DNA of 64,000 nt from an uncultured Nitrososphaerales archaeon (lineage in GTDB: Archaea; Thermoproteota; Nitrososphaeria; Nitrososphaerales; Nitrososphaeraceae), in assembly GCA_963713605.1 (NCBI GenBank), contig CAVQMO010000001.1, forward strand, positions 192,001 through 256,000, written 5' to 3'. The translations under genes were made by a program, and so were the position numbers. Under the pieces are notes generated by a model. The model had not been told where the DNA came from, ran no database searches, and saw only the letters and a list, made by a program, of their open reading frames with translations. This document shows, piece by piece, positions 1 to 64,000 of the stretch. Numbering within the stretch: position 1 is the stretch's first letter; the number at the start of each line of letters is the position of its first letter.

Positions 1-118
1 AATTGTGTTCTACTTTTGATTGCTTCAAGAGTATCATATATAATCATATTTTTACAATCCCTGGGTCAGCATCAATTATATTCTTGTACGTACCTTGATT
101 CCTTAATCTCATAATATT

Positions 119-718
119 ATGAAGCTCACCAAAGCTAGGAAAGATCAATATCGGAAGTTAGCAAAACAGGAAGGATATCGTAGTCGGGCTGCGTTTAAAC
201 TCCTTCAGCTCAACAAGTCTCACAAGATACTCAAGAAATCTGATAGAGTGGTAGAATTTGGTTGCGCCCCAGGAGGGTGGATTCAGGTAGTTAGTCAACT
301 AGTCGGTCAATCCGGTTTTGTTTTGGGATTGGATCTAAAGGAAATTAGTCCGTTGGCGGGTACGAGATTTATCAAGGGAAGTATAGAAGATCCGCAACTG
401 ACACAAATTCTTCTCCAGACTATCGGCCCTGGTAACAAATTTGATGTAGTACTTAGTGACATGTCACCTAACGTAAGTGGAATTTGGGAGGTTGATCATG
501 AAAGACAAATTTCTCTTACTAAACATGCCCTACATGTCTCCACAAAAATCCTTGAAAGTGGTGGAAATGCTGTTTATAAGATTTTTCAAGGTGTTTCAAC
601 ACGATCCTTTGTAGAGGAACTTGCTATACACTTCACTTTAGTAAAGCTTAGCAAGCCTCCAGCCAGCAGACAGGAAAGCAGTGAACTTTACGTAATATGT
701 CTTGGCTTTAAAGAGTAA
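119..718 (+). CDS. rlmE: 23S rRNA (uridine-2'-O)-methyltransferase RlmE/FtsJ
   Basis: GYRSRAAFKL N-terminal motif, SAM-binding EFGCAPGGW, DVVLSDMSPN, KPPASR..SSE.Y. Confidence 0.95.
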   Translation: MKLTKARKDQYRKLAKQEGYRSRAAFKLLQLNKSHKILKKSDRVVEFGCAPGGWIQVVSQLVGQSGFVLGLDLKEISPLAGTRFIKGSIEDPQLTQILLQTIGPGNKFDVVLSDMSPNVSGIWEVDHERQISLTKHALHVSTKILESGGNAVYKIFQGVSTRSFVEELAIHFTLVKLSKPPASRQESSELYVICLGFKE

Positions 719-761
719 ACTGGTTCAAGTTCGCTTCCATATGGAACTTAGTGTTGTAACA

Positions 762-1484
762 TCAGCAGCCGTATCGTATGCCTGTACTGCATCTACCAGA
801 AGTAATATGATACGATATACACCCATCATCCTTGATTTTCAGGTTTTGCATCGAAACGGGGTATGAGGCCCTTGAGCCATCGTCATTAGGCAGCAAGGCG
901 CTATAAGGATAAAAGGTAGTCGAATATTCATCGGAGGAATTATCGCTAAGTCCAAACAATAACTGGGAAACTTCTACTTCATACTTTATTGGATACGGTG
1001 AATTCCTCATTTTATTCCACCATTCTATTCCTGTGAATTGTCTTGAGCCTTGAAAATTAAACCCCGCGACATTCTTTGCAGAGAGGTCGTAGATTTCATT
1101 TTGTCCATTGTTTTTATCTGTCAACGCATATCTGATTGTTTGTTTTTTGGAATCAAGAAATATCTGGCGATTGTAGGTGTGCCCGATAACTGGAAGAACG
1201 TGCACGAACCTATACTGATTAACCCCTCGAAATATCGCTTCAAAATAGTCTTGACCATCGAATTGGCAGATTAGGTTTAGCTCCAATGCGATGCCTTGAT
1301 TGTTAAAAATTTCTAAGAGATAGAGCATCCATGATTTGTCAGGAATGTTATTCGCCATTTCATTAACGATTGTAATTCTGTCTGCTACAGATATCACTCC
1401 CAAAGGGAAGAAGGATCTGACCTTCTTAGGATTGCTCTTCTCGCTATCCGTGACAAGACAATGTGAACCTACCCAGTAATGCAT
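762..1484 (-). CDS. hypothetical protein
   Basis: 240-aa ORF with globular composition; no motif recognised. Confidence 0.6.
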   Translation of the reverse strand: MHYWVGSHCLVTDSEKSNPKKVRSFFPLGVISVADRITIVNEMANNIPDKSWMLYLLEIFNNQGIALELNLICQFDGQDYFEAIFRGVNQYRFVHVLPVIGHTYNRQIFLDSKKQTIRYALTDKNNGQNEIYDLSAKNVAGFNFQGSRQFTGIEWWNKMRNSPYPIKYEVEVSQLLFGLSDNSSDEYSTTFYPYSALLPNDDGSRASYPVSMQNLKIKDDGCISYHITSGRCSTGIRYGC

Positions 1485-1760
1485 TCCATATTACTAGTAA
1501 TTTATGTTATTTAATCTACCTACTTTATCCGACGTCATAAAACAATAATCTATACCAATGTCAACATTATTCGAAGCTTATGCAATTAGCAAAGTGATCG
1601 AAAATTAATTCAGTCATAAGTTTAAGAATATAACTATGAATAAGCATTTCTTATTAGGCCAATAAGATAATCAGTGGATCGCTGGCAATGGCAATGTTAT
1701 TGTTACTCTAAGTTTGTCGATGTGTGCTTGTGGTCAGGTGAAGGATAGCGCTATACATGT

Positions 1761-2312
1761 CTATTTCTTTAGAAAGGATCCTAATTCTTTCATTCGTCCA
1801 GCCAGAAATCCCAATAAACAACCGTAGATAATATGAAATACCAATGAACCACCAATAATAACTGGAAACAACGATTGGAAGTGACTGGCAATATCATAGA
1901 TGTATTGATTTGGTGCCGAGTTGGAAAGCGAGTCAAGTCGAGGCTGTATTCCAAATGTGGTAACTGGAACAAATAATATTGCCCATAAAACGACTCCTAC
2001 TATTAGTCCAGTAATTATCCCATGATGATAGTCGTATGGCGCTATCCATCTCCAAAATGTTGATGCTTGTCCAAATATGTTTCCTGCTATGGTACCAGTT
2101 AACAAGTGAAAGCTAAATCCTACATATTGTGCAACTATCGGATCGTTAAAACCTAACGATATTCCGATCACAGCAAAGAATGTTCCAGGAGGAGTTCCTG
2201 AGATAAGGTCAACAACAACGAGGAGTCCTGAGATGGCCCATACAGCTATAAATCCCGCAAGTGTACAGTATGGAATATAGGCTCTTTGATCTACTCGCCA
2301 GCTCGCTTTCAA
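1761..2312 (-). CDS. hypothetical membrane protein (about 4 TM, His-containing helices)
   Basis: Four hydrophobic segments, with FHLLTG and FHIIYG in TM helices. Confidence 0.7.
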   Translation of the reverse strand: MKASWRVDQRAYIPYCTLAGFIAVWAISGLLVVVDLISGTPPGTFFAVIGISLGFNDPIVAQYVGFSFHLLTGTIAGNIFGQASTFWRWIAPYDYHHGIITGLIVGVVLWAILFVPVTTFGIQPRLDSLSNSAPNQYIYDIASHFQSLFPVIIGGSLVFHIIYGCLLGFLAGRMKELGSFLKK

Positions 2313-2511
2313 CCCTTCTCGTTAATCGTATTGCAGTGTTTGAGTATTTAAAGAATGCCCGATAATTGGAGCGCAACATCATTTTTAACCATGCAGGATA
2401 CACACATAAAAGCCCCGTAACTCGATCCTTAGAGTAAATTACACAGCCCGATGCTCAATAAGTCGACACTAAAGTAATCTGTCTTATAACAACTCTGTAA
2501 GCCCCCAAATT

Positions 2512-2534
2512 AGGCGCGGGGTGTGGGATTCGAA
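2512..2534 (-). repeat. att-like direct repeat of the tRNA-Ser 3' end
   Basis: aggcgcggggtgtgggattcgaa (2512-2534) vs aggcgcggggagtgggattcgaa (16096-16118): 22/23 identical; the flank cccaa.t.agg is also shared. Confidence 0.85.
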
Positions 2535-2743
2535 TCCCTTAGCCAAAGATGGGGATTCCATCTGATTCTGTATATTGCCAGAATGCTTTATCCCACTCCG
2601 TTTGCGAACGCCATACCCTTGCAATCAACGTCAAACATTGGTTACTGCATTTACGCATAGGCTCTTCAAGCGTTTGATTGAGTCACGGCTTATTATCCGT
2701 ATTTTTCCCCCAGATCAGACATAATTTCAACAAATTAGAGTAG

Positions 2744-2761
2744 AAAGGAAAATCTTATAAA
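2744..2761 (+). promoter_or_regulatory. BRE/TATA promoter candidate
   Basis: Purine-rich AAAGGAAAATC followed by TTATAAA (2755-2761), 30 nt before the ATG at 2785, as expected for an archaeal leaderless transcript. Confidence 0.55.
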
Positions 2762-2784
2762 TTGCGGTCTTGTACGTGACAATC

Positions 2785-2886
2785 ATGAACAATCTATTCA
2801 GTTTGCTAATAAACCTTGGAAGCCGGAGGATATCAGTGTGTACGAACAAACGCATTCCAGCTCATCCGGATTGCGGCCATAACTAA
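2785..2886 (+). CDS. small 33-aa peptide ORF (MNNLFSLLINLGSRRISVCTNKRIPAHPDCGHN)
   Basis: Read directly: ATG 2785 to TAA 2884-2886; TATA box upstream; GGTG SD-like motif before the next gene's TTG at 2901; below the ORF-track size cutoff. Confidence 0.5.
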   Translation: MNNLFSLLINLGSRRISVCTNKRIPAHPDCGHN

Positions 2887-2900
2887 GGTGTTATCCTAAA

Positions 2901-3671
2901 TTGAGTATTCAAAGGTACGGATTATGGGACGACATTCTGGGCCATAGCTATGGTTTTTGGTCAAGACAATGGTTGAAATGGGCTATATCTCCTCCTGTGA
3001 GCGGTGTTGTGAATGAGCATCCGCTGAAGGAATTTGATACGGGGGCTCACGTCGTAGTTCACGGAACACTTCCTGCAGGTGAAAATTCAGATAGAGTATC
3101 TTTTTCGGTGGATATTGGGAAGGTGACGAAGGTGAGCCAGCGCTTGATAATATCATTAAAGGCGGATATTATTTTAATCAAGCTAGAATATTTCGCAAAG
3201 TCGAGGACTTTCCAGGTAACGTTCCAATTCTCATCAATGCAGTATCCTCTGCAATTTCTCCAGAAGAGCATCCCGATGCTTTCGGACGAGCACTTTCCCT
3301 TGAAGACATTGAATATGCGGGCAAAAAATGTAATAGACCAATCTTATTCTGCGGTAAAGATTAAGTCCCCCAATGGTGAAATGCATGAATTTCATTCTAA
3401 TAAAGGAACACTCGATCGGGTTAGATACCCTGTTCATAATCCAACTGTAAGGGCAGGTATGTGGCATCACTTTGGAGAGAATAAGGAGATACACGCCGCC
3501 TAGATGGTTATTGGCTATTCCTGCGTGGATTAGAACCAGATAAGTCATCCCCATATACAATACAAATTGACTCTTACTCGCCTTTTTTTGATGTGTACTC
3601 ACGCTCACAATAGTCCGCATGATCCCTTTCAGGTTCATGTCACATACGAGCTTTATGTGCCTCAATCATGA
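2901..3671 (+). CDS. unknown-function protein, divergent paralog 1 of the 'W..WW.W / DGYW.FL' family (frameshift near 3500)
   Basis: GHSYGFWSRQWLKWAISPP N-terminus; after a frame change at ~3500 it reads DGYWLFLRGLEP...FQVHVTYELYVPQS*, matching the C-terminus of 3684-4328. Confidence 0.65.
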
Positions 3672-3683
3672 ATTGGAATTAGA

Positions 3684-4328
3684 TTGTTTCAGGAGAATTT
3701 TAATCAATACGAACGCTCTCTATTCTACTGCCGCAAGGAGCATCCATTTGGAGTCTCGTGGGAGGAATGGTGCTGCAGGTGGTGGAAATGGGCACTATCC
3801 ATTCCTAGGGAATCGAACCCAGGGATAGATAGCACTGGCGAAAAATATTTCCTAAATCCGCAATGGGAATCAGTGATATTTCTTGTAGGCACGTTTGGCG
3901 GTAGGGCTCAACGCTCCTATAAGATACCCGGAGGAAAATCAATTTTCTTGCCTATTATTAATTTCGAGACTTCCTTTAATGAAGAACCATATTTGCAGAG
4001 TGAGGAAGACTTGTTGAGTAGAGTGAGACGCGATATCGATGACATTATTCGTAGGGAGCTGATAATCGATGGAAATAGAGTTGTTAACTTGGATGCCTTC
4101 CGGATCACTACCGATGTGTTTGATCTAATCCTTCCTGAGGATAATGTATTTGGAGTTAAGCCTGGATTCACGCGTGCTGCTTCGGACGGTTACTGGGCCT
4201 TTCTCAAACCCCTTCCGTTGGGCCAGCATACAATTCGAGCTTCCGGTGCATGTTCATCCGGAAAAACTACCGTCGATATCACTTGGCAAATAACCGTAGA
4301 ACAGGATCAGACATCAAACTACCGATAA
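3684..4328 (+). CDS. unknown-function protein, paralog 2 (intact, no signal peptide)
   Basis: PFGVSWEEWCCRWWKWALSIP..SNPGIDSTG, VIFLVGTFGG, IPGGKSIFLPIIN, ASDGYWAFLKPLPLGQHTI. Confidence 0.85.
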   Translation: MFQENFNQYERSLFYCRKEHPFGVSWEEWCCRWWKWALSIPRESNPGIDSTGEKYFLNPQWESVIFLVGTFGGRAQRSYKIPGGKSIFLPIINFETSFNEEPYLQSEEDLLSRVRRDIDDIIRRELIIDGNRVVNLDAFRITTDVFDLILPEDNVFGVKPGFTRAASDGYWAFLKPLPLGQHTIRASGACSSGKTTVDITWQITVEQDQTSNYR

Positions 4329-4390
4329 ACGATAATGATGGAAACTTGGAATTCAGGTTTCCTGGCATACGTAATAAAATGTATTTTCCT

Positions 4391-5172
4391 CTAGGGGCGT
4401 ACGGTAAGATGGTACCTGCCATCTTGTGCGAATGTATTTGGACCGGTTGCAGTGACGTCTACGCTAGTGCCCTTAAAATGAATTTCATGCTTCCCTGGAG
4501 GTAGCGGCTTTAGAAATACATACTGTCCATTACCTGCTCCTTCGTAACTCTCCTGCGTCGACGCCAAATATGTTATTCTCTGGTAGAGTAAAGTTAAACA
4601 CAGGTGTAGCTACACGATAACTTTCAACAGGTCTCCCATCCACACTGGCTTCCATTTGGGTAACTTTGTCTTGGAAGTCTTTCGCGCATTCAATCATATC
4701 CTCCTTAGTACTTAAATTAGGAAATTCGGCTGGTGAACAAAAGGAATTGAGAATCGGAAAGAATAGTGATGCATTCGAAGGAACAGGTACAAGCTCTTTC
4801 AACAGATCCAGCAAATGTACCTGCTAGAAACCAGACTGGTCCCTGCTGTTTTTGAGCACAATAATCTCCTGTCGTATCTATTACAGGATTCGTACTTTCA
4901 GGAATTGAATACGCCCAGAGCCACCATAATTCCCCCCATTTACCGTAACTGTTTCCAAAGGGTTCAGACGATTGGGGATATACTTGGGGACCGGCAACAA
5001 CACCACTTTCGTTTTGACCCATTGCAATGGTATCTGGGGTCATTGTGAATAATGGCGCCGAGACGCACAAGAGTGTAACAAGTAAAAGTCTACTTAAATC
5101 AGGATCCGTCCATGCTAGTATCAAAGCTCGCCTGTCAAGGATGGGATGGGTTTCTATTATATAAATTCTCAC
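4391..5172 (-). CDS. unknown-function exported protein, paralog 3 (at least two frameshifts)
   Basis: Hydrophobic signal/anchor LLLVTLLCVSAPLF; PFGNSYGKWGELWWLWAYSIPESTNPVIDTTGDYC, PVWFLAGT; continues in 4530-4814, then GNGQYVFLKPLPPGKHEIHF...YHLTVRP* ending at 4391. Confidence 0.75.
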
Positions 5173-5261
5173 ATTCTATTTCAATTCGGCAAAAAGATTA
5201 TTAATTATTGTGCCATCTTGAACTATAGAGGTCGGTTCATGATGCGACGGACGACTGGAAA

Positions 5262-6622
5262 ATGTATTTGCTAGATAGATTGTTTGAGGACCGGTGCATC
5301 TACGCTTCTTTTATAATATTGTTAGCTGTTTTATTCGTTGATGTTTCTCTCATAAAAATCTTGAATCTGCTTTTTGTCCAAAGTGATAATTTTTGGCGGG
5401 TAAATCTCTTCTCGACGATATCAATATTGTATGTTGTACTGATGGTGTTCATCATTACTGGTAGTCTTAAAAATGGCTGGTGGTCAGCAGTGAAGATTGG
5501 AAGTAAGAATATGCAAAAGCCACTGATAATAACTCAACCTGTCCTACTATCACTCATAGCTATAGTATTAATGCAATTGCTATCTCTCCATCACTACGGT
5601 ACAATCCTCCTAATTATTATTATTGCTACTAGCTACGTTTTGGGGATTTATATTTTGGTTGTTCTTACTAGGCACTTTGTAATTTGGTCCAAATCTAACA
5701 GGACTAACAAAGTCGTCTTAGGGTACAGTGTTTCCTTCATAGTGATCTCTGCAAACCTAATCTTAACTCTGAGCGTTGTAATGATGGCTTCTTTTGGCTG
5801 GAGTTCTACTTCTCCTTCATTTATTGGAACCACTGCCATATACATTAAAAGCGGTTCCCCTCTCTGAGCTAGTAACTTTTGCTGAATTAGTCACCTCGAT
5901 AATTGCGTTTGGAATTACATGGTAATCAACCACTCTACTCCTGTCTAACTATTCGGAAAAGATCGGGAAGAAGTCATACTGGATATTCCTTTCCATTCCG
6001 TTGGCATATTTTATGGGTCAGTATATTGTTTTCTATTTCAGTTTATTTACGCCTCTGTTTACAATTGATCCGTTTTTCTATGGGACGCTCATAACTTTGC
6101 TCTTTGCTCTGAGTAAACCAGTCGGAGGAATCCTTTTTGGCATAAGCTTTCTGGACTGTAGCAAAAAAAATACCGTCTAGCTATAGAGAACGGAGGTATC
6201 TACTCATTTCAGCCTTTGGTTTTATTCTATTGTTCGTGTCCAGTCAGGCTATCCTGTTAATAAATATCCCATTTCCACCTTTCGGTTTGATTGCATCTTC
6301 TACAATAGGATTTGCATGTTACTTAGTTTCGGTGGGCATTTACTCCTCGGCGATCTCAGTAGCCCATGACGCATCATTACGACAACGTGTTAGAAAAATG
6401 GCAACTCCAGGACTTAACTTTCTGGACAGCATTGGAACCGCTGAAATGCAAAGTTATCTTGAGCAAAGAGTTGTTGAACTGGTGGAACGAAATAGAGATA
6501 TTTTGGAGGAAGGAACCAGGGATGAGTCCGACCTGAGTGATGAAGAAATAAAGAAATATGTTGAGGAGGTCCTGGGAGAAGTTAAGGCCAGCAGAGAGCG
6601 TAAAGAAGGAAAAGGATGGTGA
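5262..6622 (+). pseudogene. polytopic membrane protein (~450 aa, about 10-11 TM) with charged C-terminal helical tail; interrupted
   Basis: ORFs 5262-5867 and 6230-6622 are linked by a middle frame (YSEKIGKKSYWIFLSIPLAYF...SKPVGGILFG) containing one in-frame TAA and two frameshifts; C-terminus SSAISVAHDASLR...LDSIGTAEM...EEIKKYVEEVL. Confidence 0.7.
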
Positions 6623-7278
6623 GCGACAATAAATGCAATATGCAATGTGGACATGTAACTTCTTCTATAGTCGATTTGAGGATTCCTGTTCTCTTCTTGA
6701 GCTCCGTAATATCGGGAATATGATCTCCACGAGTCTTTATCCAAGTGAACCTCACCTCCAGTGGTACCGTTTTGAATATGGTCTAGGTCCTAATGCTAAA
6801 AGGCTATGGGAAAAATAGAGATGCCAAGGCCTTGTACCTGCTCTTGAATGAATAACTATGAAAAGAAAGTTTGTTGAAAGCGCTTCAGTAAGAGCCCTAG
6901 GGTAATTTTACTGCAATTGGAGTCATAACTGTATGACCATGAAAATAGTGCAGGATCCATGATAATCTTTCGTATAATATCCGAATCTTCAACAAAATCA
7001 GGTACCGCCGGCAGTATCATTGTCTCAGTAAACTTTGCAATCATACCTAAACTAGTCAAGATTGCATGATATCCGTGGGGAGGAAGAAAAGACGAGTATA
7101 CTGATCTGCCTTTTCACAATCCTACTTGCTTATCTTTTCTCAATATCATAATTACTATTCATTTATTTGTTCCACACTAGGAAAATGAGTGTGTGAATAT
7201 CATAATTATGAATTAAAAGTAATTAAATTGGAACTAGAAATAATAATAGGGAATGGAAAGAGGCATCGACATAACTGT

Positions 7279-9076
7279 ATGAGACCAGTTTTGCTTACCG
7301 TGGATGATAATCCGCAGGTGGTTCAAGCTATTAAGCGGGATTTAAGGCATCAATATGGCAAGCGCTTTCGTATTCTTAAAGCTGAATCTGGTCAAAAAGC
7401 TCTTGAATTAGTGAAGCAATTGAAACTGCGAAATGAGACCGTGGCATTGCTCTTGGTAGACCAGCGGATGCCTCAGATGTCTGGAGTAGAATTACTGGAG
7501 CAGTCTATTGACATTTTTCCAGAGGCTAAGCGCGTGTTACTTACGGCGTATGCAGATACTGAGGCTGCAATAAGATCTATCAACAAAGCCAAAATTGATT
7601 ACTACCTAATGAAACCGTGGGACCCTCCTGAAGAACATTTGTATCCAGTACTCGATGATTTATTAGACGATTGGTGGGCTTCTTTTAAGCCTCCATATGA
7701 GGGCATCAAGGTTATAGGAATAAGATGGTCGCCAAGATCATATGAAGTAAAACACTTTCTAGCGAGAAATGGTATACCTTATCAATGGCTAGATATAGAA
7801 TCTGATGAAGGTCGCCATTTGGTTTCTTTTGTCGCTTCGACTAGTAAGGGAGAGGAATCTGGTCAAATTTCCAACACCTCCATTTCTGATATTAATCATA
7901 ACCAGCATGAAAACGACACTGATAATACAGCGTCCTTGATTAGATCACCTTCATTAACACTGTTGCCTTCTTCCTTAAAACTGCCACTTGTTATCTTTCC
8001 TGATGGCTCATATATGGATGAGCCATCTAATTCAGGGCTTGCAGAAAAAATTGGTCTAAAGACTCAAGCACAGATGCCTTTCTATGATTTGATAATAATA
8101 GGAGCAGGACCAGCCGGATTGGCGGCAGCAGTATATGGCGCGTCAGAGGGTCTCAGGTACATTAATAATTGAAAGACAAGCACCGGGCGGACAGGCAGCC
8201 ATGAGCTCTAATATTGAAAATTACCTCGGCTTTCCTTCTGGTCTAACTGGCAGCAATCTCGCTAGACGGGCGGTTGCGCAAGCAATCCGATTTGGCGTTG
8301 AGATTTTGACCCCCCAGGAAGTTATGGGTTTACGAATCGATGGCCCATATAGAATAGTTCAATTAAAGGATGGTAAAGAGATAAGTTGCCATGCCCTTCT
8401 TATTGCGTGTGGGGTATCGTATCGTAAGTTAGAAGATATAAAGGGAATAGATAAACTAACTGGAGCTGGTGTATATTACGGTGCCTCTATGGTAGAGGCG
8501 TTATCGTCTCAGAATGAAGATGTCTATATGGTTGGAGGGGCAAACTCTGCAGGTCAGAGGGCAGTTCATTTTTCTAAATATGCGAGAACAGTAACACTTG
8601 TAGTTCGTGGAGATTCTTTAACCAAAAGTATGTCATACTATCTTGTTAATCAAATAAATAGGACATCTAACATAAAAGTATTATTAAACTCAAAAGTTGT
8701 GGAAGTACAGGGCGGAGATCGGCTTCAATTCGTTACCATATTAAATACCCACACAGGAGAGCAGCATACTGTGGATTGTTCCGTGCTCTACATATTTATT
8801 GGTGCCGTACCACATACGGATGCTCTTGCTGGATTAGTAGAACGAGATGCAAATGGCTTTATATTGACAGGTCAGGATTTAATACAGGAGGATGGGCATA
8901 AACGTCCTAGGGGCTGGTACCTGGATCGGTCCCCATTTTTACTTGAGACAAACTTGCCTGGTATATTTGCTGCTGGAGATGTGCGTCATGGCTCTACGAA
9001 AAGAGTGGCTACAGGTGTTGGGGAAGGGTCTCTAGCTGTTCAACTAATACATCAATACCTAAAGAGCGTCAAATGA
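7279..9076 (+). CDS. response-regulator receiver / glutaredoxin-like / thioredoxin-reductase-family (FAD/NAD(P)) fusion; frameshift near 8157
   Basis: REC motifs VDD, DQRMP, LLTAYA, MKPW; FLARNGIPYQWLD; GAGPAGLAAAVY; after the frame change PGGQA...IENYLGFP, VGGANSAGQ, GIFAAGDVR; likely start ATG 7279. Confidence 0.9.
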
Positions 9077-9166
9077 TGTCAAATAATGGATTGCGTTTGC
9101 TTTGATCCTATGACACAGAGATGAAAATACTAATAACCTAGAAATTAGTGATATCAACAGTAGGCC

Positions 9167-10753
9167 ATGACCATCAGTTCTAATAGCAACAACATTACTC
9201 ATGATCAAGAATCTCTACTTCATCAAATACGGCTCTTCTCGGGGCTGAACGAACAGGAGTTAAATTCATTAGAAAAAGGGCAAGAGGTGTGGTTTAACAT
9301 AGGCGATAAAATACTTGCTGAGGGCCAGCATGATGCTTTTTATGTAGTTGTAGAAGGAAAGGTCGACGTCATATTAAGAGATGGGGCCAAAGAATCAGTT
9401 CTCTCCACCTATGACGCTGGAGATCATTTTGGAGAACTTCCGATCATTCTTGGATGGTCAGATCACAAATGTGCTGCTTTTGCTGCTAAAAAAAGTCGCC
9501 TGCTCAAATGGGATAAAGACGAATTCTGGCGAATGGTATACAGTTCTCCTTCTTTGACAAGACAAATACTGCATTCAATGGCGCAACTTCTTAAAACATT
9601 GGAGACAGTCTTACAACATAACCAGAAGCTCATTGCACTTGGTGGACTAGCTGCTGGTCTTGCTCATGAATTGAATAATCCCGCAGCAGCTCCCAATAGA
9701 TCCGTAACACAATTATCTGAATCCATTCAAGAGTGGAGATCTCTATCACGGAAGCTGAATGGGAAAGAAGGTATAACTCCTGCACAATGGTCATATGTTT
9801 CTAAATTAAGAGATAATATTCGAAATCCTGATCCGCCTTCTGCTGCCAGACAAACTCTTGGTGTTGTTTCTGCTTCTACTGATACTGACACAGATGATCC
9901 TATAAAGCAAAGCGAAATTGAGGAAGAGATCATCGACTGGCTTGGATCTCACGGTATTGGTGATGGATGGAAAATAGCATCTGATCTAATCGCCGCAGGA
10001 ATCACTATAAATGATTTGAATGAGATCACCAAAACTATCAACTCAACTCAATCACCAAAAGGGCGCAAGATGACAAATAATGATATGGTGGATAAAAATC
10101 TTAAGGACATCCTAAGCTGGCTTACAACTACGACAAGAGTAGATCAATTACTTTATGAAATCAAGAGCAGTACCACACGCATTAGTGATTTAGTTTCGGC
10201 TGTGAAATCATATTCATATATGGATCAGGCTCCTCTTCAGGAGGTCGATATCCATAAGGGAATAGAAAGCACATTGACAATTCTGCAATATAAAATAAGG
10301 AAAGCTGACATAACTATAAGTCGAGAATATGATTCTAATTTGCCTCATGTCAATGCTTTTGGAAACGAGCTAAATCAAGTTTGGACAAATTTAATAGATA
10401 ATGCTATTGACGGCATAGGAGAGCACGGAACTATATCAATTCGTACCAAGAACGAGGGGAATGATCATATACTTGTAGAAATAGCGGATAATGGAAGTCA
10501 AGGTATCCCAGAAAACCTAAAATCACGAATTTTTGAGCCATTCTTCACTACTAAGGATCTGGACAAAGGAACTGGTCTTGGATTGAGTATAAGCCACAGG
10601 ATTGTGACAGAGACACATAGAGGGGATATTCGTGTATACTCTCGCCCAGGAGAGACCCGTTTTCAGGTCCTCCTGCCTATCATCTATAATGAGGGACTAG
10701 AGAAAAGGTATTGGTCTTGGATTAAACCATTGGATAACCAAGAAGAAGCGTAA
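9167..10753 (+). CDS. cNMP-binding-domain sensor histidine kinase (cytoplasmic)
   Basis: N-terminal cNMP fold (FYVVVEGKV, GDHFGE); H-box AAGLAHELNNP; N-box NQVWTNLIDNA; F/G2 box IFEPFFTTK..GTGLGL. Confidence 0.92.
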   Translation: MTISSNSNNITHDQESLLHQIRLFSGLNEQELNSLEKGQEVWFNIGDKILAEGQHDAFYVVVEGKVDVILRDGAKESVLSTYDAGDHFGELPIILGWSDHKCAAFAAKKSRLLKWDKDEFWRMVYSSPSLTRQILHSMAQLLKTLETVLQHNQKLIALGGLAAGLAHELNNPAAAPNRSVTQLSESIQEWRSLSRKLNGKEGITPAQWSYVSKLRDNIRNPDPPSAARQTLGVVSASTDTDTDDPIKQSEIEEEIIDWLGSHGIGDGWKIASDLIAAGITINDLNEITKTINSTQSPKGRKMTNNDMVDKNLKDILSWLTTTTRVDQLLYEIKSSTTRISDLVSAVKSYSYMDQAPLQEVDIHKGIESTLTILQYKIRKADITISREYDSNLPHVNAFGNELNQVWTNLIDNAIDGIGEHGTISIRTKNEGNDHILVEIADNGSQGIPENLKSRIFEPFFTTKDLDKGTGLGLSISHRIVTETHRGDIRVYSRPGETRFQVLLPIIYNEGLEKRYWSWIKPLDNQEEA

Positions 10754-10908
10754 AGAATGTAGAGAGGCCTATTTCAAAATTAGAAGCCATCGAGGATTAG
10801 AATATGACACATAAAAGGCAATTCTCGGACTAATCTTCGAAACTTCGAAACTACCTTTTAATGGTTATCCTACGTCTTCCCAATCGGATATGCCACCTGC
10901 ATAGCGCC

Positions 10909-11248
10909 TCACTTTTCTTTCATAATATTATGAAATGGCTTGTAGCCAAGAAAGAATGACAGCCATATCGGCACTTTTATCTTGTCTTCTTTAGTCGAAT
11001 CCTTGAGATCAATCTCGGTTTGTTCGGCCAGAAATGTACTCACAGATAATGTCACAATTCTCTGGATTCGTTTCAATTAACCTCTTTAGTGCCTTATCAT
11101 AGTAGGGTTTGGAGTAGCCGTCTGTGGTGATGTCTATCTTTCTTATGAGTTCATGCAAGGCAGTTTCTTCGTGAGATGCTCTTGTTAGTATAGATGCCAA
11201 ATTACAATCACATTGCAGAGCTAAAAAGCATATTGTTAGAATCTCCAA
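10909..11248 (-). pseudogene. integrase (tyrosine recombinase) N-terminal remnant, copy 2
   Basis: SKPYYDKALKRL..NPENCDIICEYI, then after a frameshift LAEQTEIDLKDSTKEDKIKVPIWLSFFLG; clearly paralogous to 15743-16030. The integrase identity is recalled from Nitrososphaeraceae integrase N-termini; no catalytic domain is present. Confidence 0.6.
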
Positions 11249-11260
11249 GCAAAGGATTCG
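11219..11260 (-). repeat. eroded third copy of the tRNA-flank/att region
   Basis: agctaaaaagcatattgttagaatctccaagcaaaggattcg aligns with 16062-16116 agctgaaaaagcattctgttggaatacccaagtaagg[cgcggggagtgg]gattcg, with an internal deletion. Confidence 0.6.
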
Positions 11261-12470
11261 CAGCAGCCATAATAGTTTTAATCGGCGGGTGGCTTGTTAT
11301 TGTTAATTTGGATGATAACTTGCCTATTTCCATGAGTGCGGACTAATCAGCTGACCGACCTACGTTCTGATTCTCCTGGGAGAGGCTGTCCTCTACTACC
11401 ATCACTTTTGTCCAGGATCCAAATCAACCCATCTCGAGTCTATATAAAAATCTAAGAGCTCTGAAAAGAGTTTCCCATCGTATCTCAACAGTTTACATTT
11501 TTCCAAACCTAAATGTGACCTAACTGCACTATTTCGACATCAATCCCATCATCCAAATCTTTCAATGCCTTCATTACATGGTGTTCGGCGTCCTCTGTTA
11601 CGACTTCTGACTTTGATGAAAACTTTGCGATGATGAAATATGTATGACGTTTCTGACCGTGTCCGTTCATCTACTAGCTTTACCACACGCTATCCAAATA
11701 ATTTGCGCACAGAGGTGTCCTTATCTCCAGAGGAATGGTAAGGCGTGTCCTTTTCTATCGCTGACTGACCTTACTCTTGACATAGTCTATGCTTTTTGTA
11801 AGTTGTCTTTCAACTAAAAAATTTCTGGAAATTTTTCGTAGAATTGTATTCATGTTCCGATACAGTGCTCAAACTAGCAATTATATCTTCAGGAAAAATT
11901 GCAGAATTTCTAGAATGAACTTTGGATATTCCTCCCACATACATTTCATGGATTTTCACCATTCGAATTACATACAGCAATGATCGGATAATGCTATGTG
12001 TATCTACCAACAGATAATTGCACATTCAATGTGCTATTTTATTTAGTTTGAAAATTAAAAATATTCATAAGATAATATGGAGATCGTCCCAGTCAGCTTC
12101 CGTCTAGAATAGACATAGGGAAACGGAAATCTCCAGCGAACCCACGCTTTAATGTCCTCCACCTGGCTTATCAGGGTCCACTCACTATCATCATCATCAT
12201 CATCATCGCTTCAAAGGCTCACAGCATCTTTGCGGAATGCAGTGGTAATAGACTAGCAACAAACATAGCATGATGATATTCTAGACTAGTTTAGACTGGC
12301 TCTTTACAAGTTCAAGCCTCCAAAGAATCTCTGACTAAAATATGAAACTTGAACTCGCCTTATTACTTTGTACAATCAATACAACCACCAGGAGTTACAA
12401 ATTCCAGATATTTTATATTCTTCTTCAATCAAATCTTATGGATGCAATATTGTTGTTTCATCTATTTAGG

Positions 12471-13994
12471 ATGCAGAAGTTAAGGAGAACACACTCTAAT
12501 CACTCTGGCATTATTCTTATGCTTGTTGCTGCGTTCTTGATTGTATCGTCTAGCACGTATCCAACCATTATGTCTGGAAATCAGAATAGAGAAATGAGTA
12601 TCATGGCAGTAGCACTTGCGCAAGTACTAGATCAAAAAGATAGAGTAGCAAATACTAGAAATGATCATTCTAATATTCTTTCTTCACAATCACCTACACC
12701 AACAACTACTGCAAGATTGAGCGACAGATTTGGTTCGCTTGATCCAGCAATAACAGCATGGGGTAATAATGTATATGCGGCATGGCAGCAGAGCACTGAC
12801 ATAGTATATCAAAGAAGTACAAATGGAGGCTCTGAATTTGGCGGAGAAATTAATCTAAGTAATAATGCTGGTTTTTCACAGAATCCATCTATAGCTGCGT
12901 CAGGAAATAATGTCTACGTAGTGTGGGCTGACAGTACACCTGGAAACAATGAGATCCTGTACAGAAGATCTACAAGCGGTGGAGCTATGTTCAGTAGTAC
13001 AGTTAATTTGAGCAATAATTTAGGAAATTCAGTTACCCCATCTATAGCTGCGTCAGGAAATAATGTCTACGTAGTGTGGGCTGACAGTACACCTGGAAAC
13101 AATGAGATCCTGTACAGAAGATCTACAAGCGGTGGAGCTATGTTCAGTGGTACAGTTAATTTGAGCAATAATTTAGGAAATTCAGTTACCCCATCTATAG
13201 CTGCGTCAGGAAATAATGTCTACGTAGTGTGGGCTGACAGTACACCTGGAAACAATGAGATCCTGTACAGAAGATCTACAAGCGGTGGAGCTATGTTCAT
13301 TAATACAGTTAATTTGAGCAATAATTCAGGAAGTTCATTTAGGCCATCTATAGCCGCATCCGGAAATAATAACGTACATGTTGTTTGGTTCGATAGAACA
13401 ACAGGAAACTATGATATCTTATACAGAAGATCTACAAGCGGTGGAGCTATGTTCATTAATACAGTTAATTTGAGCAATAATTCAGGAAGTTCATTTAGAC
13501 CCTCTATAGCTGCATCAGGAAATAATGTATATGTTGTATGGCAGGATTTGACACCTGCAAATAATGAAATATTCTATAGAAGAAGTGTAAATGGTGGAGC
13601 TAATTTCGGTGGTACAACTAACCTAAGCAGCAATGCGGGAAATTCAATTAATCCATATATTTCTGCATCAGGAAACAATGTATATATAACATGGACTGAT
13701 TCAACACCTGGAAATAATGAGATCCTGTACAGAAGATCACTGAATGTTGGAGCTAGCTTTAGCAGTACAATTAGTCTTAGCAATAGCGGGGGAATTTCAC
13801 AATTTCCAGCCATATCTACATCGAGCAATGAAAATGTAATGTGGGATGCTGGTAGTGACATATCTGGATTCAGTGGAATTTTTTCTAGTTTTACTGACGA
13901 GGACGGGGCTAACTTTAGCGGTCCCATCTACCTAGGCGTCAATACATTGGGTAGAGCTGGAGGTGTAATTGCAGGGATAACATCATCATACTAG
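12471..13994 (+). CDS. exported BNR/Asp-box-like (sialidase-family) repeat beta-propeller protein
   Basis: N-terminal hydrophobic helix; about 7 repeats of PSIAASGNNVYVVW.D...GNNEILYRRST.GGA.F...VNLSNN; likely start ATG 12471 rather than 12342. Confidence 0.85.
   Translation: MQKLRRTHSNHSGIILMLVAAFLIVSSSTYPTIMSGNQNREMSIMAVALAQVLDQKDRVANTRNDHSNILSSQSPTPTTTARLSDRFGSLDPAITAWGNNVYAAWQQSTDIVYQRSTNGGSEFGGEINLSNNAGFSQNPSIAASGNNVYVVWADSTPGNNEILYRRSTSGGAMFSSTVNLSNNLGNSVTPSIAASGNNVYVVWADSTPGNNEILYRRSTSGGAMFSGTVNLSNNLGNSVTPSIAASGNNVYVVWADSTPGNNEILYRRSTSGGAMFINTVNLSNNSGSSFRPSIAASGNNNVHVVWFDRTTGNYDILYRRSTSGGAMFINTVNLSNNSGSSFRPSIAASGNNVYVVWQDLTPANNEIFYRRSVNGGANFGGTTNLSSNAGNSINPYISASGNNVYITWTDSTPGNNEILYRRSLNVGASFSSTISLSNSGGISQFPAISTSSNENVMWDAGSDISGFSGIFSSFTDEDGANFSGPIYLGVNTLGRAGGVIAGITSSY
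12885..13805 (+). repeat. intragenic 153-bp tandem repeat (51 aa)
   Basis: Unit starts at 12885, 13038, 13191, 13344, 13500 (+3 nt) and 13653; the first three units are nearly identical in DNA. Confidence 0.95.
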
Positions 13995-14928
13995 TGTCTA
14001 ATGATTGAAATATTAGCGGGGGAATCGGAGAACACTTGCCTGTATAAATGACTGTTTTTATGCCGTTTTCTGACAACATCTACAAGAAGGTGAATACTCA
14101 CGAACTTTTGTTGGTTTTTTTTATCAATCTCCCATCTCTGGGTACTATAAGCCTTTGACCCTTTATTACATCGTCTTGATAATCCACATGTTGGATACTA
14201 CAAAACAGGGCAATAAACTTGGTAAAATTTGGTATAGTAGATTGAACTTATGCATAGAGCTTGCATTTTCTTCCATATAGTATTAGTATAAGCACTTCAT
14301 CTGAACGAATTAACCAAAGAAATGAGTTTCAGCGTGGTTAGTTGTGGGGAGAAAATGAAACTTGATTGATGAGAAAAAGGGCAGACTGAAAATAAGACTA
14401 CACTGGATAGAAAATTAAGGCATTGGCGCAAGCCGACTAAAGCTCTTGAGATAACCAGCGCAGATGCAAAGACAAGGATCGACAAGATGCTAACTGAAGG
14501 CGAACAAGTACTGAATTAATGCAGACCAGGGCAGAATGATGCCAGGCGGTAGCATAGCCACACCAAACTCTATCTATGTGACAAACAAACGTATTAGTAG
14601 CTAAGTAAAGATATGATTAATGTTAAACAATGACTCTATGCTTACTCCTGTTCTACGTGGCAATGTAATACTGATCCTGATAATACATCGCTTCCTTCAG
14701 GATAAGGGATTTCTGAGTTAGGTTGAGTGTCTTAAAATGTAAAGATTTGATGGCTTTGTATGCATTTTTCGGATAAATGACTTATCCGCTTCCAGAAGAA
14801 TAGGGTCATACGATAGTCTATGGAAAAAATCCATTGCCGATAGCTTAGCCTTTGTCTGTTCGGTCTTGGACTTGCACCTGCATTAAACACAATACATATG
14901 CAATAAGACTTAGCAGGTAGCTGGCTAA

Positions 14929-15226
14929 TTACAAATTTCCTAACCGCTTTCGTAAAACTGACCTGAAAATTTCATCTTTCATAACATCTAATGGTCTAGT
15001 CTTGGAAGTCTGTCGTCTGGGTCTGTTTAATCAAGTAGTTTGGAATTGGGTTAGGAAAATAGACTCCCTGGCGTCTACCAGCTATGTAATCAATGAACGA
15101 AACAATATTTCCTATGCCGTTATGCAAATTTTCGATATGGCGCTTCACACTGTACTTACGAGATGAGTACATTCCACACATGGTACAAGCCCACCTAGGT
15201 TTACCGCTCAATGTGTAAACACCCAT
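14929..15226 (-). CDS. small C2H2 zinc-finger protein (probable frameshift near 15000)
   Basis: WACTMCGMYSSRKYSVKRHIENLH = C-x2-C-x12-H-x4-H; likely ATG at 15226; the alternate frame continues RPLDVMKDEIFRSVLRKRLGNL*. Confidence 0.6.
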
Positions 15227-15742
15227 GTAAACAAATTGACGCAGTGCTTCACCGTGAAACTCATAGATTAATGTCAAAGACATATAGGACAATCTTCTAT
15301 AAAAGTGTGTATCTGTTAAAAAAGATTGCAATGTGATAGATTGCCATATCGAAGCTACGTGGGCCGATACCAAGTCCAGTATCCAATAGAATATTCGTCG
15401 GTACTGGTGGTGTCCATAATTCCTGAATAAAATAAAAACAGGAACTGAATTGAAATAATTAGCTCATCGAGATTACTTGATCGGTGTACGGAAATGATCT
15501 TCATTCTTAAGCCCTACCATCTCGAAGAGTCTCTAAATTATCGGCCTAGTGCCAGCCTATGACGAGAGCGATTTTGCGAGCTTTCAGTAACTGAATGCAT
15601 GTCTTGATGCTGAAGGAAGTCAGATTCCATTAATCTCTAACGTCCAGTTCCTCTTGCCAAGATCAATAGAGGGTCATACTGTTGCCCACATAGAAAATAG
15701 TAGATCCGTCAACACCCGTTATATGGTAATTAAAATTATCTT

Positions 15743-16030
15743 CTATGTTTTCATGCACGTCAATAATACTTTTGAAATATTACTTCCTAGAAAGGCTGAA
15801 AGCCATATTAGCACTTTTATCTTGCCCTCTTTAGTCGAATCCTTAAGATTTATTTCGCTTTGCTCGGCCAGGATGTAATCGCAGATATAGTTACAATTCT
15901 CTGGGTTTATTGCAAACATCCTCTCCAAGGCCTTGCGGAAGTAGGGTTTAGAGCAACTGTGTGTGATGGCATGTACTTTCATCTTGAGTTCATATAAGTC
16001 AGTTCCTTTGTTATCAGCTATGGTTTGCAT
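15743..16030 (-). pseudogene. integrase (tyrosine recombinase) N-terminal remnant, copy 1
   Basis: SKPYFRKALERM..NPENCNYICDYILAEQSEINLKDSTKEGKIKVLIWLS; starts ~70 bp beyond the tRNA-Ser 3' end in the same orientation; truncated. Confidence 0.65.
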
Positions 16031-16098
16031 AAATCCCGATCAAAGCTACCGTTGCGCTGATAGCTGAAAAAGCATTCTGTTGGAATACCCAAGTAAGG

Positions 16099-16182
16099 CG
16101 CGGGGAGTGGGATTCGAACCCACGAGTTCTTGCGAACATGGGATTAGCAATCCCACGCCCTACCAGGCTAGGCGACCCCCGC
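16099..16182 (-). tRNA. tRNA-Ser(GCT)
   Basis: Reverse complement GCGGGGGTCGCCTAGCCTGGTAGGGCG-TGGGA TTGCTAA TCCCA-long variable arm-GTGGGTTCGAATCCCAC-TCCCCGC G. Confidence 0.97.
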
Positions 16183-16407
16183 CTGACCTGGAGATTTATG
16201 GGAAGGCAATATATTGATATTGATTATGCTCTGCTTCAGGGACATAAAAATAGCTCGGGCGATTGGAAGTCGTGTACTTACTACCACCGTATTAAAAAGG
16301 TTATTAAACGGAGATCCTTGGTTATACTAGCTTTGAATATTAAGGAGTCAAATGAAATCTTTAGACTTGCAATAATAAGGAATTATTTTGAACCAGAATT
16401 GATAAAA

Positions 16408-16773
16408 ATGGATTATCGAAGGTCACTTATAAAACATCCTTTGAGCAAAGAGGGCGGCTTAAATGTTGAAGATGTATTGCACTTGTATTTCGATATATTT
16501 ACAGGTAATGATTATCCTGATGGTGATGAATGGTTTACCATCGAATACATTATACCACAGAGTATCAAGCTTCCAGACCATCTAAAAGGTCCAGATTATT
16601 TTACGACTCTTTCAGTTCCTGAAGGTCAGCATCTTTGGCGGCACCGGGAGCTTGTCAGATTCAAATATGGAAAATCAAAAAAATTATCAGAATCGCTTAA
16701 CTTTATTGATCGAAAGTATCGCGATCTCCTCAAATCCTTACATGAATCATCGGTAATTGGCCAAATAGGTTAA
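16408..16773 (+). CDS. hypothetical protein
   Basis: Likely start ATG 16408 (MDYRRSLIK...); the upstream extension of the listed ORF overlaps the tRNA. Confidence 0.7.
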   Translation: MDYRRSLIKHPLSKEGGLNVEDVLHLYFDIFTGNDYPDGDEWFTIEYIIPQSIKLPDHLKGPDYFTTLSVPEGQHLWRHRELVRFKYGKSKKLSESLNFIDRKYRDLLKSLHESSVIGQIG

Positions 16774-16815
16774 CAAATTATAATAATAAAAATATTCGTT
16801 AAAATATTAGAAGAA

Positions 16816-17364
16816 TTAGGCAATAAGTTTCCAATTGTCGTTTAAGTATTTGTAAATATTCTTGTCTGTTTTCACAAAATCGGGAATCCACCTCGAGCGT
16901 GTAGATTCGAAACGATACGTCATTTCAATTGCCTCTGCAGGCATCTTTGATATTTGAGATTCGATTATTTCAACTAATACTTCAACCCTATCGATGGCTC
17001 TTTCAACGTTTTTGTACTCTGTTTCTAAAGTTTGCAAGATGAGCCTAGTGGTAGTACTGCGCACTCCAGAGACTCCGGGGAAGCTAAATACAATTTGCAT
17101 TTGACTCTTGCCTCTTCTTTTTTTTATGTCTGCAATAACATTCCTTAACTTGTGCCATCTGTCAGTACCAAATAGAGTAAAAAAATCGTCACCGTAGACA
17201 ACAGGGAAGTGAATTTCTATTATCGTTTGGATTTTTTGGTTGTCATTTGTAGCTATTCTTTCTTCTTCGACCGATCCAAATATGCTTGAAATGGTATGAT
17301 ATATGATTTCGGTCTCGGGTATGGAGGTCCCAGAAAATCTAAAATAAGTTGTTGCCGCTGTCAT
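16816..17364 (-). CDS. hypothetical protein
   Basis: 182-aa ORF; no motif recognised. Confidence 0.65.
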   Translation of the reverse strand: MTAATTYFRFSGTSIPETEIIYHTISSIFGSVEEERIATNDNQKIQTIIEIHFPVVYGDDFFTLFGTDRWHKLRNVIADIKKRRGKSQMQIVFSFPGVSGVRSTTTRLILQTLETEYKNVERAIDRVEVLVEIIESQISKMPAEAIEMTYRFESTRSRWIPDFVKTDKNIYKYLNDNWKLIA

Positions 17365-17484
17365 GACATTCAGTAATACTCATCCTAAAAAAAGATCTTG
17401 ACGGAAGCGGTTCCCGTTTATATCCTAGATCTAGGCGTGAATCGGCACTAATTAAATGGTATAAGGGACGACGTATTCGAAATC

Positions 17485-17754
17485 CTAATTGGTGTCCCCA
17501 ATTACTCTCTTAATCTCCTTTGATGGACCATTCAGAGGTTTGGCCGACTCTTCTTTATAAGGACGTTTCATTCGGGATCCCTTTGTATATTTGTAGGATC
17601 TAATCTCGTATAACTTTCCATTCCTATTGCTTACTCTTAATTTTATACAGTCTGATTTACTTGCCAATTTATGGCACAACGAACAATATACTAGTCTATG
17701 TGTTTTATTTTTCGATTCAATTATGTGACCATAAGGATCTCTAAACCAAGTCAT
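17485..17754 (-). CDS. small basic hypothetical protein
   Basis: 89-aa ORF with CSLC. Confidence 0.45.
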   Translation of the reverse strand: MTWFRDPYGHIIESKNKTHRLVYCSLCHKLASKSDCIKLRVSNRNGKLYEIRSYKYTKGSRMKRPYKEESAKPLNGPSKEIKRVIGDTN

Positions 17755-17914
17755 CTGTCCTTCTATCCCCTCACTAAAATGAGACTCCTGATTTAAAAAT
17801 CATCCTGATAGGAGTTCAAGATCAATTCGTGAGATTCATGGTCACTCTCGGAGAATTATGCCAGATTGAGGAGCATTTAATAATGCAGGCACATCTGTAA
17901 ATTGTGACGACCTG

Positions 17915-18907
17915 ATGCAGCTGCAAACTATCGATTCACTGGATAAACAACTGCTGAATGAAATCCAGTGGCAGTTTCCTTTAGTGGATAGACCTTTTTT
18001 AGAAATCTCTAAGCGGTACAATGTGTCTGAGGATGAGGTCCTAGAGAGGATTAGAATACTAAAAAGCATTGGCCTGATAAGGCAGATTAATGCAATCTTT
18101 GATACCAGACGATTAGGTTATAAGAGCACCCTAGTCGCTTTTTCTGTTTTACAAGACAAGCTTGAACAAGTTGCTAATGAGGTAAACAGCCATCCCGGAG
18201 TCAGCCATAATTACGAAAGGAACCATGAATACAACATGTGGTTCACTTTAGCAGTTCCTCCATTCGGTGATATGAAGCGAGATTTAGAACACATGGCTTC
18301 GCTAGACGGTGTCATGAAGTACAGAGTATTACCTACACTCAAACTCTACAAGATTGGTGTAAAGTTGGATGTGCTGAACCAGGATCCTTCTAATCCAAAA
18401 CCTACTGAAGAATTGAAAACCGTAAGTCAAGCAAAATTTACAGCCACTGAATTGGACAAAAAATTTATTCGTGTGTTACAAGAAGACATCGAAACCACTT
18501 CGGAGCCATTCAAGAAGTCTGCCAGAGTTCTTGGAATAACAACAGGTGAGCTCTTTGCAAAAGCAAAGGAATACGAGGAAATAGGTGTTATGCGAAGATT
18601 TGCTGCCATTCTGCGTCATAGAGATGCAGGTTTTTCTGCAAATGGTATGGTAGTATGGAGAGTACCTGACGACAAAATCGATGAAGTGGGACATAAGTTA
18701 GCAGCGTTTCCCCAAGTTAGCCATTGTTATCGTAGACCAGTATTTTCTGACTGGCCGTTTAACCTCTTTAGTATGGTACATGCTAGAACGCTTAAGGCTG
18801 CTGAAAAGATAGCCGAAACCATGTCTTCAGTAGTGAAAATTCAAGACTATTCTATTCTTTTCAGCACCCGTGAATTCAAGAAGCAGAGGGTAAAGTATTT
18901 TGAGTGA
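17915..18907 (+). CDS. ahbAB: siroheme decarboxylase AhbA/AhbB (NirDL-like) fusion, Lrp/AsnC fold
   Basis: Two tandem HTH+AsnC halves; PGVSHNYER.HEYNMWFT and VSHCYRRP...WPFNLFSMVH motifs. Confidence 0.88.
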   Translation: MQLQTIDSLDKQLLNEIQWQFPLVDRPFLEISKRYNVSEDEVLERIRILKSIGLIRQINAIFDTRRLGYKSTLVAFSVLQDKLEQVANEVNSHPGVSHNYERNHEYNMWFTLAVPPFGDMKRDLEHMASLDGVMKYRVLPTLKLYKIGVKLDVLNQDPSNPKPTEELKTVSQAKFTATELDKKFIRVLQEDIETTSEPFKKSARVLGITTGELFAKAKEYEEIGVMRRFAAILRHRDAGFSANGMVVWRVPDDKIDEVGHKLAAFPQVSHCYRRPVFSDWPFNLFSMVHARTLKAAEKIAETMSSVVKIQDYSILFSTREFKKQRVKYFE

Positions 18908-19051
18908 GTGCATTGCGATTTTTTCTTATAAATGTTGGATTTCATTTATGCACTAACAAGTAGTTGGCTTAAAGGCGGAGGCACAAACACGACTGCTAAT
19001 CTGGTTATCATTAGGACAAGATAGAATTATGACCACAAAATGCTCATTTGC

Positions 19052-20044
19052 TTATTTTCTAATTGTTGTTGTGTAAAAATCTTTGTCATACAATTGTGAG
19101 AGTGCTTCCAAGTCATTCTGCCTCAAGTACTTCCCATCAGACATGTTTGTAAATAATTCGATCTCTTCTGAATTGACTACTGTTGGCAGGACCGATGAGA
19201 TCTTGTTTTGAGACAGGATGAATTTTATAGCGAGCTCAGTAATTGTCCAACCATACGAATCAGCTACTGGCTTCATGTACTCTATTTTCTTAAGCGCTTG
19301 AACGATCCATTCTTTCTTGCGCGTACTTCGGTGATCATTCTTATCAAATACCGTATCCATGTTTACTTTTCCTGTTAGCACACCGGACGCATCAGGAACT
19401 CGAACCATAAGGCCCACGTCATTAGCTTCAGCAATCTGAAAGAAATCTTTTACAGGGTCTTGTTCCAAAAGATTGTAGACGCTTTGAAGACAAGTTACAT
19501 CCCTTTTTTCCATTGACAAAATACCTTCCTCTTTCCATCCTATGGCCGGTCCCAAGGCGACTCCATAACTTTTAATCTTACCTTCTTTGCGTGTTCTATT
19601 AAGTGTCTCAAATAGAGAATCATTCTGGATCGCATTCATCTTAGGGTTGTGTAGACTATACACATCTACGAAATCCGTTTGCAGTCTCTTGATACTTTCT
19701 TGTAACGCATAATTCAAGAAAGATGGGTCATGTTTCTGCGGGAGTTCGTTATGGCCAACTTGTTCAGCACCGTAAATATCGTAACCCCATTTGGTCGAAT
19801 AGATTACCTCATCACGATTCACTCCCCTAAAGGCTTCACCTATGAGCCTTTCACTTCTCCCTTTTCCATACACGTCAGACGTTTCAAAAAAATTGATGCC
19901 TAGATCAAATGCTCGCTTTAACATTCTAATGGCCTCTTCATCGTCAATCTTTTTTCCGCCCCACCAGTCTAGCGCTATTGTCCATGCACCGAACCCTATC
20001 TCACTTACCATAATTCCACTTTTCCCCAATCGACGATATTTCAT
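19052..20044 (-). CDS. aldo/keto reductase
   Basis: MKYRRLGKSG..VSEIGFG, GINFFETSDVYG.GRSE, TKWG, RLQTDFVDVYSLHNP. Confidence 0.92.
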   Translation of the reverse strand: MKYRRLGKSGIMVSEIGFGAWTIALDWWGGKKIDDEEAIRMLKRAFDLGINFFETSDVYGKGRSERLIGEAFRGVNRDEVIYSTKWGYDIYGAEQVGHNELPQKHDPSFLNYALQESIKRLQTDFVDVYSLHNPKMNAIQNDSLFETLNRTRKEGKIKSYGVALGPAIGWKEEGILSMEKRDVTCLQSVYNLLEQDPVKDFFQIAEANDVGLMVRVPDASGVLTGKVNMDTVFDKNDHRSTRKKEWIVQALKKIEYMKPVADSYGWTITELAIKFILSQNKISSVLPTVVNSEEIELFTNMSDGKYLRQNDLEALSQLYDKDFYTTTIRK

Positions 20045-20638
20045 CTAGATTTTAAGTACCTCCATCAATTGCGATTGCCGTTCTTGAAAGATATCGTTAC
20101 TTAGAACCGGTTTTCCTATGTTATCATGATAATTTTCTGTACTTGATGATTCAAAGTCGATCCATGATCTACAGCCTGCTTGTTGTGGACTGAGAGCGAC
20201 ATTTAAGGCCTTGTTCAATCTGTATATGCGAAGAAGTATAATACTGAGAGGTTTTTCGGGGTTGTAATCCATCCTTGCGTTTATGTAATTCTCGTTCCAT
20301 ATATGAAAGTCGCGTAAGTCATGAAGTATTTTCCTGCTGAATGTCTCAGTGATGAAGATAACTTTTGCGTAAAGGTAAATCGTATTCAGATCATCTAGAG
20401 GCTTATGCTGTAATATTGACTCAAATTTATCCACGTATTCTTCCTGTAAAAGGTCCCTTGATTGATGTTCATATGTTGGAAACATGTAGAAATCATTATG
20501 TCTCAATTCAAAACCGTGCTTACGTTCCATTATCCCGCCTTTTCTTAGCAGAATTGTTTGCCTCCCTTCTTCTAATTCCTTACATACTATTGCCCATTCC
20601 TTTAGCGCAGATATTGGCATGATCGATGCTTCACCCAA
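20045..20638 (-). CDS. DUF1802 family protein
   Basis: ALKEWAIVC..L..GRQTILLRKGGI.E, FPTYEHQ, GCRSWI. Confidence 0.85.
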   Translation of the reverse strand: MGEASIMPISALKEWAIVCKELEEGRQTILLRKGGIMERKHGFELRHNDFYMFPTYEHQSRDLLQEEYVDKFESILQHKPLDDLNTIYLYAKVIFITETFSRKILHDLRDFHIWNENYINARMDYNPEKPLSIILLRIYRLNKALNVALSPQQAGCRSWIDFESSSTENYHDNIGKPVLSNDIFQERQSQLMEVLKI

Positions 20639-21332
20639 GCCCCATGATAATACTCTGTATATCCTTTTGTACGCATACTATCATTGGAGTATCCTTCACA
20701 ACATACAAGCTCACTCTTGTTTCACGTAATTGAAGAATCAGATCCTGAAACTTTGATAGATCATCCGTCTCAAATGCAAGAGTAAAGTCATTATCATCAA
20801 TTCCATATGAATAGGATGTATTAAGCTTAATCTCTGGAAATTTTCTGCCGATTGTAATATGTTCATCCATCATTTTTTTACGCTCTTCAAATGGCAAAAG
20901 ATACCAATCCCTAGACTTAACAAATGGATACACGACAAGATATTTCAGCGGCTTTGAATCTGTCATAAAAGACGGCGTCACCTTCTCGGAATAAACAGAT
21001 TTTCTGAAAGACGAAAGGTACAAGAAAGCAGGCTCAATGTATTTTCCTAGAATTGTACCATAGATTTTAGACGTAAGCGTCTGAAACATTTCAACCGAAT
21101 CAGATACCATCCAAAGCATGAAATCTGTTCCGCTGTGAAGTCCAAGAGTTGTATATGTATAAACTCGCAATTTGGTGTTTGCTACGCTAACTAGGGTGGC
21201 AAATTCTTTAGCTGCCTCTTCCTTTGCCACTTCATTCATCCAACGCCATTTGGCGTCAATTTTGAAAAATGAATAGTTGAGAAAGGTAGATTTAGAAGTC
21301 TTATTCTGATCCTTTTTACGTTGAACTTCCAT
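20631..21332 (-). CDS. chlorite dismutase/coproheme decarboxylase (ChdC/HemQ) family protein
   Basis: YPFVKSRDWYLLP.EER..MMDEHI (proximal His), SYGIDD.DF..AFE. Confidence 0.88.
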   Translation of the reverse strand: MEVQRKKDQNKTSKSTFLNYSFFKIDAKWRWMNEVAKEEAAKEFATLVSVANTKLRVYTYTTLGLHSGTDFMLWMVSDSVEMFQTLTSKIYGTILGKYIEPAFLYLSSFRKSVYSEKVTPSFMTDSKPLKYLVVYPFVKSRDWYLLPFEERKKMMDEHITIGRKFPEIKLNTSYSYGIDDNDFTLAFETDDLSKFQDLILQLRETRVSLYVVKDTPMIVCVQKDIQSIIMGLG

Positions 21333-21363
21333 TATATCCTACTCTAAATGGGTTTTGTAAGGT

Positions 21364-22140
21364 CTATTTATCTTCCAAACCTAACCAGCCATATCCTCTA
21401 GCTTCGAGCTCATCGGCAAGAGTTTTATCCCCTGACTTGATGATCTTACCTCTTGCCATCACATGTACATAATCAAGTTTCGACAGGTATCGTAATATCC
21501 TAGCATAGTGAGTTATCACAAGTACGCCAGCACCAGTATCAATTAATTGGTTGATTGCTTCCGCAACAGCTTTCACGGCATCTATATCAAGGCCGGAATC
21601 AGGCTCATCGAGAATCGCTAAGTTTGGCTTAAGGACCAACATCTGCATGACTTCTGATCTTTTTTTCTCTCCTCCAGAAAATCCTTCATTCAAATACCTG
21701 CTTAGAAATGATTTGTCTAGGCCTACTGAGTCTAGATTCTTCTTGACATATTCGTGAAATTCTCTTACTGTAAGGAATACCTCACGGTTTTTTTGGTCGT
21801 CGGCTAATGATTTGTTCAAAGTATTATAGGCATTTCTCAAAAAGTGACTATACCCAACTCCTGGGATTTCAATAGGATACTGAAAGCCAAGGAATAGACC
21901 TTTCTTCGTTCTCTCATCAGTGGGTAGCTTCATGATACTTTCCCCTTTGATCAGAGCATCTCCTCCGGTAACTGAGTATTTGGGATGCCCCAGCAAGACG
22001 TTTGCAAATGTGCTTTTGCCAGAACCATTTGGGCCCATAATTACATGAACCTCACCCTTGTCAATCTTCAAATTTAGCCCATTCAGTATTTCCTTATTAT
22101 CGATACTTGCATGAAGGTCGTTGACCTCAAGAAAGACCAT
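21364..22140 (-). CDS. sufC: Fe-S cluster assembly ATPase SufC
   Basis: MGPNGSGKST, FQYPIEIPGV, LNEGFSGGEKKR, ILDEPDSGLDID, ITHY; likely ATG 22140. Confidence 0.95.
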   Translation of the reverse strand: MVFLEVNDLHASIDNKEILNGLNLKIDKGEVHVIMGPNGSGKSTFANVLLGHPKYSVTGGDALIKGESIMKLPTDERTKKGLFLGFQYPIEIPGVGYSHFLRNAYNTLNKSLADDQKNREVFLTVREFHEYVKKNLDSVGLDKSFLSRYLNEGFSGGEKKRSEVMQMLVLKPNLAILDEPDSGLDIDAVKAVAEAINQLIDTGAGVLVITHYARILRYLSKLDYVHVMARGKIIKSGDKTLADELEARGYGWLGLEDK

Positions 22141-22273
22141 TAAATAGTGTACTTCAAAATGCTTAATATAAGTATATATCACTAGCTGGGCATTTTAAAA
22201 GCTCATTTCAGTTTTGTTGATTCTCACTCAATACACGCCAAAGCACGTCAGAGGCATATTATTTCTGAGTAGT

Positions 22274-22546
22274 TCAAGTTGCGGATAAAGTAGAGTTGGC
22301 TGATGTAGAGTTGGCTGATGTAGAGTTGGCTGATGTAGAGTTGGCTGATGTAGAGTTGGCTCCTTCAGATGAAGATTGAGGATTATCCTGCGAAGCTCCC
22401 TCGGTTGTAGGTAAATTCTGACGGTAAATTGATTCTATTACTCCGGGGTCAGGAGCAGCATTACCAAAGATGTAATATACTAAAACTCCGGTTAACGCAC
22501 CCAAACCAAGTATAGATACAAATGCTACTTTTCCAACTGATCCCAT
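22274..22546 (-). CDS. small membrane-anchored protein with ANSTS repeats
   Basis: N-terminal TM helix; low-complexity tail. Confidence 0.75.
   Translation of the reverse strand: MGSVGKVAFVSILGLGALTGVLVYYIFGNAAPDPGVIESIYRQNLPTTEGASQDNPQSSSEGANSTSANSTSANSTSANSTSANSTLSAT
22290..22361. repeat. 15-bp tandem repeat (gtagagttggctgat x4 plus a partial unit)
   Basis: Seen directly; encodes (ANSTS)n on the minus strand. Confidence 0.95.
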
Positions 22547-22719
22547 CTTGGCAGGTTCATTAAATACTGACCCATATTAAATCCTTGATACAAAGGTTCG
22601 CTGAACATTTGCATGTATCATCTTTAAATGACCAAATGCTAATTTAGTGAGTATATTGAACATAATTCCGACTGAGAAGGATTTTAAGACTCGGTCACTT
22701 TCAACAAGTAACTTTTAAT

Positions 22720-22926
22720 TTGGTCTACTATTCAAGAATGCTAAATACCAAGTTGACCAAGAACGTAGTAAAATGCATATGGTGCAAGAATGCTGTAATA
22801 TTTCGCTTCAAACCAATGGCCCAGTGGAATCTGCCACAAGATGGCTATCTTTGTGGAGATTGTTACGAAAAAAAGCTCGCTGAATATTATCTAACTCCTG
22901 ATCGTAGGAATCTTACGAAGCAATAG
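22720..22926 (+). CDS. small zinc-ribbon protein
   Basis: CIWC...LCGDCY paired Cys motifs. Confidence 0.7.
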   Translation: MVYYSRMLNTKLTKNVVKCIWCKNAVIFRFKPMAQWNLPQDGYLCGDCYEKKLAEYYLTPDRRNLTKQ

Positions 22927-23056
22927 GATAAATATGCATAGTAATTCGGCACAAATGACTGTTACCGGAATTAGCGAAACTAGGTCTTGTCCTCACTTCC
23001 TTGAGAACAAATAGGTCTGTCCTATTCGTCTAACTTGTAAGAAAGGTGGATTTAGA

Positions 23057-23500
23057 TCACCTATATGACTTTTGTTTTCTACGCCTAGCACTTGGACCAC
23101 CAAATTTCTTTGATTCAGTCTGCCTAGGATCGCCCGCCAAAAAGTGACGGTCATATTCTGTTATTTTTCTTCTTATCTCTTCACGAATGCTCTTTGACAG
23201 AGGATGATCTTTAGGGTCTTTTCCTCCTTTCCCTTCTCCGGTCAGAGCTCTAGAAATGGCAACTGCACTTGCGAAGGCTTGTCCCATGAATCCACCTCCG
23301 TGGACCTTTACGCTAAGATCTATCCTATTTCTTATCTCTCCTATCAAATGGATTGGGACCAGGACAACTTCTCTTGCGACTTCCGGTTCCATGACTTCAG
23401 CGGGAATATTGTTTATTCTGACTTTGCCGTTGCCCTTCGATATGGTGGCAGTGGCTCTACTTGTCTTACGCTGTCCAGGATAAAGATCTACCTTGTTCAT
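23057..23500 (-). CDS. rps9: 30S ribosomal protein S9
   Basis: G.RKTS.A, VHGGGFMGQA, DPRQTESKKFGGPSARRRKQKSYR. Confidence 0.97.
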   Translation of the reverse strand: MNKVDLYPGQRKTSRATATISKGNGKVRINNIPAEVMEPEVAREVVLVPIHLIGEIRNRIDLSVKVHGGGFMGQAFASAVAISRALTGEGKGGKDPKDHPLSKSIREEIRRKITEYDRHFLAGDPRQTESKKFGGPSARRRKQKSYR

Positions 23501-23958
23501 TTATTGTATTCACCCTTCCATCCAATTTGTTTGGCAACATCTCCAACGGTAATATAATAAGACTCGGGTTTTCTTATTTTACAATCCTCAAATACTTTTG
23601 GCTGCTCGCGGCTTAATTTTTCAGGCACGCCAATATAAACCCTCAATTGCTTGAAAGCTTCGATGCCGCTAGTCTTGCGTTTGGGGATCATCCCTCTGAC
23701 CATTCTTGTTAATATTGTGTCCGGCCTACGAGGGTGAAATGGGCCATGAATGGGGTTAGTGACCGAGCTAATCTCTAAATCTTCTTTATAGATCTCTATG
23801 GTTTTGTACCTGTTTCCAGATATCATGGCTTTTTCTGCATTTATTACCGATACTTTGTTACCCTCCAACAGGAGCTTGGAAACGCGTGAACAAGTTCTAC
23901 CCGCAATGCAATTTGCTATATCAACAATAATTGTTGATGGTGGGTGTTTCTTATCCAA
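23497..23958 (-). CDS. rpl13: 50S ribosomal protein L13
   Basis: IAGR..S.V.KLLL.G, GPFHPRRPD.IL.RMVRGMIP. Confidence 0.96.
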   Translation of the reverse strand: MDKKHPPSTIIVDIANCIAGRTCSRVSKLLLEGNKVSVINAEKAMISGNRYKTIEIYKEDLEISSVTNPIHGPFHPRRPDTILTRMVRGMIPKRKTSGIEAFKQLRVYIGVPEKLSREQPKVFEDCKIRKPESYYITVGDVAKQIGWKGEYNK

Positions 23959-24301
23959 TTATCTTCACTCCCGAGCCGTGAGGGTACTTTTCAATAAGGT
24001 CAGCAAGAGCGAGGATCTGACCACCGGCCTCATTTATCTTCCTCGTAGCTAATTTTGAAATCGAATATGCATATACTATAACAGAATGACCCAAATTTCC
24101 GGCACCGAGTATCTTGCCAGGAACGATAATCACGTCTCCTTCTTTCGTAAACTTTGATAATTTATCTACATTTACCTCTCGTTTATTACTTCTTGAATTA
24201 AGGAGTCTGCGTTCAACATCTTTCCAGAGAGGTGCCTTTGTCCTTTTGGATGCCATTCTAAGCGTCCATACTGTGTCTGCAATAACACCGTCAGTTAGCA
24301 T
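23951..24301 (-). CDS. rpl18e: 50S ribosomal protein L18e
   Basis: APLWKDV, EVNVDKL, IIVPGKILGAG; conserved operon position. Confidence 0.95.
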   Translation of the reverse strand: MLTDGVIADTVWTLRMASKRTKAPLWKDVERRLLNSRSNKREVNVDKLSKFTKEGDVIIVPGKILGAGNLGHSVIVYAYSISKLATRKINEAGGQILALADLIEKYPHGSGVKIIG

Positions 24302-24359
24302 GATTTATCTTGCAGTGTTACTTTTTGAATCCCCAAATAAATGTACTCACATAACTTTT

Positions 24360-25010
24360 TCAGGGAACATGCAAAGATGCGACAGTATCGGTAAAATTTT
24401 TTACCTTCGAATTCAACCTCTGGATTGCAGCATCAATTGTCTCTTCTGCAGTTAGTGCTCCTGTAGTCTCGACAGTCAATATTGATTGATTTTGCTCTGT
24501 CCCGTCTGTGACAATTGAGCATGTGGTCGGCTGCCACTTGGCATGATTGCTACCTACCCCTAGTCTAGCATATGCTTCAAACTTTAATTTTTGAGATGGT
24601 GCCAAAATTATGATTGGAATATCGTTACTCACTGGTCTAACAACATCGTCCTCAGAGACCAGTTCTCCCGAAGTAACAAGCTTAGTTTTGTCACTGGCCT
24701 CAGAATCTAATATTAGCAATACTCTGCATTTTGAGCAACCGAGAGAATTGTTACAATCACAATCCTGCGGCAGAACAAATCTATTCAGATCAGTACGAAG
24801 CGGAATCAGTCCTAATCTATGCGCGATCGCTTCGTCGTGCATTACCGACGAGTTTTCCATCATGACCACATCATCAATCGCTAATGCGGGAACTTCGCTT
24901 ATCGAAATCCTTCTTATTGCATTAACATATTGTCTAGGAACATTATTAAACCTCAACACGATGCGATTATTAGTTTTACTCACAACATCTAGAGAAGGCG
25001 CCTGAACCAA
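24360..25010 (-). CDS. rpo3: DNA-directed RNA polymerase subunit D (Rpo3)
   Basis: NAIRR...EVP.LAID.V..ENSSV.HDE.IAHRLGLIPL; Cys cluster CDC....GCSKC; HAKWQP. Confidence 0.96.
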   Translation of the reverse strand: MVQAPSLDVVSKTNNRIVLRFNNVPRQYVNAIRRISISEVPALAIDDVVMMENSSVMHDEAIAHRLGLIPLRTDLNRFVLPQDCDCNNSLGCSKCRVLLILDSEASDKTKLVTSGELVSEDDVVRPVSNDIPIIILAPSQKLKFEAYARLGVGSNHAKWQPTTCSIVTDGTEQNQSILTVETTGALTAEETIDAAIQRLNSKVKNFTDTVASLHVP

Positions 25011-25117
25011 CTTTTCATTGTTAACTAGAGGCTATTAAAAATCTACCGAAAAATAGCCTCTTTCGTGCATATGTTGCCATGTCAAATACACAAAAGCTCA
25101 AAAGCGCGATAAGTTGT

Positions 25118-25444
25118 TTATGAATTCGGCAACAGTACCGTTGGATCATCAGCTCCCGTGGGAATATCTTCAGACGTTGTATTAGACATATCAGGAGTAG
25201 AGCTTGGAGGCAATGTTGGATCATTAGCTCCCGTGGGGATGTCTTCAGACGTTGTATTAGACATATCGGGAGTAGAGCTTGGAGGCAATGTTGGATCATT
25301 AGCTCCCGTTGGTATATCTTCTGAGGTAGCAGTGCCTGTTGTTGCATTCACCAAAGGCAAAGGCACGGACATCAGGAATATCCCTGCAGATATAAATGAG
25401 ATTATTACGATGACACCAGTTTGCAAGGAAGATTTTAGACTCAC
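25118..25444 (-). CDS. exported Pro/Thr/Ser/Asp-rich repeat protein
   Basis: Signal-peptide-like N-terminus plus a 25-aa repeat. Confidence 0.75.
   Translation of the reverse strand: MSLKSSLQTGVIVIISFISAGIFLMSVPLPLVNATTGTATSEDIPTGANDPTLPPSSTPDMSNTTSEDIPTGANDPTLPPSSTPDMSNTTSEDIPTGADDPTVLLPNS
25141..25325. repeat. 75-bp tandem repeat (about 2.5 copies)
   Basis: Unit starts at 25141, 25216 and 25291; encodes TSEDIPTGANDPTLPPSSTPDMSNT. Confidence 0.92.
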
Positions 25445-25899
25445 AAACCACTACATCTGGGCTTGACGCTTTAAACTTTACTAGAAAGTAAATGATTTTG
25501 TTGAGTTGCTTGGAATGGAACAGTGATGCGCTTTGGCGTTGCTAATTGTCAATAACAAGCTCATAAGTTGGATTCTGTCTACCTTTTGGACTGCTTGGAC
25601 TGCTTGTGGGAACATAGGCTAATGAATAATCGATTAAGATGACCGCCACTTTATTGTCGTAAGTTGAATGTAGATTGCCCTTTGAATGTTTTGGTTGGCG
25701 TTTGTCAATTGGAACGTTCACGTGTATCGTTGACTACAATCGGCAATCGTCCAGTCTCCAATTCTACATCAGGAACTAATATCCTAAAAAACAAATATTT
25801 AGTTAATAATGAAACTTTCAAACCTTATTATTATAACTGTGATGCATACAGAAAGCTAGTTATATTTTTTATAGTGCTTACTAGGTGGAATGCAATATA

Positions 25900-27349
25900 A
25901 TGCAAAAGTCACGACTATTAGCTATCTTTCCAGGTCTTGCAATTTTGGGCGTGCTGGTCTCCTTTGGCGCGGTAAATTATGCATCAGGGTATACGGAAAA
26001 TCAGTCAGGCATCCAATTTAGTTGTTTTCAGACTGACGAAAGTACCGGTGAATATCTGCTTGATGAAGAGGGTAATCTAATACCATGTGAAATAAATTCA
26101 GGAGATAACGCCTGGATGCTTACTGCTTCGGCGCTTGTTCTCGTCATGACACCGGCGGGATTGGCCATGTTCTACGGTGGTCTGGCACGACACAAAAACG
26201 CTGTAAGTACCATTCATATGGTTTTCATGGCTGTAGGACTTGTGACTATTCAATGGGTCCTTTGGGGATACTCTCTTGCATTTGGTCCGGACGCAACAGG
26301 TCATGGTTTTATAGGTAATTTTGACTGGGCTGGTTTGAATTATGTATTACATGATGTCCCTTCTGATGTGTATGCTATAACGATACCTCACGGGACGTTC
26401 ATGATCTTTCAAATGATGTTCGCCATAATCACACCGGCTCTTATTGTTGCGGCCTTGGCGGAAAGAATGAAGTGGAGCGCTTACGTAGTATTTGTAGTAA
26501 TATGGGCTACCTTTGTCTATGATTTTGCCGACCACTGGACATGGTCTCTCGGTACAGGAGGGACTGCTGTAGGTTGGACTGGAGCGCTGCCGTCACTTGA
26601 CTTTGCAGGAGGAACTGTAATCCACATTACATCAGGTTGGGCAGGATTAGTCATCGCTGTAATGCTCGGCCGACGATTGGGATATGGAAAGGTCCCGATG
26701 GAACCCCACAATGTTCCACTAATAGTGCTAGGTGCTGCTCTGCTGTGGTTTGGCTGGTTCGGGTTTAATGCTGGCTCAGCAGGTGGAGCGGGAACAAACG
26801 CAACTAGCGCATTCGTTGCAACTCAAATTGCAACTGGGGTTGCGGCTTTAACCTGGATGTTAATTTCTTGGGCGCACACTGGTAGACCGTCAACAGTAGG
26901 TGGCAGCTTCAGGAGCTGTCGCTGGACTAGTAGCAATTACTCCGGCTTCAGGTTTTGTAGGGCCGATGGCGGCGATTATAATAGGCATTGCAGCATCGAT
27001 TGTTTGCTACGCAGCAGTAGTATTCAAGAACCGCAGAAAGTGGGATGATGCGCTTGACACATGGGCTGTTCATGGCATGGGTGGTCTAGCAGGTGCACTC
27101 TTAACAGGAATCTTCGCTCAAACAATATACACTCCCATAGCTGATGGTCTTGCGTTTGGAAATCCGGTCCAATTGTTGAACAATGCTATAGGTGCATTTG
27201 CAGCTTTAGCATGGGCGGTTGGCATTACCGCACTTATAATTAAGGTGATGGACCTCGTTTGGCCTGGTGGAATACGAGTTACACCGAAGGAAGAAGAAGT
27301 CGGGCTGGACCTTTCACAGCATGGAGAAAGAGCATACGTGACGGAATAA
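25900..27349 (+). CDS. amt: ammonium transporter Amt (frameshift near 26900)
   Basis: GDNAWML...LV..MTP.GLA.FYGG, FQMMFAIITPAL, DFAGGTVIH, WFGWFGFNAGS; second frame GAVAGLVAITP, DDALD..AVHG, EE.GLD.SQHGE.AY. Confidence 0.95.
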
Positions 27350-27382
27350 AAGGTTCCTCCTTTTTTCCATTTTACTTTTTTT
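27350..27382 (+). terminator. oligo-T archaeal terminator candidate after amt
   Basis: CCTTTTTTCCATTTTACTTTTTT right after the stop codon. Confidence 0.5.
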
Positions 27383-27656
27383 CACTATCTTCATGTTTTC
27401 GTATTTGGATACCACACTCGGACATCTAACATAGCTCAAAGGGTTTTCTCAAGAAAAAGCGAGTGGAAGGAAGCGATGCGGAGTGGTCGATTATCGGTTC
27501 ATCACTACATGTTATTTCGTCCAATATGGTGCCTTCAAATCTTAGGCTTAATATGTTGTTCTTGATGATGATTCAATCTACCGTTGCCCGGTAGCCTCCA
27601 AATGCTACAGTATACATATATTGCTTCCAACCTGTCTAAGAATTTAGGATGGACAT

Positions 27657-28350
27657 ATGCCTGAAGCCAAGGTGACTGTCGTGAAATTGGTAATTGAAGG
27701 TAATAGATTTGAAATTTTGGTTAAACCTGATCTTGCTCTTGATTATAGACTGGGCAAGAGAAACGATCTGACCAATGTTTTGATATCTGATGAGGTATAT
27801 TCGGATGCAAACAAAGGATCTAGAGCCTCCAGTGATAAGCTTTCTAAATATTTTAAAACTAATGACTTAGGCGAAGTCGCTCAACAGATCCTGTTGAATG
27901 GTGAGCTAAATTTAACTACGGAACAGAGGCGAAAAATGGTAGAAGAGAAAAAAAAACAGATTATCGACTTCATTAGCAAGAGCCTTCGTTGACCCGAAGA
28001 CACATCTTCCGCACCCACCTTTGAGGATACAAAGTGCTATGGAAGATGTCAGAATTAGCATCGATCCTTTCAAGAAAGCAGATGAACAAGCAAAATTCAT
28101 TATCGACTCGCTAAGAAAGGTCCTTCCTTTAAAATCCGAAATATTGAAACTGACTGTGACTATTCCAGCAAACCACTCCGCTCAAGGATATAGTGCTTTA
28201 AAGAGTATAGGAAATTTCAAGAGTGATGAATGGCTTGCAGACGGTTCAGTTCGGGTCACGTTAGAAGTCAACGCAGGCATGAAAGGTAGGATTATTGAAA
28301 AGATTGGATCAGCGACTCGAGGAACAGCTCAAATTAGAGAGGATCTCTAA
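27657..28350 (+). CDS. ribosome maturation factor SBDS/Sdo1 (frameshift near 27983)
   Basis: RFEILVKP, KG.RAS, GEL.LTTEQRR; next frame VDPKTHLPHPPLRI..AM; heads the exosome operon. Confidence 0.92.
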
Positions 28351-28459
28351 CTGAAATTCATTTAAAATATAAATCCCATCATGTTTCCCAAAGGCGAGAA
28401 AGAAATGACAAGTACCTTGTACTAAAAGCAATATGATATATTGGAGGAGATATTGATCA

Positions 28460-29251
28460 ATGCAAGAAATAAAGAGAAAATACGTAGTCCCGGGAGACAG
28501 GATTATTGATGGCAATTTCCGTCCTCTCTCGAATGTGACTAAATCTGGAAATTCTATTTTTGCAACTAGAATTGGTATTGCAGAAGCCACAAGAGATGGG
28601 ATCAAGGTAATTCCTTTGTCCGGAGTATATATTCCTCGTGTTAATGATATAGTGATTGGCAAAATTATCGATCATTCTTCTTTGTCCTGGCAGGTCGACA
28701 TAAGCTCATGCTTCTCTGCGCATTTGCCCGCTCAAGATGTTTTTGGAAGGGATTTTTCACCGGCCCGTGATGATATGAATAAGCAACTCGCAATAGGTGA
28801 TCTAGTTACTGCGAGAATAATGGCATTTGACAGGACACGAGATCCTATGCTAACTATTCAGGATAAGGATCTTGGAAGAATTCCGCGAGGCGAATTTCTG
28901 AAAATCTCTGCTACTCGTGTTCCACGATTAATTGGAAAACGCGGTTCTATGATACAGACAATCGAACAAGCTACTCAGACGCGAATATTGATAGGGCAGA
29001 ATGGTGTAGTAGTTGTTACCGGCAGAAATGCTGATGGCACTCAACTCGCTATTAGAGCGATTCGGATGGTGGAGGAGGAAGCACATACATCAAACCTCAC
29101 TCAACGGATTAAGACGCTTTTGAACGTTCCTGAGCCTCAATCTACTGAAACCCTCTCAGAGGTGGTTGAACCAGAAGGCCAAAAATTAAGCGGTATCCCG
29201 GAAACAGAAGAACAGGTGGTGGAAGAATTGGAAAAAGGTGACAAAGAATAA
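28460..29251 (+). CDS. rrp4: exosome RNA-binding protein Rrp4
   Basis: YVVPGD, YIPRVNDIVIG (S1), VPRLIGKRGSMI (KH), IGQNG. Confidence 0.96.
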   Translation: MQEIKRKYVVPGDRIIDGNFRPLSNVTKSGNSIFATRIGIAEATRDGIKVIPLSGVYIPRVNDIVIGKIIDHSSLSWQVDISSCFSAHLPAQDVFGRDFSPARDDMNKQLAIGDLVTARIMAFDRTRDPMLTIQDKDLGRIPRGEFLKISATRVPRLIGKRGSMIQTIEQATQTRILIGQNGVVVVTGRNADGTQLAIRAIRMVEEEAHTSNLTQRIKTLLNVPEPQSTETLSEVVEPEGQKLSGIPETEEQVVEELEKGDKE

Positions 29252-29991
29252 TGGTACAGACAAGGAGCCTAATAGACGAACAAGGGCTTAGAACTGATGG
29301 GCGAACCATCGATGAGTTGCGCAATGTCAAGATACAAGTGGGAGTAGTGAAAAATGCGGATGGATCTGCCTATATAGAGTTTGGGAAAAACAGAATTGTC
29401 GCCACTGTATATGGTCCCAAAGAAGTCCATCCGAAACACATGGCGCAACCTGATAGATGTGTTTTAAGATGTAGATATCATATGTCACCATTCTCAACTG
29501 ATACCCGTAAGAATCCTGCTCCTTCAAGGCGAGAAGTTGAAATTTCGAAAGTAATGAGGGAGGCGTTGGAGCCAGCGCTGATGCTCGAGGATTATCCAAG
29601 GGCAGCAATCGATGTATTTGTTGAAGTTTTGCAAGCCGACGGAGGCTCAAGGTGTGCTGGCATTACTGCTGCATCGGTTGCCTTGGCCGACGCAGGCATC
29701 AACATGCGAGATATTGTTCCCGCATGCGCTGCCGGAAAGGTTGATGGGAAGATAGTTCTAGACATTAATGATGTTGAAGATAAGGAAGGAAGTGCGGATA
29801 TGCCATTGGCATATATGCCACATCTTGAACGAATCACTCTTCTGCAGCTTGACGGCATTTTGAACCAGGAAGAGTTTAATGAGTGTCTAGACAAGGCGTT
29901 ACAGGGTTGCAAAATGATTTATGAGATTCAAAGAAAAGCACTTATTCAGAAATACTTTGGAGACGAACAGGGGTTGAAAGAGGAGTCTTGA
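29251..29991 (+). CDS. rrp41: exosome exonuclease Rrp41
   Basis: RTDGR..DELR, ADGSAY, YGPKEVHP, SRRE.EIS, LQADGGSR. Confidence 0.97.
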   Translation: MVQTRSLIDEQGLRTDGRTIDELRNVKIQVGVVKNADGSAYIEFGKNRIVATVYGPKEVHPKHMAQPDRCVLRCRYHMSPFSTDTRKNPAPSRREVEISKVMREALEPALMLEDYPRAAIDVFVEVLQADGGSRCAGITAASVALADAGINMRDIVPACAAGKVDGKIVLDINDVEDKEGSADMPLAYMPHLERITLLQLDGILNQEEFNECLDKALQGCKMIYEIQRKALIQKYFGDEQGLKEES

Positions 29992-30818
29992 GTTCGTCAA
30001 AACGTTCGACAATAATAGTAGAGCATCTTCGAAGGCAACAGATGAGAGAGGCGATCTCGAAATCAAAGAGGCTTGACGGAAGAGACCTTGATGAAATGAG
30101 ACCGCTCGAGATAGAGCTGGGCATAATTGGCAAGGCAGATGGTTCATCAAGGGTAAGGTTAGGGAATTCTGAGGTTGTTGCTGGGGTTAAAGTGGAAACG
30201 GGAGAACCATTCGAAGGGTTGGAGAACAAGGGTGCCTTAATATTGTCAGCAGAGGTCCTTCCGACTGCATCACCTTACATTGAACCAGGACCTCCAGACG
30301 AGGAGACTATTGAATTGGCAAGAGTTGTGGATCGAGGAGTAAGAGAATCAGAAATGGTTGATCTTGACAAGCTAGCCCTAATTCCGGGAAAGGTTGTTTA
30401 TACTATTTTCGTTGATTGCAGTATCATAAATTATGATGGTAATCTCTTCGATGCATCATCATACGCCGTAGTTTCAGCACTAATGTCTAGCAAACTGCCG
30501 ATCTTTGAAGTGCAAGCGGGCGACGCAGTGGTAAACACTGGAAAGAAAATGGATCCTCCACTTACAACTATTCCTGTTTCCATAACTGCCGTTAGAATAG
30601 GCGATTCGGTGATACTCGATCCAACTGCTGAAGAAGAAGCCTGTATGGATGCAAGGATCACGATAACTACTAATTCTGAAGGTAATTTTGCAGCCCTACA
30701 AAAAGGATCCACCGGGTCATTCACGATTGAACAGATCAAAAGGGCGGCAGAAATAGCAAGAATTAAAGGAGAGGAAGTTCGAACCAAAATTAAAGAGCTT
30801 ACTAATAATGGTCACTAG
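29988..30818 (+). CDS. rrp42: exosome protein Rrp42
   Basis: RLDGR, ADGSS.V.LG, EPGPPDE..IELARVVDRG.RES, DGNLFDA. Confidence 0.97.
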   Translation: MSSSKRSTIIVEHLRRQQMREAISKSKRLDGRDLDEMRPLEIELGIIGKADGSSRVRLGNSEVVAGVKVETGEPFEGLENKGALILSAEVLPTASPYIEPGPPDEETIELARVVDRGVRESEMVDLDKLALIPGKVVYTIFVDCSIINYDGNLFDASSYAVVSALMSSKLPIFEVQAGDAVVNTGKKMDPPLTTIPVSITAVRIGDSVILDPTAEEEACMDARITITTNSEGNFAALQKGSTGSFTIEQIKRAAEIARIKGEEVRTKIKELTNNGH

Positions 30819-31041
30819 AAGAAAGCGCAAATCAACATCTCTTAAAGGATTAGGAGTCAAATTTGGAGCGACTGTTCGAAAGCGATATGGGGCAGTTTAC
30901 AGAATCCTTCATAAGCACAGAAAATGTCCGTCTTGTGGCTCCAAGAGATTTTCTCGGATTGCACTTGGAATATGGCATTGTCCAAAATGTCATTTTAAAG
31001 TGGCCTCGGGAGCTTATGATATTAGTACGCAGGCACTGTAA
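30808..31041 (+). CDS. rpl37ae: 50S ribosomal protein L37Ae
   Basis: G.KFGATVRKR, CPSC, GIWHCPKC..KVASGAY. Confidence 0.95.
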   Translation: MVTRRKRKSTSLKGLGVKFGATVRKRYGAVYRILHKHRKCPSCGSKRFSRIALGIWHCPKCHFKVASGAYDISTQAL

Positions 31042-31291
31042 ATCAGAGATCAGATTCTCATTCCGCCAGGATAATCAAAGGACTAGACTCGTAGCAGAGG
31101 CTGCAGTCTCTGCACTTCGCCCGGATACGAAATACTTTTCAAAAGATAATTCATCTATGTCGAAAATTTTTCTCGAGGATCACATGATAACAATCCGAGT
31201 GGAGGCGGACGATATACCTTCTTTACGGGCAAGTTTGAATTCGTATCTTATGCTCTTTAGTTTGTGTATTAACACCTTGTCTGATATTTAG
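31016..31291 (+). CDS. pcc1: KEOPS subunit Pcc1-like protein
   Basis: AL.PD, I.VEADDI.SLRASLNSYL; located between rpl37ae and prefoldin; likely ATG 31016. Confidence 0.75.
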   Translation: MILVRRHCKSEIRFSFRQDNQRTRLVAEAAVSALRPDTKYFSKDNSSMSKIFLEDHMITIRVEADDIPSLRASLNSYLMLFSLCINTLSDI

Positions 31292-31334
31292 CGCTATGAT
31301 TTTATGTTGGTGTTTGTTAATCCCTGTCATATAA

Positions 31335-31757
31335 ATGAGTGAACAAGAACTTCCACCCTGGCTGAAAGAACAAGTATCACGCTTTCAACAGCTCCAACAA
31401 AACTTACAAGCCATAATGATGCAGAAGCAGCAGGTCGAATTGGAATCCGTTGAGATAGATAGAGCATTAGAGGACCTCATTAAGGCAGGTCCAGAAGACA
31501 CCGTTTACAAGAGCGCTGGCCCATTACTGATTAGAGCTAAAAAAGAGGATATTACGAAAGAGCTTGAAGAGAAGAAGGAGCTAGCGAAGACTCGTTTGAT
31601 GGTGCTTTCAAAACAGGAAACGAGGGTAAAGGACAACCTGAAGGAAGTTGAAAACAAGATTAATCAAATGATAAGAGGTGCACAAGGGAATTTAGGTCCT
31701 ACTGGGGGACCTGGAATGTTAGGAGGCACCAACTCGTCAGCCCAAAGCCCACAATGA
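31335..31757 (+). CDS. pfdB: prefoldin beta subunit
   Basis: ELPPWL..Q..RFQQLQQ.LQ, VYKSAG.LLI; coiled coil. Confidence 0.94.
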   Translation: MSEQELPPWLKEQVSRFQQLQQNLQAIMMQKQQVELESVEIDRALEDLIKAGPEDTVYKSAGPLLIRAKKEDITKELEEKKELAKTRLMVLSKQETRVKDNLKEVENKINQMIRGAQGNLGPTGGPGMLGGTNSSAQSPQ

Positions 31758-31913
31758 TATAAACGTGATACCCTCACAAATTATCTGAAATAGCTCAATT
31801 ATACTAAATCAACAACAGCAACCCCAACCATATTAAGGAGGGATTAGGGTCGAGGAGCGGATTCATTTGGAACGTAGTTAGAAACATTAACGAGAGATAT
31901 TCAATAGCTAATT

Positions 31914-32669
31914 GTGGGGGCTAGGATCGTAATTGACGAAAGGGAGAAAGGTAGTCGGATTCCTGAGCTGCTAGGTGGCCTTGGAGCCTCAATAGAATTT
32001 TCACTTCTAACAGTAGGTGATTACATTGTGTCTTCTCAGACTGCCATTGAAAGGAAAACTATTTCGGATCTAATAAGTTCCATTTATGACGGGCGATTGT
32101 TCCTGCAGTGCAACGATTTGGTCCAATATTATGCCAGACCATTAATCGTGATTGAAGGAAACGCATTATTAGGGAAACCAGAACAGTATTTCCAAACGGC
32201 AGACGACAGTTACCATGATTCATATGCGGAACAAATGCCTCTAATTCTTGACGCGTTAGCACGGGTTGCACTTGAATTTCGGATTCCAATAATACCAACG
32301 CCTACTCCTGAGTACACATCTCGAATACTTATGATGATTGCGAATCTAGTTCGTAGCGAGGGATCAACAGTTGGTCCACTTCTCAGAAGAATTCGTAAGC
32401 AAAATCCTATTTACGTTCAACAGTTATCAGTTCTATCTTCTTTGCCAGGTGTCGGTGACAAAACAGCTGTTCGTATGCTAAAAAAATTTGGAACCCCTAT
32501 GAGAACTCTAACTGCATCAGTGGCAGAGCTATCAAGGATAGCCGGCCTGGGGACAAACCGCGCTATTCGCATCCGAAGGCTATTGGACTATAGTGGTCCT
32601 ACTAAGGAAACACAAAGCGAAATTCAGAGAACACTCGGTGATTCTGATGAAATAACTGGAAGCAACTAA
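31914..32669 (+). CDS. xpf: ERCC4/XPF-type structure-specific endonuclease (short form)
   Basis: IVIDERE, VGDYIV....IERK, SIYDGRLF.Q; C-terminal HhH motifs LPGVG and IAGLG. Confidence 0.92.
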   Translation: MGARIVIDEREKGSRIPELLGGLGASIEFSLLTVGDYIVSSQTAIERKTISDLISSIYDGRLFLQCNDLVQYYARPLIVIEGNALLGKPEQYFQTADDSYHDSYAEQMPLILDALARVALEFRIPIIPTPTPEYTSRILMMIANLVRSEGSTVGPLLRRIRKQNPIYVQQLSVLSSLPGVGDKTAVRMLKKFGTPMRTLTASVAELSRIAGLGTNRAIRIRRLLDYSGPTKETQSEIQRTLGDSDEITGSN

Positions 32670-33016
32670 AATATACTTTAATTAGTTCTATTTAACGGTA
32701 AACTAATAATGATGACTATCATTTTCAGTTTGTTGCTAATCTATGGTAGTACAGACCATGGTCTGAAATTGCCTGACGTTCATTTTCCATCATGATATAG
32801 GGATATTTGTAGAATCGAACGTTCCATTATAATATGGGATCGTAAGCAGTATAAAACATAATATACTATCGTCTTTAACAACCAGGAGACCTAGAAGGTG
32901 CACGTCACCGTGCAATCATTGCATTTGATCCGACGAGATCGACGGCCGTAAATTACAACAATGTTGCAAGAATTTAGAACGATGTATTTATAGCCCTTAA
33001 ATACTCCAAATGATAC

Positions 33017-33484
33017 ATGACAGGTTCGTTCGCGTCGAAGTCAAGGATCTTCTATGTCTTACTTGGCGCAGGAGTATCTTTTATTGTCATAGGCTCGGCA
33101 TCAGCACTTTATACGCTAACCCCAATTCCAGTATCTCTTAATGGAACAGTTGAAGCAGGTCAGAGTGACACATTAACCCCAAACATGAATGTGGGTAATC
33201 CTGTCGTGTTATCTGTCACAGGATCTAATTCAAGCATTGAGATTGTAGATCCTGAAAACAAAGTAATTAAGTCGGTATCCAATACTGCAAGTTTTCAATA
33301 TAACTTTACAGCTCGGACCGATGGACAGTACTTGATAACCGTAAAGAACTTGGGAAGTTCTGATTTGAATATAGCTGGCAGTGCTTTCACGAAAGGCAGT
33401 CAGATAGCTTTAGGCGGACAGCTTATGCTTATCGTAACCGGAATTATCGTACTCGGACTCGGGTTACGAGCGAGGCTTCGGTGA
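33017..33484 (+). CDS. hypothetical membrane protein (2 TM, beta-rich ectodomain)
   Basis: N- and C-terminal hydrophobic helices. Confidence 0.75.
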   Translation: MTGSFASKSRIFYVLLGAGVSFIVIGSASALYTLTPIPVSLNGTVEAGQSDTLTPNMNVGNPVVLSVTGSNSSIEIVDPENKVIKSVSNTASFQYNFTARTDGQYLITVKNLGSSDLNIAGSAFTKGSQIALGGQLMLIVTGIIVLGLGLRARLR

Positions 33485-33496
33485 AAATACTTAATG

Positions 33497-34331
33497 TTAC
33501 CAATTAGTCATTTCCTTCTTATATGACCCTAGAACCTTTACAAAAGCTGTCTTTGGTTCTATGACTTTTAAAACATCCCTAACCTTTGAGTCAAGAACAT
33601 GTCCCTCAAAGTCTGTAAAAAAATTGTACTCCCACGGCGTTTCTTTGGTTGGACGTGATTCGATCTTAGTAAGATTGATCTCTCTTCTTGCGAATTCAGA
33701 CAAGATATTCACTAACGATCCTGGTGCATGCTTGACAGAGAAAATGATAGATGTTCTGTCATTCCCTGACGGCTTCGTATTTGCGGGCTCTCTTGATAGC
33801 ACATAAAATCTTGTAAAATTGTTTTTCCTGTCCTCGATTCCAACGTCCAAAATCTCCATTCCATAGATTTCAGCGGCATGCTTGCTTGCGATTGCTGCTG
33901 CCCTGTTATTTTGGCCTTCTTTGATCATCTTCACTGCGCCTGCAGTATCATATACGGGTATTGAGACAAGTTTCTTCTCGTTTACATAATGCCTGCATTG
34001 CGCTAGAGCTTGGGGGTGTGAATAGACTTGCCTTAAGGAACCCAAATCGCTTCCTTTTACTGCAATAAGGCAATGATGTATTCTTTGATAGGTCTCCCTT
34101 ACAATGTACAAGTTCGATTGCAACAGTAAATCGTATACTTCATTTACGCTTCCCTCAATTGAGTTTTCGATAGGTACTACTGCGTAGTCGGACAGGCCTG
34201 ATAACAGTGTCTCAATTACTTCTTGAAACGATCGCACAGGAAGTCGGCGTAGAGTTAGGGAAGAATTGAATGACAGCAAGCTCACTATATGCCCCTCTCT
34301 CACCTTGGAAAGCGACTCTATTTACCACCAT
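33497..34331 (-). CDS. pheA: prephenate dehydratase (frameshift near the 5' end)
   Basis: Upstream frame from ATG 34331 reads MVVNRVAFQGERGAYSE; main frame VPIENSIEGSV, SHPQALAQC, NFTRF, ACT domain NLTKIESRP. Confidence 0.93.
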
Positions 34332-34941
34332 TTAATGTCTTGCCATTGTGAATTGTACTAAAGGTCTCTTTCCCATAGTCTGACGTCAATTTTCTCTCTT
34401 CGTAGGTTCCGCATTCTACACATTTTACAGCATTATTCACTCTGACTGTGTTTCCTCCACAATTGTAGCACAATGTATAGATTACGCCAAAATCCTTCTC
34501 TGCAATAGTGATGTGAATGTTAGAATTAAGGAGGCTTACTACTCTTCCTCTTATAATATCTCCTACCCTGAACGTGATTCTTGACCTACGATCTCCCCTT
34601 TCCCTGGACCATCCACCTTGTCCACCTGAAAGCGATAAGCCCTTTGTGGTTGAAATCGCTGAAAATCCAGAGAGAGATTTTACATCATTAATATATAAAA
34701 TTCTCACTGATATCATGCTACCAAAGAGCATATCAATATAGCCGACGACAATATCCCCTATTTTTGGCAACTTCGGAGTATTTTTTTGCTCTATCCTTAC
34801 TACTCGTCTCTTCAAATCGTACACCTTGCGTCCAACCGTGCTCGATCGAATCCTACCATCATCGACATAGGTGTTCTTGCCGCTCTCAAACTCTTCTATA
34901 AACGCAATCTGATCGCCTGGAAAGCTAGGTGTTAGTTTCAT
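34318..34941 (-). CDS. csl4: exosome RNA-binding protein Csl4
   Basis: PGD.IA..EEF..G, PKIGDIVVG (S1), C-terminal CYNC..CVEC..EERK zinc ribbon. Confidence 0.92.
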   Translation of the reverse strand: MKLTPSFPGDQIAFIEEFESGKNTYVDDGRIRSSTVGRKVYDLKRRVVRIEQKNTPKLPKIGDIVVGYIDMLFGSMISVRILYINDVKSLSGFSAISTTKGLSLSGGQGGWSRERGDRRSRITFRVGDIIRGRVVSLLNSNIHITIAEKDFGVIYTLCYNCGGNTVRVNNAVKCVECGTYEERKLTSDYGKETFSTIHNGKTLNGGK

Positions 34942-35128
34942 TTTTTCAATTGTCAAAGTTATAAGAGACATTCTGTATTAGAAAGTTATAATTGTTACAG
35001 GAGAGCATACTATTCCGTTTTCGTAGGTATTGGAACAAAATCGATGTTAGCGGCAAGAGTATTTATGTTGTTAGACTTTCAAGCCCACGAACAAACAACC
35101 TATTAGTAACTTCTTTACAACCTTAACC

Positions 35129-35863
35129 GTGGAGTTTATCGAATGGTTTCCTTATTATCAGGAAATCAGGGAACAATTTGGCTATAGCACCGAAAAGGAC
35201 CAGGAAGCTGCAAAAGTTCTGTCTCATATGACCCGTAGAAAGGCATTAGATCTAAAGTTGCTAAGAAAGAAAATTCACGGAAAAAAAGTCATGGTAATAG
35301 GTGCAGGGGTTAATCTCGAAGCTAGCATTCCATTTATCAAGAGAAACCGAAATTTCACGAAAATTGTTGCTAATGGAGCAGTTCAAGCGATTTTAGAACG
35401 CAGGATCAAACCGGATGTCGTGGTGACAGACTTGGATGGGAATCAATTATTTCTCAAGAAAGCTGACAAACTAGGAGCAATAATGGTAGTCCACGCTCAC
35501 GGAGATAATATTCCACTCTTGACTAAATTAGTGCCCAAACTCAGACACGTCATAGGCTCAACTCAGGTAATGCCCATGAAAAATGTGTACAATTTCGGTG
35601 GTTTCACCGATGGCGATCGATCTGTCTTTCTCGCTGAAGAATTGGGGGCGAGTCAAATAATACTTGTTGGGATGGATTTGGGAAATAAGATCGGGAGGTA
35701 TTATTCCAAGAGTACGGTACAGGATTCCGAATTAAAAAGGGCGAAGATGAAGGTAGCAAAAAGATTACTAGCAATGTTGGCAGTTAGAACGCGATCAGAA
35801 CTATTTGATACGGCGATAAGCCCCATTAAAGGATTCGCCTATGTTAAATCATCTTCGACGTAG
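35129..35863 (+). CDS. mptE: 6-hydroxymethyl-7,8-dihydropterin pyrophosphokinase MptE-like (DUF115)
   Basis: VVTDLDG, VVHAHGDN, NFGGFTDGDR..FLA, LVGMD. Confidence 0.85.
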   Translation: MEFIEWFPYYQEIREQFGYSTEKDQEAAKVLSHMTRRKALDLKLLRKKIHGKKVMVIGAGVNLEASIPFIKRNRNFTKIVANGAVQAILERRIKPDVVVTDLDGNQLFLKKADKLGAIMVVHAHGDNIPLLTKLVPKLRHVIGSTQVMPMKNVYNFGGFTDGDRSVFLAEELGASQIILVGMDLGNKIGRYYSKSTVQDSELKRAKMKVAKRLLAMLAVRTRSELFDTAISPIKGFAYVKSSST

Positions 35864-36020
35864 CCTATGAAGAATCGTTCAGATGATATTTGAAAGCAAT
35901 CCAAAAAGCTAGCCTTACTTAAATTCTAAGTTTGAATTAACTCAGGTGAAGTTGGTTCATGCATCCAGAGGTAGAAACTACGAATTGATACTTGATCTCT
36001 GAAAAGCTATTATATCTTTC

Positions 36021-36767
36021 ATGTCAATGCAAATTGAATTGTCATCTAGCTATTCTGACGATGAAATCAAGCGAGCTGCTGAGATCCGTGAATGGCTTGT
36101 CAAACTAATTTCTGACAAGCATGAGGAAATTGAAAACTTACGTACCACTCTTTCCCTCGTCGATAGCATGCTTAAGTCAGGAAGTTTCAAACCAGCATCT
36201 AGCTTGAAGGATACTTATACGCTTCAATCAAATCCAACAAATCAATTTTCGCCGTCTGAACCCCATGGTATCTCAAGTCATCCGGGATCAAAGCAAACTA
36301 TAGCCTCAAATATTGTAGAACCTAATAATCAAGGGACTGCAACGGACATAATTCATAGAGGAAATGAATCTAGTACAACAACTTCCGATTCGTCAAGATC
36401 TCAGACTACAGAATTTAAAGAACTTCATAGAGTGAGAGATAATCTCCTGCTTGCCAAAGCAGAGTTTACCACTCATTTTGTAGATATCGTTCCTGCCGAG
36501 AATATCCTACTAAATACCAACACGGCCCCGTTCCGATCCTTCTTCTTGGGAAGAATTCTCGATGGCATGAAGATTAAAGATGAAGAAAAGGCTCGTAATT
36601 TACAGATTAAAGAGTCAGAATCATTAACGTATGTTGTAGAAGAGAATGAGAACAATATAATACGTAAGATAAGGATCAACAACTACAGGGAGAAGGAACG
36701 ACTCAATGAAATATTCAACACATGCGCGTGGGTTTTTAGTCGTATGATCGAAAAAGGCTCGCGGTGA
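36021..36767 (+). CDS. hypothetical protein
   Basis: 248-aa ORF with N-terminal coiled coil, low-complexity linker and globular C-terminus; abuts guaA. Confidence 0.75.
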   Translation: MSMQIELSSSYSDDEIKRAAEIREWLVKLISDKHEEIENLRTTLSLVDSMLKSGSFKPASSLKDTYTLQSNPTNQFSPSEPHGISSHPGSKQTIASNIVEPNNQGTATDIIHRGNESSTTTSDSSRSQTTEFKELHRVRDNLLLAKAEFTTHFVDIVPAENILLNTNTAPFRSFFLGRILDGMKIKDEEKARNLQIKESESLTYVVEENENNIIRKIRINNYREKERLNEIFNTCAWVFSRMIEKGSR

Positions 36768-36770
36768 ATC

Positions 36771-38303
36771 ATGGATAGAATTGTAGTCCTCGACTTCGGC
36801 TCTCAGTATAGCCATTTAATTTGCAGGAGGGTAAGAGAGGCAAATGTATACTGCGAGGTGTTGCCTCATGATACATCTGCGAAGTTGCTAAGGGAAACAA
36901 AGCCTAAAGGAATAATTATCTCGGGCGGTCCGGCTAGTATATATGTTAAAGGGTCTCCTAGGCCAGATTACGGTATTTTTGAATTAGGAATACCTATCTT
37001 GGGCATTTGTTATGGACATCAATTAATAGTCGATAGATTTGGGGGAAGGATAAAAAAATCTACCGTTCGCGAGTACGGTAGTTCGAACCTTGTAATTGAC
37101 GACCATGACGACCTTTTTAGTAACATAGATGGTAACATAAGGTGTTGGATGAGCCACAGCGACACTGCTGAACTAATACCAAAGGGTTTCGAAGTTCTGG
37201 CCCATACCGATAGCTCTTCGTCAGCGGCAATCGTTAATAGAAACAAGAAGCTATTTGGAATTCAGTTCCATCCTGAAGTATTGCACACAGAAAGAGGGAC
37301 AGAGATTCTCAAAAATTTCTCATTTCGAATAAGTGGGGCAGCGCCTACCTGGAACATAAATGACTACTTAGAAAGAACTATTTCAGAGATCAGAAAAAAG
37401 GTAGGAAGCAATAGGGTATTATGCGCAGTTAGCGGAGGGATTGATTCGACTACGGTAGCGGTTTTATTACATAGAGCGGTCGGAAAGAACCTTCGATGTG
37501 TATTTGTCAACCATGGTTTGCTAAGAGTTGGAGAAGAGGAGTTAGTAGTTCAAACTTTTGACCAAGTTCTAAATATACCGCTTATCGTAGTTAATGCGTC
37601 AGAGCGATTCCTTACAAGATTGAGAGGAATAACGGATCCAGAGGAAAAAAGGATGATAATAGGTGACGAATTTGCTCGAGTTTTTAGTGACGTTGCTTCT
37701 GAACATGGTCCTTTTCAATGGCTGGCACAAGGAACTCTTTACCCTGATATCATAGAAAGCGGAGTGTCTCAAGGTCCAGCATCCGTTATCAAGAGTCACC
37801 ACAACGTGAAAGGATTGCCTAAATGGCTTAATCTAAAGGTTATTGAACCATTAAATACACTTTATAAGGATGAAGTGAAGAGGCTTGCAGCGGCCCTTGG
37901 CATTCCCTCGCAATTATTGAAGAGGCATCCTTTCCCTGGACCTGGTTTGGCCGTAAGAATTGTAGGCGAGGTGAATCATGAGAAAATTCGTATAGCTAGA
38001 GAATCTAGCAAAATAGTGGAAGATGAATTGATGGCCGAAGGCTGGTACGATAAAGTCTGGCAAGCGTACGTGGCGGTAGGCGATGATAAGGCGGTAGGTG
38101 TAATTGGCGATGGAAGGCTCTATGGACACATTGCAATAATAAAGGTCGTCGATTCTATTGATGCAATGACGGCTGATTGGGTGCGATTACCTCATGATGT
38201 CATCGGAAAAATTAGCAATCGAATCAGCAATGAGGTAGAAGGAGTAACTTGGGTGACCTATGCGGTGTCGAGCAAGCCCCCAGCTACAATTGAACCTCAG
38301 TAA
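36771..38303 (+). CDS. guaA: GMP synthase (glutamine-hydrolysing)
   Basis: LDFGSQY, PILGICYGHQ, QFHPEV, SGGIDS, QGTLYPD.IES, HPFPGPGL, KPPATIE. Confidence 0.98.
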   Translation: MDRIVVLDFGSQYSHLICRRVREANVYCEVLPHDTSAKLLRETKPKGIIISGGPASIYVKGSPRPDYGIFELGIPILGICYGHQLIVDRFGGRIKKSTVREYGSSNLVIDDHDDLFSNIDGNIRCWMSHSDTAELIPKGFEVLAHTDSSSSAAIVNRNKKLFGIQFHPEVLHTERGTEILKNFSFRISGAAPTWNINDYLERTISEIRKKVGSNRVLCAVSGGIDSTTVAVLLHRAVGKNLRCVFVNHGLLRVGEEELVVQTFDQVLNIPLIVVNASERFLTRLRGITDPEEKRMIIGDEFARVFSDVASEHGPFQWLAQGTLYPDIIESGVSQGPASVIKSHHNVKGLPKWLNLKVIEPLNTLYKDEVKRLAAALGIPSQLLKRHPFPGPGLAVRIVGEVNHEKIRIARESSKIVEDELMAEGWYDKVWQAYVAVGDDKAVGVIGDGRLYGHIAIIKVVDSIDAMTADWVRLPHDVIGKISNRISNEVEGVTWVTYAVSSKPPATIEPQ

Positions 38304-38375
38304 GATCTATTGAAATTAGCGGATTATGAGAAGTGATCTCTTCTATCTCTTCAGATAGAAACATGTATGCTATAT

Positions 38376-39206
38376 TCATAATTCTGATCCGCACTCTTCA
38401 CAATACTTCGAGCCTTCCTCATTCGTATAGCCGCATGCCTTGCACTTCGCGAGCGATGTAGATCCACTATGCCCATCAGGCTCAACATTGGACCGATTCT
38501 CGCTGATTAGCACAATGTCCCCAATCCTAGAGATCTTTGACCATAGGATTTCAGAAGATTTGGCCTCTTTGTCCCTCAATTGACTGTTGACCATGATGCT
38601 TACATCTACTCGTCCATTCTTTAACCTTCGAAGGCCGATTTCCTTTATATTTCCAATTAGCATTGCTTCTGAGTCATATGCTGGCATTTCGATTAGTGAA
38701 TGTATTGGAAGAAATTCACCCTTAACTAAGGCATTGTGTACTTCATGCATTGAGCCTGGTGCAGATTGTTCAAAAACTCTCGAAGTATCCTCTGGTTTCG
38801 TCGAGGAAATTTGTTGACTTACTTCCTGATGGTTACCAGACGATAAATCGTCTTGTCCTGTCTTTTCTTTCTGATGAGATTGAAACTTGCGGTACTGGGC
38901 AATCGTGTTCTTGCATTTCTTGCATTTGTATTCGCCTTTCTCTTCTAAGACCACCCCTTCCCCTAGATCCTCATTTGGGTTATCGTACACAATGAACGGA
39001 GGACCATCAAATTGCTCTTCGCATTTGTTACAATAGTGTTTCAAGAGCCTATTTTCATCTAGTCTTCCCACGCCTGCTAGAAAAAGCTCGGGCCCTCCTA
39101 GGTTACCTTTTCTTTGCTCTTCTTCCGTTATTTTAGCTAGAACGTACCCTCCGGATCCGCGAAGTTTCTTGTCTTGGTAGTCGTTTGTGGGCGTTTCGCT
39201 TAGCAC
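38376..39206 (-). CDS. zinc-ribbon / PRC-barrel-like domain protein
   Basis: CNKC, CKKC and C-terminal CKAC..N...SKYCEECG; PRC-like YDSEA.LIG.I.EI...I.RIGDIVLI. Confidence 0.8.
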   Translation of the reverse strand: MLSETPTNDYQDKKLRGSGGYVLAKITEEEQRKGNLGGPELFLAGVGRLDENRLLKHYCNKCEEQFDGPPFIVYDNPNEDLGEGVVLEEKGEYKCKKCKNTIAQYRKFQSHQKEKTGQDDLSSGNHQEVSQQISSTKPEDTSRVFEQSAPGSMHEVHNALVKGEFLPIHSLIEMPAYDSEAMLIGNIKEIGLRRLKNGRVDVSIMVNSQLRDKEAKSSEILWSKISRIGDIVLISENRSNVEPDGHSGSTSLAKCKACGYTNEEGSKYCEECGSEL

Positions 39207-39438
39207 GAATAAGTATTAACGGGTCTGAATATAAAAAACTTGTATTATGCATTAACACTTAATTTAACGTCTAATATCAGTATCCCTGATTCATATCGGA
39301 TTAGCTTCCGTATCCCTTATATTTCTGTGCTTTCTAAGATATGTCGTCAAAAGCAGCAGGCAGATCTGTCAAGTATCGGAATCCTACTTATCATTTCTTC
39401 CGTGCATTTGTGCAGAAAAATATTAGTGAAAAGAAAGA

Positions 39439-40770
39439 TTGAAATCTACATTTGAAGAATTAGGAGTAAGCCCACCTCTAACTAGGGCACTGGAAGAAAT
39501 AGGCTTCACCAGGCCATTTCCTATTCAAGAAGCATCAATACCATTTATTTTGCAAGGGCATGATGTAATTGGTCAGGCACACACTGGAACGGGTAAGACG
39601 GCAGCATTCTGTTTGCCTGTATTATCACGTCTCAAAAGTAATGGTCCGGTACAATTTTTGATATTGGTACCCACGCGGGAACTAGCGGTTCAAGTAACCC
39701 ATGAGATTACAAAATATTCGAAGTATACTCCAATTCGTGTAGTGTCCATTTTTGGAGGGGTTAGTATCGGTCAGCAACAGTCACGATTGGAGAGAGGAGC
39801 TCAGGTGGTCGTTGCTACTCCTGGCAGACTCATTGACCATTTGAAGAGAGGAACCATCGAGCTGGATAAGGTAAGTCACGTCGTACTTGACGAGGCCGAC
39901 AGAATGCTGGATATGGGTTTCATTGATGACATCAGGTTCATTCTTTTCTATATAAGCGAAAAGCATCAAACCTGTCTCTTCTCTGCCACAATGCCTCCTG
40001 AAATCCTTCGCCTTGCCGAAGAGTATATGACTAATCCTAAACAAGTTCTACTTAACGAAGAAGAAATCAGTCTCGATACAATCAATCAGTCATATTTAGT
40101 TACTCACGAAAGGCAGAAATTTAAGCATCTTTGTGAGTTAATTAAAAATGAAAGTAAGAAACAGATGATCGTATTTGCTGCTACAAAACAGCGAACTCAT
40201 CGATTGGCTAATGATTTGAAAGATGCAGGCTTTAGGGCCATATCTATACATGGAGATTTGTCGCAAAAGCAACGAGAAGTGGCAATGTATAGATTCAAGA
40301 CGGCAAAGGAAGATATACTTGTCGCCACTGACATAGCAGCTCGAGGTATCGACATCCCTGCAGTCAGTCATGTGGTGAATTATGATGTCCCCGAAGATCC
40401 ATTGATTTATTTTCACCGTATTGGAAGAACAGCTCGAGCAGGTGGCACTGGCAAGGCAGTCTCCTTAGTTTCTGTGGAACGAGTAGAAGACTTTCAGAGA
40501 ATTATCAATCGTACAGAACAACCCATCCGCAAGCTGAATTTTGAACTAGGCATAGAAGTCCCAGTGCACGAAGGTAGGAACCATCGCCCCCCTTATTCAA
40601 GGAGTAGATCGTACAGGCCTTCAAACGGTTATCGAGATAGACGAGAAAATCAGTATGGTCAAAGGAAGTATAACAATGAGATGAGCAACTCTCGGTACCG
40701 AGGAAGAGGAGAAAGTCGCTATAACAATCAGAAGAGAAATAATAGAGGCTTTCACCAACGGTCTCTTTAG
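39439..40770 (+). CDS. DEAD-box RNA helicase
   Basis: AHTGTGKT, PTRELA, TPGR, DEAD, SAT, HRIGRTAR; Arg/Asn-rich tail. Confidence 0.97.
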   Translation: MKSTFEELGVSPPLTRALEEIGFTRPFPIQEASIPFILQGHDVIGQAHTGTGKTAAFCLPVLSRLKSNGPVQFLILVPTRELAVQVTHEITKYSKYTPIRVVSIFGGVSIGQQQSRLERGAQVVVATPGRLIDHLKRGTIELDKVSHVVLDEADRMLDMGFIDDIRFILFYISEKHQTCLFSATMPPEILRLAEEYMTNPKQVLLNEEEISLDTINQSYLVTHERQKFKHLCELIKNESKKQMIVFAATKQRTHRLANDLKDAGFRAISIHGDLSQKQREVAMYRFKTAKEDILVATDIAARGIDIPAVSHVVNYDVPEDPLIYFHRIGRTARAGGTGKAVSLVSVERVEDFQRIINRTEQPIRKLNFELGIEVPVHEGRNHRPPYSRSRSYRPSNGYRDRRENQYGQRKYNNEMSNSRYRGRGESRYNNQKRNNRGFHQRSL

Positions 40771-40932
40771 TTTGGTTATAGCGATCAGGTGGGAAAAGGT
40801 AAAATTCGTTTATGACAGTGGTATAGAAATATTGCCTATCTAACTCGAATTATTTTGAACTTTGATGTTAAGTAAGTCAGTTTCATTTGTCTGTCGGTAA
40901 CTATATATCTAAAAATTGATGATATAAAGTAG

Positions 40933-41451
40933 ATGCAACAGGATAATAGTGAAGATTCTTTTGTAAAGATCGCAGCCCTCATTGGAGGTGAGGAGTATCT
41001 AAAAGTTGCACGTGCCCTCTTGCATTCAGAAGATGCAACTGATGAGGAGATTGCAGGAGCCACTGGTCTTAGAATTAACATCATTCGAAAAGTACTTTAT
41101 GATATGTTTGGGAAAGCGTTGATCACGGGAATTCGTGTAAAGGACGAGAAAAAAGGATGGTTCGTATATAGGTGGAGAGCTAAAAGGGATCAGGTAGACA
41201 ATTTTATCGATAATCAGAAGAAAAAAATCCTCGATCGCTTACAAAAGCGACTTGAATACGAAGAATCCTCCGAGTTCTACCATTGTGGGAACAACGATTG
41301 TTCACATGTCAAATTTGATCTTGCGGTAGAGCAGTTTTTCAAATGCAGTACATGTAAGGAACCGCTGAACATGATTGATAATAATCAAGTAAAGGAGGCT
41401 TTGCGACAAAAGATTGAACAAATCATTTCAGACATTACACCCAAAAGCTAG
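40933..41451 (+). CDS. tfe: transcription factor E (TFE alpha)
   Basis: TDEEIA..TG..IN.IRK.LY, GWFVYRW; zinc ribbon FYHC....C and FKCSTC. Confidence 0.93.
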   Translation: MQQDNSEDSFVKIAALIGGEEYLKVARALLHSEDATDEEIAGATGLRINIIRKVLYDMFGKALITGIRVKDEKKGWFVYRWRAKRDQVDNFIDNQKKKILDRLQKRLEYEESSEFYHCGNNDCSHVKFDLAVEQFFKCSTCKEPLNMIDNNQVKEALRQKIEQIISDITPKS

Positions 41452-41511
41452 TAGCGATTGTACTAATCAGCCTATTAGGAACAACTACTATATCCATCGT
41501 ATCTGGATTTG

Positions 41512-41712
41512 CTATTCAAAATCGAAAACATTTGAAGGGGATCGATCGAGTTTAAAGACAATAGAATCTACGTAATAGGGACGAGAGACCAAATCATAAG
41601 GGACATCATCGTCAAAACCAGCAGTGTAAGTGTCTTCAGCGTCTTTGATGCCATCAGACTTCACAATAATATTTAAACTCCTCAAATTACTCTCAAAATT
41701 CCTATATGCCAT
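41512..41712 (-). CDS. hypothetical protein
   Basis: Short acidic ORF only. Confidence 0.35.
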   Translation of the reverse strand: MAYRNFESNLRSLNIIVKSDGIKDAEDTYTAGFDDDVPYDLVSRPYYVDSIVFKLDRSPSNVFDFE

Positions 41713-42002
41713 ATTAGTATAAAAGTGTATGTCACTGATTGGCCATTCGGTTTAAAGAGTCAGGAAATACTTGATTTACTATTTGGAGGCCTTATGAATC
41801 GTCTCATCTTGGTGTCTCTAATAACAGGAACTTTAAAGTGAAACCAGATGATCGCCCTTGTCCTAGAAGTTACCTCAAAGGTATCTATTGATTCCTAATG
41901 GTAGAAAGGGGCTATTTATTTCTTTTAGTGGATACCTAGTCTGCCCAGCTAAATCGATTGATCAGATACAATATTGATCCACTTAAAATGAAAAACCATT
42001 CA

Positions 42003-42506
42003 TCACAATGATAGGGCACTGCTGTTGTTTAGTAATGCCCCAAGGAACAAGATTATCAACGATAATCCCACAATCACTCTTCCCAAAAGAATAATTCTAG
42101 ATCTTACATGTTGAATATAAGAATTGGAGTCACCACTCATAATCCTCTTTTCAGTTTCGATGTCTAGAGACCTTATGTGGACAATATAGATCATTAGCGT
42201 AACAACAACGAAGATGATTTTGATAAGCAAAATAATGCCATAGTCTGAATCTATTAGCGCATCAGGCTGCAAAAGAAAAGCGCGAGAATTGTAAATTCCG
42301 GTTATTATTAGTATTATAAATGCTGGTAATGCAATTTTATTAAATCTCCTTCCAATCCTTAGCATGAAGGCAAGACGATCTGCTGGCGATTCGGCAATCG
42401 TTCCTAACATGGGTGCTAATACTATCCCTAAGAATAAGGAACCACCAACCCATATTGATGCACAGGTTAGATGCACCCAAAAAACTAAGACATCCGCCAA
42501 CGTCAT
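42003..42506 (-). CDS. CopD-family copper-resistance membrane protein
   Basis: WVHL..ASIWVGG, IITGIYN, YG.ILLIKI; 4 TM. Confidence 0.8.
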   Translation of the reverse strand: MTLADVLVFWVHLTCASIWVGGSLFLGIVLAPMLGTIAESPADRLAFMLRIGRRFNKIALPAFIILIITGIYNSRAFLLQPDALIDSDYGIILLIKIIFVVVTLMIYIVHIRSLDIETEKRIMSGDSNSYIQHVRSRIILLGRVIVGLSLIILFLGALLNNSSALSL

Positions 42507-42571
42507 TACGAAACAGAGATTGACGTTAATACTATTATTCGTATTGTCTTAGAAAGGATTTTAATGCGCTT

Positions 42572-43117
42572 TTGATTAGCATAAATGCCAGGATGTTTCT
42601 TACAAGACGCAGAGCTATTCTCATTGGAGCAATTGCAGCAGTAGGCGCTGCGATAATTCTTACACCGCTTATCTTGACTCTCACTCTTCCATCTGATATC
42701 AATGCCGTAAAGATCAACCTCGACAAAGTTGAGATTGAGAATCCCTCTCCAGAAGAGGAAACAGCGAACCTGCTTACACTTAGGGTATTTTTTAAAGTCG
42801 ATAACCCTACCGATACGACTTTGACGACTTCTAAAATCGATTATACTCTTTACGCTAATGGTGAGTCTCTAGGTAACGGGCATATCGACTACGTAGATAT
42901 TCCCGTCCACGGACGACCACAACTTCTATCTGGAGGCGAGGCTACAATCATGTCAAAGTTCGAAATACCGCGTAATGATCCAAGTCTTACACAAATCAAT
43001 ATTGGAAATCTATCTAGCTCAGACATAGATTGGGATGCGGAAGGTACTGCTGACATCGAGTCTGGATTTGCTACAATTCCATTGGCCTTTAGGGATGAAT
43101 TAAAGCGTTCTTCATAA
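42572..43117 (+). CDS. membrane-anchored LEA_2/WHy-like protein
   Basis: N-terminal TM; F.V.NP....L....I.Y.L..NG..LG.G pattern; probable ATG at 42593. Confidence 0.7.
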   Translation: MISINARMFLTRRRAILIGAIAAVGAAIILTPLILTLTLPSDINAVKINLDKVEIENPSPEEETANLLTLRVFFKVDNPTDTTLTTSKIDYTLYANGESLGNGHIDYVDIPVHGRPQLLSGGEATIMSKFEIPRNDPSLTQINIGNLSSSDIDWDAEGTADIESGFATIPLAFRDELKRSS

Positions 43118-43292
43118 ACTCATCGGAGCGAGAACCCTCCGTAATATTCAAGTTAAAATAGTGTATGGTAAGAAAGCCTCTTTCCGGATACATTTGCACG
43201 TAAGACTGTAAGGATCATGTATCCTGGTTAAGAGAGACAACAAGCATCGTTACAGTGGGCAGGCTGCTCCTGACCTGCACACACAGCCTTGG

Positions 43293-43787
43293 CTATAGAT
43301 CGATATGACGCTGATGATTCAACGTCCTGCTAAAACTAGAGAGTACCCATTCTTCGATCCATGTACACTTGGCAGGACTATACTGACTCATATCATCTTC
43401 AGACGAACATAAATGTTGATAATTACAACTGAAACACGGGGCTCCCTCAACGCTATTTATCTCTACTTGTCTTTTTTCAATTTCAGAGGCAGCAGGTTTC
43501 TTTACTATCAACTTATAAGTCCATCTACCGTTGTAAAGGATTTTTTCCCTCGAAATAAGGGCCTGTTTTTCCAAATTCCCCACAAGCCTTGATCCATCGC
43601 GGCTGTCCAGAGAAAAAGTCTTACAAAGTTCGGTTTGGAATATTCCATTCTCTCCACTTCGAGAGATGGTTTGGAGCGCCTGTTCGACTAAACTATTTCT
43701 AGTTTTAACTGAAATTTTCATAGGAGTAACTATTTCTGATGGCAAAATGTAATTATTATTAACCAACATAGATATAAAAATCTTCAC
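43293..43787 (-). CDS. Rpc34/TFE-beta-like winged-helix protein with Cys-rich Fe-S domain
   Basis: GIFQTELC....LDSRDGSR....LEK..LI.RE...GRWTY; PCFSC....LC...SPAKC.WIEEW. Confidence 0.82.
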   Translation of the reverse strand: MKIFISMLVNNNYILPSEIVTPMKISVKTRNSLVEQALQTISRSGENGIFQTELCKTFSLDSRDGSRLVGNLEKQALISREKILYNGRWTYKLIVKKPAASEIEKRQVEINSVEGAPCFSCNYQHLCSSEDDMSQYSPAKCTWIEEWVLSSFSRTLNHQRHIDL

Positions 43788-43981
43788 GCTTGTCCAGATA
43801 TTTTTGGCCAGGCCTTAATTTCCACGACCGGCTAGTAAGGCTGGTCAGGGATATAACACTGTAGGATTCTAATGTACAGTGAAGCTATAATATCCTTACG
43901 ACTATGATTCCTATCAAAGGCGAAGTATAATTTAGTAAATAGATTTATAGTATCTAGATCGGTAACTTTACGATTCCAAAG

Positions 43982-44335
43982 ATGATAAGGATCTGTAATA
44001 GTGATGATATAAAGGATAATTCATTGAATGTTTTCACAATTAACAATAAGGATATCCTTGTAGGAAGAAGAAACGGAAGGCTATTTGCGTGCAGCAATTC
44101 ATGTCCTCACAGAGGAGCCTCCTTATCAAAGGGACATTTTAATGGGAATAACATAGTATGCTATATGCACGAGTATGAATATAATACTTTCACAGGCACG
44201 TTAGAAAATATGAAATCTTGGAAAAAGGAAGATAGCTGGATGGAACAGAGCCCCAATTGGCGAAAGTCAGGCAATTTGAAATTGTATAAAATTGATGAAC
44301 ACGACAACGGCATTTTCATCGAAGAGCCAATTTAA
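43982..44335 (+). CDS. Rieske [2Fe-2S] ferredoxin
   Basis: CPHRG...CYMH (C-x-H...C-x2-H). Confidence 0.9.
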   Translation: MIRICNSDDIKDNSLNVFTINNKDILVGRRNGRLFACSNSCPHRGASLSKGHFNGNNIVCYMHEYEYNTFTGTLENMKSWKKEDSWMEQSPNWRKSGNLKLYKIDEHDNGIFIEEPI

Positions 44336-45069
44336 CGGTTCTAGATTAGACACAAATAAGAAATGCCCTAAGCACTGGATACTGATGATTATGCCGTATA
44401 ATTTTTTCACATTTTTTTGGTCTTTTACTACTTAAGCGCATGAGTAAGTTTACCGCTTAGTTGAATCAAACAAATTGTCCAGCTGAATCAGGATAAGAAT
44501 CGATCATCGGAGTGGCGCCTCTCGGGAGAACGGTAGAAAATCGTGGTCAAGCAATTACTCCAATTCAATACTGAAATAGAACAGGCGTATGCGCGAGTAG
44601 AATCTCTTGTGTTGTTCTCTTAATGGACCAAGGAAAGGATACATGAGGCATTGGTAGAACTAACGCTAGAGGACTTCTCACAGGGTAATTAAAGGGCTAT
44701 TATAAATGCTTGATGGCATAGAGTTTAAGAATCAATAAACAACTAACTAGTGAAGATATCTAGATAAGAGACCATTACGATAGGTCGTTACTAAAGAGGG
44801 AACACAACATGATAGGATCCTACATGACAGATAACCAAGATCCGTTAATTTGAGCACCCTACTTTCTGGCCAATTGGAAAATATTATGTAGTGATGCTTT
44901 TATCGAATGAAGTCCATCAGATTCTGTGTTAAATAGAATCATAATAGCAAAGTAAAAGTCGCTAAAAAACGTTAACTATTTTATTCTCTCGTATGTATTT
45001 TAACCACAAAATCAAGAGAAGCAAACATTTTATTTATGCATATGATATATTCACTATACCCGTTCAATC

Positions 45070-45396
45070 ATGGTGCGAAAACGAATCTATGTTGCCGGTA
45101 AAAGTGGAGATTCTTGGTATCAGCTACCCCCTTCCATGCGACAGGATTATAAGACTACTCTAGCAAAAAAGTATGGATCTAGATGTAATCCTATCCGCAG
45201 CCTCTCGACTTTCCAAGGGGTGGACAACAAATATTCCAAGGGTTGTGGTAAATATTTTCCTATCGGTTTGCTTACAGTAGACCACATCATTCCTATATCT
45301 AAAGGGGGACCAGTCTTCGACATCGGAAATATGCAATTATTGTGCTGGCAATGCCATAAGAAGAAGACCACTGAAAACGACATGATAGACGTATGA
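45070..45396 (+). CDS. HNH endonuclease domain protein
   Basis: TVDHIIPISKGG.....NMQLLCWQCHKKKT. Confidence 0.88.
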   Translation: MVRKRIYVAGKSGDSWYQLPPSMRQDYKTTLAKKYGSRCNPIRSLSTFQGVDNKYSKGCGKYFPIGLLTVDHIIPISKGGPVFDIGNMQLLCWQCHKKKTTENDMIDV

Positions 45397-45576
45397 TCTC
45401 CAACATCGAACAAACCGTTGCTTTAATTCAGTTTTGGCTGCTTAATAATTTGAATATTGCTAGAATTTCAATTATCGAGTTCAGAATTCTGTCTTAAACA
45501 TTCAATAGGATTTAATTTAAATAATCGTAGAAATCTAGTACGTCCTTGTCTGGTTATCAATGGGCAAGACATGAAT

Positions 45577-45662
45577 GGTGGGGTGGCAGAGCGGCTATGC
45601 GTTCGCCTGCAGAATTCAATGTAGTAAGCGAATCTATAAGGGTTCGAATCCCTTCCCCACCT
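45577..45662 (+). tRNA. tRNA-Cys(GCA) with 14-nt canonical 37/38 intron (45613-45626)
   Basis: GGTGGGG/CCCCACC acceptor stem, U discriminator, TTCGC/GCGAA anticodon stem, GGTTCGAATCC; BHB central helix CTGC/GTAG. Confidence 0.93.
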
Positions 45663-45985
45663 CTAATCCAAATTCCTGGTAATATCTTGAATACTGAATA
45701 AAACTGCACGATCTATTTCCCGCTCACGGAAGATAGGATTAATCGATTTAATTCGACAATCGAGCCAACGGCATTTATCTGATTGATAACTTCCGTGTTC
45801 GAGAAGGTTCTTTCAGAACATTTACCTATCAAAGGTGTGAGTTAGCTTATCCAATCCCAACAACAAGCCTGGATTGACAGTCAATGTTGCCCTTGCACCT
45901 TGAACGTCCATGTTTAATAATCATCTAGAACCGATAGCGCTCGTAAAGTATAGATATCTGCATAAATGAATCATGTATTGCTCTG

Positions 45986-46180
45986 ATGCACGAGGAGGAT
46001 ACCTCAATGGCCATTGGTAAGCCGCGGACTGAACTCGATGATCCGATAAATAACCTACTCATTGTAATCAATAAGCTGGTAGACCTCGAGAGTAAAACGG
46101 ATTATCAAAGTAGTGCAATAGAGGAAATCCAGGATAACCTTCGCAGTATAATAGGCCTACTTGAAAGATCAAAGAAATGA
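45986..46180 (+). CDS. small hypothetical helical protein
   Basis: 64-aa amphipathic ORF. Confidence 0.5.
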   Translation: MHEEDTSMAIGKPRTELDDPINNLLIVINKLVDLESKTDYQSSAIEEIQDNLRSIIGLLERSKK

Positions 46181-46302
46181 GACTTGGCATTATTATTGGA
46201 CTTGATGAATTTTGGATTTACTGTAAGGAATAGTCTGATCTGTCTGAATGCCTTATTAACGAAAGAATTATCACGTCCACACTTATCCAGATATGTAAGG
46301 AA

Positions 46303-46533
46303 ATGCGTAATATCACAATACAAGCCCCCAGCGGAATTCCGGCCATCTTGGAAGAGAAATTGAGAAGCAAGTATGAAGTGAAGGTAGAATTGATCCCTGA
46401 TAATCCTAAGGCAATTTGTCAAATTACGGCAAGGAAAAATAGAAAGTGGATTACGATCTGCAGCTTTGCTTCAGACGAAAATATCAAGGACATTATTACG
46501 ATGTTTGAAGTTAATTCCCAATTAAGGAGGTGA
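46303..46533 (+). CDS. hypothetical protein
   Basis: 76-aa ORF. Confidence 0.6.
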   Translation: MRNITIQAPSGIPAILEEKLRSKYEVKVELIPDNPKAICQITARKNRKWITICSFASDENIKDIITMFEVNSQLRR

Positions 46534-46713
46534 ATACTAATGAACAGGGAAACTTTTGGGTTTCTTATTCTTATTTCATTCCAATTGGTATTCTTAAACT
46601 GGAAGATGAATCATATTGAGGTATTGCAGACCAGCATCGGGAATTCTCTATTTGTGTGTATCTATTTAAGGTAGGTTGCATCAAAATGCCATAGAGTACA
46701 AGAATGCACACGG

Positions 46714-47145
46714 ATGCCCATAAACATAGGTGTATTCCAATTGGATGATAGATGGGACGAAGACAAATTTCAGGAAGATGGTCTTCGTGGTAAAGTGAGA
46801 CGAAACTATATAAAAATTATAAAGGTTGGTATAATCGTCGGATTTGTCGTTGTAGCATTGGTTGTATTGTCGGTATTCATTCCAAGGGTTGGAGTAAACA
46901 TCGAAATAATAGAACGAGGTGGATTGATTGATTCGATAACGGCAAAAATCAGTAACAATAATTTCGATTCACTGAACGATGTTGTGGTTCAGTTTGGAGA
47001 GAACGGAATTCCCCAGAACCTTGGAAACATTGGGCCCTTTGCGTCTGTGTTTTCTTCCCCAAACCCAAGCGAACTAGAATTTGACCGAATTATTTTAACA
47101 GCAAATGATGGTGAGGTTCGAGTAGTCAAGTACAGGAACCAATAA
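46714..47145 (+). CDS. hypothetical single-TM protein
   Basis: One TM helix followed by a beta-rich domain. Confidence 0.7.
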   Translation: MPINIGVFQLDDRWDEDKFQEDGLRGKVRRNYIKIIKVGIIVGFVVVALVVLSVFIPRVGVNIEIIERGGLIDSITAKISNNNFDSLNDVVVQFGENGIPQNLGNIGPFASVFSSPNPSELEFDRIILTANDGEVRVVKYRNQ

Positions 47146-47244
47146 TTGGTATGATAGTAACTCAATTCACGTTTTTTGCCTATATATCTCTCTTGTGAGA
47201 AGAAATAAGGTCTGAATATTATAACAGCAAAGCCACAAATTATT

Positions 47245-47646
47245 TCATTGCAAGGGATTGTTAGAATGCCCAACTACGCTGTCATCTTTCATCAGAATGC
47301 AACACGCACAATTTTCATTAATGCAGGTGCTTGATACCTTATGCTTACATATAGCACAAATGCATTCTTCGTTCGATTCTGCTTGAACTTGTCTACTTGG
47401 CAAACCGCCTTTTTGGGTAAGATTCTTTGATTCCCTCAATCTTGTGCTTAGGTAAAGCCAGGCTGTAAATAGCGAAATTCCTATAATTATGATCGGAAGG
47501 CTAATTACAGCTGCCCGTAATGAAAATAATATTACGCCCAATAGGATCATCGTAATTCCGATGGCAAACACCCAAGTGTAAGAGAGCGGTCGGTTTCCAT
47601 GTGGCGAGATTGAAGGATCAGATTTTGTAGGATTTGTGGAGCTCAT
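47245..47646 (-). CDS. hypothetical membrane protein with Cys-rich C-terminus
   Basis: 2 TM plus CICAICKH...C....CACC. Confidence 0.7.
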   Translation of the reverse strand: MSSTNPTKSDPSISPHGNRPLSYTWVFAIGITMILLGVILFSLRAAVISLPIIIIGISLFTAWLYLSTRLRESKNLTQKGGLPSRQVQAESNEECICAICKHKVSSTCINENCACCILMKDDSVVGHSNNPLQ

Positions 47647-47724
47647 CCCTCAATAAATCACCATTGAAAAGGCATTCCCACAGAATCACTGTCAATACCA
47701 TTCTTTAAACGAAATTTTCCTTTT

Positions 47725-47991
47725 TCATCTGCGTACTTTTCTCCTATCTGATATTCTCGAGCATTTCATATCATTAGAATCTGAAATTTGATTCAACCAA
47801 TTACACACAGGTGTCAAAACCATAGAATTAGATTCAAAATTGCAGTCAATCGCATCTATATTATGCTTAAAAATAGCTGGTTCGTCGTCGCGATCAATTT
47901 CCCTTGCTGCCAATAGGTTGAGATTCGTAAGCTGTAGTAAGGCAAGCTTAATCATTTTTGAGTTGCTCGATTCAGAATACTCTGCTCTCAT
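47725..47991 (-). CDS. hypothetical protein (possibly a fragment)
   Basis: 88-aa ORF only. Confidence 0.35.
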   Translation of the reverse strand: MRAEYSESSNSKMIKLALLQLTNLNLLAAREIDRDDEPAIFKHNIDAIDCNFESNSMVLTPVCNWLNQISDSNDMKCSRISDRRKVRR

Positions 47992-48392
47992 TATTAGAGT
48001 TATTGGTGATCTAAATCCTCGTCATCTGCGTGCGATCCCGAATCACTGCACTAGTATTTAACTGCTGACTCCAGGGCTGGTTTTATTTCTTACCTCAGAG
48101 GTACATTTCGAGTTAGGCTAAAATTTTTTCCACATCGTTGCCTATTATGAAGGCTATTGATTCTTGTTGAACAATTCATGATCGCATGGCATTCTAGCCA
48201 GATTGATCCCGCAGACTTTTTTGCACGTCGTAAGGCAAAGCGAACTGTCTACATAATCAATGGATCTGAATATTGGGAATACTCTTAAGGTGCTCCTGAG
48301 CAAGAGCAATTATCTTTTTGTCCTATTTCACTTAGGATGAAACTTCCAGATAATTATTTATCTAATTATGCTTATCTAGGTCATAAGATGAT

Positions 48393-49229
48393 ATGAACGA
48401 ATTATGTCGGATAGCAGTCGTGCAAATGAAGTCAGATACAGACAAGAAGAAGAACTTGGCACAATCAAAGGACTACATTAAAGAAGCTCGATATAAAAAT
48501 GCACAGATCATATGTTTTCCTGAATTTCAAATGGGTTTTTCTCCATCGAATCAAAAACCCATCGAATTGAGCGGGATCTCTGAAGCCGTGAATACTGGCA
48601 ATTTCGTAAAGTCATTAGGCCGATGCGCAAAAGAAAATGAAATAGATCTTATAAGCACAATCTATGAAAAGGCTCGAACCAAGAACAAAGTCTTTGATTC
48701 TGCACTTGCAATTAGAAAGGATGGGCTCATCATGGCTCATTACAGAAAAATTCATTTATACGATGCGCTGGGTTTTAGAGAATCGGATAAATTTCTAGCC
48801 GGAAATAGTATTGAGAAACCTTTTCAATTTGAGGCTGCAAAAATAGGCCTCATGATCTGCTACGACATCCGCTTTCCTGAAGTGTCTAGGATACTGAGCG
48901 TGTTGGGCGCAGAGCTTCTAGTAATCCCTTCAGCATGGGTGCATGGGGTTATGAAAGAAGAACATTGGCAGACTTTGATAAAGGCCAGAGCAATTGAGAA
49001 TGGCATCTTTGTAATTGCACCAGATCAGATAGGAAACATATATACTGGAAGAAGTATGGTAGTTGATCCCTTTGGGACTGTCTTGTTAGATATGGGTAAT
49101 AAAGAAGGGATGGAGGTGGTGGAATTAGAGAAATCTGATATTACAAAAGTGAGAGGAAAGTTACCACTTCTAAAGAACAGAAGAACAGATGTCTACAAGA
49201 AAAGTCTCTTTGCATTTACTAACCGCTAA
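48393..49229 (+). CDS. carbon-nitrogen hydrolase (nitrilase superfamily, Nit1/Nit2-like)
   Basis: Catalytic triad in FPE, YRKIHLYD and ICYDIRFPE; ARAIEN. Confidence 0.93.
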   Translation: MNELCRIAVVQMKSDTDKKKNLAQSKDYIKEARYKNAQIICFPEFQMGFSPSNQKPIELSGISEAVNTGNFVKSLGRCAKENEIDLISTIYEKARTKNKVFDSALAIRKDGLIMAHYRKIHLYDALGFRESDKFLAGNSIEKPFQFEAAKIGLMICYDIRFPEVSRILSVLGAELLVIPSAWVHGVMKEEHWQTLIKARAIENGIFVIAPDQIGNIYTGRSMVVDPFGTVLLDMGNKEGMEVVELEKSDITKVRGKLPLLKNRRTDVYKKSLFAFTNR

Positions 49230-50145
49230 TCTTCTGAAATTTTCTTTATTGTGGGTTGAATGACATTCAAGGGGCAGGTTTGTTTCAAGGGGAGAACTCT
49301 AATTATATTCGGATATTATCTTGAATGCAGGCAATAAGCGTATCATCAAATTCTATCTGTCGCCATCAGAAGCATCGGGAAGATGACAAGGAGAGCTTAT
49401 TCCCATGCTAGAAGCAGTAATCAACTTCCACATTCGCGTTGATTTTTTTACTTTACCTTACTGTAGCTACAATTTTATAGAATTGACCTTTTGGGCATTT
49501 GCAATAATATTGGGATCGGACTCGAAATTCGAGTCCACATATCACGATTCATATCTGAAAAAAAGTATGCTGTTACCAATGGCAGGAATTATAATAGTTT
49601 GGGAAATCACATCTAGTTCAGCGACAGTACACATAATTATCATGAATTAGTATCTCTTTCTATACTATCTCTTTAGTATCTCTTTCTACACGGAGTATAA
49701 TTCAGATCTTTAACCCAATGACATTCGCGAGAGGAAAATTGAACCGAATAAATAATCAATGATCTGTGTGGTACGTGAATAGATATATACAGCAATATTG
49801 GGAAGAGTCATATTAAGTGCTTGTTCTATCTTGATCAAAAAATTGTGTCTGCTCTCTGATTTGTTGTGCAATTGGATTAGGAAAATAAGTCTGTACGAAG
49901 AAAGCCGCTGCGACTACAAGTATTAACATAGTTAACGCAATAATCGAGGTGATATTATTGCTCGAAAGAATCACTTCTTAATATTCGCGTTACATAAATA
50001 TATGTATGCTTCCATTTTGTTTTAAGTAGAAGTGGGATGCTATTTAAAGGGCAATAATTGGTTAATTTAGTACAGACCATCTTCCATTGATTCTGTTTGA
50101 ACAGTTACACTTGGGATATTATTGCCTCGTATAAATGAACAATAG

Positions 50146-50856
50146 CTATGGGAATACCTGCTCACCACTTTGTCTATCAATAATTCTGATAGCCTTTGTA
50201 GGGCAGGTTTCTGCTGCAGATAATATATCTTCAAAAGGAGCACCGTCTTCTGATTCAATTCGGACTTTAGGATTTATGATCTTGTTCTTTTCCAGCACAA
50301 ATACTTTAGGCGCCAATACCTCACAGCTTCCGAACGCCATGCATAATGAAGGTTCTACTGATATGCTGAAGCGCGCAAGTGGCTTGGAGCTCTCTTCATT
50401 ATCTTCAACCATTATCACAGACGGATCCTTTCTGATTCTTGTGCTCTGCCTGTCCCCAAATTTCTCGTGCCTCCATTCTTTGTATTCATTTCCTGTAGAC
50501 TTTTGATTTTCTTTCTGATTGGGATAAACTGTGGACTCGTAGGAATTTCTAGGCTTTGCGGCTGGGTTTCTGAAGCTTTCATGAGGTTGCTGACTTTTCT
50601 TGTCTACTTTAGTCTGATAGTCAGTAGACAAACTGCTATTTTGAATAGGACTTGTTACATCATACTGTTTTCTCTTGTCTTTATCTGAAAGAATTTCAAA
50701 GGCTGCGTTGATTTTCTTAATCATGTCTCCTGAATGACTTGATGTGTTTCTATCAGGATGGTGCTTTCTGACCAGCCGGCGGTATGCCTTTCTGATGTCG
50801 TGATAGCTAGAGTCATCTGAAACTCCCAGTGTTTTGTAGTATCCTAAGTGGTCCAA
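50146..50856 (-). CDS. DnaJ-ferredoxin fusion protein
   Basis: J-domain YY..LGV...HHPD...INAAFEILSD; C-terminal CMAFGSC..LAP.VF...AAETCP. Confidence 0.92.
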   Translation of the reverse strand: MDHLGYYKTLGVSDDSSYHDIRKAYRRLVRKHHPDRNTSSHSGDMIKKINAAFEILSDKDKRKQYDVTSPIQNSSLSTDYQTKVDKKSQQPHESFRNPAAKPRNSYESTVYPNQKENQKSTGNEYKEWRHEKFGDRQSTRIRKDPSVIMVEDNEESSKPLARFSISVEPSLCMAFGSCEVLAPKVFVLEKNKIINPKVRIESEDGAPFEDILSAAETCPTKAIRIIDRQSGEQVFP

Positions 50857-51173
50857 GTATGTTTATTATCATCCTATGTTCTCCCTGACCTTTATATCCT
50901 GAGCTGCTGGGTCTACCGCAAATTTCTTTCTCGTGATTTAGGCCAAGGTTACTCTTCTTATGATTTGGTTTGACTCAGACGATAGTTCGTAACTTCCAAA
51001 CTCCTAAATCATGAGGCTCAATATTGAAAGAGAATGAAAGCTAGGAGTTTCAGCCAAAAAGTAACCCCTTCAGGATAAGTAACTGATTTCGTGGTTAATG
51101 GGGTGTTAACGTGATTCGTGATTAAAATGAAGGCGATAAGATAGCCTCTGGACTACGTAATCACACAGAATCA

Positions 51174-51968
51174 TTAATTCATCTGATCTATTATTCTACT
51201 GATGATCTTGCTATTTCTGTCCGCATAAACAGGCGATTCAATATCTATCCAATCTGTGCTGTCATCCAGACTGTAAGAATAAAGATTAGCGCCTTTCGAA
51301 GGCAGGTGTGCCAAGATATCGTGCGACAAATTAAAGCTATTGGTTTGCTTATTTCGAGCAATTGATTCTTGTCGTTGGTGTAAATATTCAAATACTTTTT
51401 TACTAAATAAATAAATCCCAAGTGCTTCAGGGGATTCTAATTCAGCAATTGGCTTTTCAATAAATTCTTCTATTTTGTTGCAGTCTTTATCACGGACAGT
51501 AACTCTCCCAGTCTCTTCATATCGATGGTTTCTTGTTACCAGAATCCCTGTGATTTCTTTGCCGCTCTCCAGCTGCATATTCAACGTATTATAACGGCTG
51601 ACTAATTCCATCAAATTCAACGCACAGAGATTATCCGCAAACCAAACAAGAAACGGTTCGCTCCCATTTTTTATCCAATCCTCAGCTCTTAAGACTGCTC
51701 CACCTGTCCCACTCTGGTTGTCCTCAATGAACGAAATCTTTTTGTGGATTATGCTCCCTTTTCCTTCGAAATAGTTAATGATTTGGTTTCCAAAGGAATC
51801 AAACTCACATACGACAAGAATTTCGTCTATAATCTCGAACTGTGCAAGATATCTTACAACGTGGTCTATTACAGGTCTTCCTTCTATGGGAATCATTGAT
51901 TTAGGAACAAAATCGCTAAATGGCCTTGCTCTTGTACCTCTACCGCCTGCAAGCAGTACTACTTTCAT
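51174..51968 (-). CDS. NDP-sugar pyrophosphorylase/nucleotidyltransferase family protein
   Basis: LLAGGRGTRARP....PK, GTGGAV, FIEKP. Confidence 0.9.
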   Translation of the reverse strand: MKVVLLAGGRGTRARPFSDFVPKSMIPIEGRPVIDHVVRYLAQFEIIDEILVVCEFDSFGNQIINYFEGKGSIIHKKISFIEDNQSGTGGAVLRAEDWIKNGSEPFLVWFADNLCALNLMELVSRYNTLNMQLESGKEITGILVTRNHRYEETGRVTVRDKDCNKIEEFIEKPIAELESPEALGIYLFSKKVFEYLHQRQESIARNKQTNSFNLSHDILAHLPSKGANLYSYSLDDSTDWIDIESPVYADRNSKIISRIIDQMN

Positions 51969-52228
51969 GATTCATCATGAATTAACTGGTAATGGACTTT
52001 ATCAATTTTCTTGATAATATTTCACCATAGTCGATGCCTACAGACTAATTGAATATAGTCCAATGTAGCGTCCTGCGAATCTGACATGCGATCTTGGCGA
52101 GCAATTGATATCATCAAGCATGCAACAGGCATTGTACGTTTTCTTTATTCATTTCATTCTAATCATTGATGAAACTGAGTATTGAATAACTTCAGAAATT
52201 CACGTTAAAGCCATGTTTGGGAAAACTT

Positions 52229-53018
52229 TTACCTCAGCTTCTTGCCCAAGAATTTCTCAGTATTCAATGCGATGAATTCAATTGCTTCTAAATAGGATAT
52301 ATCAAGAGCTTCTCCCACAGCTTCAGCTACGGTTACCAGGAATGATGTTGGCAATGCAGGTAATTCTGTAAAGCATCTGGGGTACCGAACGGGTCCATCT
52401 GTCTCAATAAGAATCCTATTTTTGTCCGTATTTTTTAGAAGTACTCGTTTGTCTTCAGAAAATACTAAAGGCGGACCATATGAGACATACGCACCTATGT
52501 CCATTAGAACGCGCAATTGCTTCTTATTACCGGAGAACCAATGGAAGAGAAGATTCACTAGGTTGTAAGATTTTATCAAATCTAAAATATCGTCGAGAGA
52601 TTTTCTGGAATGGATAGATACTGGTTTGTTCGACTTTTCTGCAAGGCTCAGCATTGCTTGGAACACCTGTCTCTGCTTTTGATATGAATTCCCTTTAGTT
52701 AGTGTGTATGTTGGATCGAGTCCGATTTCTCCTATCCCTCCAATCGAACCGGAATATTCAGAGTAGATCTCCATGAACTTTTCGATATCAGACTTCATGA
52801 GCAAATTGTGGATGAATTCCTATAAATTGAGTTACTATATCATTGTTGGATTGACCAAAGGATTTAATTCCATTTAAGGTAGTAGTGATATCTACTGTAA
52901 CGGAACATACATGCATGTTCATTGTTCTAATACTCGTTAATATCTCTTTCAAATAGGGAGAAAATTCAGGATCTGTTAGATGAACGTGCGCGTCACATAA
53001 CAAGGGGTGGGTTGTCAC
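52229..53018 (-). CDS. tatD: TatD family deoxyribonuclease (frameshift near 52800)
   Basis: DAHVHL, GIHP | IGEIGLD, IHSR, FHWFSG, LIETDGP. Confidence 0.9.
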
Positions 53019-53229
53019 CCTTTGTATTATGACAAACCCCTTCTTATCAAGTTTGACATTTTAACCTCTGGAGTTATCCTATTGCGATGGATCGACCCAA
53101 GTAAGCATTATGTAATTTGTTAAAAAGATCTGGATGTATTCATCTGCACGCTCCTTGTTGGTATTTAGTTTATTATCGACACAGAAGAACCTCTGTTGAA
53201 GAAAAGAACAAAAATTCCGACGAATTGTT

Positions 53230-53457
53230 TCATATTCTAAGTACGGTTCTGGTAGCCAGACGAATGTCTTCAGGTTTTATTGTTTTCCTACCAGCATGTA
53301 GCGACAACTCAACTGCACTCTTTGCAATTTTTTCAGCTATTTGTTCTAAAACCATTCGTAGTTCATTAGCGGCATCGTCACTCACTCTCTCTGCACCTGA
53401 TTTTCTAATAATACGTTGCATCCCAGCAAGGCCTAGTTCAGGTCCAGAGGAGAACAT
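53230..53457 (-). CDS. archaeal histone
   Basis: EL.LA.MQRIIRK.GAERVSDDA...AV.L..HAGRKTIKPEDI. Confidence 0.96.
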   Translation of the reverse strand: MFSSGPELGLAGMQRIIRKSGAERVSDDAANELRMVLEQIAEKIAKSAVELSLHAGRKTIKPEDIRLATRTVLRI

Positions 53458-53522
53458 GCTTATATGTTAAATCCAAGACTAAAGGTATATTTTCAGAGCA
53501 GTCAATTAGTTTAAATCATTTT

Positions 53523-53718
53523 GTGTTCCTTTGCAAGCCAACATAGCCTAACCGAGATTCAAAAGGATCCTAATTGGCCCACTTTGGATCAAGAGCTTAT
53601 CGCTTTAGCTCGGAAACATTCGGAGGCCCCACCTACCAGACTTGAAAATGTTCTCAATTGCCCTGATGGCTTTTTATCAGAGGCGATGAGAGTTCTCGCT
53701 GACCCAGGAACTAGGAAC
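53523..53718 (+). ncRNA. candidate structured non-coding RNA (family not recognised)
   Basis: Nested complementary segments GTTCCT/AGGAAC, CAAG/CTTG, GCCT-CCGAG/TTCGG-AGGC, GATCC/GGATC, GAGCT/AGCTC and TTCTCA-TTGCC-CTGAT/ATCAG-GGCGA-TGAGAG; G-U pairs favour the + strand. Confidence 0.45.
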
Positions 53719-53841
53719 GATTACAAATTTGATCGTTAAATGGATGGTACGTATTAACAAAAGGGGTCACTCGATCTTTAATACGTCACTCATAGTTGGA
53801 ATGAGATACTATCTATTTAAAGAGGTAATGCTTTTCGAAGA

Positions 53842-54755
53842 ATGATAGAAGGACTAAGTCCAATGCCAAAGAGAATTGTCATCAATGACCGGCTCGTCAG
53901 CCAAACGATGAAGCCCAGATCCATATCTTCTCGAAAAGGCGAAAACGGGATCATGCTCGTAGTTGGGGCAAGCGACATATACCATGGTGCCCCGTTATTG
54001 AGTTCGATGGCCGGTCTCAGATCAGGGGTCGACCTTGTTTATACCGGAGTACCAGAACGAAACGTTCTAGCTCTAAGGTCCTATTCTCCGAACATTATTG
54101 TCATTCCCTTCTCACACAATTCACTGGATATTACTTCCGTAAGAGAAATCCTTCACGTTCTTCCAAAGAAACCAGATGTTGCTGCCATAGGGATGGGATT
54201 AAATATAGCCCAGATCAAAGGACTGACTTACCTGATAAATGAACTTAAGGGTATGCAAACCAAACTCCTCCTTGACGCTTCTGCGTTAATCCCAGATGTT
54301 CTAAAACATATATCAGGAACCAACACAATAATCACCCCTCATCTTGGAGAATTCAAGCGCATATTCTCAACAGAAAGCTCTATCCAGGTTTTAATTCAGA
54401 AAAGGCAAGCCTCAAGAAATTGATATCACTTGTGGTTGAAATGGCAGAAAAATACGGCATCACAATAATCTTGAAGGGTGAAAATAATGTAATAGCGAGC
54501 GGAATTGGCGGAAATGTATCAGTGATCAAACGCAGTACCCCGGCGATGACTGTAGGAGGGACTGGAGATGTTCTGTCAGGATTAGTAGCAGGTCTTCTCA
54601 CCAAATTGGATCCATTTTTTGCCTCTATCATGGGCGTTTACTTAAATGGCTTAGCTGCACTGCAGGCCTCCAAAAGGCTAGGTTTGCATCTCCTCGCAAC
54701 TGACCTTATCGATAATTTGCCTTACGTGATGAAGAAATTTGATAAGATCAAGTAG
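53842..54755 (+). CDS. nnrD: NAD(P)H-hydrate dehydratase (frameshift near 54390)
   Basis: KGENG..LVVG....YHGAP, IGMGL, LDASAL, ITPHLGEF | ILKG, MTVGGTGDVLSG. Confidence 0.9.
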
Positions 54756-55212
54756 GTGGCATACTGATTCCTTATTCCGGCAAATCAAGCCGACTCCTTC
54801 TTGGTTCAATAATTGAGGTACGGTAAATCAATGAATCTAGTGCCTGACTAACTAGTGTGATAGACCATAAATTTGGTAGCAAAATGGCCTCACTCTATAA
54901 CCTCAAAGCCTAGCTAAGGGTCTCTCCTATTTTAGAACTTGCTCCTTACTTTGAGCCAATGAATTATTCATGTTCTCCGATTTTCATGGAGGAGGGTAGT
55001 CAATTTTTTTCTCAAAGCTTTTCTAACTTGATGCAAACTACGTTGCTTTCTCAAAATCGGGATGTGTTAAGCGTGATTTACTTCAAAGATTTTTTGAAGC
55101 AAGTTTGTCACAGTTGGAATATTCTGGAGAATTCAAGTCTCATTTGGTACAGGTTTTAACACGAATAGAATATATAATTGAAAAGGCTAGAAAACTTAGT
55201 TAAGGAACATCA

Positions 55213-55659
55213 ATGAGTAATCAGCGCATTTACGACCTTTACCTAAAGTATAAAGAAGTTTTGTATTTCAATAAAAACCTAATAATTGCAGGCATATCAT
55301 CACTCCTAGTTGGTAGTCTAGTTACTCAGCTATACTCGCAGACAGGAGGAAGCAATCTTATAAATTCCTTTGTCTCAATAGCTACTGAGTACAGTGTATT
55401 CTTTCCAATTTTCGGAATACTTTTCTATATCGACAATAGAAACAGGTATCTCGATCCAGTTACGAAAAAGAGAGATACCCACAAATTAAGGAGCGACATA
55501 AAGAAGCTTATAGCGACTTTTTCGGTCTCTGAAATAATTTATTCCACATCAAAAATTCTGATCCTTTATCAGCTCCTCCAGCTCAGCTATAATGTCTCCG
55601 TATCAGACAGCTATTCTAAGTACTGTGTTATCATGGATGCTCTCAGCCATCACTATTAA
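55213..55659 (+). CDS. GtrA-like hypothetical membrane protein (3' end possibly frameshifted)
   Basis: Hydrophobic helices in a GtrA-like layout; the C-terminus loses hydrophobic character near 55600. Confidence 0.55.
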   Translation: MSNQRIYDLYLKYKEVLYFNKNLIIAGISSLLVGSLVTQLYSQTGGSNLINSFVSIATEYSVFFPIFGILFYIDNRNRYLDPVTKKRDTHKLRSDIKKLIATFSVSEIIYSTSKILILYQLLQLSYNVSVSDSYSKYCVIMDALSHHY

Positions 55660-55801
55660 CATCATGATAAGAATAGTAAAACTAGTTAGAACCAATTAGG
55701 ACTTTTGCGTATAACATCAGATGAAGGTTAGCATAATCAATCCCTTGTCTAGCAGTCATCATGGTCCAAGCTGTAGGAACTAGTTGTCATTTCACCTGAT
55801 C

Positions 55802-57043
55802 TCAGAAACCAGCTTGGATTGGGGAGTCTGGTTTCATAATTTCTCGTAAGAGGGTAGTGGCATATGAGCCCTTAGGCAATTTGAAACTGATGCGTAGAGA
55901 TCCAATATGATTAAATCCCTTACACCAAAGAACCGATTGTCTGAATCCCCCCTTGACACTAAGCTCCTGCATATCTCGTATGTAGAAATCTTTTGGAGTC
56001 AGTCCTTCCTCTTTGAGTATTTTTTGTGATGTAGATTCGAATCGTCCTTTTCCGGTCTGAAACGAATATCCTACAAGTCGCAACGCGGGTAGCACTGTAG
56101 AAAAGGTGTCAACGCTGGGGTTTAGTTTCCTAATCTTTCCAAGTACATCATTACCTTCGATCTCAAAACACAAGTCACCATCCCTACATTTTGTTATATC
56201 CTCACCGCTAGATAGAGAATCACTAATACTAAGATTGAAGACATATGCTTGATAGGCCTGGACATACAATCGTCGAATCCCGATGGGGATGGCCCTTAAC
56301 GCACGAATATAGTCTCTCTTATAAAGTAACGATCGCACTATTTCTCTTTCAATATCCATACCTTTAGGCAACAGACCAATGAGTTTGTTGTAGTTACTCG
56401 GGTCCGATAATTGTTCCCTGATTTCTCTGCTATATACGGTATCATATTTGGTCGTCTCAGTTAGTAGCATTTCAGATGCTCGTCTAAAATTCCCCTTAAG
56501 TATTTCTCTTCCAACATTATGAGTTACCATCCTTTCACTCCCAAACCTCTGGAGACCATAGAAATTAGCTATCATATCCAATTCAGGCAGAAAATCAGTC
56601 AAATCTGTATGCTTGGGTTCAACTATCAGAACTGTAAATTGATTTCCCCAAAGATCCGATTTTGATAGTAGAGTGCTACTGTATCCTATAAGACAAATTT
56701 CAGTATGGTAAGTCTTGGTCCTTAGGGGTAGATTCCTTGTTTTCTGAATTGTGGTGGCAAATTGCATCGTGCTCGCCTTGGCATCTTTTATACCGAGGAC
56801 TCTTAGTTCCAAATTAAGTTGGTTACGTATTTCGATGATAGCATGATTGGAATCAATATTATGCTTTTTTAGAATAAAAATTGGAAAGCGATGGGTAGAG
56901 GTTGAATTCTTAGACACGTTTTCAAGGTATTGTTTATTTATGAGCTCTTTTACTTGAAAATCCTCTGGATTCTGTTTGATCTTTCCGCCTAATCCACTAA
57001 ACGCAGTACAATAGTGTTTAATACCGGCTTGCTGATCAATCAA
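55802..57043 (-). CDS. truD: tRNA pseudouridine(13) synthase TruD
   Basis: GG.IKQ.PEDF.V.E, GIKDAKA, GN.F, NFYGLQRFG, F.LPKGSYAT.LLRE. Confidence 0.96.
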   Translation of the reverse strand: MIDQQAGIKHYCTAFSGLGGKIKQNPEDFQVKELINKQYLENVSKNSTSTHRFPIFILKKHNIDSNHAIIEIRNQLNLELRVLGIKDAKASTMQFATTIQKTRNLPLRTKTYHTEICLIGYSSTLLSKSDLWGNQFTVLIVEPKHTDLTDFLPELDMIANFYGLQRFGSERMVTHNVGREILKGNFRRASEMLLTETTKYDTVYSREIREQLSDPSNYNKLIGLLPKGMDIEREIVRSLLYKRDYIRALRAIPIGIRRLYVQAYQAYVFNLSISDSLSSGEDITKCRDGDLCFEIEGNDVLGKIRKLNPSVDTFSTVLPALRLVGYSFQTGKGRFESTSQKILKEEGLTPKDFYIRDMQELSVKGGFRQSVLWCKGFNHIGSLRISFKLPKGSYATTLLREIMKPDSPIQAGF

Positions 57044-57155
57044 GGGAACGGTCTTTTCCAGGCTGAGAACCTCACTTCAAAGAAGATATCTTAAGCCTTC
57101 AAATCCTTCAATTCTAGTTTTGACAGTCATTGACAGCAGAACATTTTGATAGCTA

Positions 57156-57473
57156 TCATTTTGTAGCATCCAATTTTACACATCTATAATATATTGTTCC
57201 ATCAATTGTGACATCCTCTATCCTTATTGAGCGGAGGTTACCAATCTTGTTAGCCTTTCTATGTACAATAATTCCAGATAAATTACTGATTACATCTTGA
57301 AAAGACAGTTTAAGCATCAGGTAATTAATGTCTTCTTCTCTAGTACCTGTAAACTCTGCAATTTCTTTTACAGAGAATGCTTTATCGCTATTTCGACACA
57401 AGAAATCTACTACGATTCGGTTTAGGTCTTTATGCGCTTCGAATTCTGATGCATCGATAGGCGGAGGAGTCAT
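57156..57473 (-). CDS. hypothetical winged-helix-like protein
   Basis: IVDFL..N.DKAFS.KEIAE pattern; C-terminal beta hairpin. Confidence 0.6.
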   Translation of the reverse strand: MTPPPIDASEFEAHKDLNRIVVDFLCRNSDKAFSVKEIAEFTGTREEDINYLMLKLSFQDVISNLSGIIVHRKANKIGNLRSIRIEDVTIDGTIYYRCVKLDATK

Positions 57474-57583
57474 TAACCTGCTAAATAAATTGATACTTAT
57501 ATAACCGAATCTGTGTAAGTAGGACCATCTATTACAGTCCCTTTAAGTCTCTAAGTCATTGCCCAAAAAAGTTACAAAAAGAC

Positions 57584-58655
57584 CTACATTTTGATTCTAT
57601 CCAGCAACTCAACAACCTCCTCAAGGCTTGGTGACTCGGCCGAATGATTACGGACATAAAGCGAGGATGCGGCATTCGCGAACGTTAACCTGTCTACAGG
57701 ATCCAGACCAGCAAGATATGCAACGACATCAGCCGCGTCCCATACATCTCCCGCACCAGTTAGGGTTCTGATTTCGCTTCTGATTGTTGGAACTATTTCA
57801 CTGTCTTTCCCGTTTGACCAAGCCGATCCTAATTTGGTATGAATGTCAATACTTATTCCGATTTTCTTAGATAGCTTTAGCGCAGCGTCCTCGATCTCTT
57901 GTCTTGAGTACGATTGCCAGGGTAACAAAGTACCTAATCCCAGTGATGATCCGAGTGTGTTACATTCATTTTCATTGATACTAAGCACATCTACTAGATT
58001 TGATAAGAGAGCAAGGATTTCAATAAATTCTTCCTTCCTGAGTTGAAAATCAGCTGGATCAACGAAATGTAGAGCCTTTGGCGAGCTTTCAAATGCGAAT
58101 TTCATTAATTCAGTTCCTTTTAGGTTGCTTGCCCAATTCGCAACGATGACTGCGTCTGCTCTATTTAATATTTTCATATGGTTCTCTGTGTTTACTCTCG
58201 CTTTACCAAAGTCCGCATTATCTCCAACATCACTTAGCATAACATTCACTTTAGAATCGCCCCCCTCATTTTCAAATAATTCCATCGAGGTTGTTTTTCC
58301 TTGTATCCCCTCAGAGATCAAAATTTCTGCATTCTCTCCGAATTTTTGAAATGCGGTTTCGATTACAGATCTCGCAATATTATCCCCCACCGTGAAAAAC
58401 GCTACTCTTCCTCCTAGCTTCAGCTACGCTGTAGGCAATGTTAGCAGCATTTCCTCCCTTTCGATCGAGCGTTGGAATTTCGCGTATACTCCCTCCTCCT
58501 ACGCGAATCTTGTTAACGATCGACTGAAAAAGCTCATCTTGGGATTGCAACAGTAGAATTCGATCTAAAAAGAAATCTGGCATAGTAACTATCTGATTCA
58601 TATACGAATAATAGTTCTTGATCGCTAAGGATATGTCCATTATGGCTTTTTCCAA
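57584..58655 (-). CDS. PfkB family carbohydrate kinase (frameshift near 58410)
   Basis: GGNAANIAY | INENE, TGAGD.W.A. Confidence 0.88.
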
Positions 58656-58848
58656 TGATATTCCTCTTTCGGGAGAGGGTTATATTATTTGTCAACATTA
58701 AACAAAGGGACTAGATCTTTTTCATTTTTAATATACTACCAAACGTGAGATTGTTGAGTTCTATATATATACATTCAATTTCGCTCGACAAAAAAATCTT
58801 GCTTGAATTGGACTATAGCTTCCTAAAGTCATTAATTTAAAGACTGTA

Positions 58849-59409
58849 CTAGTCTCGTGAATTTTTCAATACCTTTTTTTCATTTGGAGAAGGAACAATT
58901 TTTAATTTTGCATCCTCGAATTGCTTTGTTAGCTCCTTTCCATTGAAAATTCTGTCCAAGCATATTGCTAAAGCAGCTATTTCAGAATGAGGCTGGTTTC
59001 CTACTGCTACATTGTAATCAGAGACTTGGTACAGCTCCTTAGGAACCTTAGAAGCACCCACCACCACGAGCAGCTTATCACAGTTACGTAATTCATCTAT
59101 GACATCATCTATGTTTAGACCGTACATGGTCAAATGAACGATCTTTCCGCCTCCGTTCTTCCAATGCTTTACTATCGATTTCCAATTCTCGATTATTTCT
59201 ATGTCAAAGTACCTCCCTCCCCATCTCTTTATAATCTCCTCAATCGTTGATCTAATCGATTTATCCACTTCATTCATGAAAATTCGATCACAACCCAAAG
59301 CTCTTGCTACCAGAGCAATGTGAGTAGTTACACGATCATCTCTGACAAATCTATGTCCTATTCTTAGAACCGATACCTTCAAACGAGATCTCCTAACTGG
59401 ATTATTCAT
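58849..59409 (-). CDS. trm56: tRNA (cytidine(56)-2'-O)-methyltransferase
   Basis: LRIGHR..RD.RVTTH.ALVARA.G, VHLTMYG, VG..KVP, VGNQPHSE.AALA. Confidence 0.96.
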   Translation of the reverse strand: MNNPVRRSRLKVSVLRIGHRFVRDDRVTTHIALVARALGCDRIFMNEVDKSIRSTIEEIIKRWGGRYFDIEIIENWKSIVKHWKNGGGKIVHLTMYGLNIDDVIDELRNCDKLLVVVGASKVPKELYQVSDYNVAVGNQPHSEIAALAICLDRIFNGKELTKQFEDAKLKIVPSPNEKKVLKNSRD

Positions 59410-59739
59410 TTCCTACTGTTATTCTTCATAAACTTTTCTTAACGACTCTATAAGGTTGAAATCTTGTGCACTGATTTGCTTCTGTTGTAATCAATGGAAC
59501 CATATTGCAAGTGGGACCTTTCACGCTAAAACAACTCTGCCAGCGCCGGTCAAATGGATGGCGTTAGACCAGTTTTCAGCTATCTGCCTAAACCGTAACG
59601 ATACCTGTCTTGCAACAGAAGGCATGCAGCGAATGCATCCGATTGAAAGTCAATTGCACAGACAGGTCGACTATTTAATTCAAGCTTCACGGAGGATCTG
59701 ATAGGAATATATATGATCCATCCAAGAACACTGTAACGT

Positions 59740-59833
59740 GCCGTCGTAGCTCAGCCCGGGAGAGCACTCGACCAATTAGTGTGGGGTGAAGCTGAAGACC
59801 GAGCTGTCGTGAGCTCAAATCTCACCGACGGCA
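59740..59833 (+). tRNA. tRNA-Phe(GAA) with non-canonical 20-nt intron at 30/31 (59771-59790)
   Basis: GCCGTCG/CGACGGC acceptor stem; removing ACCAATTAGTGTGGGGTGAA restores CTCGG-CTGAAGA-CCGAG; BHB with CACT/GGTG central helix and CCA/TGG intron helix. Confidence 0.93.
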
Positions 59834-60071
59834 TTTTCGGTTGGGGAAATTCTTATATCAGATCGAAATGGTAAAAAATACCCTACTTAATAGAGTATCT
59901 GATGCTCCATCAGCTGATAAGAAGAATTTTCTGCAATCACGTGGAATCATTCGCATTTCGGAAGTATAATGACTTTGACTTTCGGGAATACGATCAGTGT
60001 TCCAAATGCGGTAAAATCTTGAGGCATCTGAAGGGGTTTGACGAAGATCTGCGTGGCTAGGTTAATGAATT

Positions 60072-60284
60072 ATGGCAAAATCAAACTTACAAACCTTAAT
60101 TATCATTTGGTGGGTAGGTGCAGCTCTTGCAGGTATTTCTTTATTCATCCCCCTGTACGAAGTTTATCTCATCGTGGGGATAACTGGCTGGATTATAATG
60201 CCAATAAGCACCTGTTTAATCATCTACATGATCAAGAAGATCAAAAAAGAGGATCGAAGTAAAGAGCTACCTCAAAATGAGTAG
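60072..60284 (+). CDS. small 2-TM hypothetical protein
   Basis: Two hydrophobic helices and a basic tail. Confidence 0.7.
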   Translation: MAKSNLQTLIIIWWVGAALAGISLFIPLYEVYLIVGITGWIIMPISTCLIIYMIKKIKKEDRSKELPQNE

Positions 60285-60539
60285 CTAAAGATTTTCCTTG
60301 CCTCCTTGCTCTTCTATAACTACTAGTGTTACGGTGGAAGTTATTCCTGGGATTTTTCTAATCTTGTTGGTTATAGTGTGGTTCATTGCCTCCGTGTTGT
60401 CTGATTTTACTTTCACGAAAACATCATGAACACCATATGTTCCTCTTACTTCTTTCACGTCAGGCAAATTGGAGATTTCACTAATAATTCGCTCTTCCGA
60501 TCCTAATGTGCAGTTTACCAATATGTAAGCAGTAGGCAT
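60285..60539 (-). CDS. Lrp/AsnC ligand-binding-domain protein (no HTH)
   Basis: AYILVNC..G.E, V.EV.GTYG.HD..VKV, IRKIPGITST.TL. Confidence 0.9.
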   Translation of the reverse strand: MPTAYILVNCTLGSEERIISEISNLPDVKEVRGTYGVHDVFVKVKSDNTEAMNHTITNKIRKIPGITSTVTLVVIEEQGGKENL

Positions 60540-60816
60540 CTAAATTCCTTCTATATTCTTTAGTATTTTAGTGTTGTTGGCATCTAATTAGCGGCCTGAT
60601 TCTGCGATAATATGCATATCTGACATATAATCTTGAATCATTTTGTCTATGACAATCACATATTAATCAGATTCTGTGCGACAGCATACGAGATAGCCCT
60701 ATCCAGATGGACTGATGTTGAAGTTGAGCCATTCATCCTCTAAATTCCTCTCCACTTTTACTCTAATTCAAGATTGAAAAAGAATTCATATAAGAACATT
60801 GAAGTGATCTCATCAG

Positions 60817-61401
60817 ATGAATAAGAGGAAGATCATTTACATCTCTTCAGCCGTCGCAATAGCTGTAGTCGCTGGGGTTACCTACTGGGGAGTTGCTTCT
60901 AACAACGAGAATGCTGAAAGACAAGCCCCTGCGCCAACTCTCCAAAGTCCTTCAAACACAGAAATACAATCAACAGATCGGACAGACAATCCTATTGTCA
61001 TTTCAATCAAGAATGTTACGGTTGAACCCATAGATAGTTCACATTCCAATTTGCAGATTACTTTTGATGCTCATAATCCCAATAGGGGGACTATTATTCT
61101 TGAGTCAATTCAATACAAAGTTCTAGTTAACGACAGCGAAATTGCATCAGGCGAAATCGGTGAAAGGTTGGAAGGCTTTCTTGAGTCTCAAGGTAATGTC
61201 TTTCCAGTAATAGCTTCTGGGAATGTAACTCTAAAAGATATCGATCAAATTGCTCGGAACAGCGAAAATTCAGATATCTGGAATCGGTTGAGTATGAACC
61301 AGATGGAGTCTTACCAAGTGAACGGCACATACTCATTTAGCCAGACGTCTACACTTCAAGCTAGTGGAGGAGACCAATCTTTCACTTTAAGTTTTCCTTG
61401 A
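60817..61401 (+). CDS. membrane-anchored LEA_2/WHy-like protein
   Basis: N-terminal TM; F..HNPN...I.LE.IQY...VN...IASG; resembles 42572-43117. Confidence 0.7.
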   Translation: MNKRKIIYISSAVAIAVVAGVTYWGVASNNENAERQAPAPTLQSPSNTEIQSTDRTDNPIVISIKNVTVEPIDSSHSNLQITFDAHNPNRGTIILESIQYKVLVNDSEIASGEIGERLEGFLESQGNVFPVIASGNVTLKDIDQIARNSENSDIWNRLSMNQMESYQVNGTYSFSQTSTLQASGGDQSFTLSFP

Positions 61402-62061
61402 TTAAGCCGATTCATCTTTAGACTTGCCAAATAGACTTTCTATCGAGAAGCTGGTTTCCTTTCTTTCCATCATGTAACATCTCCCATAATATTTGCAAGT
61501 CATGCAAGTTTCAGACGGCTCAATGATAGGCACTCTTTTTTCTTTAAGGAGCGTACTCAGGACCCTTGCTCTTCTTATTAATTCCTCAAACATTTTCGCA
61601 CTTTTTGCTACTAAAAATTCTGAAGATTTCCCATCTCCTCGTACATAGATCAAAATTCCCTCTGGTTTGTCGAAAGCATAAAGACAGGCGTTGAGATACA
61701 GCAAATCTTGTGGCTTAGGAGAATCTGGCAAGGAATCTGTTATTTGCAACCTTACTACAAGCTCCTTTTCTAGAATGATATCTGCTGTAAGTACCAGGGT
61801 CAGATTATCAGTCTTATATTCCGATTCTACGTTTTCGAACGACTGTCTAAATCCATGCGTCAGAAGGATTTGGAATAGTTCTGCTGAATTTGAATTTATT
61901 GGATCGACTCTCTCATAATATGAAAGTCTTGTACACTGAGACGCTTCAGATGTATAAATTCTGGTCGGATCATTAATAATTCTTCTTAATTTTCTACGCC
62001 TCTCATTCAGGTAGGTCACTATCATCTTTCTAACATCCCTGCCACCTAACATGCTATTCAT
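61402..62061 (-). CDS. solo Cas4-like PD-(D/E)XK-fold protein with 4-Cys Fe-S motif
   Basis: IYTSEASQC.R.SYY at the N-terminus, Q...YLNA.L, G.LIYV, C-terminal P..EPS..C..C.Y...C. Confidence 0.72.
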   Translation of the reverse strand: MNSMLGGRDVRKMIVTYLNERRRKLRRIINDPTRIYTSEASQCTRLSYYERVDPINSNSAELFQILLTHGFRQSFENVESEYKTDNLTLVLTADIILEKELVVRLQITDSLPDSPKPQDLLYLNACLYAFDKPEGILIYVRGDGKSSEFLVAKSAKMFEELIRRARVLSTLLKEKRVPIIEPSETCMTCKYYGRCYMMERKETSFSIESLFGKSKDESA

Positions 62062-62193
62062 AGTACATTGTAAGGGTATTTGAAATTATTATGGGTAAAA
62101 TTTGGCTAAGCTCAAAATTTTCCGACGTTTGAACAAATTCGGGTAGGTTTAAATATTTGAATGCAGATCACATAGCTGTTTTTATATAAGATA

Positions 62194-63099
62194 ATGAAAA
62201 GTTCAATCCAGTGTCCCGTATGCAATCGAAGCAATCAAAATATTGCAGATCCTGATTCTGGCGAAATCATTTGTGGCAATTGTGGTACGGTCATTTTAGA
62301 GAATGTCGAGGAAAATAGAGCAGAGTGGAGGGCCTTTAGCGTGGAAGAAGCTAACCATAGGAGCAGAACTGGAATGCCAACGTCACTGGCCAGACATGAT
62401 ATGGGACTAGCTACTGTAATAGGTCGAACTGATAAGGACGCTAGTGGGAAAGGATTAGATGCCGTAGTCAGATCTACAATGGATAGATTAAGAGCTTGGG
62501 ATTTCAGAACACAGGCATATTCCCCTGCAGATAGGAATCTTCGACATGCTTTCAGTATTTTGGAAAGAATTAGAGATAAGCTTGGGTTGTCTGAAGCAGC
62601 TATCGAGAAAACCGCTTACATTTACAGAAAAGCCCAAGAAAGGGGATTGGTTCGAGGAAGAACCATACCATCAGTACTCTCTGCGGCAGCATATATAGCT
62701 TGTAGGGAAATGGGGATTTCAAGAACCCTTAGTGATATCTCAGATCTCACAAATATTAAGAGAAAAGAATTGGCAAGAACTACTCGATTGCTCATACTAG
62801 AATTGGATTTGAAGGTGCCTATGGTCGACCCCATAAAATGCATTGTAAAAGTGGCCAATAAGACGAGGCTGAGTGAACGAACAAAACGTGAAGCTATGAG
62901 TATAATGCAGAATGTTACGAAACACGGAATTTCTGCAGGAAAGGATCCAATGGGTTTAGCTGGCTCTGTATTGTATTTGTCGTCGAAAAACGTGGGAGAA
63001 ACCATCACTCAAATGGATATAGCAGAAGCTGCCGGCGTAACAGAGGTTACAATTAGGAATCGGTTTAAGGATCTCAAGAGTCGATTGGAACTTAATTAG
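62194..63099 (+). CDS. tfb: transcription initiation factor IIB (TFB)
   Basis: CPVC...D...GE.IC..CG.V, EWRAF, two cyclin repeats (LVRGR, GKDPMG.A), VTEVTIRNR. Confidence 0.97.
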   Translation: MKSSIQCPVCNRSNQNIADPDSGEIICGNCGTVILENVEENRAEWRAFSVEEANHRSRTGMPTSLARHDMGLATVIGRTDKDASGKGLDAVVRSTMDRLRAWDFRTQAYSPADRNLRHAFSILERIRDKLGLSEAAIEKTAYIYRKAQERGLVRGRTIPSVLSAAAYIACREMGISRTLSDISDLTNIKRKELARTTRLLILELDLKVPMVDPIKCIVKVANKTRLSERTKREAMSIMQNVTKHGISAGKDPMGLAGSVLYLSSKNVGETITQMDIAEAAGVTEVTIRNRFKDLKSRLELN

Positions 63100-63358
63100 A
63101 ATTATTAACTTTCCTCCTTTTCGCTTTTGAGGATTTACGGGATACTAATAGATTGATTTTCATAAACAGATTCGTGTTCGGAAATGAACCATGGCAAGCA
63201 CGAGTCCATGTATGTAGTTTATGATAGCACGTGTCCATATATGTCTTTTATGATGTTCAGAAACTTTTTACATCTTTTGGGATTAGGGTGTTTTTCTGAC
63301 GAAGATCCAGGTACTGTCGAGTACAGGTGAAAAATATAGTCACAGTAAAATCCAAACA

Positions 63359-63433
63359 TGCGAAGTGCGGGATTTGAACCCGCGATCCCGAGCTTGGGAA
63401 GCTCGTACCTTAACCAGTCTGGGCTAACTTCGC
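63359..63433 (-). tRNA. tRNA-Gly(CCC)
   Basis: Reverse complement GCGAAGT...CGAGC TTCCCAA GCTCG...GCGGGTTCAAATCCCGC ACTTCGC A. Confidence 0.96.
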
Positions 63434-64000
63434 GGTATTTTATCTAGCTTACGTAAGACAATATAATTGTGATTAACCTCCAATAATCTTTTCCTTCCGA
63501 TAATTATCCCCAATCTGGTGGATCGGTATATGCTATCTGAAATCATATCTCCCATATATTAAGAATCATTATACAACTCCACATCGTTGATTCGAAATCG
63601 AAGTGGTGTAAAGACTTAAACTCTCGAATTTTCCATGTCGCATGGGATTGAAAGGAATATTACAAATTCGATTTAGTAGGAATCCAGAGTCACAGTCAGT
63701 CCATTATGTACCTCGGTTTTCCTATTTTTAAATCTCTACAAAGAGTATATCATCTTCAATTACAACTGTGTAAGATGCTATTGGTTCCAGAAATTCGCGG
63801 AACCAAATCAATTGTCCAGTTGTCAGATCCCATTTACTCCGTGCCACGGGCAAGTGAGTTCCTTATTGTGTATTTCGCCTTCATTCAATTCTGCTCCTTC
63901 ATGTGTGCAAATATTGCCAGTTGCATAATAGCTTCCCTCAATATTTGCCACTAGGATTTGTCTACCTCCGACTGTAACATTGGTAAACTCACCTTCTTGA

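Follow-up and report, generated by a model that had tools for sequence, protein, structure and literature searches.

Within the window, by which we mean the whole 64,000-nucleotide stretch of Nitrososphaeraceae DNA analysed here, lies a cassette in which a tiny peptide is encoded alongside a receptor-like membrane protein and a domain, so far unnamed, that is present in several copies. The cassette looks like a previously undescribed route for making and sensing a peptide in soil ammonia-oxidising archaea. The module is widespread in Nitrososphaeraceae. Overall, we lean slightly towards reading it as a system that makes and senses a peptide signal, and we infer that what it produces serves as a signal, not as a metal ligand or a weapon. 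An earlier note on this DNA had proposed a peptide sensing or communication layout built from two protein families of no characterised function. That interpretation is supported because linkage to a small open reading frame (ORF) recurs, neither family has a known enzymatic assignment, and the membrane family serves in paralogs as the input domain of histidine kinases. The window's own copy comprises:

2512..2534, minus strand: copy of the 3' end of tRNA-Ser(GCT), 22/23 nt; source tRNA at 16097-16182
2742..2762, plus strand: archaeal promoter-like element, a purine-rich BRE-like run, then a TATA-like box 23-30 nt ahead of the ATG
2785..2886, plus strand: precursor peptide, 33 aa, MNNLFSLLINLGSRRISVCTNKRIPAHPDCGHN, with hydrophobic leader, variable core and C-terminal His-Asn
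2901..3671, plus strand: very divergent cytoplasmic paralog 1 of the Trp-rich domain, with TAG at 3501-3503 and frame changes near 3501 and 3583-3589
3684..4328, plus strand: intact cytoplasmic paralog of the G-x-C-x-x-G subfamily (Cys190), 214 aa, the most conserved component (model pLDDT 94)
4391..5172, minus strand: secreted-type paralog with hydrophobic N-terminus and the family Cys pair; two frame changes
5262..6622, plus strand: receptor-like membrane protein of ten helices with a conserved helical cytoplasmic tail and no kinase domain; two frame changes and one in-frame stop

Of the four large genes, 3684-4328 alone has an uninterrupted frame; the secreted paralog changes frame near 4786 and 4545, and the membrane gene near 5860 and 6144, with an in-frame TAA at 5923-5925. 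The three broken genes are probably assembly indels. That the window's cassette is instead a cluster of decaying pseudogenes, irrespective of the family's role in other genomes, is a question on a separate axis from the functional rivals below, and we hold it to be a minority view that keeps some weight. Seven breaks fall within 3.9 kb, compared with about 10 frame changes over 21 kb in conserved genes, there is one in-frame stop, and orthologue searches with paralog 1 found none. However, 9 of 17 conserved genes tested in the same assembly are also broken (7/13 outside these families), aconitase and a radical-SAM gene among them. AGCT is the 4-mer commonest beside 1-base indels (10/100 sites, median 2.1%), some comparison genomes being error-prone, and AGCT or GTAC-like sites contain or adjoin four of the window's breaks. 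The promoter, the peptide and the Cys-type paralog are all intact.

The 33-aa ORF at 2785-2886 had been described as preceded by a TATA box, and this is confirmed: a purine run (2742-2752) and a TATA-like box (2755-2762) precede the ATG at 2785, a putative leaderless start of the peptide gene. The same spacing, with an A-run at -36..-32, recurs in the family's upstream regions, 31/61 of which hold a TATA-like box, compared with 7/61 control stretches. The ORF is one of a family of unannotated, conserved peptides, 28-40 aa long and usually one per cassette, that share a hydrophobic leader, a variable core, a C-terminal His-Asn/Gln and their own TATA promoter. This membership is visible only by the count of C-terminal ends and by profile. 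In 131 archaeal loci, 72 of 5,610 small ORFs end in His-Asn/Gln-stop where about 21 are expected; in 48 bacterial and methanogen loci there are 4 against 3.2 expected, and genome-wide 79/26,777. An HMM made from 60 peptides of other loci ranked the window peptide third among 121,226 segments of its own genome (E 0.0023), and ninth once the last three residues were dropped from the model. As a single BLAST query against 246 loci, the window peptide retrieved no homologue, and clustering of the peptides left it ungrouped. Fifteen long-form peptide genes show third-codon bias (differences 1356/1097/2543). Pfam and NCBIfam gave no match for 56 of the peptides, and the precursor family is one that escapes ordinary gene calling. 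The His-Asn/Gln end may resemble intein ends and cyclic-imide degrons. The leader is not a clean Sec signal, as a charged residue falls within positions 5-18 in 58/60 peptides, and it is weakly amphipathic (moment 0.49 vs 0.42 shuffled; higher in 39/60).

The pair of cysteines that had been taken as the peptide's hallmark proved incidental. It is kept in 6/62 family members, with any Cys in 10/62; a two-Cys ORF of 30 aa arises in 9% of resampled 260-nt stretches; and two-Cys small ORFs lie upstream of 21/133 family genes and 16/146 other genes, which is no enrichment. A Cys-pair peptide is thus ruled out as the defining trait, being neither enriched nor conserved, and of the expected co-localisation with Cys-containing small ORFs there stands the recurrence of a homologous small ORF with both families, but not the cysteines. 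On these sequence comparisons the micro-ORF is more than chance, owing to its conserved leader and C-terminal His-Asn. We also considered that it might be the frameshifted start of paralog 1, but the other frame resembled a paralog N-terminus at non-significant levels only, and this origin was rejected because the His-Asn-stop is conserved.

The peptide occurs in 45/121 Nitrososphaeraceae genomes and 15/18 genera, counts that, like all others here, are inflated by kin and near-identical loci. A precursor is present in 50/58 multi-paralog archaeal loci (6 kb or longer and holding at least two paralogs; the peptide model was trained on some of them) vs 0/48 other loci, bacterial and methanogen, and at 3/12 single-paralog loci. 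Out of sample, 9/10 new peptide loci adjoin module genes and 9/10 end in His-Asn/Gln; in 200 further genomes across the phylum the peptide profile found no match. Several different cassettes may share a genome, and their peptide cores are hypervariable. Intact cassettes are present, for example, at locus L048 of a single-contig genome and at locus L111 of Candidatus Nitrosocosmicus sp. FF01.

Two Trp-rich paralogs had been reported behind the peptide. The second, 3684-4328, stands as an intact protein of 214 aa and a candidate maturase or peptide binder; the first, 2901-3671, is broken and only a distant member, with two motifs matched by HMM among three frames (E 8.5e-5 and 4.5e-5) and an hhalign probability of 62%. 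The convergent paralog with a signal peptide does lie head-to-head with the membrane gene as described, with both frames broken. It is a candidate extracellular co-receptor, and its Cys pair is invariant in 50 head-to-head-type partners. Fold searches with the soluble domain gave nothing beyond Ig-like background, with Z no higher than 5.8 and TM-scores not exceeding 0.31, which does not show that the fold is new. With 9,414 representatives at 50% identity the domain has no solved relative. It is common in bacteria having neither receptor nor peptide, and therefore is not peptide-specific by nature. Fusions on record join it to Dyp, to dCache and, in one case, to EAD8.

The membrane protein, which the earlier note had credited with about 10-11 transmembrane segments, has ten helices ahead of the helical tail in the model of an intact relative (pLDDT 73.5). 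Cassette receptors are about 450 aa and lack a kinase. The family aligns full length onto the N-terminus of a 1,035-aa kinase (E 1.2e-56), HisKA and HATPase are found in 5/5 long forms, and by these alignments the 10-TM family is the full input domain of histidine kinases of about 1,000 aa in paralogs, not in the window gene. The protein models with a 7TM core like that of GPCRs and rhodopsins, although the score is not decisive: in a VIA search the best match was Ste2 (rmsd 4.5, 233 aligned) at Z 11.9, short of about 13, a value attainable by chance for helical bundles. Among the best 50 VIA rows, 49 are GPCRs or rhodopsins (7TM proteins), not transporters. Foldseek, the suggested route to a fold assignment, returned nothing for the membrane model at E 0.001. 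The nearest Pfam-bearing Atlas cluster is HisKA_7TM (0.82, a lead only), and 0/14 members match Pfam HisKA_7TM (PF16927) at E 0.01.

Among the taxonomic families searched, this membrane family is confined to one (23/31 vs 0/119 genomes). A gene of the soluble-domain family lies head-to-head at 48/56 membrane genes with room for one, 42 scored as signal-peptide type, the loci having been chosen by the soluble domain. Most membrane-family genes lie outside the cassette, 3/23 loci in the window's genome being head-to-head with a paralog. A complex model of receptor and secreted paralog from locus L042 offers weak support for their pairing. It scored 0.60 (best control 0.00). The mark for support was reached by 116/157 solved and 2/215 mismatched pairs, 18 of the solved pairs and both mismatches doing so at or below 0.60; runs agree in at least 58% of contacts, and partner pLDDT is at least 83. 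Membrane protein and cytoplasmic domain are fused in P0282/P0300 and L152, 28% identical to each other.

Around this core come optional partners, namely a spare YcaO, a Dyp-type peroxidase and a hydrolase-phosphoribosyltransferase fusion; the module often adds one of them and is thus also a peptide-maturation (RiPP-like) cluster. A long peptide form carries an extra T-P-G-(D/E/N)-(V/T)-T segment, found in 19/19 YcaO loci having a peptide. YcaO is absent from 5 long-form loci, occurs in 0/46 short-form loci and at 14/107 loci, and is missing from the window's own copy. It is nearest to the McrA-thioamidation type (TIGR03266, E 4e-79), yet under the family cut-off. TfuA is single-copy in 5/5 genomes, beside a separate core YcaO outside the cassette. 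The Dyp-type partner has a Pfam match and keeps what we take to be the motif patterns of distal Asp and Arg and proximal His: G-[FY]-x-D-G in 12/17, the His pattern in 16/17 and the Arg pattern in 16/17. Across 19 cassettes, similarity of the peptide core correlates with that of the Cys-type paralog (rho 0.40), the secreted paralog (0.28) and the receptor (0.12), and this tracking of the Cys-type paralog fits maturation better than receptor specificity.

The general pathway of a make-and-sense system can be outlined as follows. The His-Asn/Gln end would be where the cytoplasmic paralogs bind the precursor, which they would mature together with the optional enzymes; a C-terminal piece would then leave the cell. 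The secreted paralog would catch the peptide and dock onto the 7TM core of the membrane protein, whose helical tail might relay the signal without a kinase of its own, either to a cytoplasmic paralog or to kinase-bearing members of the membrane family. With peptide core, secreted paralog and receptor all diverging fast, the channels would become strain-specific, comparable to quorum-sensing pherotypes. As a side observation on the relay from tail to cytoplasmic paralog, those two are fused in some genomes. Counting against a signal, a neighbour survey found no exporter, known peptidase class, response regulator or transcription factor that recurs as a core member. A fuller version seems to us unlikely: an archaeal peptide-hormone-like system with maturation at the His-Asn/Gln end (e.g. 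the Cys-type paralog cyclising the peptide via its Asn/Gln side chain), a Trp-rich co-receptor on a GPCR-fold receptor, kinase-free relay by paralogs of the same domain and strain-specific channels in soil nitrifiers.

Copper scavenging is a quite unlikely alternative, wherein a released x-x-His-Asn/Gln peptide, optionally thioamidated or oxidised, would bind copper in the manner of methanobactin, to be captured by the secreted paralog and imported or sensed through the membrane protein. N-terminal x-x-His motifs bind Cu(II), and ammonia-oxidising archaea of these lineages depend on copper enzymes; both facts speak for it, as do the YcaO and peroxidase partners, the His at -2 in 62/62 peptides (partly by selection) and the Gly at -3 in 25. 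Methanobactin clusters also combine a small precursor, a peroxidase and a Trp-rich partner, and an extracellular binding protein. However, MbnB (PF05114) is found in 0/5 genomes searched, there is no conserved Cys core, and the families are unrelated; hypervariable cores and several different cassettes per genome also argue against it, as does the membrane family, given its role as kinase input domain and its matches to 7TM receptors, not transporters.

It is distinctly improbable that the peptide stays within the cell, either regulating the receptor as a small membrane-associated factor or serving the cytoplasmic paralogs as co-substrate, and that what the secreted paralog senses is an unrelated small molecule. 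The lack of an exporter, the charged, non-canonical leader, the tracking of core similarity by the Cys-type paralog, the 9/12 single-paralog loci with receptor and secreted paralog but no peptide, and the bacterial domain members without one would all suit such a role; at the same time, one domain on both sides of the membrane suggests one ligand, and covariation with YcaO implies deliberate chemical tailoring. Least probable is an antagonistic RiPP, a weapon on other microbes with paralogs for maturation and immunity and a receptor pair that senses or neutralises it, for although variable cores, optional tailoring enzymes, patchy distribution, a possible integrated island and the EAD8 fusion would suit it, the core is very short, no ABC exporter recurs, PADLOC matched none of the core proteins and the receptor is a signalling input domain.

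The cassette can be set beside known systems. It resembles agrBDCA and comQXPA in its short leader and variable-core precursor, dedicated maturation protein, polytopic membrane sensor domain and cassette-wise divergence. It differs from both in having no kinase or response regulator, kinases not being a core neighbour, and in adding a separate secreted co-receptor with the fold of the cytoplasmic proteins. AgrB (PF04647) is found in 0/5 genomes, one of them complete, and the precursor, unmatched in Pfam and NCBIfam, lacks a conserved Cys and ends at His-Asn/Gln, whereas AgrD has a ring-forming Cys/Ser and a charged tail. As in the YcaO-dependent RiPPs treated in the accessible text of PMC8120280, a YcaO beside a precursor with a matching segment or core is found, here at 19/19 YcaO-peptide loci; unlike the TfuA-YcaO thioamitides of the same text, the cassette has an optional YcaO, no adjacent tfuA and a receptor pair. 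Archaeal HisKA_7TM-type kinases (PMC5847659, PMC6944256, accessible text) likewise fuse a 7TM-like input domain to HisKA and HATPase, as the paralogs do, but the cassette family, not mentioned there, has three extra N-terminal helices and is mostly stand-alone. A 7TM-like membrane domain is shared with the archaeal 7TM proteins of PMC13581589, whose accessible text does not mention the family either.

No description of the cassette was found in the accessible full text of the literature searched, though supplementary family tables (e.g. of PMC5847659 and PMC13581589) may list its proteins, and Pfam, NCBIfam, PDB sequence, PADLOC and Rfam searches of its core parts gave no match. Three unnamed families are defined together here: the precursor, the Trp-rich domain and a lineage-specific 7TM-like sensor domain. 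The accessible text of PMC12240190 (2025) gives only three earlier archaeal examples of quorum sensing, none with an identified peptide signal; in the cassette, the dominant soil ammonia oxidisers have candidates for signal, maturases and receptor, and the candidate ligands are short enough for synthesis. Should aggregation, dormancy or nitrification be under the control of this signal, it would offer a handle on soil nitrogen cycling. The covariation of YcaO and peptide predicts a substrate and a site for an orphan YcaO.

One further observation concerns the setting of the cassette in the window. An integrase sought for an island here gave no match to four integrases of the same genome, nor did Pfam match one within the window; by its sequence, the tRNA-Ser(GCT) end copy at 2512..2534 is a possible left boundary of a 13.6-kb integrated island that holds the cassette.

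Overall, we lean towards the view that the cassette is a system for making and sensing a peptide. We infer this function because it most simply explains three features together: a peptide that is tailored, a sensor domain of kinase type, and one binding fold present on either side of the membrane. Full-text literature searches found no description of such a cassette, and we rate its parts and layout as categorically new. The copy in the window is a minimal one:

2785-2886 (+), peptide
2901-3671 (+), cytoplasmic paralog
3684-4328 (+), cytoplasmic paralog
4391-5172 (-), secreted-type paralog
5262-6622 (+), receptor-like membrane protein

The layout proposed in an earlier note is there: a promoter-like element, a 33-aa ORF and two paralogs running in its direction, then a signal-peptide paralog convergent with them and a membrane gene divergent from that one. 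Intact frames, however, are limited to 2785-2886 and 3684-4328; seven breaks, one of them an in-frame stop, are spread over the other three genes. We consider assembly error likelier than decay. The assembly (4.09 Mb, 15 contigs, 87% complete) has breaks in 9 of 17 conserved genes tested, and in 7 of 13 outside the cassette families. One-base indels are abundant, several being a base inserted in AGCT, the 4-mer most often found beside indels, and four of the breaks in the window fall at this 4-mer or at a GTAC-like site. Against this, break density in the cassette is locally high, and the in-frame stop also counts against assembly error.

Tests built on the Cys pair by which the earlier note described the peptide were negative; BLAST tests for homologues were likewise negative. 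Recurring peptides with a His-Asn/Gln end emerged when 2,671 small ORFs from intergenic stretches were clustered without bias. Such ends occur in 72 of 5,610 small ORFs from 131 archaeal loci, with ~21 expected, a count that includes three places twice and some nearly identical loci from metagenomes; 48 bacterial and methanogen loci have no excess. In a profile built from 60 of the 72 (8 left out by eye as dissimilar, 4 as identical), the window peptide ranks third among 121,226 segments of its own genome, and first is the peptide of a second cassette:

C1:905083-905172 (-), peptide of the second cassette, ending Gly-Gly-His-Asn

This second cassette (contig C1:899086-905986) also holds a Dyp-type peroxidase (Dyp), a receptor, a secreted paralog and three cytoplasmic paralogs. 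The expected recurrence of a small ORF beside the module families is borne out, with profile matches in 50 of 58 multi-paralog loci and 3 of 12 single-paralog loci, and none in 23 short receptor-centred loci or the 48 bacterial and methanogen loci. At E 0.05 the profile finds the peptide in 45 of 121 Nitrososphaeraceae genomes; at E 0.001 it finds none in 200 additional genomes from the phylum. Nine of ten newly found loci adjoin module genes. The peptide genes have a common BRE/TATA spacing, and third-position bias is evident in long-form genes and slight in eight short-form ones (211/143/233). Orphan ORFs of 34-43 aa lie away from any cassette in the same genome (C3 near 26748(-) and 373732(+), C12 near 14237(-), C1 near 34337(+)); they share the leader but carry an A-x-A site resembling one for signal peptidase, have ends such as Trp-Asn, Tyr-Asn and Met-Gln, and may represent a broader class of secreted micro-peptides.

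The soluble Trp-rich domain is a large family (9,414 representatives), present in 19 of 24 Nitrososphaeraceae genomes, at 16 loci in the window's genome, and not in any of 16 further families within the order; many bacteria and methanogens carry it as secreted singles or tandem repeats. Neither the single sequence of the 3684-4328 product nor a 73-sequence profile matched Pfam, NCBIfam or PDB. The model of this product (pLDDT 94) is a beta-sandwich flanked by helices, and a fold search returned nothing beyond Ig-like background. Fusion partners among 63 long matches are dCache, Dyp, pterin carbinolamine dehydratase (3), EAD8 and Ig/HYR arrays. Archaeal members comprise a secreted type, its Cys pair invariant in 50 members, diverse cytoplasmic types, and the cytoplasmic G-x-C-x-x-G type of 3684-4328, the motif invariant in 16 close relatives. 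Across 19 cassettes this last paralog is the most conserved (median similarity 0.36; receptor 0.19, secreted type 0.16).

Family searches gave no match for the membrane protein, which is found in 23 of 31 Nitrososphaeraceae genomes and in none of 119 genomes from elsewhere in the order. The modelled structure of an intact relative (pLDDT 73.5) crosses the membrane with ten helices and carries a helical tail. Its helices 4-10 can be superposed on GPCRs and rhodopsins, with Ste2 as the best match (Z 11.9), which is suggestive, not decisive, of a 7TM core. Firmer evidence comes from several paralogs in which HisKA and HATPase domains follow the membrane unit, aligned over all its 450 aa; other paralogs have a cytoplasmic copy of the soluble domain joined to the tail. 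Kinases of ~1,000 aa (loci L247, L248, L249, L250, L251, L252) have roughly 300 aa without Pfam match separating the membrane unit from HisKA, and the kinase-less receptor of L111 ends in part of what by eye resembles that region.

Where loci were chosen by the soluble domain, a soluble-family gene stands head-to-head with 48 of the 56 membrane genes that have room for one. Across whole genomes the association is incomplete: 3 of 23 loci in the window's genome, 1 of 5 in G014 and, within 2 kb, 4 of 6 in G024. Co-folding of one receptor with its secreted neighbour (score 0.60, best control 0.00) lends weak support to a complex. A third such pair in the window's genome (C1:185332-187453) was searched for a peptide and none was found.

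Other cassettes carry optional enzymes: of 107 loci chosen by the soluble domain, 14 have YcaO, 13 Dyp and 24 a hydrolase-phosphoribosyltransferase fusion. YcaO itself is near-universal (80 of 81 Nitrososphaeraceae genomes; core copy here at C1:811168-812779), and the core copy adjoins TfuA in all four genomes where both positions were seen. All seven extra YcaO copies fetched lie inside cassettes, as do all nine long Dyp genes fetched, from a set of Dyp matches that also included three short proteins with high scores and four partial ones. Wherever a locus has both YcaO and a peptide (19 loci, 18 distinct places), the peptide is the 38-40-aa form with T-P-G-(D/E/N)-(V/T)-T, and YcaO is in none of 46 short-form loci; five long-form loci were seen without it. 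A papain-like gene and an M4 metalloprotease with emfourin inhibitor are repeated neighbours of some cassettes (L042, L053, L058, L060; C1:894279-898793), which may reflect either a processing role or a common insertion hot spot.

The cassette would work like agr and ComQXPA signalling, and those with YcaO resemble RiPP clusters; by membership tests it belongs neither to agr nor to TfuA-YcaO thioamitides nor to methanobactin. The accessible text of PMC5847659 and PMC6944256 catalogues archaeal sensor domains without the membrane domain, that of PMC8120280 and PMC12144867 treats thaumarchaeal TfuA clusters and archaeal YcaO RiPPs in general terms only, and excerpts of PMC13581589 and PMC12240190 respectively note archaeal 7TM kinases and describe archaeal signalling as little known. 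On the export side no exporter recurs among cassette neighbours and the leader is atypical, the output side has no kinase or regulator, and peptide-core divergence follows that of the receptor weakly (rho 0.12); these gaps leave rival readings some weight. A copper-binding peptide is unlikely, though the best placed of these, and a peptide acting inside the cell slightly less probable still; an antagonistic weapon is the least probable. Making and sensing a peptide remains our preferred account.

The surroundings in the window include a direct repeat:

2512-2534 and 16096-16118, direct repeat, 22/23 nt, 3' end of tRNA-Ser(GCT)

Judged from sequence, it may bound a 13.6-kb integrated island holding the cassette. 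Near 11000-11300(-) and 15750-16039(-) are two gene fragments, similar to each other, that look integrase-like but did not match four integrases of the same genome. Directly downstream of the receptor (7189-10753) lie a Receiver-thioredoxin reductase gene, broken across two frames, and after it a cNMP-binding histidine kinase, a pair that is not recurrent beside cassettes. The small polytopic membrane protein at 1761-2312 (-) gave no match in a family search and has four paralogs elsewhere in the genome. Finally, the 550-aa protein encoded at 12342-13994 is of secreted type, contains several 51-aa repeats that are nearly identical, and lacks a confident Pfam match.
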